Assembly (NCBI GenBank): GCA_027310975.1
Contig: DAICZV010000001.1
Location: forward strand, 1-42,041
Origin: a bacterium
Lineage (GTDB): Bacteria; Patescibacteriota; Minisyncoccia; UBA6257; GWB1-50-10
Direction of reading: 5' to 3'
Length of the DNA stretch: 42,041 bases
Shown here: positions 1 to 42,041 of the stretch, piece by piece
How positions within the stretch are numbered: position 1 is the first letter of the stretch
Layout: each line of letters starts with the position of its first letter
Notes under the pieces: model-generated
Database searches by the model: none
Told to the model about the DNA's origin: nothing
The model's input: only the letters and a program-made list of their open reading frames with translations
Position numbers and translations under genes: made by a program

Positions 1-98
1 CTCGCTCTCGGCCTCGCTCTCCTTCGACGCGGCTCAGGAACCATGCCCGCTCGGCCTGCGAGACGGTTTTCTTAGCGAAATGACTTCTCCATTTTGAA

Positions 99-128
99 AT
101 AAAAAAGAGCATCTAATTATAGATGCTC
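99..128 (-). terminator. Rho-independent terminator after the 131-aa membrane protein gene
   Basis: 9-bp stem gagcatcta/tagatgctc (107-128). On the minus strand it is followed by TTTTTTATTTC. Confidence 0.6.
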
Positions 129-151
129 CCGCTTGAAATATTTTCAAGCAA

Positions 152-547
152 TTACTTCCTGTTAACATGATCGACAAAAATCCCGGACACGCCCCACGGC
201 GCATCATTGTCGTAGCATATCCTCCACCCTGTGACCTTCCACTCGGGATTAACCTTCTCAAACGTGTTGATTATTTGAAGTATTTTCCCGGCGTGTCTGT
301 GAATTGGTCGGATATCCTTAAATTGGTCAAGTGGAATGTAGCTGTGGTCCCCGACCGTTTCAAATGACATCTCCTGTGTCATTGTCGTGTAGCTTCTGGC
401 CTCAATGACTGTGAAGCCATTTTGTGGCCTTCCAGGCGGCGGTGGAGATGATACTACGGTGCCAGGCGTGCTCGGTCTTAGTAATGCCAATACGGCGATT
501 ATGGCGAGAAATCCCGCCGCAGTGAGTACCACTGTTTTTGTTTTCAC
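152..547 (-). CDS. Hypothetical membrane-anchored protein (131 aa, GTG start)
   Basis: N-terminal TM helix VVLTAAGFLAIIAVLALL followed by a Pro-rich linker. AAGGAGG lies 6 nt upstream of the GTG. I recognise no family. Confidence 0.6.
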   Translation of the reverse strand: MKTKTVVLTAAGFLAIIAVLALLRPSTPGTVVSSPPPPGRPQNGFTVIEARSYTTMTQEMSFETVGDHSYIPLDQFKDIRPIHRHAGKILQIINTFEKVNPEWKVTGWRICYDNDAPWGVSGIFVDHVNRK

Positions 548-645
548 GATTTACCTCCTTAATATTAAGCTCTGAATGTACGCCATCAAAAATTTGATGA
601 TATCAAAATAATAGAACTATCGGCGCTATTTGTCAAACAGAGCGG

Positions 646-1950
646 TTACTCGTAGAGTCCTGGTTTCGCAAGCCAGACGGGCGATTGGCGCACCAAGAGT
701 TCCTTGGCCTTCAATGGTTCGGCCATCAGTTCTTTCACTATCTTCTCCATCCGGACGCCTTGCGAGCCCTTCACGAGAATGAGGTCGCCGTTTTTAACGC
801 GCTCGGCGAGCCAGGCGCCGGCCTCGGCGACGGATTCAAAGCTCGCGATATCCTTCTTCGGCATCTTGGCGGAAGTGGCCGCCTCGGCGATGAATTTGGC
901 GCGGACGCCCACCGTGACGAGGATATCGGCGGATTTCGCGGCCAACTTGCCTATCTCTTTATGGGCCTCCATCGTGTATTTGCCGAGTTCCAGCATATCT
1001 CCAAGCACGGCGATCTTCCTTTTGGCTTTTATATCCTTGAGCGTTTCCAAAGCCGCGGACATGGCTCGGGGCGAGGCGTTGTACGTGTCGTCTATGAGCA
1101 TACCGCCCTTGAGGGCCGGTATCGCCCGCAGACGGCCCGCGGGGCCGCGATAATTTCCCAAAGCTTCGGATATCTTAACGAGGTTCATTCCGAAAACAAG
1201 GCCCACCGCCGCGGCGACGGCCGAGGAATAAGCGGCGGTTCGGCCGAAAACGCCCTCTATCCGCACCGGCACGAAACTGCCGCCGTAGTTAAGTTTGAAG
1301 GATATCCCCGCTTCGCCGGTTTCCGGGTCAAAGCGGTCCTTGAAGTTGGTGATGTGCAGTTCCGCCTTTGGGTCAAAGCCGAAGGTTACGACGTGCGCCC
1401 GCGTCTGCTCCCTCATTTTAACGACCGCCTTGTCGTCGGCGTTCAAGATGGCGAAACCGGTCGCCGGCAGAAAGCTCACGAGCTTGGATTTTTCCTTAGC
1501 GACGCCTTCCGGTCCGGAAAAAAACTCCACGTGCACCGGAATTTCGCCTACCGCCGTCACGGCGCCGATTTGGGGCTTGGCGACGCTCAAAAGATAGTTC
1601 ATGTCCCCCGGCCGGTCCACGCCGTATTCCAGGACGAGCACCTCCGGATAATCAGCGGTAATGACGAGATTTTTAAGGCCCTTCCAAACGGCGCGGAACC
1701 AGACCCCGAGCCCTTCCGTGGATTCAAAGTCGCCGATGATGTTCAAGGGCAGCCCCAGCTCGTTGTTGAAATTTTTGGCTGAAGCGCGGGTGCTGCGGTC
1801 GGCGGAAAGCACCGCCGCAATCGCAAGCTTGGCCGAGGTCTTGCCGACATTGCCGGTCACGCCCACGACAGCCGGCTTGTATTTAACGAGCGTCAGCCGC
1901 GCGATGAAGCGCAGTTTCCAGGCAATAATTTTCAGGATTAGTTCCTTCAT
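646..1950 (-). CDS. murF: UDP-N-acetylmuramoyl-tripeptide--D-alanyl-D-alanine ligase (MurF)
   Basis: Mur ligase P-loop GVTGNVGKTSAK and the MurF-typical IDDTYNASP motif. 434 aa, located in the dcw cluster. Confidence 0.85.
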   Translation of the reverse strand: MKELILKIIAWKLRFIARLTLVKYKPAVVGVTGNVGKTSAKLAIAAVLSADRSTRASAKNFNNELGLPLNIIGDFESTEGLGVWFRAVWKGLKNLVITADYPEVLVLEYGVDRPGDMNYLLSVAKPQIGAVTAVGEIPVHVEFFSGPEGVAKEKSKLVSFLPATGFAILNADDKAVVKMREQTRAHVVTFGFDPKAELHITNFKDRFDPETGEAGISFKLNYGGSFVPVRIEGVFGRTAAYSSAVAAAVGLVFGMNLVKISEALGNYRGPAGRLRAIPALKGGMLIDDTYNASPRAMSAALETLKDIKAKRKIAVLGDMLELGKYTMEAHKEIGKLAAKSADILVTVGVRAKFIAEAATSAKMPKKDIASFESVAEAGAWLAERVKNGDLILVKGSQGVRMEKIVKELMAEPLKAKELLVRQSPVWLAKPGLYE

Positions 1951-1959
1951 GGTGCGTTT

Positions 1960-3603
1960 TTATGGCGGGGTGGTCTTCCAATTGCCGACGTGCGGCGGCG
2001 AGGTGATGGCGTTTTGCGGATTGTCCGGCGTGATATTTTCATAGTTCAAAGCGAACTCGGCGAGCTGCCGCCAGGCGGGCACGACGGTGAGGACCGCCAA
2101 ATCGCCGATGCGCGGATTATCCAGTTTTACGAGAAGCACGAGCTTGGGATCGGTGGCGGGGACGGTCCCGACGAAGGTGTGAATGTAGTTCGCCGTATAG
2201 CCGCCGTGCACCAAATCGGGAATCTGGGCCGTGCCTGTCTTTCCCGCCACGTGGAAGGAAGGGATGTTGGCGACGCCGCCGCCCTCCGCGGCCGCCTCCA
2301 TCATGGTAACCACCTCAGATGCGGTGGACGAAGAGATAATGCGCCGCACGACCTTCGGGCCGAGGGCGGAGTTCAAATAAGGCCGCATTAAGAGGCCGCC
2401 GTTCGCGAGGACGCTGTAGGCGTTGGTGAGCTGCAAAGGAGTGACGCCAATCCCCTGGCCGAAAGCGGCGGTGGCGAAATCAACGTCCTGGGCGCCCGGG
2501 CGCGTGAGGTTTACGGTTCGGCCGGGCACTTCGCTCGGCAGGTCCACGCCGGTCAAAGCGCCGAAGCCGAAGTTGAAGACGCCCTGGGTGAAGAGCTTAT
2601 CGCCGATTTGCTGCTGCGCCCAGACGGCGCCGGTGTTGATGGAGTGCATTAAGACCTCCGTCATGCTCGTGCCGGGGCCGTAGGCGTGATGGTCATAGTT
2701 TAATATCTTTTTCCCGTTCAAAACGATATAGCCGGGGTCGGTGTACACAGTGCTGGAAGTTAATATGCCGTCATTGATGCCGATGGCCATGGTAATCGGC
2801 TTGAAGGCGGAGCCCGGTTCGTAGAAATATTGCGTGCCGGGGTTCATGAAGCTCGCGACCGACGAGCTCGCGTAATTGTTCGGGTCAAACCCAGGTTCGT
2901 TCGCAAAGGCCAGGATGGCGCCGGTTTGCGGGTTTTCAATGAGGATGGTGCCGCCGTCGGCGTTATGGTCCGTCACCAGATTCTGGAGCAATTGTTCGGC
3001 CTGGGCTTGGAGCGTCCGGTCAATGGTCGTCTGGATATTATCGCCCGCGGCGAGTTCACTGTTGTATTCCGCCTCCAATCCGTAGAGTCCGGCCGGCTGG
3101 GACGCGGAACTCGTGAAACCGACGAAGCCGAGTATCTGAGCGGCGAGCGAGCCGAAGGGGTAATAACGGTAGTTCTTTTGGTCGGTGTAAATTCCGTTCA
3201 GCTTCAAGCCGTCCACGGCGGTCGCCTCGTCGGGCGAGGCCTTTTCCACGAGCATTCTAAAGAGGCTCTTGGGATTATTAAGCGCCTTCGCGAGCGCGTC
3301 CGGCTGCCAGCCGATTACGGGCGCGAGGGCGGCGGCCGTGGATGTCGGGTCGGTTATTTCTTGAGGGACGGCGTAGATGACCGGATAGGCCTGATCCATG
3401 GCGGCCGGGATCTGATTGTTGTTACGGTCGGTAAAAAAAATCTGCCCCCGGGCCAGGTCGGACTGGGCGAGAGCTTGATTGCGCGCCTCGGCGCGGGCGA
3501 AGTAATAATCCCCTTTTTCTATCTGCAGACGGAATAAATTGAAGCCTAAAAGGCCGAAAATGAGGCCAAAGACAGAGGTTAAAAAGATGAATCGGAAACC
3601 CAT
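1960..3603 (-). CDS. ftsI: Class B penicillin-binding protein / peptidoglycan D,D-transpeptidase (FtsI-like)
   Basis: N-terminal TM anchor, SxxK (SAFK), SxN (SIN) and KTG (KTGTA) motifs, dcw context. Confidence 0.85.
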   Translation of the reverse strand: MGFRFIFLTSVFGLIFGLLGFNLFRLQIEKGDYYFARAEARNQALAQSDLARGQIFFTDRNNNQIPAAMDQAYPVIYAVPQEITDPTSTAAALAPVIGWQPDALAKALNNPKSLFRMLVEKASPDEATAVDGLKLNGIYTDQKNYRYYPFGSLAAQILGFVGFTSSASQPAGLYGLEAEYNSELAAGDNIQTTIDRTLQAQAEQLLQNLVTDHNADGGTILIENPQTGAILAFANEPGFDPNNYASSSVASFMNPGTQYFYEPGSAFKPITMAIGINDGILTSSTVYTDPGYIVLNGKKILNYDHHAYGPGTSMTEVLMHSINTGAVWAQQQIGDKLFTQGVFNFGFGALTGVDLPSEVPGRTVNLTRPGAQDVDFATAAFGQGIGVTPLQLTNAYSVLANGGLLMRPYLNSALGPKVVRRIISSSTASEVVTMMEAAAEGGGVANIPSFHVAGKTGTAQIPDLVHGGYTANYIHTFVGTVPATDPKLVLLVKLDNPRIGDLAVLTVVPAWRQLAEFALNYENITPDNPQNAITSPPHVGNWKTTPP

Positions 3604-3890
3604 TGCGCTGATGACAAATATTGCGGTTTGTTATCCAGGGTCAATGAGTACGTCGCGGCGAGCGCCTCCAATTTCACCGGATCCGTCGCCTGGTAAAGGC
3701 TGTTTTGGAGCGCTGTCCCTTGAGTTTGCGCGGCGGCGATCTGCGACTTCAGAGAATTGACCTGATAACGGGCGTTTACCAATGAATTATACTCAATGAC
3801 GTAGAAAACGCCACCGACAAGAAGCGCGAGGAACATCAACGCGAAGAATTTAACGTACGTTTTATGAAAATTAGGTTTGAATATGGTCAT
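3579..3890 (-). CDS. FtsL-like small bitopic cell-division protein
   Basis: 103 aa with a single TM helix (FFALMFLALLVGGVFYVI) followed by a coiled-coil-like segment. It sits between rsmH and ftsI. The call rests on position and architecture only. Confidence 0.55.
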   Translation of the reverse strand: MTIFKPNFHKTYVKFFALMFLALLVGGVFYVIEYNSLVNARYQVNSLKSQIAAAQTQGTALQNSLYQATDPVKLEALAATYSLTLDNKPQYLSSAQWVSDSSF

Positions 3891-3899
3891 GTTGTTTTA

Positions 3900-4796
3900 T
3901 TATTTGAACTTTATCGCCCTTAATTTTGCCGACCGGCTCCGCGGATTGGCGCTGGTTTCGGCGCGGCCGGGCGTAATTGGTTTTTTGACTATGAGATCGG
4001 CCTTTTTGTTCGTAGCGAGATCGCGGAAGGCGTTCTTGACCAGGCGGTCTTCCAACGAATGAAAGGAGATGATTGCCACCCGGCCGCCGTCTGTCATTAT
4101 TTCCGGCAAGGCCGCGAGTATCGTCTCCAGGTTTTTAAGCTCGCCGTTCACGTATATCCGCAGGGCCTGGAAGGCCTTGGTCGCCGGGTGGATATGGTGT
4201 CCGGCGGAACCCTTGCCGTCCTTCGGCATGGCGCTTTCAATTATCCGCACCAGGTCTTCGGTCGTCATGATGCGCGTCTCGCGCCTGCGTTCCACTATCT
4301 TTTTTGCGATGCGGCGGGCGAACCTTTCTTCGCCGTAGTGGAAGATAATGTCGGCCAGGGCCTCTTCGCCGAAACTGTTCACGACTTGGGAAGCCGTCGG
4401 CCGTTCCTCATCGCTCCGGTCGTAGCGCATGTCCAGCGGTTCGTTCCGCATGAAGCTGAATCCGCGGCCGGAACTTTGGAGCTGGTCGGAAGAGAGGCCA
4501 AGGTCCAGGACCAGGCCGTCCGCCTTCGGCGTCTGGAGTTTTTTCATGAGCTCCGGAATGTTGGCGTAATTTTCATGGGCCAAGATGACGTTGCCGCGGT
4601 TCGTGACCTCCGGGCGAAAGGCCTCCAAGGCCTTTTCGTCCCAATCCAGTCCGAGGAAAAGCCCCCGGCCCTTGGTGTGCTCCAATATTTCCCGGGCGTG
4701 GCCGCCGGCGCCGATGGTCCCGTCAATGAAGAAGTCACCCGGCTTAGGCTCCAAGACCTTGATAGTTTCCTTTAAAAGAACGGGAGTGTGGGACAT
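3900..4796 (-). CDS. rsmH: 16S rRNA (cytosine1402-N4)-methyltransferase RsmH
   Basis: DGTIGAGGHA SAM-binding motif, DLGLSSDQL motif, position after mraZ. Confidence 0.9.
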   Translation of the reverse strand: MSHTPVLLKETIKVLEPKPGDFFIDGTIGAGGHAREILEHTKGRGLFLGLDWDEKALEAFRPEVTNRGNVILAHENYANIPELMKKLQTPKADGLVLDLGLSSDQLQSSGRGFSFMRNEPLDMRYDRSDEERPTASQVVNSFGEEALADIIFHYGEERFARRIAKKIVERRRETRIMTTEDLVRIIESAMPKDGKGSAGHHIHPATKAFQALRIYVNGELKNLETILAALPEIMTDGGRVAIISFHSLEDRLVKNAFRDLATNKKADLIVKKPITPGRAETSANPRSRSAKLRAIKFK

Positions 4797-4806
4797 CGGG
4801 TATTTA

Positions 4807-5238
4807 TCAAATTCCCAGCTCTCCCAATTTTTCCGCTATTTCGTCCGACGCGGATTCGGTCTTTTGCTTGTACGTTTGCCATTCCGCCTCGTCCCAAATC
4901 TCCATCCGGTTGTAGAGCCCGGTGATGACCGCTTGCTTGGAAAGGCCGGCGTAATGGCGCAGATAATCCGGTAGGAGTATTCTCCCCTGTCCGTCCAGCT
5001 TAACGTCGCTCGCTCCGGCGAGCATCAAGCGCACGAAGGCGCGGGAGTTCGCCTGGGCCAGGGGCAGGGCGGTCAGCTTCTGGACCAGCGTTTCCCATTC
5101 GTTCAGGCCGAAAACGAACAAACACTTATCAAGTCCCCGAGTGATTATGGCCCCCGCCTGGAACTTTTCTCGGAATTTGGCCGGCAGGGCCACCCGACCT
5201 TTGGTATCAACGCTATGTTTAAATTCGCCCAGTATCAT
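4807..5238 (-). CDS. mraZ: Transcriptional regulator MraZ
   Basis: 143 aa. N-terminus FKHSVDTKGRVALPAKFRE and a second DGQGRILLP repeat (duplicated SpoVT/AbrB-type fold). First gene of the dcw block. Confidence 0.9.
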   Translation of the reverse strand: MILGEFKHSVDTKGRVALPAKFREKFQAGAIITRGLDKCLFVFGLNEWETLVQKLTALPLAQANSRAFVRLMLAGASDVKLDGQGRILLPDYLRHYAGLSKQAVITGLYNRMEIWDEAEWQTYKQKTESASDEIAEKLGELGI

Positions 5239-5252
5239 TGATATTTTGTTGG

Positions 5253-5302
5253 GTTATCCCCAGATTGAGGGGTTATCCCCAGGTTTATCCACTTTCCCCC
5301 AC
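5253..5302 (-). promoter_or_regulatory. Candidate MraZ operator: phased TGGGG/TGGAT repeats
   Basis: Minus strand reads GTGGGGGAAAGTGGATAAACCTGGGGATAACCCCTCAATCTGGGGATAAC. The TGG starts are at 5301, 5291, 5281 and 5262, giving spacings of 10, 10 and 19 nt. The array lies between the -10 box and the mraZ ATG. Confidence 0.45.
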
Positions 5303-5313
5303 TTACATACACA

Positions 5314-5322
5314 ATTATATCA
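5314..5322 (-). promoter_or_regulatory. Extended -10 promoter element TGATATAAT upstream of mraZ
   Basis: Minus strand TGATATAAT, located 12 nt upstream of the TGGGG repeats and 75 nt upstream of the mraZ ATG. Confidence 0.45.
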
Positions 5323-5341
5323 TTATGCAGGGATACTAAAA

Positions 5342-5360
5342 CACCGCCCCGGGAGGCGGT
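5342..5360 (-). terminator. Possible weak terminator hairpin
   Basis: Minus strand ACCGCC-TCCCGG-GGCGGT followed by GTTTTAG. The U-tract is short. Confidence 0.35.
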
Positions 5361-5451
5361 TCGTATAAGCACCCCCTTGTTTACTGGCGTTTTGACTCTC
5401 TCTGGACCGGAGTTATCAACAACTTGCATTTCCCCACTCTTTTGTTTTGTT

Positions 5452-5494
5452 TTTAAAAAAATACCCTTCGCACATATGTTCAATATGCGAAGGG
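5452..5494 (-). terminator. Rho-independent terminator after the 183-aa membrane protein gene
   Basis: Minus strand CCCTTCGCA...TGCGAAGGG (9-bp GC-rich stem) followed by TATTTTTTTAAAAAC. Confidence 0.7.
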
Positions 5495-5509
5495 CAATGG
5501 AGCTCAAGA

Positions 5510-6061
5510 TTATTTTGGGAGGGTGGCAGCCCGGCTAACTGGCTCGTCTTTGAGCGCTATTGAACCAATTAACATGACTACGCCGGCAATTATGACGGCG
5601 AATCCGAATCCGAGGTGGAAACGGAAGCCGAGCCCAAGCGTGGGCAGGAAGCCCAAAATGAAAGAGACTAGATATATTCCCTGGAAACCACGGGACGTGC
5701 TGATTGCAAAAATCAGCAGAAAGAACACTCCGATGTCTATGGCGTACAAAGATGAACCGGTAACCAGCAAGAGGATGCCGCCGATAGCCCCCAGGACGCC
5801 TCCGTATGCAGAAGCGGTGGAGATGCTGTCTTCGTGTTTTGCATAATGTTCATTACGGTTCACCTTTATATAGGCGCGCATCATCCCCCAAAGCAGCGGG
5901 ACGATGAACCCGGCGACCATGTCGGCAATCGCTGTTTTCTCCGTTACCGTTGCCCCAGTGGCCTTTTGGAAGAAACCCCAGAACGCCATAATGAGAACTA
6001 AGGACAGAGCGGCCCAGGTTAAGGTCTCCCTTGAGAGATATTCCCTCTTGTCCGTTTCCAT
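5510..6061 (-). CDS. Hypothetical polytopic membrane protein (183 aa)
   Basis: Several hydrophobic helices. Strong RBS AAAGGAGGTAGTAG directly before the ATG. No recognisable family. Confidence 0.6.
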   Translation of the reverse strand: METDKREYLSRETLTWAALSLVLIMAFWGFFQKATGATVTEKTAIADMVAGFIVPLLWGMMRAYIKVNRNEHYAKHEDSISTASAYGGVLGAIGGILLLVTGSSLYAIDIGVFFLLIFAISTSRGFQGIYLVSFILGFLPTLGLGFRFHLGFGFAVIIAGVVMLIGSIALKDEPVSRAATLPK

Positions 6062-6132
6062 CTACTACCTCCTTTGTTTTTTGTTTACGTGAAGAACCGA
6101 TAGCGATAATGCCATATCTTTATGGTTTGGTC

Positions 6133-6164
6133 AACGAAAGACCGCTCCGATATTTTCGGAGCGG
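6133..6164 (-). terminator. Terminator downstream of truB
   Basis: Minus strand CCGCTCCG-AAAATAT-CGGAGCGG followed by TCTTTCGTT. Confidence 0.5.
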
Positions 6165-6277
6165 CTTTGAATGCGGGTGCCCCAGGCACGAAGGCCCGGG
6201 GCAGGAGAAAAGAGGGAGGTTGTGGCCTTTTTTCAACTCCCTTAGGCCGGCCACAGGATCTCCTAAGGGATGCGCAA

Positions 6278-6916
6278 CTATTTTACCAAATCGGTTATGG
6301 GGATACAATCGTCTTTCCGAAAATCTCCTACCCGCACCCGTTCCAGCGCGGCAATATAACCGCCGGTGCCGAGCGCTTGGCCGATATCGCGGGCCAGAGA
6401 CCGGATATAAACGCCGGGGCCGGTCACCGCTTTGATTTTCAAGTTAGGCCATTCATACGACATGAGTTTAAGCTCTTTTACTATGACGCGCCGCGGCTTC
6501 AGCTCCGGCGTCTGGCCGCTCCGCGCCGTTTTGTAGGCCCTTCGGCCGGCCACTTTAACGGCGCTGTAGGCCGGCGGCACCTGGTCTATTTCGCCGACGA
6601 AATTCGGCAAGATGTTGGCGATACCCTCTTGGGTGGGCCGCGGCGGATTAGCGACAGGCGTTTTATTCCCCTCCGCATCGTCGGTCGTGCTCCACTCGCC
6701 TAATCTGATCGTGGCAATGTACTCCTTTTCTTTATTTACGATGGAGCTTAGGAGTTTGGTGCTTTGCCCCGTCGCGATGACCAGAACCCCTTCCGCCAAC
6801 GGGTCCAGCGTGCCGGCATGGCCGACGCGCCGCTCCCCCGTCGCCCGGCGGACCCGGTCAACCATGTCGTGCGATGTCGGGCCTTTCGGTTTCCAAACGG
6901 CGAAGATGCGTTCCAT
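6278..6916 (-). CDS. truB: tRNA pseudouridine(55) synthase TruB
   Basis: VGHAGTLDPLAEGVL catalytic-Asp motif. I start the gene at MERIFAVWKPKGPTSHD (6916), because the longer ORF (to 6970) would run through the structured tRNA-Val trailer. Confidence 0.85.
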   Translation of the reverse strand: MERIFAVWKPKGPTSHDMVDRVRRATGERRVGHAGTLDPLAEGVLVIATGQSTKLLSSIVNKEKEYIATIRLGEWSTTDDAEGNKTPVANPPRPTQEGIANILPNFVGEIDQVPPAYSAVKVAGRRAYKTARSGQTPELKPRRVIVKELKLMSYEWPNLKIKAVTGPGVYIRSLARDIGQALGTGGYIAALERVRVGDFRKDDCIPITDLVK

Positions 6917-7022
6917 TGGTGGGCGTTGCTGGGACCCCGGTAGTATCAGCTTCGCTGAACTACGGGGCAAGTCGAACCGTATTAGGGCCTTTGCAATGCT
7001 TGCCCCGTTGCAAATTTTCCTG
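6917..7022 (-). ncRNA. Structured trailer of tRNA-Val (copy A of a tRNA-linked hairpin element)
   Basis: Contains the hairpin CCCCGTAGT-TCAGC-GAA-GCTGA-TACTACCGGGG (6967-6935) and ends GCAACGCCC-ACCA immediately before the truB ATG. Two related copies occur at 33107-33198 and 33271-33395. Confidence 0.5.
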
Positions 7023-7094
7023 TGCGCCTTGGAAGGATCGAACTTCCGACCTTTCCGATGTGAACGGAACGCTCTACCACTGAGCTAAAGGCGC
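7023..7094 (-). tRNA. tRNA-Val (anticodon CAC)
   Basis: Manual cloverleaf: GCGCCTT TA GCTC AGTGGTA GAGC G TTCCG TTCACAT CGGAA AGGTC GGAAG TTCGATC CTTCC AAGGCGC A. 72 nt, CCA not encoded. Confidence 0.9.
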
Positions 7095-7136
7095 GTACGA
7101 ATTTGCAATGGGGTGAATGCAACGCCCCACGCCGTT

Positions 7137-7165
7137 AGAATAGATAAAAATAGGTTTTCTGGCAA
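7137..7165 (-). promoter_or_regulatory. Candidate sigma70-type promoter for the tRNA-Val/truB transcript
   Basis: Minus strand TTGCCA-17 nt-TATTCT. The predicted start is about 7128-7130, right at the 5' strand (GGGCGTTGC) of the terminal helix. Confidence 0.4.
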
Positions 7166-7172
7166 CCAATAC

Positions 7173-7228
7173 AATGTATGGGAGCTTCGCTCCCATACAT
7201 TCTTGTAACGGAGCTGAGCTCCGTTACA
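7173..7228. repeat. Two tandem REP-like perfect palindromes
   Basis: The two palindromes are AATGTATGGGAGC-TTCG-GCTCCCATACATT (7173-7202) and TGTAACGGAGC-TGA-GCTCCGTTACA (7204-7228). They belong to the same word family as the hairpin at 38906-38934. Confidence 0.7.
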
Positions 7229-7242
7229 TTTACATTGCGGGT

Positions 7243-7272
7243 ATAAAAATAGCGGGCCTTATGGGTCCGCTT
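7243..7272 (-). terminator. Terminator after the 73-aa ORF
   Basis: Minus strand AGCGGACCC-ATAA-GGCCCGCT followed by ATTTTTATACC. Confidence 0.55.
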
Positions 7273-7324
7273 GGATTGATTTATTTCGGAGCGGTGTTTT
7301 CGCCCCTTAAATTCTGCCCCTGCT

Positions 7325-7546
7325 TCAAGCTATCGCCACCAGTTCGTCGTTTCCGTTCATCTCCCAGAAACGCCTTTTCTGGTCCCGAAACCGACCTTTG
7401 CTCGTCTCCTCCAGGGCCAGTTTTTGCGGTACGCCATGCATGACCACCTGGACCAGTTTTACTTTTTTGCTGCTCGGCAGCGTCCGGATGATCTTCAGGC
7501 GTTCGGCTGGCTTGGGGGTGGCTGCGCCACCGATAGGTCTTTCCAT
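7325..7546 (-). CDS. Hypothetical small basic protein (73 aa)
   Basis: Canonical RBS GAAAAGGAGAAGTC directly before the ATG, and its own downstream terminator. No recognisable family. Confidence 0.55.
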   Translation of the reverse strand: MERPIGGAATPKPAERLKIIRTLPSSKKVKLVQVVMHGVPQKLALEETSKGRFRDQKRRFWEMNGNDELVAIA

Positions 7547-7640
7547 GACTTCTCCTTTTCATTTGTGAAAGGGCTCGCGGGGTTTGGTCTTGTTTCATCC
7601 CCACGCATAAAGGTTGAGTCGGCCCTTATGCCTGAAGACG

Positions 7641-7676
7641 AAAAACCCTCCGCTTGGGGGCGGAGGGTTTGTTTTC
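7641..7676. terminator. Bidirectional rho-independent terminator (ends the rplJL transcript)
   Basis: Stem ccctccgc/gcggaggg (7646-7667), flanked by an A-run on one side and a T-run on the other. The minus strand reads ...GGAGGGTTTTTCGTCTT. Confidence 0.7.
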
Positions 7677-7773
7677 GTTCGGTTAAAGTCGCTTAGATTT
7701 GAAAACCAACCATCCGCCCTTCAGTAAGGAGGATAAGGGACAAACCGATAACGACGACGGATGGTTTAAGCAT

Positions 7774-7852
7774 GGATACAATGGATATTAACGGATATTT
7801 CCGGATACAGGCGGATATTTTTATCCTTATCCGTTAGTATCAATTAGTATCC
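7774..7852. repeat. AT-rich array of phased GGATA / TATCC words
   Basis: GGATA occurs at 7774, 7783, 7793, 7803 and 7813 (spacing 9, 10, 10, 10). Inverted TATCC/TATCA copies follow at 7822, 7828, 7838 and 7848. The centre is GGATATTTTTATCC. Confidence 0.8.
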
Positions 7853-7869
7853 GTATTATATCAGATCGC

Positions 7870-8238
7870 TTATTGCAGTTCCACGGTGCCGCCGACCTCT
7901 TCCAGCTTTTTCTTAAGCTCTTCGGCGTCTTCTTTCTTCAGGCCCTCCTTCACGACCTTCGGGGCGGCGTCGGCGATATCCTTCGCCTCCTTAAGGCCCA
8001 AACCGGTCGCTTCGCGGATGACCTTGATGACGCCGATCTTCTGATCGCCCGCGGCCTTCAAAAGGACGTTCCAGGCGGTCTTCTCTTCGGCGGCGGCGCC
8101 TCCCGCGGCCGGGCCGGCGACGGCCATGGCGGCGGCGGAAACGCCGAACTTCTCTTCCAGGGCCTTCACGAGTTCGGAGAGCTCCAAAACGGAGAGCTTC
8201 TCTACCTCGGCGATTATCTTCTCAAATTTTTCTGACAT
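7870..8238 (-). CDS. rplL: 50S ribosomal protein L7/L12
   Basis: [33 protein letters not shown]..., an Ala/Gly hinge, and a C-terminal [16 protein letters not shown] region. Start taken at the internal Met (8238). Confidence 0.92.
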
Positions 8239-8249
8239 TGTTTTGAATC

Positions 8250-8328
8250 CACTAATACACACTAATTACCACTAATTTCACTAAACGTATTCGTGATATT
8301 CGTGATTGATTTGTGAAAGTTAGTGTGT
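8250..8328. repeat. AT-rich phased-repeat/palindrome spacer between rplJ and rplL
   Basis: CACTAA occurs at 8250, 8260, 8270 and 8279. TATTCGTGA occurs at 8288 and 8298. Two inverted pairs are present: acacactaa (8257-8265) with ttagtgtgt (8320-8328), and tttcac with gtgaaa. Confidence 0.75.
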
Positions 8329-8400
8329 TACACGACCTTTTTAGCTTTTTCGTTCACCCCGCACATAATGATTCAAAGTGGTGAATGCTAAAGTTCAAGA

Positions 8401-8913
8401 TTATGATTTATTTGAATTTGTTTCATTATGTGCGGAGTTCAAAACGAACAAAACTTTCTTGATGGGAACGGTGAGCATGAAGGCGAGCTGGCCGAGGAGC
8501 ACCTCGCGGGTCGGCAACTGGCCGTAGCGCTTAACGGTTTCAGCATCCATGTACTTCTTCTCCTTCACTTCAAACCCGCCCGAGATATTGAAAAGGTTCT
8601 TCGCGGCGAACGGCTTGCCGAATTTGTGAACCGCGCCGGCCGTTTCCACCATGTCCTTGGGTGAAAAGACGACGCCGGTCTGGCCCGCAAAATTCTTCGG
8701 TTCAAAATCCAGGCCCTGGTCCTTGAGGACGAGCTTCAAGAGGCGCTTTTTCACGACCACCATTTTGCCGCCGATCCCGCGGACCGCCCGCCGGAAAGCG
8801 TTCAAGTCGTTGGCCGAAAGTCCGGTGAAGTCCGTGATGACCACCGTCTCGCTCTTGCCGAGCTCCTGCTGGCCGAGCTCTATCTGCTCTTTTTTCTGCA
8901 ATTTAGTCTTCAT
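8401..8913 (-). CDS. rplJ: 50S ribosomal protein L10
   Basis: 170 aa with an L10-like N-terminus (VVITDFTGLSANDLNAFRRAVR), immediately upstream of rplL. Confidence 0.9.
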   Translation of the reverse strand: MKTKLQKKEQIELGQQELGKSETVVITDFTGLSANDLNAFRRAVRGIGGKMVVVKKRLLKLVLKDQGLDFEPKNFAGQTGVVFSPKDMVETAGAVHKFGKPFAAKNLFNISGGFEVKEKKYMDAETVKRYGQLPTREVLLGQLAFMLTVPIKKVLFVLNSAHNETNSNKS

Positions 8914-9019
8914 ATTGGCTGATAATAAAAAATCCGCGGTTTTTCCGCAGACAAAAGGCCATTTCTGGCTTTTCCTCGGCGGGGCTTATTGTTCGCCCGC
9001 TGTCTGTGGAATTACAAGT
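8914..9019 (-). promoter_or_regulatory. rplJ 5' leader with attenuator-like hairpin (L10-leader-like)
   Basis: About 100 nt of leader with nested stems (CAGACA/TGTCTG, GCGGG/CCCCGC). The last hairpin, CTGCGG-AAAAA-CCGCGG (8950-8934), is followed by ATTTTTTATT just before the ATG. No SD is visible. Confidence 0.5.
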
Positions 9020-9048
9020 ACCTTATCATACCCTAGAAAAAGATGCAA
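9020..9048 (-). promoter_or_regulatory. Candidate rplJ promoter
   Basis: Minus strand TTGCAT-17 nt-TAAGGT with TGA in the extended -10 position. Confidence 0.4.
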
Positions 9049-9051
9049 GGA

Positions 9052-9089
9052 CTTAAAATAAAATGGAGCCGAGTGGTTAGCCCGGCTCC
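9052..9089 (-). terminator. Terminator after the SPFH gene
   Basis: Minus strand GGAGCCG-GGCTAACCACT-CGGCTCC followed by ATTTTATTTTAAG. Confidence 0.6.
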
Positions 9090-9106
9090 GATTGGAAAAT
9101 ATGATG

Positions 9107-10210
9107 CTATTTTTGGGGAATTGGGATCTGTAGGAGCATCCCACCGCCCTGGCCCTCAACCATTGGTCGTTGGCCATTCCATCTCTGCACGGCTTCCTCC
9201 GTGATCTGAAGCCGCCGCCATTCCAGCAATTTATCGGTTATCGACTGCGTTAGAATTTGGTTCGCCTTAGCCTCGCCCTGAGCGATGGCCACTTTTTTCT
9301 GCGCCTCAGCTTGGGCCATCAAGACCTCGTTCTGCACCTGCATAGCCTTCTGTGTCGCCGTAATCTTCGCATTTAAGGCATCAACTACGCCTTGTGGCAA
9401 CCTCAATGCTCCGGTGAACCCAAACTGGATAATTTGCACGCCGAATTGTTGGACCTGGGAGTTGATTCGATCAACGACTTGTTTTAGTAGTTGGTCCTTT
9501 CCCTCGCCATATATCTGGTCAACGGTGTAGTTCGCCCCGATTTCGTTGAAAGCATCGCGAGCGACATTGTGCAAATATCCGTGAGTGAATAAATTCAGGT
9601 CATCTGACCGGAATTTAACGTAAAAGGCCGGGACCTTGTCTTGTTGCAGCTGGTAGCTCAATGAAATGTCTCCGCTGATAACCAGCCCCTCCTTTGAGTT
9701 AAAAGTAATTGACTCATCGTTCGGCGATCCCTCATTTGGGTTTTTAGTCCAAATGGCGGTTTGAACGAACGTCGGATACTCAAAAACTTTCTGAGTGAAC
9801 ATGTTGTAGAACACCCAGCCAGTTTGGAGCGGTAATTGGTCAACACCGCGGCTGTCTCCAGTCATGTTGACCTTGATGCCGACATATCCTGGACTGACTA
9901 TCGAGCACCCGGCACAACTTGAAAGGGACATAGCAAGGCCACCAAGCATAACAGCCGAAAGAGCCTTTGATACTACGGTCTTTGACAAAGAGGCCGATTT
10001 CTTAGCTTTTCTCTGTTTTCCGCGTTTGCGGAGCTTTGTCGTTACGAACAAGAACCACCCCAGCCCCAGGGCTAGCAGCAGAACTATGCCTGCGCTTACA
10101 GACAGATCGCTCGGCGCATTCATCATAGATAACGCTTGCGTTGCGACCCACGACGTCAACAGTGCGGCTATTATGTAGCCAACAACTTTGAAACCAATCG
10201 ATGGCTTCAT
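9107..10210 (-). CDS. SPFH/band-7 (prohibitin/HflC-like) domain membrane protein
   Basis: Two N-terminal TM helices and a Lys/Arg-rich linker. A third hydrophobic segment ends in the lipobox-like LSSC. Then comes an SPFH-type core (GYVGIKV...ITFNSKEGLVISGDISLSYQL) and an Ala/Gln-rich coiled coil. Confidence 0.7.
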   Translation of the reverse strand: MKPSIGFKVVGYIIAALLTSWVATQALSMMNAPSDLSVSAGIVLLLALGLGWFLFVTTKLRKRGKQRKAKKSASLSKTVVSKALSAVMLGGLAMSLSSCAGCSIVSPGYVGIKVNMTGDSRGVDQLPLQTGWVFYNMFTQKVFEYPTFVQTAIWTKNPNEGSPNDESITFNSKEGLVISGDISLSYQLQQDKVPAFYVKFRSDDLNLFTHGYLHNVARDAFNEIGANYTVDQIYGEGKDQLLKQVVDRINSQVQQFGVQIIQFGFTGALRLPQGVVDALNAKITATQKAMQVQNEVLMAQAEAQKKVAIAQGEAKANQILTQSITDKLLEWRRLQITEEAVQRWNGQRPMVEGQGGGMLLQIPIPQK

Positions 10211-10294
10211 CTAATCTACCTCCTATTTTCTTAGTTCTGGGATTTGTCCCAGTGGCATTTCCACTTTTGTGGATATATCAATTCAACTGCTTAT

Positions 10295-10323
10295 AGTTTA
10301 AACGATTAGTATAGTTTTGTCAA
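10295..10323 (-). promoter_or_regulatory. Candidate promoter of the SPFH gene
   Basis: Minus strand TTGACA-17 nt-TAAACT. Downstream RBS AATAGGAGGTAGATTAG directly before the ATG. Confidence 0.5.
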
Positions 10324-10372
10324 TACCAGCAGAATGCAAAAAACATGAATAACTAAAAACGATACTTAACCA

Positions 10373-12322
10373 CTAAATATCAATATTTTTGGCGTAGACC
10401 GCGTTCGCCTGGATGAAGTTCTTGCGCGGCTCCACGAGCTCGCCCATCAATACGTCAAAGAGCTTATCGGCCGCGACAGCATCGTCCACCGTGACCCGCA
10501 GGAAAAGACGCCTTTCAGGGTCCATGGTCGTTTCCCAAAGCTGGGACGGATTCATTTCTCCGAGACCCTTGTAGCGCTGGATGGTGACCCCCTCCCCCAT
10601 CTTTTTCAGCATCTTGTCGCGCTCCGCGTCGGAATAGGCGTAGGCCATTTCTTTGCCTTTGCGGAGCTGGAAGAGCGGCGGCTGGGCGATGTACATATAG
10701 CCGTCCTCCACTATCTTCGGGAAGTAGCGGTAAAAGAGCGTAAGGAGCAAGGTTCGGATGTGGGCGCCGTCCACGTCGGCATCGGTCATGATGACGATCT
10801 TGTGGTAGCGGAGCTTCGTGATGTCAAAGTTCTCGGAGATGGCCGTGCCGAGCGCGATGACGAGAGCGCGGATCTCTTTATTGAGGAGCATTTTGTCTAT
10901 GCGGGACTTCTCCACGTTCATTATCTTGCCGCGCAGGGGCAGGATGGCCTGGAAGCGGCGGTCGCGGCCCTGTTTGGCGCTGCCGCCGGCGCTGTCGCCC
11001 TCAACGATGTAAAGTTCGGACTCCTCGGCCTTGCGCGACGAGCAGTCGGCGAGTTTGCCGGGCAGGGTCAGGCCTTCCAAGGCGCCCTTCCGAAGGACGG
11101 TGTCCTTCGCGGCCTTGGCGGCCTGCCGGGCCTTGGCGGCCAGGAGGTTCTTTTCAATTATCCTTTTGCCTTCGCTACCGTGCTTTTCCAAGAACTCCTT
11201 GAGGGCTTCGGAAACGACCATCTCCACGGCCGGGCGCGCCTCGGGGTTGCCCAGGCGGGCCTTGGTCTGGCCTTCAAATTGCGGTTCGCGGATCTTCACC
11301 GAGACGATGGCCACGATCCCCTCGCGGATATCGTCGCCCGTCAGATTCTCGTCCTTTTCCTTCAGATAGCCCTCGCTCCGCGCATAGTCGTTCAAAGTGC
11401 GGGTAAGAGCGCTCCGGAGGCCCGTAAGATGCATGCCGCCGTCGGGAGTATAAATGTTATTCGCGAACGAAAGCTCCTTCGCCTCTTGGTCGTCCACATA
11501 AGTGATGACCGTTTCCACCTCTATGCCTTCATAGGCCTTATGGACGTAGAAGTTTTCGTTGAGGAGCGTCGTTTCGCCGTCCAAAAGATGGTGGATGAAC
11601 GAATTGAGCCCGCCGTCAAAGTAGAAGCCGTAATAGAACGGCTGCTCTTCACGTTCATCAAGAAACTCTATCCGGATGCCTTTGGTTAAATAGGCCTGCT
11701 GGCGCAAATGGTCCAATATCTTTTTGCGGTCAAATTCAATGGTCTGGAATATCTCCGCGTCCGGCTGGAAGATTATCTTCGTTCCGGTCGTGTCGGATTT
11801 GGCGATTTTTTTGACGTTGTACTGGGGCTTGCCGCGCTTGTATTCCTGAACGTAGAGTCCGCCATCTTTGTTAACCTCCGCCTTCATCCAGGTGGAGAGA
11901 GCGTTCACGACGGAAACGCCCACGCCGTGCAAGCCGCCTGAGACCTTGTACGATTCGCCGCCGAACTTGCCGCCTGCGTGGAGCGTGCAGAGCGCCGTTT
12001 CCAGAGCCGACTTCTTCGTCTGCGGATGGATATCAACCGGAATGCCGCGGCCGTCGTCCGTGACCGCCACCTTGTTGTCCTTGAGGAGTTCTACTTTGAT
12101 GTTCTTGGCGAAGCCGGCCATCGCCTCGTCAATGGAGTTGTCCACAATCTCCCAGACCAGGTGGTGCAGTCCGTCCACGCCTGTGGAGCCGATGTACATA
12201 CCCGGCCGCTTCCGGACCGGTTCCAAGCCCTCCAAAACGTATATGTCCTTGGCGCTGTAAGATGAGCTGCCCTGGGTAATGCTATTCTTCTCTTCTTTTT
12301 TGTCTTTTGGCATATGAGGCAC
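10373..12322 (-). CDS. gyrB: DNA gyrase subunit B
   Basis: GHKL ATPase motifs (GLHHLVWEIVDNSIDEA), the Toprim EGDSAGG motif, and the C-terminal QRYKGLGEM. An alternative ATG start lies 9 nt downstream (12313). Confidence 0.95.
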   Translation of the reverse strand: MPHMPKDKKEEKNSITQGSSSYSAKDIYVLEGLEPVRKRPGMYIGSTGVDGLHHLVWEIVDNSIDEAMAGFAKNIKVELLKDNKVAVTDDGRGIPVDIHPQTKKSALETALCTLHAGGKFGGESYKVSGGLHGVGVSVVNALSTWMKAEVNKDGGLYVQEYKRGKPQYNVKKIAKSDTTGTKIIFQPDAEIFQTIEFDRKKILDHLRQQAYLTKGIRIEFLDEREEQPFYYGFYFDGGLNSFIHHLLDGETTLLNENFYVHKAYEGIEVETVITYVDDQEAKELSFANNIYTPDGGMHLTGLRSALTRTLNDYARSEGYLKEKDENLTGDDIREGIVAIVSVKIREPQFEGQTKARLGNPEARPAVEMVVSEALKEFLEKHGSEGKRIIEKNLLAAKARQAAKAAKDTVLRKGALEGLTLPGKLADCSSRKAEESELYIVEGDSAGGSAKQGRDRRFQAILPLRGKIMNVEKSRIDKMLLNKEIRALVIALGTAISENFDITKLRYHKIVIMTDADVDGAHIRTLLLTLFYRYFPKIVEDGYMYIAQPPLFQLRKGKEMAYAYSDAERDKMLKKMGEGVTIQRYKGLGEMNPSQLWETTMDPERRLFLRVTVDDAVAADKLFDVLMGELVEPRKNFIQANAVYAKNIDI

Positions 12323-12357
12323 AAAAAATAGCCGCTTGGCCCTTTTTTCTTATTGTC

Positions 12358-12386
12358 ATTATACCAGATTCGGGTGGCCGGAACAA
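12358..12386 (-). promoter_or_regulatory. Candidate gyrB promoter
   Basis: Minus strand TTGTTC-17 nt (the spacer ends in the extended -10 TG)-TATAAT, i.e. ...TGGTATAAT. Confidence 0.45.
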
Positions 12387-12390
12387 GCCG

Positions 12391-12654
12391 CTAAACCCCG
12401 AAAAGGCGGCCTAAAATCTGGTCTTTTGGCACTTTATACGAGGCCGAGCGGGATATGGTTCCCCGCAGGTCGTAGAGGCCGTTTTGAACCCCTGCCACCT
12501 TCTTGACGATGAACTTGTCCCCGCCTGCGGGGTCTTTAAAGACGGCGTAATCCCCCGCCTGAGGCGCGCAAAGGCCGGTCGCCCAATAAGTGCGACCGGG
12601 GATTAGCTCTGGCCATAAACTTTCCCCGGATATTTTCACACGGAAAATAATCAT
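12391..12654 (-). CDS. sodX: S26-family peptidase, probable NiSOD maturation protease SodX
   Basis: 87 aa minimal signal-peptidase fold: SGESLWPEL (Ser motif, compare GDSMxP) and FIVKKVAGV (Lys motif). It lies directly downstream of sodN. Confidence 0.65.
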   Translation of the reverse strand: MIIFRVKISGESLWPELIPGRTYWATGLCAPQAGDYAVFKDPAGGDKFIVKKVAGVQNGLYDLRGTISRSASYKVPKDQILGRLFGV

Positions 12655-12658
12655 GGAC

Positions 12659-12782
12659 TAATTTTCAATTCTCAATTTTGCAATTTTCAATCAATGTTCA
12701 ATTTTCAATTACCAAACACGTTGTTTGAAAAATTAATTCATTGAAAATTCAATGTAAATTGATAATTGTAAATTGAAAATTA
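12659..12782. repeat. About 125-bp AT-rich imperfect palindrome built from CAATTTT/AAAATTG heptamer words
   Basis: Fills the whole sodN-sodX spacer. The left arm is taattttcaattctcaattttgcaattttcaat... and the right arm is its imperfect reverse complement. The centre is CAAACA-CGT-TGTTTG at about 12720. Confidence 0.8.
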
Positions 12783-13253
12783 ATACAACTTATCCGTTAT
12801 CTCCTTGTACGCGTTATAGCGCGCCGGGTCGCCTTTCACTTCGTAAAAGACCTTGGCAATCTCGTCCACGGCGCCGCAGAGCGCGGCGGCGTCCTCTTTG
12901 CTGATATTCTGCTTGTCTTTGGAGCAGAGCTTCGCCGCCTTCCAGAACATCTCGTGCAGGTTCGGGTATTTCTCCAAATGCTCCGGCTTGAAGAAGTCGG
13001 ACCAGAGGATATAGAGCTCTTTCTTGCAGATTTGGGCGTGCTCCTCCTTGACCGCCACGCGGCGGGAAACGCTTTGGATATAAAGCGAGGCCGCGGCGGC
13101 ATCGTTCCAGTCCTTCGGCGGATGGGTGTCCTCTATCTGGTCCACCATTCTTGCGACTGTTTTCGCCGCGATCTTCGCCGGCACGGGCTCGTATATTCCG
13201 CAGGGCACGTCGCAGTGCGCCTCCGCGGCGATCAAAGGGATTAAGTGTTTCAT
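12780..13253 (-). CDS. sodN: Nickel-dependent superoxide dismutase (NiSOD) precursor
   Basis: A short propeptide MKHLIPLIAAEA is followed by the nickel-hook HCDVPCGIY (canonical HCDLPCGVY). Start set at 13253 rather than 13289. Confidence 0.85.
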   Translation of the reverse strand: MKHLIPLIAAEAHCDVPCGIYEPVPAKIAAKTVARMVDQIEDTHPPKDWNDAAAASLYIQSVSRRVAVKEEHAQICKKELYILWSDFFKPEHLEKYPNLHEMFWKAAKLCSKDKQNISKEDAAALCGAVDEIAKVFYEVKGDPARYNAYKEITDKLY

Positions 13254-13259
13254 ATCCCC

Positions 13260-13265
13260 ATTATA
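13260..13265 (-). promoter_or_regulatory. -10 box TATAAT 6 nt before the sodN ATG (leaderless-type)
   Basis: Minus strand GTTTATAAT-GGGGAT-ATG. No SD. Confidence 0.4.
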
Positions 13266-13285
13266 AACCATCGGCCTAGGCGCGG

Positions 13286-15040
13286 TCACTTCAGGCGCTT
13301 CTCTATTTTAGTGAGGTCGCTTTCAATCGCTTTTTCCGAACGGTCCAGGTCGTCCTTCATTTGCTTCAAAAGAATGTCCTCTTCCCGCGTAAGCTCCCTC
13401 ACGGACCGGATTTTTTCCAGATAGCGGACGTGGTCCCGAATGTCGGTCTTGAGGGCTTTGAAGGCCCGCTCCACGTCGCGTTCCACTACCTGCGCCTCTT
13501 TAGCGATATCTTTCTTCAGAGCGCGCACTTTGCGCGTGCCGTACCAAATGGCCGCAACGGCGAGGATGAGTATGACGACGAGTGAAACGATGGCCGTGAT
13601 CAAACTGATGGTGTAAGTTCCGATGCCTAAGAATGTGCCCGGCGAAACCGCAACATCATACTTCTGAGTCGACGGGCTTTGGGCTCCCCGGCTGTCCTGG
13701 ACCGCGGCGTACATCTTATAAGCGCCCGGACTGATCGCTCCATCTCCGGTGACCGTGAAATTACCGCTCCCGTCGCTCACGCCGGTCCAGGTCTTGGGCA
13801 GCGTCCCCTGGCCTTCCAGATTTATGCTCACGGTCGCGTTCGGATAGGTGGTGCCCTTAACAACCAAAAAGTCTCCCTGGCGCAACGAGGTCGTGTAGCC
13901 GGTGATGGTCGGCGGATCTATCGGCGTCACCGTGAATGATGCAAGCGCGGTTTGATAATTGCTGGCCTGATCAAAGGCCTGGACCAAAATGTTGTGCGGG
14001 CCGCTCGTCTGAACCGGCAGTGAGTAGGGCCCGCTGGCCGCTTGGCCGGCTGAAACAGCGATGAGATTCTGGTCGTCCACCTTTATCTTATAGTCTGCGA
14101 TGCCGGAAGGAGTGTCGGTCGCGTTCAAAATCACGGCCGGTTGCGGATTCGTCGGATCGGGATTCGCCGCGAAGCGGATTTGGAAAGGGTCCGGCGGCGT
14201 CGTGTCTATCTGGAACCTGAAGTGGGCAGTGCTTCCCCAACCGCTCGCATCGTGGAACTGGGCGTGGAAGTACCAAATGCCGTCCCCAAGACCCGTCAGT
14301 TCCTTCTCGCCCATCGGCGGTTCGTAAAGCACGGTGGGTGTGGAATTTTGGTACTTGTTGTAAAGCAGGCGCACGGCGTCAATGTCTGAGGGCACTTCCC
14401 AATTAAGCTTAATGTCATTGGACGGATACCACTTGTTTTGGTCGGGTACGTTCGGCGACGAGATGACCGGCGCGGACGGCCCGCTCGTTCCGCTCGGCGT
14501 TGAAGCCGTCGCGTTGCTCGCGGCTCCGGCCGGGACGTTCACGGCATATTGGTTGGCAGGCAGGCCCTGGGCATCCAGGACGTTGGTGCCCTGGCCGTCG
14601 TTCGCCAGAATGGAACCGGAGGTGAAGGAAACCAGGGCAATGCCCGGAGAGATTGCCCGGAAATAAACGGTAATGACATTACCGTTGGAACCGGTGAACC
14701 CCGGATTCAGAATCACGCCCTGGAAATTTATCGTGCCTGCGCTATTGGAATAGCTCGGGTCTTGGACCCATAGGCTCACCACGGAGCTGCTTTTGGAGAC
14801 CGAAGAGACCGCCAGTTTATCGTTGGGGAAAGAGATAACGCCGGAAACGGCATTCACGGCCTGGCCCGCGTTCACGTAGACCGTTACCGGAATGGCATCT
14901 CCCACGCTGTACGAACCGGTCTGGCTGGAAAACGAAAAGGTCGCCCCCGCCGCCCGGGCCGCGGGCAAGCACAGAAAAAGCGCCGCGGCGGCGAGTGCCG
15001 GCCAAAAACGGGTTACCTTCCTTTCTTTCTGATGAGCCAT
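13286..15040 (-). CDS. Membrane-anchored cohesin-domain surface protein with Ig-like repeats and a cytoplasmic coiled-coil tail
   Basis: Signal peptide, then a cohesin-like module (ATFSFSSQTGSYSVGDAIPVTVYVNAGQAVNAVSGVISFP...). Next come beta-rich repeats, a C-terminal TM helix (ISLITAIVSLVVILILAVAAIWY) and a charged helical tail. Start chosen at MAHQKERK (15040), because the longer ORF overlaps the upstream gene. Confidence 0.6.
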   Translation of the reverse strand: MAHQKERKVTRFWPALAAAALFLCLPAARAAGATFSFSSQTGSYSVGDAIPVTVYVNAGQAVNAVSGVISFPNDKLAVSSVSKSSSVVSLWVQDPSYSNSAGTINFQGVILNPGFTGSNGNVITVYFRAISPGIALVSFTSGSILANDGQGTNVLDAQGLPANQYAVNVPAGAASNATASTPSGTSGPSAPVISSPNVPDQNKWYPSNDIKLNWEVPSDIDAVRLLYNKYQNSTPTVLYEPPMGEKELTGLGDGIWYFHAQFHDASGWGSTAHFRFQIDTTPPDPFQIRFAANPDPTNPQPAVILNATDTPSGIADYKIKVDDQNLIAVSAGQAASGPYSLPVQTSGPHNILVQAFDQASNYQTALASFTVTPIDPPTITGYTTSLRQGDFLVVKGTTYPNATVSINLEGQGTLPKTWTGVSDGSGNFTVTGDGAISPGAYKMYAAVQDSRGAQSPSTQKYDVAVSPGTFLGIGTYTISLITAIVSLVVILILAVAAIWYGTRKVRALKKDIAKEAQVVERDVERAFKALKTDIRDHVRYLEKIRSVRELTREEDILLKQMKDDLDRSEKAIESDLTKIEKRLK

Positions 15041-23948: not shown

Positions 23949-24758
23949 TTAATAGACCGTTTCCGTCATGATATCCAGATGTCCGCAGCGGATGCTCGTG
24001 TCAACGCAGATCCGATAGGCCAGTTTTTTAATCTTCTCGTAGAAATAGAGGTCTTGAGTGTAACCGACGAAACGTCCGTCTTTGACCTCGTTCACCGTTT
24101 TAAAAAATGGCCGTTCAAGGCGCGGGTCTTCAAAAATCGCGCGTTTCATCAGGGCAAAACCCATGCCGCAGCCGTTTACTTCTACGGTGTCGCCGGAGCG
24201 CCAGCTCGTATTGACCTCAAAAGGGTTAATGGCATTGATATCCCCATTGCCGTAGACGAGCGGCAGAGACGGCTCGCCCTTGGTCCAGTAAAGTCCGGAG
24301 GCCACGTCAAATTTCTCCATATGCTTGAAAAGCTCAATGAGCGGCCCGAAGGAATTGTCCAGAAAAGGCACGATGATGTCGTCTTCCAGAAAAAGAATAT
24401 AGCGGAAGTTTTTGAGTTCCGGGTTGGATAATATCTGGTCCACTGCCTGATTATAAGCGTCCCCTACCTCATAACCGGAAACGACCATCTCGGTGACTGG
24501 AATATTCATCGGTTTGATGAAGCGCTTCCAGGCCTCCACAATCCAGGGATGAAAGCCGACCCAGTGCTCCACTTCAAAAGGGTGGCCGCATTTCGGGCAT
24601 TTCGCGGACGTGACCCCCTTGCCTCTGGTCGCGATGACGATGATGGTGGAGTAGTTTTTGTAGGTATCGCCGGCGAGAATTTTTGTTTCCCACTTCTTGC
24701 TTTTCGCTTCATTGAACAGCTCATCGCTTTTGAATATTTTGGGTTTGAAGTTATCCAT
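23949..24758 (-). CDS. GT-A fold glycosyltransferase-like protein with a CPKCGH insertion
   Basis: LFLEDDIIVP (DxD-like), GCGMGFALM and a late CGHLD motif are typical of GT2-like enzymes. Confidence 0.5.
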   Translation of the reverse strand: MDNFKPKIFKSDELFNEAKSKKWETKILAGDTYKNYSTIIVIATRGKGVTSAKCPKCGHPFEVEHWVGFHPWIVEAWKRFIKPMNIPVTEMVVSGYEVGDAYNQAVDQILSNPELKNFRYILFLEDDIIVPFLDNSFGPLIELFKHMEKFDVASGLYWTKGEPSLPLVYGNGDINAINPFEVNTSWRSGDTVEVNGCGMGFALMKRAIFEDPRLERPFFKTVNEVKDGRFVGYTQDLYFYEKIKKLAYRICVDTSIRCGHLDIMTETVY

Positions 24759-24762
24759 AAAT

Positions 24763-26253
24763 TTAGAAGCTGGTGAACATTATCCAAGGCATCACCGCCT
24801 TTTGGCCAGTCGCTGCAATAGCTGAAAAAGCGATACTAGCCGGCAAGGTTCCGTTCGTGGCGATTGTCACGCTGTAGATTCCAAGTCCCGGCATGGGCAG
24901 GATGGAACTGGCGGTGTTCAATCCAACGTTGCCGGAATAGGCCGATGCGCCTCCACCCATGATAGAAAACGTCGCGGTAGAATTCCGGACGAGAACCCCG
25001 TACCAGTAATCGCCGGGGGTGAAATTGAAGTTCCCGGTCATGGATATTCTCCGCAGTCCGGCATAAGAACGGGTAATGCTCGCCCCTGAAGGCATTGCGG
25101 TGCTGAACGAGGCGGAAGAAGCCAGGCTGACAAGCGTAGAACTTGCTCCGGCCCCCCGGGTGTAAATTCCCAAACTGGCGGCGATGGAAACCGCGCTCGC
25201 TGTCGCCGCAGAGGCGCCCGATACCATGATGGCCGCATTCGTAGCGCTGATTGCGACCGGCATATGCATCGGGGCTACTGCTAAAGTGCTCACGCCTATA
25301 ACGCCGCCATTGCTCCAGATCCCTGACGGGTAGTTCCATTGGTTTAAGGTGGCTCCCCCGCCGCCGCCCGCCGGGGCGCTCAAGGAGATTGTGTTCCCGT
25401 TCTGAGTGATGCCGACATTCGCCACGTTTGAAATGCTCACGACGCCGGAGGATATCGGCGAGGCGCCGCCGGCCTGGATGCCAGCGATGGTGGTTGAGGC
25501 GTTAGAAATCGCTTGGATGTGGCCGGCTTCGCAGACGAGAGCGCGCGTCATGGCCGAATCGTACCAGAGTGCTCCGTTAAAAGAGCATGTTCCGTTGATG
25601 CTCTCGTCGCCCGTGGTATTGTTCACGTCTAATGAAAGGAAGGTCAGAGTTGAGCTTGTTTGGCCTGCGCCAGCCGCTCCGATTTGAACTTTCTGTGTGA
25701 CGTTCGTCCGGATAGAGCTACCGTAGACATTAGAGGCGGTTTGGGACCAGGCGTCGGAAACTATCTGCTGGCGCGGCGCCAGGGTCTCCAGCCCGGTGGC
25801 GCACGTGAGGGACGATGTAGAAACCTGGACCTGGAGGTAGTAAGTAGAAGTGGACATGAAGTCCAGCGTCGCAAGAGAATCTATCCGGCCGATCTGGTCC
25901 GAGAATATTCCGTCCGTGACGGTCGTCGTGGAATTGCCGGGCGTACCGGCCGGCCAAAGCTGGTTGCCGCTCGTTTGGGCGTCCCAGATGGAATAGCGGA
26001 AGCAGTAGACGCTCCCCGCTCCGCCCAAGGGATTGCCGGATGTGTCCGTGAGACGCCCCTGGTAGGAAATGTAGTCAGGTACGCCGGGCTGGGCTCCCGC
26101 GGGGAGGGGGGCGAATATTTTTCCGGCGATCGCGAGATACAAAAAGAAAGAAAAGACCGCTTCCGCGATGACGATCATAACCACGGCCAATTTGCCGTTC
26201 CTTTTGGCGACCTTAAGCTTAACGCCCTTCTTTTTATCCACGGACAGGCTCAT
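24763..26253 (-). CDS. Membrane-anchored surface protein with a tail-fibre-like N-terminal module and a low-complexity Ser/Ala/Gly-rich C-terminal half
   Basis: TM helix, then ISYQGRLTDTSGNPLGG...LWP (a motif I associate with fibre or adhesin-like proteins), then a long A/S/G/T-rich region. No enzyme motifs. Confidence 0.5.
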   Translation of the reverse strand: MSLSVDKKKGVKLKVAKRNGKLAVVMIVIAEAVFSFFLYLAIAGKIFAPLPAGAQPGVPDYISYQGRLTDTSGNPLGGAGSVYCFRYSIWDAQTSGNQLWPAGTPGNSTTTVTDGIFSDQIGRIDSLATLDFMSTSTYYLQVQVSTSSLTCATGLETLAPRQQIVSDAWSQTASNVYGSSIRTNVTQKVQIGAAGAGQTSSTLTFLSLDVNNTTGDESINGTCSFNGALWYDSAMTRALVCEAGHIQAISNASTTIAGIQAGGASPISSGVVSISNVANVGITQNGNTISLSAPAGGGGGATLNQWNYPSGIWSNGGVIGVSTLAVAPMHMPVAISATNAAIMVSGASAATASAVSIAASLGIYTRGAGASSTLVSLASSASFSTAMPSGASITRSYAGLRRISMTGNFNFTPGDYWYGVLVRNSTATFSIMGGGASAYSGNVGLNTASSILPMPGLGIYSVTIATNGTLPASIAFSAIAATGQKAVMPWIMFTSF

Positions 26254-26257
26254 AGAT

Positions 26258-26890
26258 TTAAAATTTTAAATTATCCGCGGCGGCGTGCGTCGCTTCGTAA
26301 GCTTTTTTGAACAGGTCCTTCAACTCTTTGAGCGGCGGGAGCGCCCGGGCGTTATAGTGAGCATTGTGATGGATAACGAACTCCAGGGGCGCCGTGACCT
26401 TGGTGAAATAGGCGTCGGTTCGCCGGCCGCTCTTTTCGGCGGATGTCCATTGGTAGCCGAGGTCCAAAAGACTCTCGCCGATTGCGAGCGGCATTTTGGA
26501 TATCTCGTTCCAGATGTCCCCGATGCGGATGATATCGGCTGTCTGATAGAAAACGTCAAAGTTGAAACCGAAGGCCTCTATCTCCATCGTCCGCTTCTCG
26601 CGTAGCTTATCGTAGGCCTTCGTCATTTCCTCCATGAGGAGCGAATCTTCCGGTTCCAGAGCCCGCAGGTCCTCCGCCCGCAGGCGGTTCCCTTCCCAGG
26701 CGATCTGGAGCTTCAAGACCGGCACGTCCAGGACCTTCGTCCGGACGAGCGGATCGTCCACGAGTTGAACGCCCCGACCGAGATCGCCGGAATAAAGCGC
26801 CGCCATCTCGTCGTTTTCGGGCGGCGGTAAATTCCGGTCGCGGAAGACCAGGACGACATTGCTTTTGTGGAGCGATTTGGAATTTATCAT
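26258..26890 (-). CDS. Hypothetical soluble protein (210 aa)
   Basis: No signal peptide and no recognisable motifs. The ATG overlaps the upstream TGA (ATGA), so it is translationally coupled within TU1. Confidence 0.5.
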   Translation of the reverse strand: MINSKSLHKSNVVLVFRDRNLPPPENDEMAALYSGDLGRGVQLVDDPLVRTKVLDVPVLKLQIAWEGNRLRAEDLRALEPEDSLLMEEMTKAYDKLREKRTMEIEAFGFNFDVFYQTADIIRIGDIWNEISKMPLAIGESLLDLGYQWTSAEKSGRRTDAYFTKVTAPLEFVIHHNAHYNARALPPLKELKDLFKKAYEATHAAADNLKF

Positions 26891-28404
26891 TGGCTTGCGG
26901 TGAAGGAGATTTGGAACATTCCCGGGCGCGGTTGCCAGGAACCCCTGGTTCCTTGGTCGCCCACAATCAGATAATATGCCGCGCTCTTCAGTTCGGAAGG
27001 CAGGTCGTTATCGGAAATTGTGCGGCTGAACTCGCCGTTCTCGCACCGGAAGGCCTTGTTGAAAATAGCCGAAGAGGGGTCGGTGATGTAATCGTTCGGG
27101 TGCGTGAAGACAAGAATGGTGTAATAAGCGTTCATGCAGGTTCCTTCTATTTGGATGACGTTCTGGCCGACAAGCGTTACGGCTGGCAAGGCGTCGTTCG
27201 TAATACGGTCGGTTTGAATATTCCGTTCCGATGCCCAAGGCATTGGCCCGCTCAATATGTTCTGAATGGAATCAAGGGTGAAAGAATAACGGTGCGCAGG
27301 TGGGACGCTAAGAGTAGGCTGAATGGCTTGGTCTTGGGTGCCGGTGGCGATTTCCGGTTGGCCGTTTAAAGCGTTCGTGACGGCATCGGCAACATTGCTT
27401 ATGACGCCGCTCACCGCATCCGTTAGGTTCGCGGCTGCGTCCAGGGCGGCGTTCGCCCCGGATTTGAGCGTGTCCACGATGGACTGGTCATAGTCCACCT
27501 GGAGCCACATGCCATCCAATTGGACGGTCGGCATATCCACTGTCGGTAGCGGGTTCAGCTGAATTTGGATGTTATCAATGTCAGTCCACGAGCTGACGGG
27601 GATATTGAACGTTAGGTCCTGCCAATTATCCCGGCTCACTTCGCCCAAGGTCTGCCAATTTTGACCGTCCAGGGAGTAGCTCGCTTCTAAGAACCCCGGC
27701 GCGGGCGGGGTTTGGGCCGCGGCGCGATTCAAAAAGATTCCAGCGATGAAGTTGCCTACGCCGTCCAGGAAAGATGTCGTTGTCGCGGTCGTTGTGGCAT
27801 CTGGCGTGCCGGCGTCGGGTGTGCTAGATGTCGCCGTTGATGTCGTAAGGTCGGATGCGGTGGACGAAGCTTCAATTAATAAAACAGCGGACACATCCGA
27901 AGTGGTGGATGTGTCCGAAGTGGAAGAAACGGCTGCGGCTACGCCGGAGGCGTCCGCAGGAGCGGATGAGGTTGAATCGGATGACGATGAGGTTTGGTCT
28001 CCGAAGACTGGCGGCGAGGCATCGGTCGTTGATGAAGCGGTTGAACTGTTGATGACGGCATTCCAAGCTTGGCTGTCCGCATCCACGGAGATGGCCGCCG
28101 GCGGAGCGTTCGCTACGATATTCCAGGCAAAACTTAGAATGACCTTGGTCGGCGATTCGGACTGATCATTGGATTTGAAATAGCCGCAGAATATCTGAGC
28201 CGCGGTTTGGTTCAAGACCGCCGGATTGCCGTCCGGCTCCCCCGCCGCATTCCCCGGATTTTGCCAACCGCCCAGGCAGACGGTCGGGTAGGCATTCAAT
28301 GAAGCTGCTTGAGCCCGATTGAGCGAAACCTCTTTTTTGGCCGGCAAAAAAAGAAGCAGAAATAACGTCCCTATGGCGAACGCCCGCAAGAGCCCTCTTT
28401 TCAT
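26887..28404 (-). CDS. Secreted Ser/Thr-rich protein ending in the shared 2-Cys domain (first gene of TU1)
   Basis: Signal peptide and a long S/T/D/A low-complexity linker. The C-terminus reads CMNAYYTILVFTHPNDYITDPSSAIFNKAFRC...YYLIVGDQGTRGSWQP. Confidence 0.6.
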   Translation of the reverse strand: MKRGLLRAFAIGTLFLLLFLPAKKEVSLNRAQAASLNAYPTVCLGGWQNPGNAAGEPDGNPAVLNQTAAQIFCGYFKSNDQSESPTKVILSFAWNIVANAPPAAISVDADSQAWNAVINSSTASSTTDASPPVFGDQTSSSSDSTSSAPADASGVAAAVSSTSDTSTTSDVSAVLLIEASSTASDLTTSTATSSTPDAGTPDATTTATTTSFLDGVGNFIAGIFLNRAAAQTPPAPGFLEASYSLDGQNWQTLGEVSRDNWQDLTFNIPVSSWTDIDNIQIQLNPLPTVDMPTVQLDGMWLQVDYDQSIVDTLKSGANAALDAAANLTDAVSGVISNVADAVTNALNGQPEIATGTQDQAIQPTLSVPPAHRYSFTLDSIQNILSGPMPWASERNIQTDRITNDALPAVTLVGQNVIQIEGTCMNAYYTILVFTHPNDYITDPSSAIFNKAFRCENGEFSRTISDNDLPSELKSAAYYLIVGDQGTRGSWQPRPGMFQISFTASQ

Positions 28405-28416
28405 TGGGTTTATTTA

Positions 28417-28425
28417 ATTTTAGCA
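28417..28425 (-). promoter_or_regulatory. Extended -10-like TGCTAAAAT 12 nt before the ATG at 28404
   Basis: Minus strand TGCTAAAAT-TAAATAAACCC-ATG. No SD. It follows the terminator at 28436-28461. Confidence 0.4.
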
Positions 28426-28435
28426 CAACGCGGCG

Positions 28436-28461
28436 CGAAAAAACCGGCCTTAAGCCGGTTT
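28436..28461 (-). terminator. Terminator after the SIMPL-domain gene
   Basis: Minus strand AACCGGC-TTAAG-GCCGGTT followed by TTTTTCG. Confidence 0.65.
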
Positions 28462-28477
28462 AATCGCTGTTAGCATA

Positions 28478-29257
28478 TCACTTCATCGTGAAGGTCGCGT
28501 GGACGAGATAAGTAATGAGCTTTTCAATGGAGGTTGTGTCGTAATAGCCGTAATCCGAGACCTGGGTGGAGTTCACGGGCGTGATCTGCGTGACGCCGAT
28601 ACTGGACGAGCGCAGGTTCCCGACTGAGGCGCCCACTCCCTCCGTGATGGATAGGGCCCGCGCTTTGGCATCGCTTAAGGCCTCCGCGAGCATGCCGCTC
28701 CGGATTCCGTCCAAAGTCGTGTTGGATATGTAGTATTCCGGATTCTGGCTCGTGAAGACCATCCCCTGGCTCACGAAATACTGGGAAGCGTCCTGAGCGA
28801 GTTTGGTCACGCCGTCCACATTACTGGATTCAACGAGGATGTCTTGCGAGAGGTCATAACCGGAAAGCGTGCCGGACATGCCGCCGTAGAACTTGCCGGT
28901 CACGACGCCGTTCTGGGTCTGGTAGACCGGGTTCACGACGAGCGGGCTCACGGTTATGTCAGAGGTTGCGACGCCGTTCTTCTCAAAATAGGCCAGAACC
29001 GCGTTCAGGTCGGATTGCATGGCCGCCGAACCGGATTTTAAGTCGGCCGTCGCCGGTCCGGCCTGTTCCGATATATTGCTCCGCCATTTAACGTCATCGG
29101 ACTTCAGTTCTTTCGTGGCCACGCCCGAAACGGTGATGATGGCGTTGTCGTATGTCTTAACGTAATTGATGACGTAGCCGACGATTACGGCGACGATGAT
29201 AAGGCTCGCTCCGAGGATTATGCCGAATGGTATTAACTTGGATTTATTCTCGTTCAT
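28478..29257 (-). CDS. SIMPL (DUF541) domain protein
   Basis: N-terminal TM helix, then ITVSGVATKELKSDDVKWR... The length and pattern are typical of the 26-kDa periplasmic immunogenic protein family. Confidence 0.6.
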   Translation of the reverse strand: MNENKSKLIPFGIILGASLIIVAVIVGYVINYVKTYDNAIITVSGVATKELKSDDVKWRSNISEQAGPATADLKSGSAAMQSDLNAVLAYFEKNGVATSDITVSPLVVNPVYQTQNGVVTGKFYGGMSGTLSGYDLSQDILVESSNVDGVTKLAQDASQYFVSQGMVFTSQNPEYYISNTTLDGIRSGMLAEALSDAKARALSITEGVGASVGNLRSSSIGVTQITPVNSTQVSDYGYYDTTSIEKLITYLVHATFTMK

Positions 29258-29277
29258 AAAGTTATTGTATCACGCGC

Positions 29278-29814
29278 CTATTGTTTTATCTCGACCAGCG
29301 CTCCACCTTGGACGGCAAAATATTTGGAAACTCCCAAGGAAGGCCGGGTCGTCATCGGCTCGCCCGGATATCGGTCGGCGTAGTTAACCAAAATCACTCC
29401 GTTATTAATTGAAATGTTCTGCGGGGCGATGCGGTCTCCCAAGTAGAAAGCGTTTGTGCCCATGGTGCCCTGGCTGCTGTTTAAAGCCGCCGCGACATAG
29501 AAGAAGGTTCCGCTTCCGCCGCTATCCTGCGTAATGAGCATGGCGGCATCCGGCCGGCCGTCGCCATTCAAATCGCCCGAGGCGGGCGTGCCGAAGATGC
29601 GCGTCGTGACCATTAAGGCCGAGCCGGGCGCGGCGGGCGTTTGCGAAAAGCCGTTCAAAAGCGCGACGTTCTGGCCGTTGATGACATAGGTTGCGTTTTG
29701 CGGGTCAAAACTCACGGCCACCGGTGCGGCCGGCGCCGGAGTGTACACATATATAAGACCGATACCGGCCGCGATGACCAGGCCGGCGATGATTAATTGC
29801 CATTCCCTCTTCAT
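29278..29814 (-). CDS. Membrane-anchored protein with an FG-GAP/VCBS-like GDLNGDGRPD motif
   Basis: Start set at MKREWQLIIAGL (29814), because the longer ORF overlaps tRNA-Leu. One TM helix. Function unknown. Confidence 0.55.
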   Translation of the reverse strand: MKREWQLIIAGLVIAAGIGLIYVYTPAPAAPVAVSFDPQNATYVINGQNVALLNGFSQTPAAPGSALMVTTRIFGTPASGDLNGDGRPDAAMLITQDSGGSGTFFYVAAALNSSQGTMGTNAFYLGDRIAPQNISINNGVILVNYADRYPGEPMTTRPSLGVSKYFAVQGGALVEIKQ

Positions 29815-29835
29815 TACTTGTATTGTAGCAAATTG

Positions 29836-29918
29836 TGCCCAGGAGAGGACTCGAACCTCCATGCCTTGCGGCGCTATCACCTCAAGATAGTGCGTGTACC
29901 AAGTTTCGCCACCTGGGC
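29836..29918 (-). tRNA. tRNA-Leu (anticodon GAG)
   Basis: Manual fold: GCCCAGG TG GCGAAACTTGGTACACGC A CTATC TTGAGGT GATAG CGCCGCAAGGCAT GGAGG TTCGAGT CCTCT CCTGGGC A. 83 nt with a long variable arm, no encoded CCA. Confidence 0.9.
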
Positions 29919-29922
29919 ATTT

Positions 29923-30585
29923 TTATAGCGCCTTCCCGATGCTTTTAAGAACTTTTTCTATTTTTGTCCGCTTTCTGGAAAGGCAAACTACGCCATCATC
30001 ATAATATAACTTAGGCAATAACTTCAAGGAATCCGCTTTCGCGTATTTTAGCTGGTATACAGAATCGTTGATGCTTTTAGTGATATGGCCGCTTATGCCC
30101 AGGTGCTTCTTTATTTTGGATCGTAGCCATTCAATGTGCATCTTGCTGGCCGAATCAAAACATGTATAGAACATAAAGCTGGAGCGCCAGCGCGGGTCCC
30201 AATAGGAATAAAAGGTGCCGTCACCGTCAAAATGCCCGCGCAAAAAATCAAAGAAATACTTATTTGGTACTGTTATGCCACGAAGCGTTTTTGACTTATG
30301 GGGCGTTAGACCGATGGAGATGAGAAATCTAAAAAACAAGACATCCCCGAATTGCACCCTTAATGCCGGATTAATGCTCCCGACGTTGTGATTACCAATG
30401 CTATTGGTCAGACCCAAGCATCCGATGAAATTATCTATTTGTTCTTTATCTTTTGAAACTAGTGAGATGTGACGCTTGTCGGACGAAAGGCAACCGTCAG
30501 TCGTGATTAGGCCGATCGCGTAAGCGAACTTGGGCGACCACTGGATGGCCACCTTCCCTTGGGGTTTAGTTCCCCTCCTTCCCAT
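29923..30585 (-). CDS. Free-standing two-motif LAGLIDADG homing endonuclease family protein
   Basis: The two motifs are YAIGLITTDGC and FLRGHFDGDGTF. 220 aa, visibly AT-richer than the flanks. Its stop lies 4 nt before the tRNA-Leu 5' end. Confidence 0.8.
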   Translation of the reverse strand: MGRRGTKPQGKVAIQWSPKFAYAIGLITTDGCLSSDKRHISLVSKDKEQIDNFIGCLGLTNSIGNHNVGSINPALRVQFGDVLFFRFLISIGLTPHKSKTLRGITVPNKYFFDFLRGHFDGDGTFYSYWDPRWRSSFMFYTCFDSASKMHIEWLRSKIKKHLGISGHITKSINDSVYQLKYAKADSLKLLPKLYYDDGVVCLSRKRTKIEKVLKSIGKAL

Positions 30586-30593
30586 ACGCTTTA

Positions 30594-30599
30594 ATTATA
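30594..30599 (-). promoter_or_regulatory. -10 box TATAAT 8 nt before the LAGLIDADG ATG (leaderless-type)
   Basis: Minus strand GGTATAAT-TAAAGCGT-ATG. No SD. Confidence 0.45.
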
Positions 30600-30633
30600 C
30601 CTCAAGGTAATAGCGTATACCGTTAATAATTTA

Positions 30634-30658
30634 ACAAAAAACCGCCTGGCTAGGCGGT
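30634..30658 (-). terminator. Terminator overlapping the rplS stop codon
   Basis: Minus strand ACCGCCT-AGCC-AGGCGGT followed by TTTTTTGTT. The rplS TAG spans the stem-loop junction. Confidence 0.7.
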
Positions 30659-30976
30659 CGTTTTGAGCTTCTCGCGGACCTGCTTATGGGAAAGCTCGCG
30701 GACGAAGTAGAGCTTGGAACGGTGGACCTTCCGTGCCACGGAAAGGACGCTAAGCTTCGCGATCATAGGCGAATGGATGGGATAGACCTTCTCCACGCCC
30801 ACGTCGTGAAGCGTCGCCCGAACGGTGAACGAGGCGCCGGCCTCGCTGCCGTGCTTCCGCGCGATTACCAGGCCTTCAAAGACGCTCTGGCGCTCCTTAT
30901 CGCCTTCTTTAACGCGTTCGGTCACCCGGACCTTGGCGCCGGGCCTTATTTTTTCCAATATCTTCTCGTCAATCAT
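30650..30976 (-). CDS. rplS: 50S ribosomal protein L19
   Basis: IRPGAKVRVTERVKEGDKERQSVFEGLVIARKHG...VEKVYPIHSP. Confidence 0.92.
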   Translation of the reverse strand: MIDEKILEKIRPGAKVRVTERVKEGDKERQSVFEGLVIARKHGSEAGASFTVRATLHDVGVEKVYPIHSPMIAKLSVLSVARKVHRSKLYFVRELSHKQVREKLKTTA

Positions 30977-31010
30977 AGTCTTTGGAGTTTAACAGCTTAT
31001 CGGAACCGCG

Positions 31011-31778
31011 TCAATCGTACGAGACCGTCTCCTCCTCTGCCTCCTTGGCTTCGTGGAGGCCCCGCAAAAAGTCCTGCAGATCTTCCGGCAATTCCGCCTC
31101 TATCTTCAGCCGGCTGCCGTCCGCGAGCGTGAACTCCACCGCTCCGGCGTGGAGGAACTGGCGCGCGAGGCCGAGCTTTTTGTCTTCCTTGGGCCGGCCG
31201 TAGAGCGCGTCCCCGACGATGGGGTGGCCGATCGCCGCAAGGTGCACCCGGATCTGGTGCGTCCGCCCGGTTTGGGGCGTGACTTCCAGCAGGGTGTAAA
31301 TGTCCGGGCCGCTTTTGAGGACCTTAAGAACCCGGTAGGCCGTCACGGCGTCCTTCACCATCTTCATGCCGGGCGCGTTCACGCTCCTTTTGACCGACCC
31401 GGACTTGAGGCCGATGGGCTTTTCTATCTTTCCCCGGCCGGCCATCCGGCCCCGCACCAGGGCGATATACGTTTTTTGAACTTCGTGCTTCTGAAAGAGG
31501 CCTTTCAGGTACTCAAACGTCGGCTGGTTTTTGGCAATGAGGACAATGCCGGAGGTATCCTCGTCCAGGCGATGGACGATACCCGGACGCAGGTTCGGCT
31601 CGTCCCCGACCTCCCGGGCTTCCGGATAGCGTGATTTTATCCAATCCGTGAGTACATTCTCCGTCTGGGAGGCCTTAGGCCCCTTTTCCGGCCTATGGAC
31701 GAGCACCCCGGCCGGCTTATTTACAGCCAGGAGGTCGTCGTTCTCGTATATGACGTGAAGACCGTCTAAATGGTCCAT
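31011..31778 (-). CDS. RluA-family pseudouridine synthase (RluD-like, no S4 domain)
   Basis: HRLDEDTSGIVLIAK catalytic motif and GRTHQIRVHLAAIGHPIVGD. Confidence 0.85.
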   Translation of the reverse strand: MDHLDGLHVIYENDDLLAVNKPAGVLVHRPEKGPKASQTENVLTDWIKSRYPEAREVGDEPNLRPGIVHRLDEDTSGIVLIAKNQPTFEYLKGLFQKHEVQKTYIALVRGRMAGRGKIEKPIGLKSGSVKRSVNAPGMKMVKDAVTAYRVLKVLKSGPDIYTLLEVTPQTGRTHQIRVHLAAIGHPIVGDALYGRPKEDKKLGLARQFLHAGAVEFTLADGSRLKIEAELPEDLQDFLRGLHEAKEAEEETVSYD

Positions 31779-31823
31779 AAAGCCATTATAGGCCTCATTT
31801 TAAGCGGTTTCCAGAGGTTTCTA

Positions 31824-31851
31824 TTGACTTTTAGGCCAGTTATGATAGAAT
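31824..31851 (+). promoter_or_regulatory. Candidate promoter of the 3D-domain gene
   Basis: TTGACT-16 nt-TAGAAT with TGA in the extended -10 position. Confidence 0.5.
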
Positions 31852-31861
31852 ACGCCTACAA

Positions 31862-31886
31862 TCCCCAAGGTCGGGGGTTTTTGTTT
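31862..31886 (+). promoter_or_regulatory. Terminator-like hairpin in the 5' UTR of the 3D-domain gene
   Basis: CCCC-AAGGTC-GGGG(G) followed by TTTTTGTTT, 20 nt before the ATG. Confidence 0.35.
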
Positions 31887-31906
31887 AGAAGAGAAATAAC
31901 AAATCA

Positions 31907-32377
31907 ATGAAACGATTTTTAACGCCGCTTATCTTGGGCGTTTTGCTTATCCGGCCGATACCGGTGGATTATGCCCAGACTATGAGCCCGACGGCCTCCA
32001 CGACGGCCAAGACCGCCGCTTCCACGGTCGCAATGGCCGCGAAGCCGCGCCTGGTCGCCATCCAAGAGACCGAAGTTTGGGTGACGGCTTACGCGAGCGT
32101 CCCCCAGGAGACTGACGATACACCGTTCATCACGGCGTCCAATAAGCACGTGGCGGACGGATTCATCGCCGCTAACTTCCTGCCCTTCGGCACCAAAGTC
32201 CAAATCCCTTCCCTTTTCGGTGACAAGATCTTCACGGTTGAAGACCGGATGGCCCGCCGGATGGTCGGCTACGTGGATATCTGGATGCCGACCGTTTCGG
32301 CCGCCAAGGACTTCGGCATCCACAAGGCGCAGATAGTCGTCCTGGGCGATCCGGGAACGAACCTCGCCGAGAACTAA
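31907..32377 (+). CDS. Secreted 3D-domain (DPBB fold, MltA/RlpA-like) protein
   Basis: Signal peptide, then VWVTAYASVPQETDDTPFITASNKHVADGFIAAN...FGTKVQIP...FTVEDRM...VDIWM, with the three conserved Asp positions. Confidence 0.7.
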   Translation: MKRFLTPLILGVLLIRPIPVDYAQTMSPTASTTAKTAASTVAMAAKPRLVAIQETEVWVTAYASVPQETDDTPFITASNKHVADGFIAANFLPFGTKVQIPSLFGDKIFTVEDRMARRMVGYVDIWMPTVSAAKDFGIHKAQIVVLGDPGTNLAEN

Positions 32378-32387
32378 CACGCCGAAT

Positions 32388-32420
32388 TAAAAGACCGCCC
32401 AAGAGGCGGTCTTTTTGTTT
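32388..32420. terminator. Bidirectional terminator between the convergent 3D-domain and pilin genes
   Basis: Stem agaccgcc/ggcggtct with an A-run before it and a T-run after it. Confidence 0.75.
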
Positions 32421-32424
32421 CCAG

Positions 32425-33057
32425 TCAATCTGCGAAGCTCATGTCGTTCCCGATTTCGTAAACATTGGGATATAACCCGCCGTCCTTGGTTACCACTTCG
32501 GTCGCCGGGTTTACGTAAAACTTGACGCTTTCCATCCGCGTTTCAAATTTGTACTGGTGCGCATCCTGGATGAGGTAATATCCGCAAGTATAACGGGCGC
32601 CGTTATAACCGCCGTCCGGGCTGTACTGCCCTCCCGGACAGACGCCATTGTTATTCGGGTCCATCGGCAGACGGGAGATCGGCGAGCCTGCGGTGATGAT
32701 GCCGAAATTGATGTCCACCCACCCCGTTCCGTCAACGGCCGTTGAAGTGCTCAGGATGTCCGGAGTATTACAGTTGCCGGGCGTGCAGTCGGCCGTGCCG
32801 ATAATTGCCGTCGTCCAAAGCGGGCTGTTCAATGTGCCGGCCAGATACAGAGCGACGGCCTTATTCAACGTGGCCAAGTCCGATAACCTCGTTGAGTCCC
32901 GGCCCTCCTTCAAGAGCTCGGCCGGGTTCAAGATAAGCACGACCGCAACGGTCAAAACGGCCAGTATTGCTATGACCACCAGAAGCTCTATCAAGGTTAA
33001 CCCCCGGCTTGGATGAGACGGCGGCTTGTCCCTAAAGAGAACGCCGCGTATTTTCAT
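32425..33057 (-). CDS. Type IV pilin-like protein (prepilin-type N-terminal cleavage/methylation domain)
   Basis: Leader MKIRGVLFRDKPPSHPSRG followed by LTLIELLVVIAILAVL, with Glu at +5. Start set at the ATG at 33057, not the TTG at 33081. Confidence 0.8.
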   Translation of the reverse strand: MKIRGVLFRDKPPSHPSRGLTLIELLVVIAILAVLTVAVVLILNPAELLKEGRDSTRLSDLATLNKAVALYLAGTLNSPLWTTAIIGTADCTPGNCNTPDILSTSTAVDGTGWVDINFGIITAGSPISRLPMDPNNNGVCPGGQYSPDGGYNGARYTCGYYLIQDAHQYKFETRMESVKFYVNPATEVVTKDGGLYPNVYEIGNDMSFAD

Positions 33058-33069
33058 GTTCACTGGTTT

Positions 33070-33075
33070 ATTATA
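33070..33075 (-). promoter_or_regulatory. -10 box TATAAT 12 nt before the pilin ATG
   Basis: Minus strand GCTATAAT-AAACCAGTGAAC-ATG. Confidence 0.4.
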
Positions 33076-33079
33076 GCTC

Positions 33080-33105
33080 AACGCTCCGCCAGTCGGCGGA
33101 GCGTT
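33080..33105 (-). other. 11-bp GC-rich hairpin closing the tRNA cluster (no U-tract)
   Basis: Stem aacgctccgcc/ggcggagcgtt with a 4-nt loop. It could be a terminator or a processing hairpin. Confidence 0.4.
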
Positions 33106-33106
33106 A

Positions 33107-33198
33107 CCTTGAATGAGGAGCGAATGGTGGACCGTACCGGAATCGAACCCCGCAGTATACGCCTGCGGCGTAACTACGGGGCAGGCCGCTGACCTTTG
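33107..33198 (-). ncRNA. tRNA-linked hairpin element, copy B (trailer of tRNA-Ala) with a tRNA 3'-end-like tail
   Basis: Hairpin CCCCGTAGT-TACGC-CGCAG-GCGTA-TACTGCGGGG (33181-33148), then GGTTCGATTCCGGTACGGTCCACCA (T-loop, acceptor-like 3' strand and an encoded CCA). Confidence 0.5.
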
Positions 33199-33270
33199 TG
33201 GACCCGAGGAGAATTGGACTCCTGACCTCCGCTTTGCAAAAGCGGCGTTCTACCACTGAACTACGGGCCC
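33199..33270 (-). tRNA. tRNA-Ala (anticodon TGC) with a non-canonical T-loop
   Basis: GGGCCCG TA GTTC AGTGGTA GAAC G CCGCT TTTGCAA AGCGG AGGTC AGGAG TCCAATT CTCCT CGGGTCC A. The G3:U70 identity pair is present. The T-loop reads UCCAAUU (C at position 55). Confidence 0.85.
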
Positions 33271-33395
33271 AACTATTGTGGGCGTGGAAGGAACCCCGGT
33301 AGTATCCGCCTACGGCGGAACTACGGGGCAAGTCGGACCAGCGATCTCTGTTTTACCGTGCCCCGCACTAAAATTGCGCCTCTGTCATTGATTTG
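33271..33395 (-). ncRNA. tRNA-linked hairpin element, copy C (spacer between tRNA-Ile and tRNA-Ala)
   Basis: GCGCAATTTTAGTGCGGGG is complementary to the tRNA-Ile leader. The hairpin is CCCCGTAGT-TCCGCC-GTA-GGCGGA-TACTACCGGGG (33328-33294), and the tail is ...ACGCCCACAA. Confidence 0.5.
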
Positions 33396-33467
33396 TGCGC
33401 ATGGTAGGAATCGAACCTACGGCCTCGTTCTTATCAGGAACGCGTTCTACCACTGAACTACATGCGC
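33396..33467 (-). tRNA. tRNA-Ile (anticodon GAT)
   Basis: GCGCATG TA GTTC AGTGGTA GAAC G CGTTC CTGATAA GAACG AGGCC GTAGG TTCGATT CCTAC CATGCGC A. 72 nt, no encoded CCA. Confidence 0.9.
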
Positions 33468-33511
33468 AATTTTCAGTGCGGGGTCAGGCAGCGTTCTACC
33501 GCCTTAAACAG

Positions 33512-33727
33512 TTACTGGTTCAAGTTTAGATTTTGGAAACCCTGGATGTCAAATTGCACCTGGGGCGGCGGCGTCGGCGGCACGGCCAGGGCCGCATTGA
33601 AACTTTCTCCCAAATAGACGACGCCCCAGATAACGAAGATGCCGGTCAAGACGACCATAAGGATGGCGAGAAGGAGGAACAGTGATTGCTGGGAGAACCT
33701 TTTTAACTTTTTGAAAGCTTGGGCCAT
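33512..33727 (-). CDS. Small single-pass membrane protein (71 aa)
   Basis: One TM helix (LFLLLAILMVVLTGIFVIWGVVYL). Only 1 nt separates it from the upstream PilO-like gene. Confidence 0.45.
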   Translation of the reverse strand: MAQAFKKLKRFSQQSLFLLLAILMVVLTGIFVIWGVVYLGESFNAALAVPPTPPPQVQFDIQGFQNLNLNQ

Positions 33728-33728
33728 T

Positions 33729-34253
33729 TTAGCGGTAATAGACGCGGCCGTTCACGGCCAAGTTGAGCTGGCCGCCCGACGAGCGGATGGAGACGTTGTC
33801 TACGGAGCTAAGATCGTGGAAGTTCGTGAGCGCCTTAAGGAACGAAAGCAGGTCGGGGAGATTACCCGATGTGATTGTGAGATTGTATCCCAAACTGCCC
33901 AGGCTGTTCCCGCTCGGCGACGTTTGGCCGGCGAAAGAAAAACCATAACCGAGCTTGTAAGGCATCGCGAGCGACTGCAGTTCGGCATTCAGGTTTATCA
34001 GGCTGTCGTAGGTCGGCACGACGTTCTGGAGCGCGTTCAAGTCGGTCTGGACGCTCACGTTGTACTGCCGCTGAAGCAAGGCCAGGTTGTTCAAGGCCTG
34101 GGTCCGGCTCGCGAGCAGCGCCCGCGTCTGCGTAATCCTTGCGATGTAATCGTCCACGTTGCCTTTGAAGAACAGTATCCCGGCTAGGAGAGCTACAATT
34201 ACGATGGCCGTGATGGAGAGCTCAATTATGAGCCGCTTTTTAAAATCGTTCAT
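33729..34253 (-). CDS. PilO/PilN-like bitopic pilus-assembly protein (tentative)
   Basis: 174 aa with an N-terminal TM helix, a coiled-coil segment and a C-terminal alpha/beta region. It lies near the pilin gene. The call rests on architecture only. Confidence 0.4.
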   Translation of the reverse strand: MNDFKKRLIIELSITAIVIVALLAGILFFKGNVDDYIARITQTRALLASRTQALNNLALLQRQYNVSVQTDLNALQNVVPTYDSLINLNAELQSLAMPYKLGYGFSFAGQTSPSGNSLGSLGYNLTITSGNLPDLLSFLKALTNFHDLSSVDNVSIRSSGGQLNLAVNGRVYYR

Positions 34254-34264
34254 CTCTTCCCCTT

Positions 34265-34270
34265 ATTATA
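34265..34270 (-). promoter_or_regulatory. -10 box TATAAT 11 nt before the PilO-like ATG
   Basis: Minus strand GCTATAAT-AAGGGGAAGAG-ATG. It sits back-to-back with the dprA -10 box. Confidence 0.4.
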
Positions 34271-34284
34271 GCGGACGGCTTCTA

Positions 34285-34290
34285 TATAAT
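34285..34290 (+). promoter_or_regulatory. -10 box TATAAT 8 nt before the dprA ATG (leaderless-type)
   Basis: TATATAAT-GAAGGGAT-ATG. Confidence 0.4.
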
Positions 34291-34298
34291 GAAGGGAT

Positions 34299-35201
34299 AT
34301 GGCAGGGCCGAGCATTTTGGAGATGAAAAAAGGAGACGCTCAGTACCCGGAGCTTTTGGGCCAGACCGCGGGCGCGCCGGAAAACCTTTTTTGCCTGGGT
34401 GCCCCGCCTCGTAGCGACGAGGTTACGGTCGCGATTGTCGGCACCCGCAAGGCCACGCCCGATGGGCGGCTTTTGGCCAAACGTACCGCCGCCGCCCTCG
34501 CCCGGGCGGGCGTCACGGTTGTGAGCGGCCTGGCGCTCGGCATTGACGGGGCGGCCCATGAAGGCGCGCTTGAAGGCGGCGGCCGGACGCTGGCCGTTCT
34601 TGCCCGGGGATTGGACGATGTTTATCCCCAGGCGCACGTTGGCCTGGCCAGAAAAATAGTTGAACAGGGCGGCGCCATCCTCTCCGAATATCCGGTCGGC
34701 ACCCCTCCCCTGCAGCATCAGTTTCTGGAACGCAATCGCATCATCGCGGGCCTTTCGGTCGGGACCGTGATTGTGGAAGCCCCCATCCATTCCGGGGCCC
34801 TCGTCACCGCGCGTTGCGCGGCCGAAGCGGGCCGGGAGGTTTACGTTTTCCCCGGATCGGCCGGGAGTCCGAACTACGCCGGCTCCCATCTTTTGATCCG
34901 CAGCGGCGCGCGCCTCGTCGCATCGGCCGAAGATATTTTGGAAGACCTGGCATCCGTTTTGCCGAACTACGGCTTGGCATTGCCGAAAGAAGATGCCAGC
35001 CGCACCGAGCCGGAGGACGCGACCGACCGCGCAATTTTCCTGGCCCTGGCGGAAGCGTCCGGCGCCCTCACGATTGACAACCTCGCTCAATTAGTTAATC
35101 TTGAGACCCATATAGTGTCCGAGCGCCTGACCTATCTCATCCTGCGCGATATGGTAACGGAAAACGGCGGTCGGTACGCTTTGAAGAAAAAAATAAAATG
35201 A
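34299..35201 (+). CDS. dprA: DNA-processing protein DprA (Smf)
   Basis: VAIVGTRKATPDG, VVSGLALGIDGAAHEGAL, FLERNRIIAGLS and a C-terminal winged-helix-like tail. Confidence 0.88.
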   Translation: MAGPSILEMKKGDAQYPELLGQTAGAPENLFCLGAPPRSDEVTVAIVGTRKATPDGRLLAKRTAAALARAGVTVVSGLALGIDGAAHEGALEGGGRTLAVLARGLDDVYPQAHVGLARKIVEQGGAILSEYPVGTPPLQHQFLERNRIIAGLSVGTVIVEAPIHSGALVTARCAAEAGREVYVFPGSAGSPNYAGSHLLIRSGARLVASAEDILEDLASVLPNYGLALPKEDASRTEPEDATDRAIFLALAEASGALTIDNLAQLVNLETHIVSERLTYLILRDMVTENGGRYALKKKIK

Positions 35202-37369
35202 AAAGTCTCGTCATCGTAGAATCGCCGACCAAAGCCAAAACTATATCCAAATACCTGGATAAGTCCTTTGAGATCCGGGCGAGCGTCGGTCATATTCGCG
35301 ACCTCCCCAAGAACAACAAAAAAGCCATAGATATTCCGGGCGGCTTTAAGCCGACGTATGAAGTGGTGAAAGGCAAAGAACCGGTCGTCGCCGAACTCAA
35401 AAAACTCGCAAAGAAGGCCGACCGGGTCTATCTCGCGACCGACCCGGACCGCGAAGGTGAGGCCATTGCCTGGCACATCGCGGAGACCATCGGCTTGGAC
35501 GAAACCAAGGCCGACCGCATCGCCTTCCACGAGATAACCGAACCGGCCATTAAAGAGGCCATGGCCCATCCCCGGCGGATAGATCTGAACTTGCTGAAAG
35601 CCCAAGAGGCCCGGCGCGTCCTGGACCGGCTTTTCGGCTACGACCTTTCCGGCCTCATCTGGAAAAAGGTCCGCTACGGCCTTTCGGCCGGGCGCGTCCA
35701 GTCGCCGGCCCTCCGGATACTCGTGGAGCGCGAGCGCGAGGTCCAGGCCTTCAAACCGGAGGCCTTTTACGTGATAGAAGGCAGTTTCGCGGCCAAACAG
35801 GGCTCCCTGACGCTTACCTGCGCCGAACAGCCGAAAAGCTCATCCGAGGCCGAACGCATCGTCGCCGAGGCCAAGCGGGGCGCCTGGAACATTTTAGACG
35901 TGAAACAGACCAAGGTTCGGCGCGCGCCCCGGCCGCCCTTCACCACCTCTACGCTCCAGCAGTCGGCCAGTTCGCGCCTTGGGTTCTCCCCTTCCCGCAC
36001 AATGGGCGTTGCCCAAAAACTTTACGAACAGGGTCTCATTACTTATATGCGCACCGACAGCTTTGCCATCAGCAAAGAGGTCTTGCCGGCCATTCTCGCG
36101 CAGGTGGAAAAGGAGTTCGGCAAGGAATACGTCCAGCCGCGGGTCTACGCCACGAAGAGCAAGACGGCCCAGGAAGCTCACGAGGCCGTTCGGCCGACGC
36201 AGTTCGCCAAAAAGTCCGCCGGCGGAAACGAGGAGCAGAAAAAACTGTATGTCCTTATTCGCGAACGGGCCCTGGCGAGCCAGATGGCGGACGCGGAACT
36301 TTTGCGGACGACCATTGCGGCGAATATTGCGGACAAGGCCATCCCGAATTTTACGGCGACCGGCAGTATCATCGCCTTCCCCGGATGGCTCGCGGGCGAC
36401 CCGCGGTCCAAGGGAGAGGAGAAGGAACTGCCGCCCGTCGGCGCGGGCGAAAAACTAGAGTTGAAGGAAATTACGAGCGAAGAAAAATTCACCGAACCGC
36501 CGCCGCGCTACACCGAGGCGGGGCTCGTGCGGGAGCTAGAAAAACGCGAAATCGGCCGGCCTTCCACTTACGCCGCCATCATCGCGACGCTCCTTAAAAG
36601 GAATTACGTGGAAAAGCTCGGCAAGGCCTTGAAGCCGACGGACACGGGCGACGTCGTCTCGTCTTTTTTGGAAAAGAACTTTCCCGATTACGTGAGCGAC
36701 ACATTCACGGCCGAGATGGAGAATGACCTGGACGAAATTGCCGACGGCAAGCGGGATTACGAAAAGACCCTCAAGGATTTTTACATTCCCTTCTCCAAAG
36801 AGGTGAAGTCCAAGGACAAACTGGAAAAGGCGACGACCCTGGGCGAGGACGACCGGTTCGTCTGTCCCCTGGACCCGAGCCACGGCCCGATGCTCGTGAA
36901 GCTCTCGCGGTCCGGCAAGTTTTTGAGCTGCCGGCTTTTCCCCAAGTGCTTGGGGGCGCGGAAGATAGATGGCTCGGTTATGGAACCGCCCAAAGAGACC
37001 GGCGAGGACTGCCCGGAGTGCAAGGTGGGCAAACTGGTGGAAAAGGAGGGCCGTTTCGGCAAGTTCATCGCCTGCTCGCGCTATCCAAAGTGCAAGTACA
37101 TAAAACAGAGCGAGAACGGCAATAACCTGGGCGGGACAGGCGTAAAGTGCCCAGAGGACGGCGGCGAGATCGTGGAGCGCCACGGCCGCTTCGGACCGTT
37201 CTTCAGCTGTTCCAACTACCCGAAGTGCAAATTCATAATCAAATCAAAACCGACTGGCGCAAAATGCCCGCTTTGCGGAGCGCTGATGATGCAAGGAACA
37301 AAAACAATTCCTGAAAGGTGTTCAAACAAGAGTTGCATCAATCATAATCCTCACAAAATTAAATCCTAG
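35198..37369 (+). CDS. topA: DNA topoisomerase I
   Basis: Toprim N-terminus LVIVESPTKAKTISKYL, an ITYMRTDS active-site Tyr region, and four C-terminal Cys4 zinc ribbons. The start overlaps the dprA stop (ATGA). Confidence 0.95.
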   Translation: MKSLVIVESPTKAKTISKYLDKSFEIRASVGHIRDLPKNNKKAIDIPGGFKPTYEVVKGKEPVVAELKKLAKKADRVYLATDPDREGEAIAWHIAETIGLDETKADRIAFHEITEPAIKEAMAHPRRIDLNLLKAQEARRVLDRLFGYDLSGLIWKKVRYGLSAGRVQSPALRILVEREREVQAFKPEAFYVIEGSFAAKQGSLTLTCAEQPKSSSEAERIVAEAKRGAWNILDVKQTKVRRAPRPPFTTSTLQQSASSRLGFSPSRTMGVAQKLYEQGLITYMRTDSFAISKEVLPAILAQVEKEFGKEYVQPRVYATKSKTAQEAHEAVRPTQFAKKSAGGNEEQKKLYVLIRERALASQMADAELLRTTIAANIADKAIPNFTATGSIIAFPGWLAGDPRSKGEEKELPPVGAGEKLELKEITSEEKFTEPPPRYTEAGLVRELEKREIGRPSTYAAIIATLLKRNYVEKLGKALKPTDTGDVVSSFLEKNFPDYVSDTFTAEMENDLDEIADGKRDYEKTLKDFYIPFSKEVKSKDKLEKATTLGEDDRFVCPLDPSHGPMLVKLSRSGKFLSCRLFPKCLGARKIDGSVMEPPKETGEDCPECKVGKLVEKEGRFGKFIACSRYPKCKYIKQSENGNNLGGTGVKCPEDGGEIVERHGRFGPFFSCSNYPKCKFIIKSKPTGAKCPLCGALMMQGTKTIPERCSNKSCINHNPHKIKS

Positions 37370-37417
37370 TTCCGCAGTCCGCCGAAGCTTTAGCGTAGGC
37401 GGAGAGGGCGCTCGAAA

Positions 37418-38179
37418 CTAGAAGGACGTTAGTATCTCCGCCCCGCTTTTAGTGATGGCGATGGTCTTTTCAAAATGGGCGCTTAAACTGCCGTCCGCCG
37501 TGTAATAGCTGTCGTCCTTCGCCTGTTTGATTTGGGGCGAACCGATGCTCACCATCGGCTCAATGGCCAGCACGAGCCCGGGCTGAAGCCTCATCCCCTC
37601 GCCCCGCCGGCCGTAGTTGTAGACCGTCGGGTCCTCGTGGAGCTTGAAGCCGGTGCCGTGGCCCGTGAGGCCCTGGACGACGCTCAGGCCGTTTTTTTCT
37701 ACGCAGGATTCAATGGCATAGCCGATGTCGCCCAAGCTGCCGCCGTTTCTCGCAGCGGAGAGGCCTTCCTTCAGGGATTCTTCCGTCACGGTCATAAGCT
37801 TTTTCGCCGCGGCGGATACCTTACCGATCCCGACCGTAAGGGCCGCGTCCGTGACATAACCTTTATAGACGACTCCGAAGTCTATTTTTAAAATATCGCC
37901 GTCCTTGAGCTCGCGGTTGCGCGGCATGCCGTGGACGATTTGGTCGTTCAAGGAGAGGCAGAGAGCGGCCGGATAAGGCGCGGCTGCGCCTTCCGGTTTA
38001 TAGTTCAAAAAGGCGGCCGTTGCCCCTTCTTCTTTGAGCATTTCCCGGGCGAGGTTCTCCAGTTCCAGCAGGTTCGCGCCGGCGATGGCGCTCTCTTTCA
38101 CGGCGATGAGTATCCGCGTAAGTATCTGCCCGGAAGTCCGCAGACCTTCCAGGTCCTTTTCTTTCTTGAGTCGTATCAT
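37418..38179 (-). CDS. map: Type I methionine aminopeptidase
   Basis: Metal ligands occur in DILKIDFGVVYKGYVTD, GLTGHGTG and LAIEPM. Confidence 0.92.
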   Translation of the reverse strand: MIRLKKEKDLEGLRTSGQILTRILIAVKESAIAGANLLELENLAREMLKEEGATAAFLNYKPEGAAAPYPAALCLSLNDQIVHGMPRNRELKDGDILKIDFGVVYKGYVTDAALTVGIGKVSAAAKKLMTVTEESLKEGLSAARNGGSLGDIGYAIESCVEKNGLSVVQGLTGHGTGFKLHEDPTVYNYGRRGEGMRLQPGLVLAIEPMVSIGSPQIKQAKDDSYYTADGSLSAHFEKTIAITKSGAEILTSF

Positions 38180-38862
38180 TTTTTCAATTTAAGGATTTGA
38201 GCGATCTTTTCGGAAACGGCATAGGGGGCCGGCACGCCATTAATGGCTGCCACCGGATATTTTTTCTTTTTCATCGTATCTATCATCGGCTTGGTCCGAA
38301 CGGCATATTCTTTCAGGCGCTCCTTGATGACCCGGGGATCGTCCAAGGTCCGGGTTTTAGTTTTACCGTCGCAAAGCGGACATCGGGGATGCGCAACGTT
38401 CGCCAGCACTTGGAGTCCGCAAACGGAACAAACGCGCCGCTTGCTGTTTCTCGCTATGGAGGCCGAGGCCGGGATTTGGAGCACTAGTACGCGCACGTTC
38501 CGCTTGCCGTATTCCGCCTCAAGCAGACGCATCAGCCCTTCGGTCTTCTCGTCGCCGAAGGCCTCATACATGGTGCGGGGCGAACCGCTGTAAACGATGT
38601 TCGCGCCGAGCGAGGCGAGCTTTTTGGTCTCATTTTTGACTATCTTCAATACGAAGGAGGGCGTGCACAGCTTGCCGGTGTCAAAGTTGATGCGCTCCCT
38701 TTTCAAAACCTGGTCCTTGGCCGCTTCTTTGGAATGGACGGTATTTTCCAGGTAACGACCGGTATCAAAGTTCAAAAAACCGTAACGGCGGGCTAAAAGC
38801 TCCGCCTGCGTCCCCTTCCCCGCCCCCGGAGGGCCAAATATGATGACCGCCTGCTTAGGCAT
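38176..38862 (-). CDS. adk: Adenylate kinase (zinc-lid type)
   Basis: P-loop GPPGAGKGTQ and a lid with CSVCG...CPLCDG. The stop overlaps the map start (ATGA). Confidence 0.9.
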   Translation of the reverse strand: MPKQAVIIFGPPGAGKGTQAELLARRYGFLNFDTGRYLENTVHSKEAAKDQVLKRERINFDTGKLCTPSFVLKIVKNETKKLASLGANIVYSGSPRTMYEAFGDEKTEGLMRLLEAEYGKRNVRVLVLQIPASASIARNSKRRVCSVCGLQVLANVAHPRCPLCDGKTKTRTLDDPRVIKERLKEYAVRTKPMIDTMKKKKYPVAAINGVPAPYAVSEKIAQILKLKK

Positions 38863-38877
38863 CGTTTGATGTCATTG

Positions 38878-38883
38878 ATTATA
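38878..38883 (-). promoter_or_regulatory. -10 box TATAAT 15 nt before the adk ATG
   Basis: Minus strand GGTATAAT-CAATGACATCAAACG-ATG. Confidence 0.4.
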
Positions 38884-38892
38884 CCCAAATAT

Positions 38893-38934
38893 CTTTAAAA
38901 TTAAAAATGTTAGGGAGTTGAGTTCCCTAACATT
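38893..38934 (-). terminator. Rho-independent terminator after secY (REP-like palindrome)
   Basis: Minus strand AATGTTAGGGA-ACTCAAC-TCCCTAACATT followed by TTTAATTTTAAAG. It belongs to the same AATGTnnGGGAG word family as 7173-7202. Confidence 0.65.
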
Positions 38935-38949
38935 TGAGAAAGTTAAGCC

Positions 38950-40221
38950 CTAAATGATGTTCTCGTACTCCCGGACAGTGAGCTGGCTTTCCAGCTGCTT
39001 CATCACCTCCAATGCGACGGCAACGACGATAAGGAGGGCGGTGCCGCCCACGGTGAGGGCCTGAATGCCCGTGATGAGCTGGGTCACGTTAGGCAGAACG
39101 GCCACGATGCCGAGGAAGATGGCGCCGAAGAGAGTGATGCGGTGCATGATGTGCGTAATGAGGGCCGCCGTGGACTCACCCGGGCGCACGCCTGGCACGA
39201 ACCCGCCGCTCTTTTGGAGGTTCTTGGAGATCTCGTGCGGATCAAACGTAATGGCGGTGTAGAAATAGGTGAAGAGGACGACGAGGATGAAATAGACCAA
39301 GCTGTAGATGGGAATATCGTTGAAGAAACCGGTCACCCAGGCGCTCATGCTTTGAGCAATGGCGGGCGAAATAATGGTGATGGCCTGCGAAATGAATTGC
39401 GGGAAGAGCAGCAAGGAGATGGCGAAGATGATGGGGATGACACCCGCCTGGTTCACCCGAAGCGGCAGATACGTGGAGACGCCGCCGTAGAGCTTGTTGC
39501 CACGGACCTGCTTGGCGTAAGAAACGGGCACTTTGCGCTCCCCTTCGCTTACGAAGACCACGCCCGCGATGACAACGACGCTCAAAATTAGGAAGGCCAG
39601 ATAAGTCGGCAAGGTGGACGGATTGTAGTTCGCGAAGGCGTTCGCAACCGTCTCCGGCAGACGGCTCACGATGCCGGCAAAGATGATGAGCGAAACGCCG
39701 TTTCCTATCTTGTATTCGCTGATAAGCTCGCCGATCCAGGTAAGGAGCACGCTCCCCGCGGTGATGACGATGACGTTCGTGAGCATTTGGAGCGGGGCGA
39801 GCGGCGCGAGCACCTTCTCGGACATAAGGAGGTTAAGGAAGCCGTAACCCTGAAGCATGGCGAGAGGCACGGTGAGATACCGCGAGATGCGGTTGAATTT
39901 GGCCTGGCCGGCCGCCCCCTCTTCGTAATAGATCTTCTTGAGGTTCGGGAAGACGATGGTGAGAAGCTGCATGATGATGGTGGCCGTGATGTAAGGGCCC
40001 ACGCCGAGCATCATAATGGAAAGATTGGAAAGACCGCCGCCCGAGAAGAGGTTCAGAAAGCCGAAGAGCTGGTTGGAGCCGAGGAATTGCTGGAGCGCCG
40101 CGGCGTCTATGCCCGGCGTCGGGATGGCGGCGAGAAGCCGGAAGATCAACAGCAAAAAGAGGACCATGAGGACCTTCTTCCTCAAGTCCGGCACTTTGAA
40201 AATTTGGAGAAAGCGGTTCAT
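38950..40221 (-). CDS. secY: Preprotein translocase subunit SecY
   Basis: 423 aa, 10-TM pattern, conserved segments GVGPYITATIIMQLL and IPGVRPG-type (VPGVRPG). Confidence 0.95.
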   Translation of the reverse strand: MNRFLQIFKVPDLRKKVLMVLFLLLIFRLLAAIPTPGIDAAALQQFLGSNQLFGFLNLFSGGGLSNLSIMMLGVGPYITATIIMQLLTIVFPNLKKIYYEEGAAGQAKFNRISRYLTVPLAMLQGYGFLNLLMSEKVLAPLAPLQMLTNVIVITAGSVLLTWIGELISEYKIGNGVSLIIFAGIVSRLPETVANAFANYNPSTLPTYLAFLILSVVVIAGVVFVSEGERKVPVSYAKQVRGNKLYGGVSTYLPLRVNQAGVIPIIFAISLLLFPQFISQAITIISPAIAQSMSAWVTGFFNDIPIYSLVYFILVVLFTYFYTAITFDPHEISKNLQKSGGFVPGVRPGESTAALITHIMHRITLFGAIFLGIVAVLPNVTQLITGIQALTVGGTALLIVVAVALEVMKQLESQLTVREYENII

Positions 40222-40641
40222 TTATTCCACCTTGCCGCCGGCCGCCTCTATCGCCTTCTTGGCCGAAGCTGAGACCGGCAAACCTTGGATCGTGATGGCG
40301 GCGACGATTTTGCCGCCTCCTAATATCTTAACCTTGGCGCGCGGGTTAGCAATCAGGCCCTTTTGGGCGAGGATGGTCTTGGTGACCGCGCCGGAAACGG
40401 CCAGCGCTCCCAGTTCGGAAACCTGGATGATGGTCGGCCGCGGAGATTTCGGCTTATTCGTGGTACCGCGGGCCTTCGGGAACTTCATTATCATCTCGCG
40501 CTCGGCGCGGGGCAGGCTGTGGCCGGAACGGGCCTTCTGGCCCTTTTGGCCGCGGCCCGAAGTGGTGCCGCGCTTCCCTCCCCGGCCGACCCGAAGGGTC
40601 TTGCGGCGGGCGTGAGTCGGTTTTAGTTCATTGAGCTGCAT
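40222..40641 (-). CDS. rplO: 50S ribosomal protein L15
   Basis: LNELKPTHARRKTLRVGRGGKRGTTSGRGQKGQKARSG. Confidence 0.92.
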   Translation of the reverse strand: MQLNELKPTHARRKTLRVGRGGKRGTTSGRGQKGQKARSGHSLPRAEREMIMKFPKARGTTNKPKSPRPTIIQVSELGALAVSGAVTKTILAQKGLIANPRAKVKILGGGKIVAAITIQGLPVSASAKKAIEAAGGKVE

Positions 40642-40645
40642 GTTT

Positions 40646-41119
40646 TTATTTTACGGTCATTAATTTCTTCAAAGCTTCCAGGGTCGCGAGGGCGTTCGTG
40701 AGTTTGTTGGTCGTCCGGCCCAAGATTTTGGCCGAAATGTCCTTGACGCCCGCGAGTTCCAAGACGACGCGCACCGAGCCGCCGGCGATGAGGCCGTGGC
40801 CCTGACGGGCGGGTTTCAAGCGAACCTTGGCGGCGCTGTATTTGGCGTCCACGTCGTGCGGAATGGTCCGGCCGTTCTTCAATGGCACGAGGAACATGTC
40901 TTTCTGGGCGGCCCGTTTGGCTTTCTCCACCGAGGCGGCCACGTCCATGCCTTTAGCGACGCCCACGCCCACTTTGCCCTTGCCGTCCCCGAGGACGACC
41001 GTGGCCCGGAAGCTGAAGCGCTTGCCGCCGGCCATGACGCGGGTCACGCGCCGAATCTCCAGGACCTTTTCCTGGAATTCGCTGATCTTTTTAGGTTTCA
41101 TAAAAGGTTTCGGTGCCAT
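40646..41119 (-). CDS. rpsE: 30S ribosomal protein S5
   Basis: RVTRVMAGGKRFSFRATVVLGDGKGKVGVGVAKG. Confidence 0.92.
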   Translation of the reverse strand: MAPKPFMKPKKISEFQEKVLEIRRVTRVMAGGKRFSFRATVVLGDGKGKVGVGVAKGMDVAASVEKAKRAAQKDMFLVPLKNGRTIPHDVDAKYSAAKVRLKPARQGHGLIAGGSVRVVLELAGVKDISAKILGRTTNKLTNALATLEALKKLMTVK

Positions 41120-41123
41120 AAGT

Positions 41124-41486
41124 TTAGAATTTCATTCCTCCGGCGCGGGCCGCTTCGGCCAAGGCCTTCACCCGGCCGTGATAGGCGTATTCTCCGCGGT
41201 CAAAGACGACTCCCGCGATGCCGGCCTGCTTCGCCTTCGCCGCCAGTTCCGTGCCGACCAATATCGCGATGTCGGTCTTTTTGCCTTTCGCTTTGGGTTT
41301 GACCGAAAGAGAGGAAACCGAGACCAGGGTCTTGCCGGATGCGTCATCTATGACCTGGGCGTAAATATGGCGGCCGCTCCGGAAAACGGAAAGCCGCGGC
41401 TTTATCTCGCCGGTTTTGAGATGCGCTCGGACCCGTTTTGCCCGGCGCGATTTAACTTTTTTGTTGGCTTTAGCTTGTTTTGGCAT
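41124..41486 (-). CDS. rplR: 50S ribosomal protein L18
   Basis: Start set at [10 protein letters not shown] (41486). [18 protein letters not shown] and the C-terminal [20 protein letters not shown] are present. Confidence 0.9.
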
Positions 41487-41490
41487 AGTT

Positions 41491-42041
41491 TTAAGCGGCG
41501 CTGCCTGTCGCGGTGGCGGCCTTCTTACCGGCCTTGCGGCGCACGACCTCGCCCGCATAGTGGAATCCCTTGCCTTTGTACGGTTCCGGTTTCTTCATCG
41601 CCCGGAGCTCGGCGGCCACTTGGCCGACCTTCTGCCGGTCTGTGCCTTTGATCTTCAGTATTGAGTTCTTCTCCACCTCAAAGGTCACGCCCGCGGGAGC
41701 GGGATATTTTACAGGATGGGAAAATCCGAGAGCGAGCGAAAGCCCTTCGCCTTCCTTGGTCACGCGGTAGCCGACGCCTTCCAGAATAAGGGTTTTTTCA
41801 AATCCGTGAGCGAGTCCGGTCGCGGCGTTTTGGGCGAGCGCCCGCGTGGTGCCCCAGTTGCTCCGCGCCTGCTTGGAGGTGCCGACGAGCTCAAAGGTGA
41901 CCACGCCCTCCGCGAGGGTGGCTTTAACGCCCGGCAGGACCTTGATCTCCATCTCCGACTTGGCGCCTTTAAGGCGCAAGATGTCGCCTTCCAAAGAGGC
42001 CGTGACGCCGGTGGGCAATTTTATCGGTTGTTTTCCTATCT
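41491..42041 (-). CDS. rplF: 50S ribosomal protein L6 (5' end runs off the window)
   Basis: The reading frame continues to the window edge (...[19 protein letters not shown]...). The true start is a few codons beyond 42041. Confidence 0.9.

What the first reader, a model, noticed from the sequence alone, without database searches (positions are those of the whole stretch)
6935..6967. Conserved long hairpin directly after three tRNA genes, with compensatory changes between copies
All sequences below are on the minus strand. Copy A follows tRNA-Val: CCCCGTAGT-TCAGC-GAA-GCTGA-TACTACCGGGG. Copy C follows tRNA-Ile (33328-33294): CCCCGTAGT-TCCGCC-GTA-GGCGGA-TACTACCGGGG. Copy B follows tRNA-Ala (33181-33148): CCCCGTAGT-TACGC-CGCAG-GCGTA-TACTGCGGGG. 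The outer arms are conserved. The inner stem differs in sequence in every copy but stays base-paired (TCAGC/GCTGA, TCCGCC/GGCGGA, TACGC/GCGTA). That pattern is what selection on RNA structure would produce. The first 13 nt resemble a tRNA 5' end (compare GGGCCCGTAGTTCAG of tRNA-Ala), so the element may be tRNA-derived. I cannot match it to any described RNA family.
Basis: seen in the sequence. Interest (0 to 1): 0.7.

Follow-up and report, generated by a model that had tools for sequence, protein, structure and literature searches.

The report
Palindromic insert marking displaced tRNA genes
The three hairpins are real and belong to a large, apparently undescribed family of short palindromic DNA insertions in CPR (Patescibacteria) bacteria; each sits inside the wreck of an old tRNA gene that a new copy has replaced, so they record tRNA gene turnover and are probably not a functional tRNA-derived RNA.

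Summary
There are three 33-35 nt hairpins, each with its own base-paired inner stem, and they are the only copies in the window. A covariance model built on them finds about 100 more copies in CPR genomes, with strong covariation.

The interpretation needs changing. Close relatives of this genome carry intact tRNA-Val and tRNA-Ala genes at the same sites and no hairpin. In the window those ancestral genes survive only as fragments. Each hairpin, with a 4-nt head (CTTG or CCTG), is inserted without target duplication at the T-loop of such a fragment. A functional replacement tRNA with different stems lies next to it. Two of these replacements are enclosed by CCCC...GGGG inverted repeats inserted at position 35|36 of the old anticodon loop.

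Across genomes the hairpin occurs in either orientation relative to tRNAs and genes. It shows no excess of G-U over A-C mismatches, favours c(GNA)g triloops, and rarely has a U-tail. Rfam and viral contigs have nothing like it.

Similar CCCC...GGGG arms flank small GIY-YIG nuclease ORFs lodged at tRNA, tmRNA and RNase P RNA genes.

Best reading: a REP/MITE-like, non-autonomous DNA element tied to serial tRNA gene replacement. The mobilising enzyme is inferred, not shown.

The parts
6935..6971 (-). Inserted unit A: 4-nt head CTTG (6968-6971) plus hairpin CCCCGTAGT-TCAGC-GAA-GCTGA-TACTACCGGGG (6935-6967). It splits the T-loop of the displaced tRNA-Val after TTCGA.
   Evidence: Relatives L119, L122 and L123 have the uninterrupted sequence GGTTCGA|TCCCAGC.
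6919..6934 (-). 3' end of the displaced tRNA-Val (TCCCAGCAACGCCCAC: rest of the T-loop, T-stem 3' strand, acceptor 3' strand, discriminator). It runs up to 2 nt before the truB start codon at 6916.
   Evidence: 16 of 16 identical to the 3' end of the intact tRNA-Val of L119, L122 and L123.
6972..6998 (-). Middle piece of the displaced tRNA-Val: CAT TGCAA AG (anticodon loop 36-38 and stem 3' strand), a scrambled variable region and T-stem 5' strand, then GGTTCGA.
   Evidence: the pseudo-Val pieces are 50 of 58 identical to the L119 tRNA-Val.
6999..7016 (-). 3' arm AATTTGCAACGGGG (7003-7016) plus tail CAAG (6999-7002) of the inverted repeat that encloses the functional tRNA-Val. The stretch ACGGGGCAAG is complementary to CTTGCCCCGT at the head of unit A.
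   Evidence: 14-bp arms at 7003..7113.
7022..7094 (-). Functional replacement tRNA-Val(CAC), GCGCCTT...AAGGCGC. All four stems differ from the relatives' tRNA-Val by paired changes, while the loops are the same.
   Evidence: 70 bits; 56 of 73 identical to L119, with the differences confined to stems.
7100..7113 (-). 5' arm CCCCATTGCAAATT of the inverted repeat enclosing tRNA-Val. It is inserted after TTCA, between nt 35 and 36 of the old anticodon loop.
7114..7128 (-). 5' piece of the displaced tRNA-Val (GGGGCGTT GCATTCA: acceptor 5' strand, D-arm deleted, anticodon stem 5' strand and loop up to A35).
33294..33332 (-). Inserted unit C: CTTG (33329-33332) plus hairpin (33294-33328). It splits the T-loop of the displaced tRNA-Ile after TCCGA.
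33277..33293 (-). 3' end of the displaced tRNA-Ile (TTCCTTCCACGCCCACA). Its acceptor 3' strand CACGCCC matches the tRNA-Ile of relative L126.
33333..33356 (-). Middle piece of the displaced tRNA-Ile (GTAAAACAG AGATC GCTGG TCCGA).
   Evidence: the pseudo-Ile pieces are 52 of 61 identical to the L126 tRNA-Ile.
33357..33375 (-). 3' arm AATTTTAGTGCGGGG (33361-33375) plus tail CACG of the inverted repeat enclosing tRNA-Ile.
33395..33467 (-). Functional tRNA-Ile(GAT), GCGCATG type. It is 72 of 73 identical to the tRNA-Ile of relative L124, which has neither arms nor hairpin.
33468..33483 (-). 5' arm CCCCGCACTGAAAATT, inserted after CTGA (A35) of the old tRNA-Ile anticodon loop.
33484..33503 (-). 5' piece of the displaced tRNA-Ile (GGCGGTAGAACGCTGCCTGA).
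   Evidence: It is absent from L124, where the tRNA-Ile starts 1 nt after the stop codon.
33198..33270 (-). Functional replacement tRNA-Ala(TGC), GGGCCCG...CGGGTCC. Its stems differ from the relatives' tRNA-Ala (GGGCCGT...ACGGTCC).
   Evidence: 69 bits.
33186..33195 (-). Variable loop and T-stem 5' strand of the displaced tRNA-Ala (AGGTC AGCGG; the ancestral sequence is AGGTC ACCGG).
33148..33185 (-). Inserted unit B: CCTG (33182-33185) plus hairpin (33148-33181), lying between the T-stem 5' strand and the T-loop of the displaced tRNA-Ala.
33128..33147 (-). T-loop, T-stem 3' strand and acceptor 3' strand of the displaced tRNA-Ala (TTCGATT CCGGT ACGGTCC A).
   Evidence: With 33186-33195 it is 28 of 30 identical to the L124 tRNA-Ala.

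Best explanation
The hairpin is a short palindromic DNA insertion and probably not an RNA gene. The unit is 37-45 nt.

It belongs to a CPR-wide class of inverted-repeat units with CCCC...GGGG ends. These units lodge in the loops of tRNA genes (T-loop, D-arm, anticodon loop).

In this window three resident tRNA genes (Val, Ile, Ala) have been displaced by new functional copies. The new Val and Ile genes arrived inside CCCC...GGGG arms, inserted between nt 35 and 36 of the old anticodon loop. Each old gene also carries one hairpin unit at its T-loop.

The inner stem covaries because the two halves of a palindrome must stay complementary. The likely reason is hairpin or cruciform formation in single-stranded DNA, which fits the preferred c(GNA)g triloops.

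Shown here:
- insertion and absence at orthologous sites;
- the exact insertion points, with no target-site duplication;
- the nesting of new genes inside old ones;
- the wide distribution in CPR genomes and the lack of orientation preference.

Inferred:
- that the unit is mobilised in trans as a non-autonomous REP/MITE-like element, or is carried in with the replacement cassette;
- that the agent is a structure-specific nuclease. The candidate is the 67-112 aa GIY-YIG domain-only proteins, whose genes are flanked by CCCC-initial inverted-repeat arms (some matching the arms that enclose tRNAs) and sit at tRNA, tmRNA and RNase P RNA genes.
For: 1. Empty sites. Relatives with 81-84% identical TruB have one intact tRNA-Val directly upstream of truB and no hairpin. 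Relatives L124 and L126 have tRNA-Ile and tRNA-Ala 22-33 nt apart with no hairpin. The covariance model finds no copy in those loci.

2. Fragments. The pieces flanking the hairpins reassemble into the relatives' tRNAs: 50 of 58 identical for Val, 52 of 61 for Ile, 28 of 30 for Ala, and 16 of 16 for the Val 3' end. The junctions carry no duplicated target bases.

3. The one tRNA in the window that was not replaced, tRNA-Leu(GAG), is the same allele type as in L126 and has no hairpin.

4. The same architecture recurs elsewhere. In 17 of the 29 tRNA-hairpin pairs (tRNA upstream within 120 nt) the sequence starting 0-2 nt after the hairpin is a diverged copy of the tRNA end that faces it. Nesting runs up to 3 layers deep in L005, L113 and L047, with a constant 35|36 junction. 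In L078, removing the two inserts restores a perfect tRNA-Pro.

5. Arms of 9 bp or more flank 10 of 32 tRNAs near a hairpin and 5 of 63 others.

6. DNA-like behaviour:
- 12 same-strand versus 14 opposite-strand tRNA neighbours;
- no orientation bias relative to genes, and 116 of 124 copies intergenic;
- 451 Watson-Crick, 16 G-T and 13 A-C pairs;
- loops GAA in 35 of 101 and GNA in 47 of 101, with TTC in none;
- only 15 of 124 have a T-rich tail.

7. No recurrent neighbouring protein family, no Rfam family and no match in viral contigs.

8. GIY-YIG link. 66 of 73 small GIY-YIG ORFs are flanked by inverted arms of 9-27 bp, mostly starting with CCCC. One (L207) has CCCCGCACCTTTT.../...AAAAGGTGCGGGG, the type that encloses tRNAs. 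17 of 73 have a co-oriented tRNA within 150 nt. ORF-less hairpins made of the same arms exist.
Against: - No transposase or nuclease gene was found with arms of the hairpin's own type (CCCCGTAGT/ACTACGGGG). No hairpin of this subfamily occurs in the 80 GIY-YIG loci. The link to GIY-YIG therefore rests on shared ends and shared tRNA context only.
- The three window copies have three different inner stems, so they are not fresh copies of one another.
- Sequence conservation of the outer stem, its bulges and the loop across very distant CPR lineages is stronger than expected for junk. It implies a conserved recognising factor that has not been identified.
- The G-T pair at the fifth stem position (33 of 101) and the GNA loop bias are strand-specific. 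They would also fit an RNA role on that strand.
- About three quarters of the copies have no detectable tRNA nearby.
- No transcription data are available.
Confidence: 0.6

Rival explanations
1. The hairpin is not independently mobile. It is a fixed end-module or scar of a homing-type tRNA replacement event. A nuclease cuts the resident tRNA gene, repair copies in a foreign cassette (arms, new tRNA, hairpin), and the nuclease ORF is later lost.
For: - All three replaced tRNAs in the window carry exactly one hairpin in the old gene's T-loop; the unreplaced tRNA-Leu carries none.
- In 26 of 31 tRNA-adjacent cases the tRNA lies on the CCCCGTAGTT side of the hairpin.
- GIY-YIG ORFs sit inside arms that begin with CCCC like those around tRNAs, next to tRNAs with duplicated tRNA ends.
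- From my own knowledge there are precedents. T4 SegB acts in the phage tRNA cluster. In Allomyces a GIY-YIG element displaced part of atp6.
Against: - Most copies (about 75%) have no tRNA within 110 nt.
- Copies occur as rcF-spacer-F pairs and in the D-loop and anticodon loop of separate pseudogene layers.
- Identical hairpins occur on different contigs of one genome: L015 and L020; L035 and L054.
- These points argue for independent spread.
Confidence: 0.25
2. The hairpin is a structured RNA element, perhaps tRNA-derived, selected for its fold. It would act in cis on tRNA transcripts in processing, stability or 3'-end formation.
For: - Very strong covariation and conserved bulges.
- Proximity to tRNAs.
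- Strand-specific GNA loops and a G-U pair at one outer position.
- In the window all three copies are co-oriented with the tRNAs.
Against: - Absent from close relatives, including one with a 72/73-identical tRNA-Ile.
- Equal numbers in both orientations next to tRNAs and genes.
- G-U pairs no more frequent than A-C mismatches in the covarying helix.
- Most tRNAs lack it.
- It lies inside decaying pseudogenes.
- No Rfam match.
Confidence: 0.12
3. The hairpin is a Rho-independent (or U-tract-less) transcription terminator placed after tRNA genes.
For: A GC-rich stem in intergenic DNA. Some copies are followed by T runs (15 of 124).
Against: - The three window copies have no T-tract, and the terminator scan does not call them.
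- Copy C lies between two co-transcribed-looking tRNAs.
- There is no orientation preference.
- A terminator does not need a conserved stem sequence, bulges and loop across phyla.
Confidence: 0.05
4. The hairpins and tRNA fragments are att-site remnants of integrase-mediated integration of genomic islands or prophages into tRNA genes.
For: Duplicated tRNA 3' ends next to an intact tRNA are the classic signature. T-loop and anticodon-loop positions are classic integrase sublocations (own knowledge).
Against: - The intact tRNA differs from the fragment in both halves, so it is a whole new gene and not a hybrid.
- 5' fragments are duplicated as often as 3' fragments.
- The 'island' is only about 50-150 nt.
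- There is no identity block at the junctions.
- No recurrent integrase lies nearby.
- There are no matches in viral contigs.
Confidence: 0.04
5. The hairpins are introns (archaeal BHB-like or otherwise) of tRNA genes that still function after splicing.
For: They sit at loop positions of tRNA-like sequences. In L078 the interrupted gene is otherwise perfect.
Against: - No bulge-helix-bulge geometry: a continuous stem, with no 3-nt bulges around a 4-bp helix.
- The window pseudogenes lack a D-arm or a 5' half and have broken T-stems.
- A second, intact gene for the same anticodon always lies next door.
Confidence: 0.02

Closest known systems
REP/BIME elements and REPtrons (REP-associated tyrosine transposases, RAYTs)
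   Same: - Short (about 35 nt) imperfect palindromes in extragenic DNA.
- A conserved sequence that includes GTAG, and conserved stem irregularities.
- Both orientations occur, often as inverted pairs with a short linker (rcF-spacer-F in L061 and L067, and the Saccharibacteria P1-P2-P3 form).
- Related inverted arms flank a small nuclease gene, as REPs flank RAYT genes.
   Different: - GTAG lies inside the stem, not 5' of it.
- No Y1/HUH transposase was seen; the only arm-flanked ORFs found are GIY-YIG domain-only proteins.
- There is a marked preference for loops of tRNA genes and for nesting.
- The sequence is conserved across a whole superphylum, not one species group.
MITEs and other palindromic insertion elements that enter RNA genes (e.g. 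Rickettsia palindromic elements)
   Same: Non-autonomous, inverted-repeat-bounded, dispersed and multi-copy. They are present or absent between relatives. Some relatives of the hairpin (CCCCGTTAGAAAT.../...ATTTCTAACGGGG pairs) have 4-nt direct repeats on both sides.
   Different: The three window insertions have no target-site duplication and carry an asymmetric 4-nt head. The unit is far smaller than typical MITEs. No matching autonomous IS is known.
Free-standing GIY-YIG homing endonuclease cassettes that displace host gene segments (T4 SegB in the tRNA cluster; the Allomyces atp6 element) - recalled from memory
   Same: A selfish nuclease gene associated with conserved RNA or protein genes. 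A foreign functional copy replaces the resident one, whose remnant persists as a pseudogene beside it. The replacement allele differs in sequence.
   Different: - Here the replacement tRNA is nested inside the old gene at a fixed loop position, enclosed by inverted repeats.
- The nuclease ORF is absent from the window.
- The proteins are catalytic-domain-only (67-112 aa) and have no DNA-binding domain.
- Cleavage has not been shown.
Integron attC sites
   Same: An imperfect palindrome with conserved outer boxes, a centre of variable sequence and length, and conserved extrahelical bases on one strand. Function is thought to lie in folded single-stranded DNA.
   Different: No R''/R' consensus (RYYYAAC/GTTRRRY), no cassette array with an integron integrase, and the copies are single units inside tRNA remnants.
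tRNA-gene att duplications left by tyrosine integrases
   Same: Partial tRNA copies beside an intact tRNA, with T-loop and anticodon-loop break points.
   Different: The whole gene is replaced, 5' fragments occur as well as 3' fragments, the inserts are tiny, and no integrase or identity block is present.

Membership tests
Any Rfam 15 RNA family | Score at or above the family's gathering threshold. | tested here: not met
   Only tRNAs pass in the window and in 12 loci that carry the element. Nothing relevant appears at E<=10 around copies B and C.
REP / BIME (RAYT-associated) | Short imperfect palindrome, extragenic, many copies, both orientations. | tested here: met
   116 of 124 copies are intergenic, in both orientations. 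The window has 3 copies in 42 kb. Several loci or genomes hold 2-5 copies.
REP / BIME (RAYT-associated) | Conserved GTAG/GTGG tetranucleotide immediately 5' of the palindrome, outside the stem. | tested here: not met
   GTAG is invariant but base-paired within the stem, as TAGT with ACTA.
REP / BIME (RAYT-associated) | A cognate Y1 (HUH) RAYT gene flanked by REPs in the same genome. | tested here: inconclusive
   No recurrent protein family lies within 2.5 kb in 118 loci. Whole genomes could not be scanned.
MITE | Terminal inverted repeats plus a target-site duplication. | tested here: not met
   Comparison with empty sites shows no duplicated bases at any of the three window insertions. Related CCCCGTTAG-type pairs do show 4-nt direct repeats.
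Intrinsic terminator | GC-rich hairpin followed by a U-tract, oriented with the upstream gene. | tested here: not met
   The window copies have no T-tract. Only 15 of 124 copies have a T-rich tail. There is no orientation bias.
Archaeal-type BHB tRNA intron | Two 3-nt bulges separated by a 4-bp helix at the exon-intron junctions, in a host tRNA that is otherwise functional. | tested here: not met
   The stem is continuous, with 1-nt bulges only. The host fragments lack a D-arm or 5' half and have broken T-stems.
Integron attC | R''/L''...L'/R' boxes with the GTTRRRY core, in cassette arrays next to intI. | tested here: not met
   The outer boxes are CCCCGTAGTT/ATACTNNGGGG and there are no arrays. 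The presence of intI was not tested.
Integrase att duplication at tRNA genes | A hybrid tRNA plus an identical partial repeat bounding an element that encodes an integrase. | tested here: not met
   The functional tRNA differs from the fragment in all stems, 5' and 3'. The spacers are 12-109 nt. No recurrent integrase is present.
Free-standing GIY-YIG homing-endonuclease cassette | A GIY-YIG ORF present within the element. | tested here: not met
   No GIY-YIG ORF of 55 aa or more is in the window (the jackhmmer search covered window ORFs). No hairpin of this subfamily is in the 80 GIY loci. The relationship is by shared arm ends and tRNA context only.
Free-standing GIY-YIG homing-endonuclease cassette | Site-specific cleavage of the element-free allele, and resistance of the element-bearing allele. 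| not testable with these tools
   This needs biochemistry. The observation that replacement tRNAs differ in every stem is compatible with it but is not a test.

The most novel reading that the evidence does not exclude
CPR bacteria carry a previously undescribed mobile system. Hairpin-ended (CCCC...GGGG) cassettes, moved by catalytic-domain-only GIY-YIG nucleases that recognise folded single-stranded DNA, insert into the loops of tRNA, tmRNA and RNase P RNA genes. Over time they serially replace tRNA genes with foreign alleles and leave onion-like layers of old gene halves. The finding's hairpin would be the minimal, ORF-less form of this system.
Probability: 0.35. Interest if true: 0.8.

Novelty: new variant of a known kind. 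Interest (0 to 1): 0.62.

Why it matters
- **tRNA gene turnover.** If the reading is right, tRNA genes in the small CPR genomes are repeatedly overwritten by foreign alleles. The hairpin would be a simple sequence marker for finding and roughly dating such events. This bears on how minimal genomes keep an essential single-copy gene set under attack from selfish DNA.
- **Annotation.** Pseudo-tRNA layers, arm-flanked tRNAs and insertions in RNase P RNA can confuse gene callers.
- **A testable enzyme.** The 67-112 aa GIY-YIG proteins become concrete candidates for structure-specific nucleases.
- **A methodological caution.** Strong 'RNA-like' covariation can arise from DNA palindromes.

Tried and rejected
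- **Larger tRNA-like, tmRNA-like or permuted tRNA gene.** I tried to read the hairpin plus its flanks this way. The acceptor strands do not pair, and ARAGORN and Rfam call nothing.
- **A riboswitch-like alternative helix 'P2'** (ACGGGGCAAG with CTTGCCCCGT). It is better explained as the facing tails of two inverted units. In L078 the apparent helix is the old anticodon stem.
- **BHB intron.** Rejected on geometry.
- **Group II intron domain 5.** The resemblance was considered from memory only; the other intron domains are absent.
- **DNA uptake sequence.** The copy density is too low, and an inner stem would not be needed.
- **Conserved synteny.** The largest neighbour cluster (the 'UvrB' cluster, 9 loci) turned out to be mixed, mostly distant ORFs (median 1 kb from the hairpin) rather than one conserved neighbour gene.
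- **Viral origin.** There are 0 matches in IMG/VR.
- **A long inverted repeat in L114** with hairpins near both ends looked like a full-length element. It is an inverted repeat of about 190 bp around an unrelated ORF next to a serine recombinase.
- **Literature.** Four full-text searches found no description.
- **Chance matches.** The 19-base search pattern is expected (my own rough arithmetic) to give some tens of chance matches in 596 Gb. About 6-8 of the 121 matches (L029, L051, L065, L092, L102, L112, perhaps L010) have no paired inner stem, and I regard them as chance.
Full report
**1. Observation**

Each lies close to a tRNA gene. Hairpin A (6935-6967) lies 54 nt after tRNA-Val. Hairpin C (33294-33328) lies 66 nt after tRNA-Ile and 23 nt before tRNA-Ala. 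Hairpin B (33148-33181) lies 16 nt after tRNA-Ala.

Each hairpin folds at -18 to -24 kcal/mol, with z-scores of -4.4 to -5.2. The 10-mer CCCCGTAGTT occurs exactly only at these three places. Rfam finds only the tRNAs.

**2. The family**

I scanned one genome per GTDB species with the pattern CCCCGTAGTT-N9-17-ATACT-N2-3-GGGG. Almost all are Patescibacteria/CPR: Saccharibacteria, Parcubacteria groups, Moran-, Doudna- and Lloydbacteria, and others. The same pattern gives 0 matches in 2.9 million viral contigs.

About 6-8 matches have no paired inner stem and look like chance. The rest have a paired inner stem of very varied sequence.

A covariance model built from 34 copies finds only the three known copies in the window, at 55.6-65.5 bits; the next match scores 15.8 bits. 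In 99 loci plus the window it finds 103 copies.

Pair counts on that alignment:
- All 6 inner pairs change on both sides, and 98% of cells are paired.
- The covariation score is 0.334 against 0.092 in shuffles, with 0 of 500 shuffles reaching it.
- Slid controls reach 0.064 or less.

**3. What surrounds the window copies**

TruB homologues place the window in Patescibacteria. Three relatives with 81-84% identical TruB have a single intact tRNA-Val (GGGCGTT...AACGCCC) just upstream of truB and no hairpin.

The window instead reads, on the minus strand:
- a 5' piece of that gene, GGGGCGTT GCATTCA;
- the arm CCCCATTGCAAATT;
- a different, functional tRNA-Val, GCGCCTT...AAGGCGC, in which every stem is changed by paired substitutions and the loops are unchanged;
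- the arm AATTTGCAACGGGG plus CAAG;
- the old gene's CAT TGCAA AG ... GGTTCGA;
- CTTG plus hairpin A;
- the old gene's TCCCAGCAACGCCCAC, which is 16 of 16 identical to the relatives.

Joined together, the pieces are 50 of 58 identical to the relatives' tRNA-Val.

The second site gives the same result. Relatives L124 and L126 have tRNA-Ile and tRNA-Ala 22-33 nt apart with no hairpin.

In the window, tRNA-Ile is enclosed by the arms CCCCGCACTGAAAATT and AATTTTAGTGCGGGG. These are inserted after CTGA (A35) of an older tRNA-Ile of the L126 type, whose T-loop carries CTTG plus hairpin C. The pseudo-Ile pieces are 52 of 61 identical to the L126 gene.

A new tRNA-Ala has replaced the first two thirds of the old one. 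The remaining third carries CCTG plus hairpin B between its T-stem 5' strand and its T-loop, and is 28 of 30 identical to the L124 gene.

No bases are duplicated at any of the three hairpin junctions.

L124 has a tRNA-Ile 72/73 identical to the window's, with no arms, fragments or hairpin. The hairpin is therefore dispensable for that tRNA.

The window's fourth tRNA, Leu(GAG), is the same allele type as in L126 and has no hairpin.

**4. Generality**

Of 124 copies, about 31 lie within 110 nt of a tRNA. In 26 of these the tRNA is on the CCCCGTAGTT side. The tRNA is on the same strand as the hairpin in 12 cases and on the opposite strand in 14.

In 17 of the 29 tRNA-hairpin pairs (tRNA upstream within 120 nt), the sequence starting 0-2 nt after the hairpin is a diverged copy of the tRNA end that faces it. 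In same-strand cases this is the T-loop to the 3' end. In opposite-strand cases it is the acceptor 5' strand to the D-loop.

Cleaner examples:
- In L024 the two halves of an old tRNA-Glu (acceptor GCCGCTA/TAGCGGC) flank a new tRNA-Glu enclosed by CCCCCACCTTT/AAAGGTGGGGG.
- In L078, removing the two inserts restores a perfect tRNA-Pro(CGG).
- L005, L113 and L047 show two or three concentric layers of old halves. The junction is constant, between nt 35 and 36 of the anticodon loop, and a 4-nt tail (CAAG or CAGG) follows the 3' arm.

The hairpin of this finding also occurs in D-loops and anticodon loops (L047, L005, L107, L111). Read on the other strand it has the same layout as the arms: CCCC-palindrome-GGGG-CARG.

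Arms of 9 bp or more flank 10 of 32 tRNAs near a hairpin and 5 of 63 others.

**5. DNA or RNA?**

Evidence favouring a DNA-level element:
- The inner helix has 451 Watson-Crick pairs, 16 G-T and 13 A-C, so wobble pairs are not preferred.
- 116 of 124 copies are intergenic.
- Between co-directional genes the hairpin is in sense orientation in 21 cases and antisense in 28.
- Only 15 of 124 have a T-rich tail. The window copies are not called as terminators.

Two features are strand-specific:
- The loop is GAA in 35 of 101 copies and GNA in 47 of 101, and never TTC. From my own knowledge, c(GNA)g triloops are unusually stable in single-stranded DNA.
- One outer stem position is G-U in a third of copies.

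I take these together as favouring a DNA palindrome that acts when folded in single-stranded DNA. A secondary RNA role cannot be excluded.

**6. Possible agent**

No protein family recurs within 2.5 kb of the hairpin. Small ORFs consisting only of a GIY-YIG catalytic domain (67-112 aa) did turn up beside tRNA remnants (L091, L113, L045) and beside a tmRNA gene (L012). One of them lies inside perfect CCCC...GGGG arms (L061).

Homologues in unrelated gene neighbourhoods carry the same arms: CCCCCACCACTTTTT[ORF]AAAGTGGTGGGGG. One sits at the RNase P RNA gene, and an ORF-less hairpin made of the same arms lies further inside that gene.

In 80 metagenome loci, 66 of 73 such ORFs have inverted arms of 9-27 bp, mostly starting with CCCC. 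One (L207) has CCCCGCACCTTTT.../...AAAAGGTGCGGGG, the type found around tRNAs. Seventeen of 73 have a co-oriented tRNA within 150 nt, usually 1-18 nt downstream. Several of these have the first 7-8 nt of the tRNA duplicated upstream of the element.

No hairpin of this finding's own subfamily lies in those loci. The link is therefore one of architecture and is not demonstrated.

**7. Conclusion**

The hairpin is real, conserved and covarying, but it is best read as a small palindromic DNA insertion. It marks displaced tRNA genes within a CPR-wide system of CCCC...GGGG-ended units. It resembles REP/BIME elements and MITEs in form, and resembles homing-endonuclease-driven gene displacement in its consequences. 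It fails the defining tests of each of these families (see the membership table).

Four literature searches found no description.

The mechanism of insertion and the enzyme remain inferred.

Noticed in passing
L061:6617-6905; L136:985-1275; L145, L146; L149-L228: ORFs consisting only of a GIY-YIG catalytic domain (67-112 aa) are flanked by inverted repeats of 9-27 bp, mostly starting with CCCC (66 of 73). They sit at tRNA 5' ends (17 of 73 within 150 nt, co-oriented), beside a tmRNA gene (L012), and at the RNase P RNA gene just before GGAGGAAAGTCCGGGC (L136, and apparently L163, L169, L171, L180, L183, L222).
   Followed up: partly
L025:3635-3699; L027:2015-2110; L032:1979-2077; L068:984-1093; L072:7856-7925; L036:5479-5510 and others: Pairs CCCCGTTAGAAAT(T)...(A)ATTTCTAACGGGG enclose 4-110 nt of AT-rich filler. 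Identical 4-nt repeats often lie on both sides (TGAA, TCAA, CGAA, TTGA, TAAAA), as in a MITE with a target duplication. In L068 and L113 the right end abuts a TTGACA-17-TAnAAT promoter-like site.
   Followed up: partly
L015, L020, L035, L056, L061, L073, L094, L105, L106, L116 (about 200 nt around the hairpin): Saccharibacteria copies form a larger composite. A hairpin CCCCGAACCAATCC...GGATGGTACGGGG is followed by a spacer of about 30 nt and then the finding's hairpin in inverted orientation. The whole is closed by long AT-rich inverted repeats made of 7-nt periodic units (TTTAGGA, TTTCGAA, TTTTGCA) whose sequence differs between genomes.
   Followed up: partly
L114:1306-2520: Inverted repeats of about 190 bp, each containing a copy of the hairpin, flank a 227-aa membrane-anchored ORF. 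A large serine recombinase gene (94-1251) lies next to it. This may be an invertible segment.
   Followed up: no
window:6176-6207 (-): A short hairpin, CCTG-CCCCGGGCC-TTCG-TGCCTGGGG, lies about 70 nt after the truB stop. It has the same CCTG-CCCC...GGGG frame but scores only 14 bits with the model. A conventional terminator-like hairpin (CCGCTCCGA...TCGGAGCGG) follows it.
   Followed up: no
L107:1780-1830; L113 upstream of tRNA-Val(cac) and around tRNA-Val(tac): Other GC-rich hairpins of unrelated sequence (CCTGCCTGCCGGCAGGCAGG; CCCGCCTCGG...CGAGGCAGG; TCCGCCACGGCGGA; TTCGCCGTGGCGAA) occupy the same D-loop and T-loop positions of pseudo-tRNAs.
   Followed up: no
L005, L062, L063, L064, L070, L071 (record titles): Contigs titled 'uncultured Gammaproteobacteria' carry typical copies and nested tRNA layers. 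One of these contigs is 876 kb. The labels may be wrong and the genomes may be CPR.
   Followed up: no
L119:1-657: The gyrB gene of a close relative has a Pfam intein-splicing hit, so it contains an intein.
   Followed up: no

What the first reader, a model, noticed from the sequence alone, without database searches (positions are those of the whole stretch)
6917..7130. tRNA-Val is enclosed by a leader/trailer stem and an outer 9-bp helix that ends in ACCA just before the truB ATG
All on the minus strand. CCCCATTGCAAATT (7113-7100) lies 5 nt before tRNA-Val. It pairs with AATTTGCAACGGGG (7016-7003), which lies 6 nt after the tRNA (13 of 14 positions). Outside that stem, GGGCGTTGC (7127-7119) is perfectly complementary to GCAACGCCC (6929-6921). 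That strand is followed by ACCA and then directly by the truB start codon. The candidate promoter TTGCCA-17-TATTCT places the transcription start within about 3 nt of the outer helix. The trailer CGGGG can alternatively pair with the downstream CTTGCCCCG (ACGGGGCAAG at 7008-6999 with CTTGCCCCGT at 6971-6962). That competes with the conserved hairpin, so a switch or an ordered processing pathway is conceivable. truB has no visible SD and sits right at the 3' edge of this structure.
Basis: seen in the sequence. Interest (0 to 1): 0.65.

Follow-up and report, generated by a model that had tools for sequence, protein, structure and literature searches.

The report
Broken tRNA-Val gene with nested replacement
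The helices around tRNA-Val are the remains of the lineage's original tRNA-Val gene, split by inserted DNA that carries a different, intact tRNA-Val and a small palindromic repeat found across Patescibacteria (candidate phyla radiation, CPR); no relative shows them as a conserved RNA-processing device.

Summary
Their origin is different from what was proposed. In the closest relatives (TruB 71-84% identical), an intact tRNA-Val(CAC) that starts GGGCGTT and ends AACGCCCA sits between the same promoter and the truB ATG. The window's outer 9-bp helix is that gene's acceptor stem. Other pieces of the old gene survive in order, but its D arm is lost.

Inside the old gene lies a different tRNA-Val(CAC). 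Other Patescibacteria carry this allele as an ordinary gene after rplL. A 37-nt palindrome, CTTG-CCCCGTAGTT-stem-ATACTACCGGGG, splits the old T loop.

That palindrome has three copies in the window, each 3' of a tRNA. It matched 56 loci in species genomes, nearly all Patescibacteria, and its inner stem covaries. It occurs in either orientation relative to genes, in several copies per genome, and in frame inside IleRS-like and ClpB-like genes. Broken tRNA or 5S genes enclosing an intact copy recur in other genomes.

Best reading: scars of REP-like mobile DNA plus gene replacement. A selected switch or ordered processing pathway is not supported. Interest is moderate to high because of the repeat family, not the proposed switch.

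The parts
7137..7165 (-). Promoter-like site TTGCCA-17-TATTCT. It is the promoter of the ancestral tRNA-Val/truB unit.
   Evidence: Found by the consensus scan. The same sequence and spacing occur upstream of the intact tRNA-Val in L001, L005, L006 and L007.
7121..7127 (-). GGGCGTT, nt 1-7 (5' acceptor strand) of the ancestral tRNA-Val(CAC). It forms the 5' strand of the outer helix.
   Evidence: Identical to nt 1-7 of the tRNA-Val of L001, L002, L005, L006 and L007, at the same distance from the promoter.
7113..7122 (-). TTGCATTCAC, ancestral nt 27-36 (anticodon stem 5' strand and loop up to C36). It is fused directly to nt 1-7, so the D arm (nt 8-26) is missing.
   Evidence: 10 of 10 identical to the relatives' tRNA. 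The deletion lies between two CGTT repeats (nt 4-7 and nt 25-28); this mechanism is my inference. ARAGORN finds no tRNA in the reassembled outer pieces.
7100..7113 (-). Leader arm CCCCATTGCAAATT. It contains ATTGCAAA (7109-7102), which equals ancestral nt 37-44, preceded by an extra CCC.
   Evidence: TTGCAA is its own reverse complement, so repeated copies of the old anticodon-stem strand pair with each other.
7023..7094 (-). Intact inner tRNA-Val(CAC), GCGCCTT...AAGGCGCA, with no encoded CCA. This is the functional gene.
   Evidence: ARAGORN; Rfam tRNA model, 70 bits. It is about 78% identical to the ancestral allele. The same anticodon and T arms (exact 39-nt match) with the same acceptor ends, identical or differing by one base over the whole tRNA, occur as an ordinary gene after rplL in L068-L071.
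7003..7016 (-). Trailer arm AATTTGCAACGGGG.
   Evidence: The 3' flank CAGGAAAATTTG resembles CCGGAAAATTGA, which follows the same tRNA allele in L070.
6989..6998 (-). CATTGCAAAG, ancestral nt 36-45 (a second copy of the anticodon-stem 3' strand).
   Evidence: 10 of 10 identical to the relatives' tRNA.
6972..6978 (-). GGTTCGA, ancestral nt 52-58 (first part of the T loop).
   Evidence: The relatives read GCTGGTTCGA|TCCCAGC at this point.
6935..6971 (-). A 37-nt palindromic element, CTTG-CCCCGTAGTT-CAGC-GAA-GCTG-ATACTACCGGGG, inserted between T-loop nt 58 and 59 of the ancestral gene with no target duplication.
   Evidence: Pattern search gave 3 matches against 0 expected. Covariance model R1 scores it 55.5 bits, E = 5e-12. 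The intact T loop of L006 serves as the empty site.
6920..6934 (-). TCCCAGCAACGCCCA, ancestral nt 59-73 (T-stem 3' strand, acceptor 3' strand and discriminator A). It forms the 3' strand of the outer helix.
   Evidence: 15 of 15 identical to the relatives' tRNA, and next to the truB ATG as in L006.
6278..6919 (-). CCA followed by truB (ATG at 6916). truB is co-transcribed with the tRNA and has no SD, as in relatives.
   Evidence: ORF list. TruB homologs carry PF01509 and PF16198. Upstream contexts in relatives are shown.
33294..33332 (-). Second copy of the palindromic element (CTTG plus hairpin), 3' of tRNA-Ile, preceded by GCTGGTCCGA and followed by TTCCTTCCACGCCCA (tRNA-Val-like 3' pieces).
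   Evidence: R1 scores it 63 bits.
33148..33185 (-). Third copy (CCTG plus hairpin), 3' of tRNA-Ala. It lies inside a tRNA 3' fragment: AGGTCAGCGG, then the element, then TTCGATTCCGGTACGGTCCACCA (33147-33125).
   Evidence: R1 scores it 56.7 bits.
33361..33483 (-). Leader/trailer palindrome CCCCGCACTGAAAATTGCGC (33483-33464) and GCGCAATTTTAGTGCGGGG (33379-33361) enclosing tRNA-Ile (33467-33396).
   Evidence: Sequence and fold. A homologous leader occurs in relative L065.
8356..8438 (-). Further CCCC...GGGG-type palindrome: CTCCGCACATAATGA...TCATTATGTGCGGGGTGAA. One arm encodes the last residues of rplJ.
   Evidence: Inverted repeat I4 and sequence. The end GTGCGGGGTGAA also occurs in L009 (three times) and L040.

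Best explanation
The 214-nt 'structure' is a wrecked gene. The lineage's original tRNA-Val(CAC) sat between a sigma-70-type promoter and the truB start codon. In this genome it lost its D arm and was split by inserted DNA. The first insert, about 105-110 nt, lies in or next to the anticodon loop. It holds a different, intact tRNA-Val(CAC) between inverted repeats that begin CCCC and end GGGG. The second insert, in the T loop, is a 37-nt copy of a REP-like palindromic mobile element (CYTG-CCCCGTAGTT-variable stem-ATACTACYGGGG) that occurs across Patescibacteria. The outer 9-bp helix is the old acceptor stem (7 bp) extended by 2 chance pairs created by the D-arm deletion. The leader/trailer stem is the self-complementary TTGCAA of the old anticodon stem, repeated, plus the CCCC/GGGG ends. 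The alternative CGGGG/CCCCG helix arises because neighbouring palindromes share those ends. Shown: the orthology of the pieces, the repeat family with its covariation, its multi-copy state, its occurrence inside genes, and the nested layout in other genomes. Inferred: the old promoter still drives one transcript. RNase P and RNase Z release the inner tRNA from it. truB is translated from the same transcript, possibly after cleavage at the tRNA-like outer helix, which would leave an almost leaderless mRNA as in relative L006. The enzyme that moves the palindromes (an HUH/RAYT-type transposase is the obvious candidate) and the way the replacement tRNA arrived are not established.
For: Six related loci carry an intact tRNA-Val, GGGCGTTTAGTTCAGTGGTAGAACGTTGCATTCACATTGCAAAGATCGCTGGTTCGATCCCAGCAACGCCCA. 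In L001 and L004-L007 it lies after the conserved promoter and 3-36 nt before the truB ATG; in L002 it lies elsewhere on the contig. Window segments 7127-7121, 7122-7113, 7109-7102, 6998-6989, 6978-6972 and 6934-6920 are identical to nt 1-7, 27-36, 37-44, 36-45, 52-58 and 59-73 of that gene and lie in the same order. The inner tRNA is only about 78% identical to the ancestral allele. The same allele is an ordinary post-rplL tRNA in four other contigs. The flanking genes are 89-94% identical to L001 at the DNA level, but truB is only 81% identical and an extra ORF follows it, so this is a locally variable patch. The hairpin element has 3 copies in the window against 0 expected, scoring 55-63 bits with model R1. 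It is absent from the relatives' Val loci. It matched 56 loci in species genomes, nearly all Patescibacteria. Its four variable pairs show 75 double changes and the structure is 96% paired, exceeded by 0 of 500 shuffles. It occurs in both orientations relative to genes. Identical copies lie in different contexts of one genome. It sits in frame inside IleRS-like and ClpB-like genes as 45 nt. Removing the inserts in silico restores a tRNA-Thr in L037 and a tRNA-Leu in L043, each of which encloses an intact tRNA of the same identity. The same layout surrounds a 5S rRNA gene in L060.
Against: No transposase or other recurrent gene was found next to the elements, so mobility is inferred from distribution only. 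Apart from T at +1 in 43 of 58 copies, no clear target site emerged. How an intact gene of the same identity ends up nested inside the broken one is unexplained. G-U-compatible changes in the CGGGGYRAG/CTYGCCCCG pairing (L018 and L057) and the recurrence of leader/trailer palindromes around nested tRNAs leave room for an RNA-level role. There are no transcript data. The window's closest relative differs by about 10% in DNA, so no intermediate states were seen.
Confidence: 0.8

Rival explanations
1. This is a selected RNA device. The leader/trailer stem and outer helix direct ordered cleavage (for example by RNase III) of a tRNA-Val/truB precursor, and the alternative CGGGG pairing acts as a switch coupling tRNA maturation to truB expression.
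For: The fold recovers all helices, z = -5.4. A 19-bp leader/trailer palindrome encloses tRNA-Ile. Palindromes with different sequences enclose nested tRNAs in L019 and L037 and a 5S gene in L060. The b-c pairing tolerates G-U changes.
Against: Both helices are absent at the same junction in six related loci. Every paired segment is accounted for by old tRNA stems or by element ends. The same hairpin sits antisense to flanking genes in many loci and in frame inside essential protein genes, where cleavage would be harmful. truB lacks an SD in relatives that have no such structure.
Confidence: 0.08
2. The outer tRNA is a functional interrupted gene. The palindromic inserts are intron-like or intervening sequences removed from the RNA, as in archaeal multi-intron or split tRNAs, and the inner tRNA is an intron-borne gene.
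For: Inserts lie in the D, anticodon and T loops. In-silico excision restores good tRNAs in L037 and L043. Leader/trailer complementarity recalls split tRNAs.
Against: In the window the D arm is gone and ARAGORN finds no tRNA after excision. No bulge-helix-bulge geometry exists at any junction, by inspection. Outer genes in L063 and L032 are also decayed. An intact copy of the same identity is always present nearby. The 45-nt in-frame copies in protein genes argue that the element is read through rather than removed.
Confidence: 0.04
3. The fragments are attachment-site scars of integrative elements. Tyrosine-integrase elements recombined in the anticodon and T loops, reconstituted or replaced the tRNA, and later lost their interior.
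For: By my recollection of Williams 2002 (not checked here), anticodon and T loops are the classic crossover sites. Arrays of repeated tRNA 3' or 5' fragments occur in L008, L009, L032 and L043 and after tRNA-Ala in the window.
Against: No recurrent gene of any kind, and hence no shared integrase, was found within 2.5 kb of the elements. Integration gives chimeric genes plus displaced fragments on one side, not a complete foreign gene nested between 5' and 3' remnants. The hairpin also occurs in protein genes and intergenic sites unrelated to tRNAs. Its variable, covarying stem does not look like a recombinase core site.
Confidence: 0.08

Closest known systems
GTAG-tagged repetitive extragenic palindromes (REPs/BIMEs), thought to be mobilised by RAYT (HUH tyrosine) transposases (PMC3733652, PMC2817692)
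   Same: Both are short stem-loops (here 37-45 nt) containing a GTAG next to a variable stem. Both occur in several copies per genome and in both orientations without a target duplication. Both are occasionally found inside ORFs. PMC3733652 lists REPs inside tRNA synthetase and truB genes and REPs nested in small GC palindromes.
   Different: Here the GTAG is paired with CTAC inside a longer, conserved CCCC...GGGG helix. Copy number is low (3 in 42 kb; at least 5 in one MAG). The family is spread across a whole phylum with nearly invariant ends. No RAYT was found or could be sought. The strong link to loops of tRNA and 5S genes, with nested replacement genes, is not a described REP property.
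Rickettsia palindromic elements (RPEs), recalled from Ogata et al. 2000 and not read here; their presence in truB is mentioned in PMC3733652
   Same: Both are selfish palindromic repeats in a reduced genome. Both are tolerated in frame inside essential protein genes and also occur in RNA genes and spacers.
   Different: RPEs are about 100-150 bp and specific to Rickettsia. There is no sequence relation, and nested gene replacement is not reported for them.
IS200/IS605-derived palindrome-associated elements (PATEs) and MITEs
   Same: All are small and non-autonomous, have hairpin ends and make no target duplication (true of IS200/IS605 derivatives). Cargo can lie between the ends.
   Different: No autonomous parent with matching ends was found. 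No conserved 4-5-nt target was seen beyond T at +1. MITE-type target duplications are absent.
Archaeal multi-intron and split tRNA genes (bulge-helix-bulge introns), recalled from Randau 2005 and Sugahara/Fujishima 2008-2010 and not read here
   Same: Interruptions occur in the D, anticodon and T loops, with GC-rich complementary flanks.
   Different: This is a bacterium. There is no bulge-helix-bulge motif, the outer gene is defective here, and an intact copy is always present.
Leader/trailer processing stems of rRNA operons (RNase III substrates)
   Same: Complementary sequences a few nt outside the mature RNA ends would form a 14-20-bp duplex in the precursor.
   Different: The stems are not conserved at the orthologous locus of relatives, and their sequence is explained by inserted inverted repeats.

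Membership tests
REP (GTAG-tagged) / RAYT system | Short (20-40 nt) imperfect palindrome forming a stem-loop | tested here: met
   The core is 30-43 nt. It has 14 pairs and is 96% paired, and the four variable pairs covary.
REP (GTAG-tagged) / RAYT system | GTAG (or CGTC) tetranucleotide tag at one end of the stem-loop | tested here: inconclusive
   GTAG is present directly 5' of the variable stem in all copies. However, it was part of the search pattern, and here it is base-paired within a longer helix.
REP (GTAG-tagged) / RAYT system | High copy number (often more than 100 per genome), mostly intergenic | tested here: inconclusive
   There are 3 copies in 42 kb and at least 5 contigs with copies in one MAG. 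Whole genomes could not be counted.
REP (GTAG-tagged) / RAYT system | A RAYT gene flanked by REPs (REPtron) in the genome | not testable with these tools
   No recurrent protein lies within 2.5 kb of the 56 loci.
MITE | Terminal inverted repeats plus a target-site duplication | tested here: not met
   Inverted ends are present, but the filled site (window 6972|6971...6935|6934) compared with the empty site (L006) shows no duplication. The 58 flanks show none either.
IS200/IS605-type derivative (PATE) | Insertion 3' of a conserved tetra- or pentanucleotide, without duplication | tested here: inconclusive
   There is no duplication. Only T at +1 (43 of 58) and a subset with TYRAA flanks were seen.
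Archaeal-type tRNA intron / split tRNA | Bulge-helix-bulge motif (3-nt bulge, 4-bp helix, 3-nt bulge) at the exon-intron junctions | tested here: not met
   By inspection, the unpaired stretches TTCAC and CAAGCAT lie on the same side of the CCCC/GGGG helix. The T-loop insert has no bulges.
Archaeal-type tRNA intron / split tRNA | Removing the inserts gives a complete, foldable tRNA | tested here: not met
   In the window ARAGORN finds nothing because the D arm is missing. The feature is met in L037 and L043 only.
rRNA-like RNase III processing stem | Leader/trailer duplex conserved, with compensatory changes, at the orthologous locus of relatives | tested here: not met
   It is absent from L001, L002 and L004-L007 at the tRNA-Val locus. 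The Ile locus could not be judged because relatives' contigs end inside or just before the tRNA.
Integrase attachment-site scar at a tRNA gene | Direct repeat of part of the tRNA bounding an island that carries an integrase | tested here: inconclusive
   tRNA fragments are repeated. No recurrent gene of any kind was found next to the elements, and the layout is nested rather than one-sided.
Known Rfam RNA families | Match to any curated covariance model other than tRNA | tested here: not met
   Only tRNA matched, at gathering score over the window and at E-value up to 10 over 6850-7300. There were no hits at the hairpins in 18 loci.

The most novel reading that the evidence does not exclude
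The CCCC...GGGG palindromes may be the ends of a phylum-wide cassette that moves stable-RNA genes. On this reading it lands in the loops of a resident tRNA or 5S rRNA gene, destroys that gene and supplies its own copy of the same identity. That would be a selfish gene-replacement drive for tRNA genes in Patescibacteria. The leader/trailer palindrome would serve both as the transposition end and as the RNA processing stem for the cargo.
Probability: 0.2. Interest if true: 0.85.

Novelty: new variant of a known kind. Interest (0 to 1): 0.6.

Why it matters
For this locus, a tempting 'riboswitch-like' fold turns out to be explained by gene history. That is a useful caution when reading helices around tRNAs. 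More broadly, I found no description of a REP-like palindrome family in Patescibacteria in Rfam or in the six literature searches aimed at it. This family has nearly invariant ends across very distant classes. It prefers the loops of tRNA and 5S genes, is tolerated in frame in essential proteins, and recurs together with broken genes that enclose an intact replacement. If these events reflect a mobile cassette, they would show how tRNA alleles are exchanged between lineages with tiny genomes. They would also explain why MAG contigs of these organisms so often break at tRNA genes.

Tried and rejected
1. tRNA-like or tmRNA-like reading of the 3' end '...GCCCACCA'. Rejected because ARAGORN and Rfam find no tmRNA. 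The ACCA is the old discriminator plus CCA, and the context ACCAATGG also occurs in L005 about 30 nt away from the tRNA end.
2. Bulge-helix-bulge introns. The geometry is not present.
3. Rfam at permissive thresholds gave nothing except tRNA.
4. Phage origin. The hairpin pattern has no match in viral contigs.
5. Search for an associated gene. Clustering all ORFs within 2.5 kb of the 56 hairpins gave no recurrent family.
6. Ancestral state of the Ile/Ala locus. DprA relatives were fetched, but their contigs end within or just before the tRNA. Only a homologous leader in L065 could be seen.
7. Census of proteins carrying the hairpin-encoded peptide.
8. Six literature searches for CPR tRNA introns, palindromic repeats or the motif itself found no description. 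The paper on CPR rRNA insertions does not mention tRNAs or hairpins.
9. An early idea that the Ile cassette sits in a local tRNA-Val(GAC) remnant is kept only as a possibility. The leader is shared with relative L065, so that composite is older.

Full report
**Observation.**
- tRNA-Val(CAC) lies at 7094-7023.
- The leader CCCCATTGCAAATT (7113-7100) pairs with the trailer AATTTGCAACGGGG (7016-7003) at 13 of 14 positions.
- GGGCGTTGC (7127-7119) pairs perfectly with GCAACGCCC (6929-6921). That strand is followed by ACCA and the truB ATG at 6916.
- ACGGGGCAAG (7008-6999) pairs perfectly with CTTGCCCCGT (6971-6962).
- The minimum-free-energy fold of 6917-7130 contains most of the tRNA cloverleaf, the leader/trailer stem, the outer helix, an ACCCC/GGGGU helix and two hairpins. 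Its z-score is -5.4.
- The promoter-like site TTGCCA-17-TATTCT is at 7165-7137.

**What the relatives show.** TruB homologs place the window in Patescibacteria. I fetched the truB loci of the closest relatives, whose TruB is 71-84% identical.
- Each carries one tRNA-Val(CAC) with the identical sequence GGGCGTTTAGTTCAGTGGTAGAACGTTGCATTCACATTGCAAAGATCGCTGGTTCGATCCCAGCAACGCCCA.
- In L006 and L007 it follows the same promoter by about 9 nt and ends 3 nt before the truB ATG.
- The window keeps pieces of this gene, in order and without a mismatch: nt 1-7 (7127-7121), nt 27-36 (7122-7113), nt 37-44 (7109-7102), nt 36-45 again (6998-6989), nt 52-58 (6978-6972) and nt 59-73 (6934-6920).

- The outer helix is the old 7-bp acceptor stem. 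It is lengthened by two pairs because nt 1-7 are now fused to nt 29-30, which happen to pair with T-stem nt 64-65.
- The D arm is gone. The junction lies between two CGTT repeats, which suggests a microhomology deletion (my inference).
- ARAGORN finds no tRNA in the reassembled outer pieces.
- The ACCA is the old discriminator A followed by CCA. The context ACCAATGG also precedes the truB ATG in L005, where it lies about 30 nt from the tRNA end.
- truB has no SD in any relative.

**The inner tRNA.** The inner tRNA is about 78% identical to the ancestral allele.
- A metagenome scan with its anticodon and T arms found four contigs (L068-L071). There the same allele, identical or differing by one base, is an ordinary tRNA-Val just after rplL, with no palindromic flanks. 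In L070 its 3' flank resembles the one in the window. So the inner gene is the normal tRNA-Val of other Patescibacteria lineages at the same syntenic slot.
- The window and L001 are 89-94% identical in DNA across gyrB, rplJ, rplL, mraZ, rsmH and the PBP gene, and their RplL proteins are identical.
- truB, by contrast, is only 81% identical, and the window has an extra 183-aa ORF after it. The tRNA-Val/truB patch is therefore locally variable.
- L001, L004 and L005 carry a different two-hairpin insert after tRNA nt 10, with a 10-nt duplication. This gene is a hotspot for insertions.

**The 'conserved hairpin'.** The segment that splits the old T loop is CTTG-CCCCGTAGTT-CAGC-GAA-GCTG-ATACTACCGGGG (6971-6935).
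- It lies exactly between A58 and T59 of the ancestral gene, with no duplication.
- The pattern occurs three times in the window against 0 expected, each time 3' of a tRNA (Val, Ile, Ala) on the minus strand, with different but complementary inner stems.
- One scan of the species-genome collection gave 56 loci. Nearly all are Patescibacteria from many classes: Saccharibacteria, Doudna-, Lloyd-, Berkel-, Kerfeld-, Nealson-, Curtiss- and Komeilibacteria, and Parcubacteria. A few carry other taxonomic labels.
- On an alignment of 46 copies, the four variable pairs show 75 double changes and the helix is 96% paired; 0 of 500 shuffles reach this. The remaining pairs were fixed by the search pattern and carry no information.
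- A covariance model finds exactly three strong hits in the window (55-63 bits, minus strand only). It finds none at the relatives' Val loci and a few diverged extra copies in other loci.
- Rfam has no family for it, and viral contigs have no match.

**Is it DNA or RNA that matters?** Several observations point to mobile DNA.
- Seventeen of the 56 loci lie within 300 nt of a tRNA, on either strand. This seems far more than chance would give, but I did not compute an expected number.
- Relative to flanking ORFs the hairpin is found in both orientations: 16 copies opposite to both neighbours and 10 co-oriented with both.
- One Saccharibacteria MAG has at least five copies of a roughly 110-nt version, some identical, in unrelated contexts.
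- In three genomes the element sits inside an IleRS-like gene after the motif HYPF. In another genome it sits inside a ClpB-like gene. Each time it is 45 nt long and in the same open frame.
- Conserved bases extend to CYYG on the 5' side, and T follows the element in 43 of 58 copies.
- No gene recurs next to the elements.

These are the properties of a small non-autonomous palindromic mobile element. A cis-acting RNA signal would not be expected to show them. The G-U-compatible changes in the neighbouring CGGGGYRAG/CTYGCCCCG pairing mean an RNA role cannot be excluded.

**Nested genes elsewhere.** The window's layout recurs in other genomes.
- In L037 a tRNA-Thr(TGT) is interrupted in its D loop by the hairpin, and after anticodon nt 36 by a CCC...GGG palindrome plus a leader/trailer palindrome enclosing a second, intact tRNA-Thr(TGT). 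Removing the inserts in silico restores an ARAGORN tRNA.
- L043 behaves the same way for tRNA-Leu(TAA). L032 and L043 have the two Leu alleles in swapped roles.
- L063 shows the layout for tRNA-Gly, L019 for tRNA-Glu, and L060 for a 5S rRNA gene next to 23S.
- L008, L009, L032 and L043 also carry arrays of tRNA fragments.
- In the window, tRNA-Ile is enclosed by CCCCGCACTGAAAATTGCGC / GCGCAATTTTAGTGCGGGG and followed by tRNA-Val-like 3' pieces split by the hairpin. tRNA-Ala is followed by a tRNA 3' fragment split by the hairpin.
- The Ile leader is homologous in relative L065, so that composite is older than the Val one. Relatives' contigs end at this tRNA.

**How it most likely works.**
- Shown: the helices are inherited tRNA stems and the inverted ends of the inserts.
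- Inferred: the old promoter drives one precursor, and RNase P and RNase Z release the inner tRNA, which has no encoded CCA.
- Inferred: truB is read from the same RNA. In L006, RNase Z cleavage would leave a 3-nt leader. In the window, the acceptor-like outer helix may still allow similar cleavage, which would explain nothing more than the retention of an expression signal.
- Not established: the mobilising enzyme and the route by which a foreign allele became nested.

**Comparison with known systems.** The closest described class is GTAG-tagged REPs mobilised by RAYT transposases. These also occur inside ORFs, including tRNA synthetase and truB genes, and inside small GC palindromes (PMC3733652; PMC2817692). 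Rickettsia palindromic elements are a functional analogue; this is from my own recollection, plus the mention in PMC3733652. Membership in the REP/RAYT class could not be completed, because no RAYT was sought genome-wide and copy number is unknown. MITE, bulge-helix-bulge intron and conserved processing-stem criteria were tested and not met.

**Verdict.** The proposed switch or ordered-processing reading is not supported at this locus. What is present is a broken ancestral tRNA gene with a nested replacement and a copy of an apparently undescribed REP-like family from the candidate phyla radiation.

Noticed in passing
L017:1972-2012, L022:1989-2029, L047:5375-5415, L035:6017-6057: The palindromic element sits in frame (45 nt, 15 codons, translated roughly DPSSISSQxSDNYGAG) inside IleRS-like genes of three genomes, after the motif HYPF, and inside a ClpB-like gene of a fourth.
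   Followed up: partly
L060:3900-4200: An intact 5S rRNA gene next to 23S is nested between fragments of another 5S copy. The junctions are formed by CCCCGTTAAA / TTTAACGGGG and by the hairpin element.
   Followed up: partly
window 29923-30585 (minus strand), next to tRNA-Leu at 29835-29918: A 220-aa ORF with a LAGLIDADG_3 match (E = 1.3e-7) ends 5 nt before tRNA-Leu(GAG). This may be a free-standing homing endonuclease beside a tRNA gene. That tRNA has no palindromic element.
   Followed up: no
window 33199-33467: tRNA-Ile(GAT) and tRNA-Ala(TGC), the usual rRNA-spacer pair, lie here with no rRNA gene anywhere in the 42-kb window.
   Followed up: no
window 8356-8438: A palindrome of the same CCCC...GGGG style (CTCCGCACATAATGA...TCATTATGTGCGGGGTGAA) overlaps the 3' end of rplJ. 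One arm encodes the last residues of ribosomal protein L10.
   Followed up: partly
window 5510-6916, compared with L001:3001-4153: truB is only 81% identical in DNA to L001, while neighbouring genes are 89-94% identical. A 183-aa ORF with no Pfam match (5510-6061) is present only in the window. This looks like a locally exchanged patch that begins at the tRNA gene.
   Followed up: partly
L001:2836-2894, L005:347-417 (also L004): A different insert made of two hairpins (GGCCGAC..GTCGGCC and TCCCGAC..GTCGGGA) lies after nt 10 of the same tRNA-Val. The first 10 nt of the tRNA are duplicated, so the gene stays intact.
   Followed up: partly
window 12650-12790: An AT-rich block of TTGAAAAT/ATTTTCAA inverted and direct repeats lies upstream of gyrB. 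The string AATTGAAAATTAGT also flanks a hairpin element in the Saccharibacteria locus L018, and a 29-nt match occurs in L001.
   Followed up: no
L001:1-657, compared with window 10373-12322: gyrB of the close relative L001 is annotated as 1078 aa with an intein-splicing domain. The window's gyrB is 649 aa and has no intein.
   Followed up: no
L064, L065, L066 (contig ends): Contigs of three relatives stop at the position corresponding to the tRNA-Ile locus: L065 inside the tRNA, L064 and L066 within about 90 nt of the gene next to it. This fits assembly breaks at repeated tRNA and palindrome sequence.
   Followed up: no
L031, L050, L053 (Terriglobia MAG): Three copies of a longer nested palindrome share the CCCCGTAGTT...ATACTACCGGGG ends but score poorly with the covariance model (23-25 bits). 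They may be an unrelated or very distant element.
   Followed up: no

Follow-up and report, generated by a model that had tools for sequence, protein, structure and literature searches.

The inverted repeat around tRNA-Ile

What does a long helix do around a single tRNA gene, and where did it come from? In the window, the 42,041-nucleotide stretch of DNA that we analyzed, a tRNA-Ile(GAT) gene on the minus strand (33467-33396; ARAGORN; Rfam 76.4 bits) stands between two complementary arms. The left arm, CCCCGCACTGAAAATTGCGC (33483-33464), ends in GCGC, which also forms nt 1-4 of the tRNA; the right arm, GCGCAATTTTAGTGCGGGG (33379-33361), starts 16 nt past the discriminator A at 33396. As a preliminary description of this DNA had reported, the arms form 19 pairs with one bulged G. 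The leader/trailer duplex reached −38.9 kcal/mol, compared with a median of −10.9 kcal/mol for all 42 tRNAs of the 628-kb genome. Shuffled flanks gave −14.4 ± 3.4 kcal/mol, and none of 2000 shuffles attained the observed value. We propose that this bracket most probably represents the inverted-repeat ends of a 123-bp tRNA-replacing insertion cassette (33483-33361).

Only two other tRNAs among the 42 were outliers: tRNA-Arg(TCG) on contig C8 (−31.1 kcal/mol) and tRNA-Val in the window (7094-7022; −21.4 kcal/mol). The tRNA-Val bracket, CCCCATTGCAAATT / AAATTTGCAACGGGG, is unlike that of tRNA-Ile in sequence, which agrees with the earlier observation of the same arrangement built from other letters. 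The bracket of the C8 tRNA-Arg is also its own in sequence.

The tRNA-Ile gene is followed by tRNA-Ala(TGC), and the pair was said to stand without rRNA genes. This proved correct, as the 16S (C33:1020-2702) and 23S (C33:12674-15591) genes lie on another contig with 10 kb between them. The flanks of the rRNA genes, which had been named as a place to look for related stems, held none comparable; their longest complementary runs were 8 and 7 nt, and RNAduplex of the 200-nt flanks returned diffuse, uninformative pairings only. The placement of the tRNAs between pilus genes held on one side: a prepilin N-methylation motif was found in the downstream ORF (33081-32425), but the upstream ORFs had no match in Pfam. 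Rfam scans at gathering and permissive thresholds detected tRNAs and no other known RNA family.

The bracket lies inside an older tRNA-Ile gene

The congeneric genome G003 has the same upstream ORF (...FDIQGFQKLNLNQ*) and, directly behind it, an ordinary tRNA-Ile(GAT) separated by 22 nt from an ordinary tRNA-Ala(TGC), with neither stem nor hairpin at this locus. When the window was compared with this arrangement, the flanks outside the bracket aligned to the two halves of a G003-type tRNA-Ile gene. Of 27 loci from the family and order, 14 have the Ile-Ala pair after this small ORF with the C-terminus FDIxGFxxLNL, indicating that the position of the pair is old and stable. It is conceivable that the plain pair of G003 is itself the product of a later replacement and not the original arrangement. 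A second empty site was sought in G002 and rejected, as the 3′ part of tRNA-Ile is inverted behind the ORF there and the contig then ends. The identity of the flanks as halves of an older tRNA-Ile gene had been missed in the preliminary description.

Read along the minus strand, the locus begins with a promoter-like site, TTGACA-18 nt-TAAACT (33523..33552; 10/12 matches), within the conserved 3′ end of the upstream ORF. The promoter-like nucleotides are conserved upstream of tRNA-Ile in relatives, and this site is likely the promoter of the old tRNA-Ile gene, now serving the inserted copy. The 5′ remnant of the old, outer gene follows (33484..33511), matching GGTAGAACGCTGTCCTGA in G003 and GAACGCTGCCTGA in G270, a genome from another genus of the same family. 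Its inner part, GGTAGAACGCTGCCTGA (33500-33484), comprises the D arm and, of the anticodon arm, the 5′ strand of the stem and the loop through nt 35, and its outer part (33511-33501), which corresponds to the acceptor and the 5′ part of the D stem, is decayed. A 1-nt deletion in the anticodon stem of the outer gene is common to the window and G270.

Next come the left arm (33464..33483), whose terminal 8-mer recurs in a GIY-YIG element on contig C26 (2241-2533) and in MITE-like copies, and the intact inner tRNA-Ile(GAU) (33396..33467), which lacks an encoded CCA and is the sole GAU isoacceptor in the assembly. The inner allele has a GCGCATG acceptor, a CGTTC anticodon stem and a GTAGG T stem, and differs from the outer gene in all three. 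A 16-nt spacer (33380..33395) separates it from the right arm (33361..33379); this spacer is not conserved and could not be aligned with the 12-nt spacer of G270, where the arm has its counterpart in GCGCAATTTTGGTGCGGGG paired with CCCCGCACCGAAAATTGCGC. At the position of the junction tetranucleotide CACG (33357..33360), G270 has CAAG, which also follows the tRNA-Val cassette and empty hairpins.

Beyond the right arm, the order is CACG, TAAAACAGAGATCGCTGGTCCGA, a 39-nt palindrome and TTCCTTCCACGCCCAC. The first part of the 3′ remnant, TAAAACAGAGATCGCTGGTCCGA (33333..33355), covers anticodon nt 36 through T-loop nt 58 and aligns to G003, G002 and G270 TAAGACAGAGGTCGAAGGT(C/T)CGA. The old gene's T loop is then split by the palindromic insert, CTTGCCCCGTAGTT-hairpin-ATACTACCGGGG (33294..33332), which is missing from the matching T loops of G002, G003 and G270. 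The second part, TT CCTTC CACGCCC A C (33278..33293), supplies the end of the T loop, the 3′ strands of the T and acceptor stems and the discriminator, and matches TCCGATTCCTTCCACGCCCA in G002. The outer tRNA-Ile is, on this alignment, a pseudogene, because the 5′ part of its acceptor and D stem and one anticodon-stem nucleotide are gone.

A similar wreck was found behind the neighboring gene. The replacement tRNA-Ala(UGC) (33199..33270) is 100% identical to the tRNA-Ala of G009, which belongs to a different genus, and is followed by a 3′ remnant of the old tRNA-Ala (33125..33195) made up of AGGTCAGCGG, a 38-nt palindromic insert (33185-33148) and TTCGATTCCGGTACGGTCCACCA. The remnant matches the G003 tRNA-Ala AGGTCAGCGGTTCGACTCCGCTACGGTCCA, and the palindrome again sits in its T loop. 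By its sequence, tRNA-Ala has the same replacement history, but no bracket. In the case of tRNA-Val, the outer sequence was also considered as a functional larger tRNA-like RNA; this was rejected, as G003 and G270 show such flanks to be the halves of an ordinary tRNA gene.

Nested tRNA cassettes recur across the order

The orthologous cassette in G270 has the same left junction as the window, including the 1-nt deletion, and its right junction reads CAAG in place of CACG. Between the two stems there was one compensatory pair change (T:A to C:G). The inner tRNA of G270 differs from that of the window in the acceptor, anticodon and T stems, and its 3′ spacer is 12 nt long against 16. An additional third, outermost tRNA-Ile remnant is present in G270, indicating repeated invasions at this locus.

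We then searched for the end octamers of the cassette, CCCCGCAC...GTGCGGGG, at a matching distance. The pattern CCCCGCAC-N(85-115)-GTGCGGGG was present in 46 of 401 genomes of the order, compared with two for a reversed control. The tRNAs carried as cargo had at least nine identities (Ile, Pro, Asp, Glu, Ala, Arg, Leu, Thr, Lys). All 13 of the tRNA cassettes inspected were nested between the 5′ and 3′ parts of a cognate tRNA gene, in the same orientation, with junctions in the anticodon loop (33/34, 35/36, 37/38) or the D loop. Further nested cases were recovered with the window's sequence in G024, G023, G028 and G008 (Ile) and in G020 (Ala). The outer copies in relatives were truncated to varying extents.

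At the tRNA-Ile cassette, no target-site duplication was recognizable (CTGA vs CACG). The other tRNA cassettes had no consistent target duplication either, and none could be recognized at most of them; their left junctions often held 4-6 extra nt (TTTA, CTTCA, CTGTG, CGACAG).

The same ends enclose a small nuclease gene

No ORF was found inside or beside the tRNA-Ile cassette, which carries no nuclease gene. Elements with the same ends were also found with other contents. More than ten elements in the genome of the window (G000) have CCCCGCAC/GTGCGGGG ends, and among these ends are those of ORF-less palindromic elements of 66-132 bp. Several of the ORF-less elements are near-identical, pairs included, and most have short flanking direct repeats. 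At one such MITE-like copy (C18:6959-7090), an empty-site comparison showed that the left flank is not conserved in congeners. MITE-like copies also occur elsewhere, for example six in G084.

The 293-bp element C26:2241-2533 has a perfect 19-bp repeat with the same 8-nt ends and encloses an 85-aa ORF (C26:2264-2518) assigned to GIY-YIG by Pfam (E 2.6e-17). This element is precisely absent in G001, G002 and G003, exactly at the repeat ends. The empty sites read GTCAATA(A)AAAGGTCG (also written GTCAATA(A)AAAGGTCGAGC, vs the filled GTCAATAGAA[...]AAAGGTCGAGC), and the comparison of empty and filled sites indicates insertion with a 3-4-nt target duplication.

Homologues of the 85-aa ORF were detected in 92 of 121 genomes of the order, with 1-11 matches each. 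Among the best 30 GIY-YIG loci, 24 were bracketed by 13-24-bp repeats with a span of 286-341 bp, and the ends at those 24 loci followed CCCC[GCT]CAC...GTG[CGA]GGGG. Many GIY-YIG loci had 4-nt flanking direct repeats (TTGA, TTTA, TGAA, TAAA, CCAG, CCTG). Ten of the best 30 loci lay at most 200 nt from a tRNA, and in four cases the right arm overlapped the first bases of an intact tRNA. GIY-YIG genes of G000 adjoin tRNA-Cys on C6, tRNA-Gly on C54 and tRNA-Gln on C19.

Maintenance of the pairing and alternative explanations

The arms of 14 cassettes covaried, with a score that was reached in none of 500 shuffles. Pairs 9-12 switched among C:G, U:A and A:U, and there were almost no unpaired cells. 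These results show that complementarity itself is maintained. The view that the feature is conserved at the structural level thus stood, in that the stem recurs with other sequences and covaries. Among relatives, the stem itself is kept in G270 and absent from the G003 orthologue.

The compensatory change and the covariation would be equally expected of a functional RNA helix, and the stem might be maintained for a role in RNA, either as a leader/trailer helix cut by RNase III or as a folding insulator of the inner pre-tRNA. Between G000 and G270 the spacer diverged, yet a compensatory change preserved the pairing, and the arms covary across cassettes. The 19-bp helix is strongly stable, an RNase III gene (rnc) is present in the genome, and the flanks resemble the inner tRNA closely enough that they could misfold with it. 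Despite this, we consider such a role unlikely. Among sense-strand mismatches, the tRNA cassettes had five G.T and six A.C and the nuclease elements 12 and nine, so that G.U was not in excess over A.C. The flanks of the element are asymmetric (TTNA...CAAG), and relative to the tRNA inside they are found pointing either way. In the minimum-energy fold of the RNA, the stem takes the place of the first four acceptor pairs and so competes with the acceptor stem, and the helix abuts the RNase P site. Such a helix is absent from the G003 orthologue and from most tRNAs of the genome, and the identical ends also surround a protein gene and non-coding fillers. Because the G.T and A.C counts are balanced, the ends enclose unrelated contents, the G003 tRNA is stemless, the flanks take both orientations and the helix opens four acceptor pairs, the sequences point to a pairing kept at the DNA level, as a property of the element and not as a tRNA-processing signal. 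The dedicated processing structure offered in the preliminary description met the same difficulties, namely the stemless orthologue, the shared ends around the nuclease gene and fillers, and the competition with the acceptor stem.

Three other origins of the locus appear far less plausible. Nesting could have arisen by local duplication or template switching at a palindrome, for example by a replication slip, without any mobile element. Palindromes are hot spots for template switching, and the inner and outer copies of the C8 tRNA-Arg are near-identical, as this origin would have it. At tRNA-Ile, however, the inner and outer genes disagree in three stems (acceptor, anticodon and T), and the inner tRNA-Ala has 100% identity with a tRNA-Ala from another genus; the same ends recur throughout the genome and the order with unrelated cargo, and for one element with these ends the insertion is cleanly polymorphic. 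We therefore regard a purely local event as quite improbable.

An intron-like insert, in which the stem joins the outer halves and excision yields both outer and inner tRNA-Ile, would account for insertions at or near classical intron positions (33/34, 35/36, 37/38) and for a helix that joins the exon ends. It is hardly credible here, as the outer gene is without its 5′ acceptor and D stem, is short of one anticodon-stem nucleotide and has gained a T-loop insert, the outer copies in relatives are variously truncated, and there was no Rfam intron match. A group I intron was rejected, since the 123-nt insert consists of a tRNA and two arms and a permissive Rfam scan shows tRNAs only, as was an archaeal-type spliced or split tRNA, whose exons could not be joined intact after the loss of the 5′ acceptor and D stem and of 1 nt and the gain of the 39-nt T-loop insert. 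The remaining possibility, raised in the preliminary description, was a relic of a dismantled rRNA operon, with the stem as a leftover RNase III helix of the 16S-23S spacer. In its favor, Ile(GAU) and Ala(UGC) are the two tRNAs classically found in that spacer, and 16S and 23S are unlinked here. This reading is already contradicted and in our estimation extremely improbable: the pair lies behind the same ORF in 14/27 loci, the G003 pair is stemless, the rRNA flanks have no comparable stems, and tRNA-Val, tRNA-Arg and many other tRNAs bear the same kind of bracket.

A model for tRNA replacement

The nesting, the common ends, the mobility of the nuclease-bearing member and the maintained complementarity of the arms are established by the comparisons above. 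From these we derive the following model for the insertion cassette. It would consist of a 19-20-bp terminal inverted repeat around a complete tRNA-Ile(GAU) gene, and would have entered the anticodon loop of the original tRNA-Ile gene between nt 35 and 36. The insertion would have destroyed the old gene and at the same time supplied a replacement, read from the promoter of the old gene. The old halves appear to be decaying, as reflected by the 1-nt loss in the anticodon stem, the lost 5′ acceptor and the palindrome added in the T loop. The cassette would be one of a family of small elements with inverted-repeat ends that is spread widely through this order of CPR-like bacteria (candidate phyla radiation, with small genomes); the cargo of these elements may be a gene for a GIY-YIG nuclease of ~85 aa, nothing (MITE-like) or a tRNA.

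How the tRNA cassettes move can be pictured in two ways. They may be non-autonomous members that insert in a transposition-like way, with the GIY-YIG nuclease of autonomous ones acting in trans. Alternatively, a nuclease cut in a tRNA gene might be repaired in a homing-type manner with the nested allele as template. For a co-conversion of flanks of this kind there is a hint in the junctions and the 1-nt deletion of the outer stem, which G000 and G270 have in common. The consistent entry of a cassette into the gene of its own tRNA could reflect selection or homology-guided repair, both being possible. Under selection, only insertions with a cognate tRNA in the right orientation would survive, presumably because these tRNA genes are single-copy and essential. 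The helix in the transcript would be a by-product of the element, although it may insulate the inner tRNA from its look-alike flanks.

More broadly, we suggest tentatively, and short of even confidence, that the tRNA cassette is the ORF-less form of an undescribed class of mobile element. The sole protein of this class would be the GIY-YIG nuclease of ~85 aa, and its inverted-repeat ends would form hairpins. Such an element would invade essential tRNA genes at conserved loops and persist by carrying a spare copy of the tRNA that it destroys, with repeated invasions giving rise to nested genes and to a horizontal turnover of tRNA alleles across Patescibacteria.

The insertion cassette would explain odd, seemingly structured tRNA flanks in CPR genomes as what is left of replaced genes. 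The point bears on tRNA annotation, on the search for RNA motifs, where such flanks may pass for conserved helices, and on breaks in assemblies at tRNA loci. It would also mean that core tRNA genes of reduced genomes are replaced by copies that arrive on a small insert, and that alleles cross between genera, as with the 100% identity of tRNA-Ala. If the link to the GIY-YIG nuclease is true, the family would be a minimal kind of mobile element, based on a new type of enzyme, that breaks a gene and replaces it; a host would then pay a price for losing it. In that case the tiny nuclease and the hairpin ends would lend themselves to tests as a simple system for DNA insertion in laboratory strains.

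Comparison with known systems

Neither tRNA-nested cassettes nor bacterial GIY-YIG elements bounded by inverted repeats were described in the texts covered by a full-text literature search. Several known systems share individual features with them. Like MITEs and small IS elements, the elements described here have terminal inverted repeats, short target duplications at many copies, a dispersed distribution, ORF-less members and presence/absence polymorphism. Unlike in MITEs and IS elements, only ~8 terminal nt are conserved, whereas the rest of the arms varies and stays complementary; the ORF, where present, encodes a predicted GIY-YIG nuclease and belongs to no known transposase family, and the cargo tRNA matches the disrupted gene.

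Short palindromes with a conserved terminal motif, variable covarying stems and a dispersed distribution are also typical of REP/RAYT systems. However, the CCCCGCAC elements carry cargo, show target duplications and are without the GTAG head of REP sequences. A direct RAYT/REP link was rejected, as the sole Y1-transposase-like ORF (C27:76-843) is flanked by another palindrome, GAATGTATGGGAGC...GCTCCCATACATTC.

Integrative elements that target tRNA genes likewise carry tRNA sequence that compensates for the insertion and leave duplicated tRNA fragments behind, comparable to the old tRNA-Ala 3′ part after the new tRNA-Ala. They differ in being kilobase-scale, in using integrases and in duplicating only the attachment segment, whereas a whole tRNA is held here in ~120 bp with no recombinase gene. 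The RNase III helix of rRNA operons resembles the bracket as a long helix of 5′ and 3′ sequences around a stable RNA, but the bracket flanks no rRNA, is absent at the G003 orthologue and has arms in common with protein-coding cargo.

Within this bacterial group, the nearest published case is that of the rRNA genes of CPR bacteria, in which GIY-YIG-encoding insertions that are not introns have been reported, mostly at the tips or bases of stem-loops (PMC11270868). These resemble the present elements in occurring in the same bacterial group, encoding the same protein family and interrupting structural RNA genes while being neither group I nor group II introns. They differ in that they were found in rRNA genes only, with no cargo tRNA and no nested replacement (PMC11270868), and the terms 'tRNA' and 'inverted repeat' are absent from the text of that study.

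A parallel for the replacement of tRNA genes is found in phage T4. SegB is a free-standing GIY-YIG homing endonuclease encoded in a tRNA gene cluster; it cuts inside tRNA genes at the T-loop motif GGTTCRANTCC and spreads itself together with neighboring tRNA genes (PMC2330249). Similarly, the small GIY-YIG genes described here adjoin or sit inside tRNA genes, and resident tRNA genes have been replaced. SegB differs in being a phage protein of ~220 aa with a DNA-binding part, in having no terminal inverted repeats and in lacking nesting in its target, and the tRNA that it targets is exchanged when the region undergoes gene conversion. The elements reported here are 105-340 bp long, bounded by inverted repeats and found in cellular genomes, and the tRNA-Ile cassette is without a nuclease gene. 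By analogy, T4 SegB is the closest experimental precedent for the tRNA-replacing cassette.

Nested tRNA genes

In the genome to which the window belongs (G000), a tRNA gene nested within another was found at G000:C8:846-1068 (minus strand), where a second tRNA-Arg(TCG), bracketed by inverted-repeat arms, lies in the D loop of an outer tRNA-Arg(TCG). The bracketed copy and its junctions read CTTG[CCCCGTTAGATAT...ATATCTAACGGGG]TGAAG, and the outer copy, which is almost intact, also contains a hairpin insert between T-arm nucleotides 53 and 54. The nesting of this tRNA-Arg within a tRNA-Arg seems to be recent. Its D-loop junction recurs around tRNA-Ile in two other genomes (G024 and G023). At a tRNA-Ile locus from another genus of the same family (L117, G270:C25:61017-61735), three generations of the gene were detected in one place: the outermost is a remnant cut after CCTGA, the D loop of the middle gene contains two hairpin inserts, and the innermost generation is a bracketed copy.

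Within the window, a good promoter-like TTGACA-18-TAAACT (33523-33552, minus strand) lies in the conserved C-terminal codons (FDIxGFxxLNL) of the small ORF upstream of tRNA-Ile. The location of this site may explain why the peptide end and the position of tRNA-Ile are jointly conserved across the order. At the corresponding locus of a same-genus genome (L071, G002:C13:1-500), the same small ORF is followed directly by the 3' part of tRNA-Ile in inverted orientation, and the contig stops after a further 45 nt, reflecting either a rearrangement or an assembly break there.

Nuclease ORFs and RNA genes

A 293-bp element outside the window (G000:C26:2241-2533) consists of a perfect 19-bp inverted repeat enclosing an 85-aa GIY-YIG ORF, the stop codon of which falls within the right arm. 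Precise empty sites for this element were identified in three same-genus genomes (L127, L128 and L129), with a target duplication of 3-4 nt. Small GIY-YIG ORFs were also observed in G000 (regions C6:7300-7720, C54:8640-9100 and C19:6980-7700) immediately upstream (5') of tRNA-Cys and tRNA-Gly(CCC) and between two 3' remnants of tRNA-Gln; broken halves of those same tRNAs lie beside them.

The 220-aa ORF at window positions 29923-30585 (minus strand) matched LAGLIDADG_3 (E 1.3e-7) and stops 4 nt ahead of tRNA-Leu(GAG); it is a further nuclease gene adjoining a tRNA gene. A LAGLIDADG-like motif (IAGFLDGDGS) is encoded immediately past the 23S rRNA match, at G000:C33:15592-15790.

Variant tRNAs and tRNA remnants

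The replacement tRNA-Ala(UGC) (window 33199-33270) and tRNA-Thr(GGU) (G000:C33:11323-11395) have in common the unusual T loop TCCAATT, with C at position 55. Two hairpins precede this tRNA-Thr(GGU), a GCCCCGTAG element and an empty one of the CCCCGCAC type. In the three same-genus genomes G001-G003 (L072-L074), remnants of the 3' end (CCACCGGAGC) are repeated in arrays behind tRNA-Asn, and a GC-rich hairpin unit stands ahead of each remnant, a pattern suggestive of successive insertions at the 3' end of the tRNA.

Other palindromic elements

Copies of a second palindromic family in G000, CCCCCACATAA...TTATGTGGGGG, sit exactly at gene starts (C5:1734-1831, C5:5684-5778, C6:4402-4492 and C65:7644-7747). 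Each is flanked by ATGAAT / ATGAA, and the start codon is therefore duplicated. A Y1-transposase-like (RAYT-like) ORF (G000:C27:76-843, in region C27:1-901) has the palindrome GAATGTATGGGAGCTTCGCTCCCATACATTC on either side, and a copy of this palindrome is present in the window upstream of tRNA-Val (about 7165-7200).

Using an order-wide search for the end pattern, we detected in many genomes (e.g. G323, G371, G386, G397, G387, G045 and G118) several copies per genome of elements that measure about 108-112 nt, are bounded by CCCCGCAC ends and share a conserved inner module, ...AAGGCGAAGCCGCCTNNCGGCTC.... They may carry a small RNA as cargo, or the element may simply be a successful MITE.
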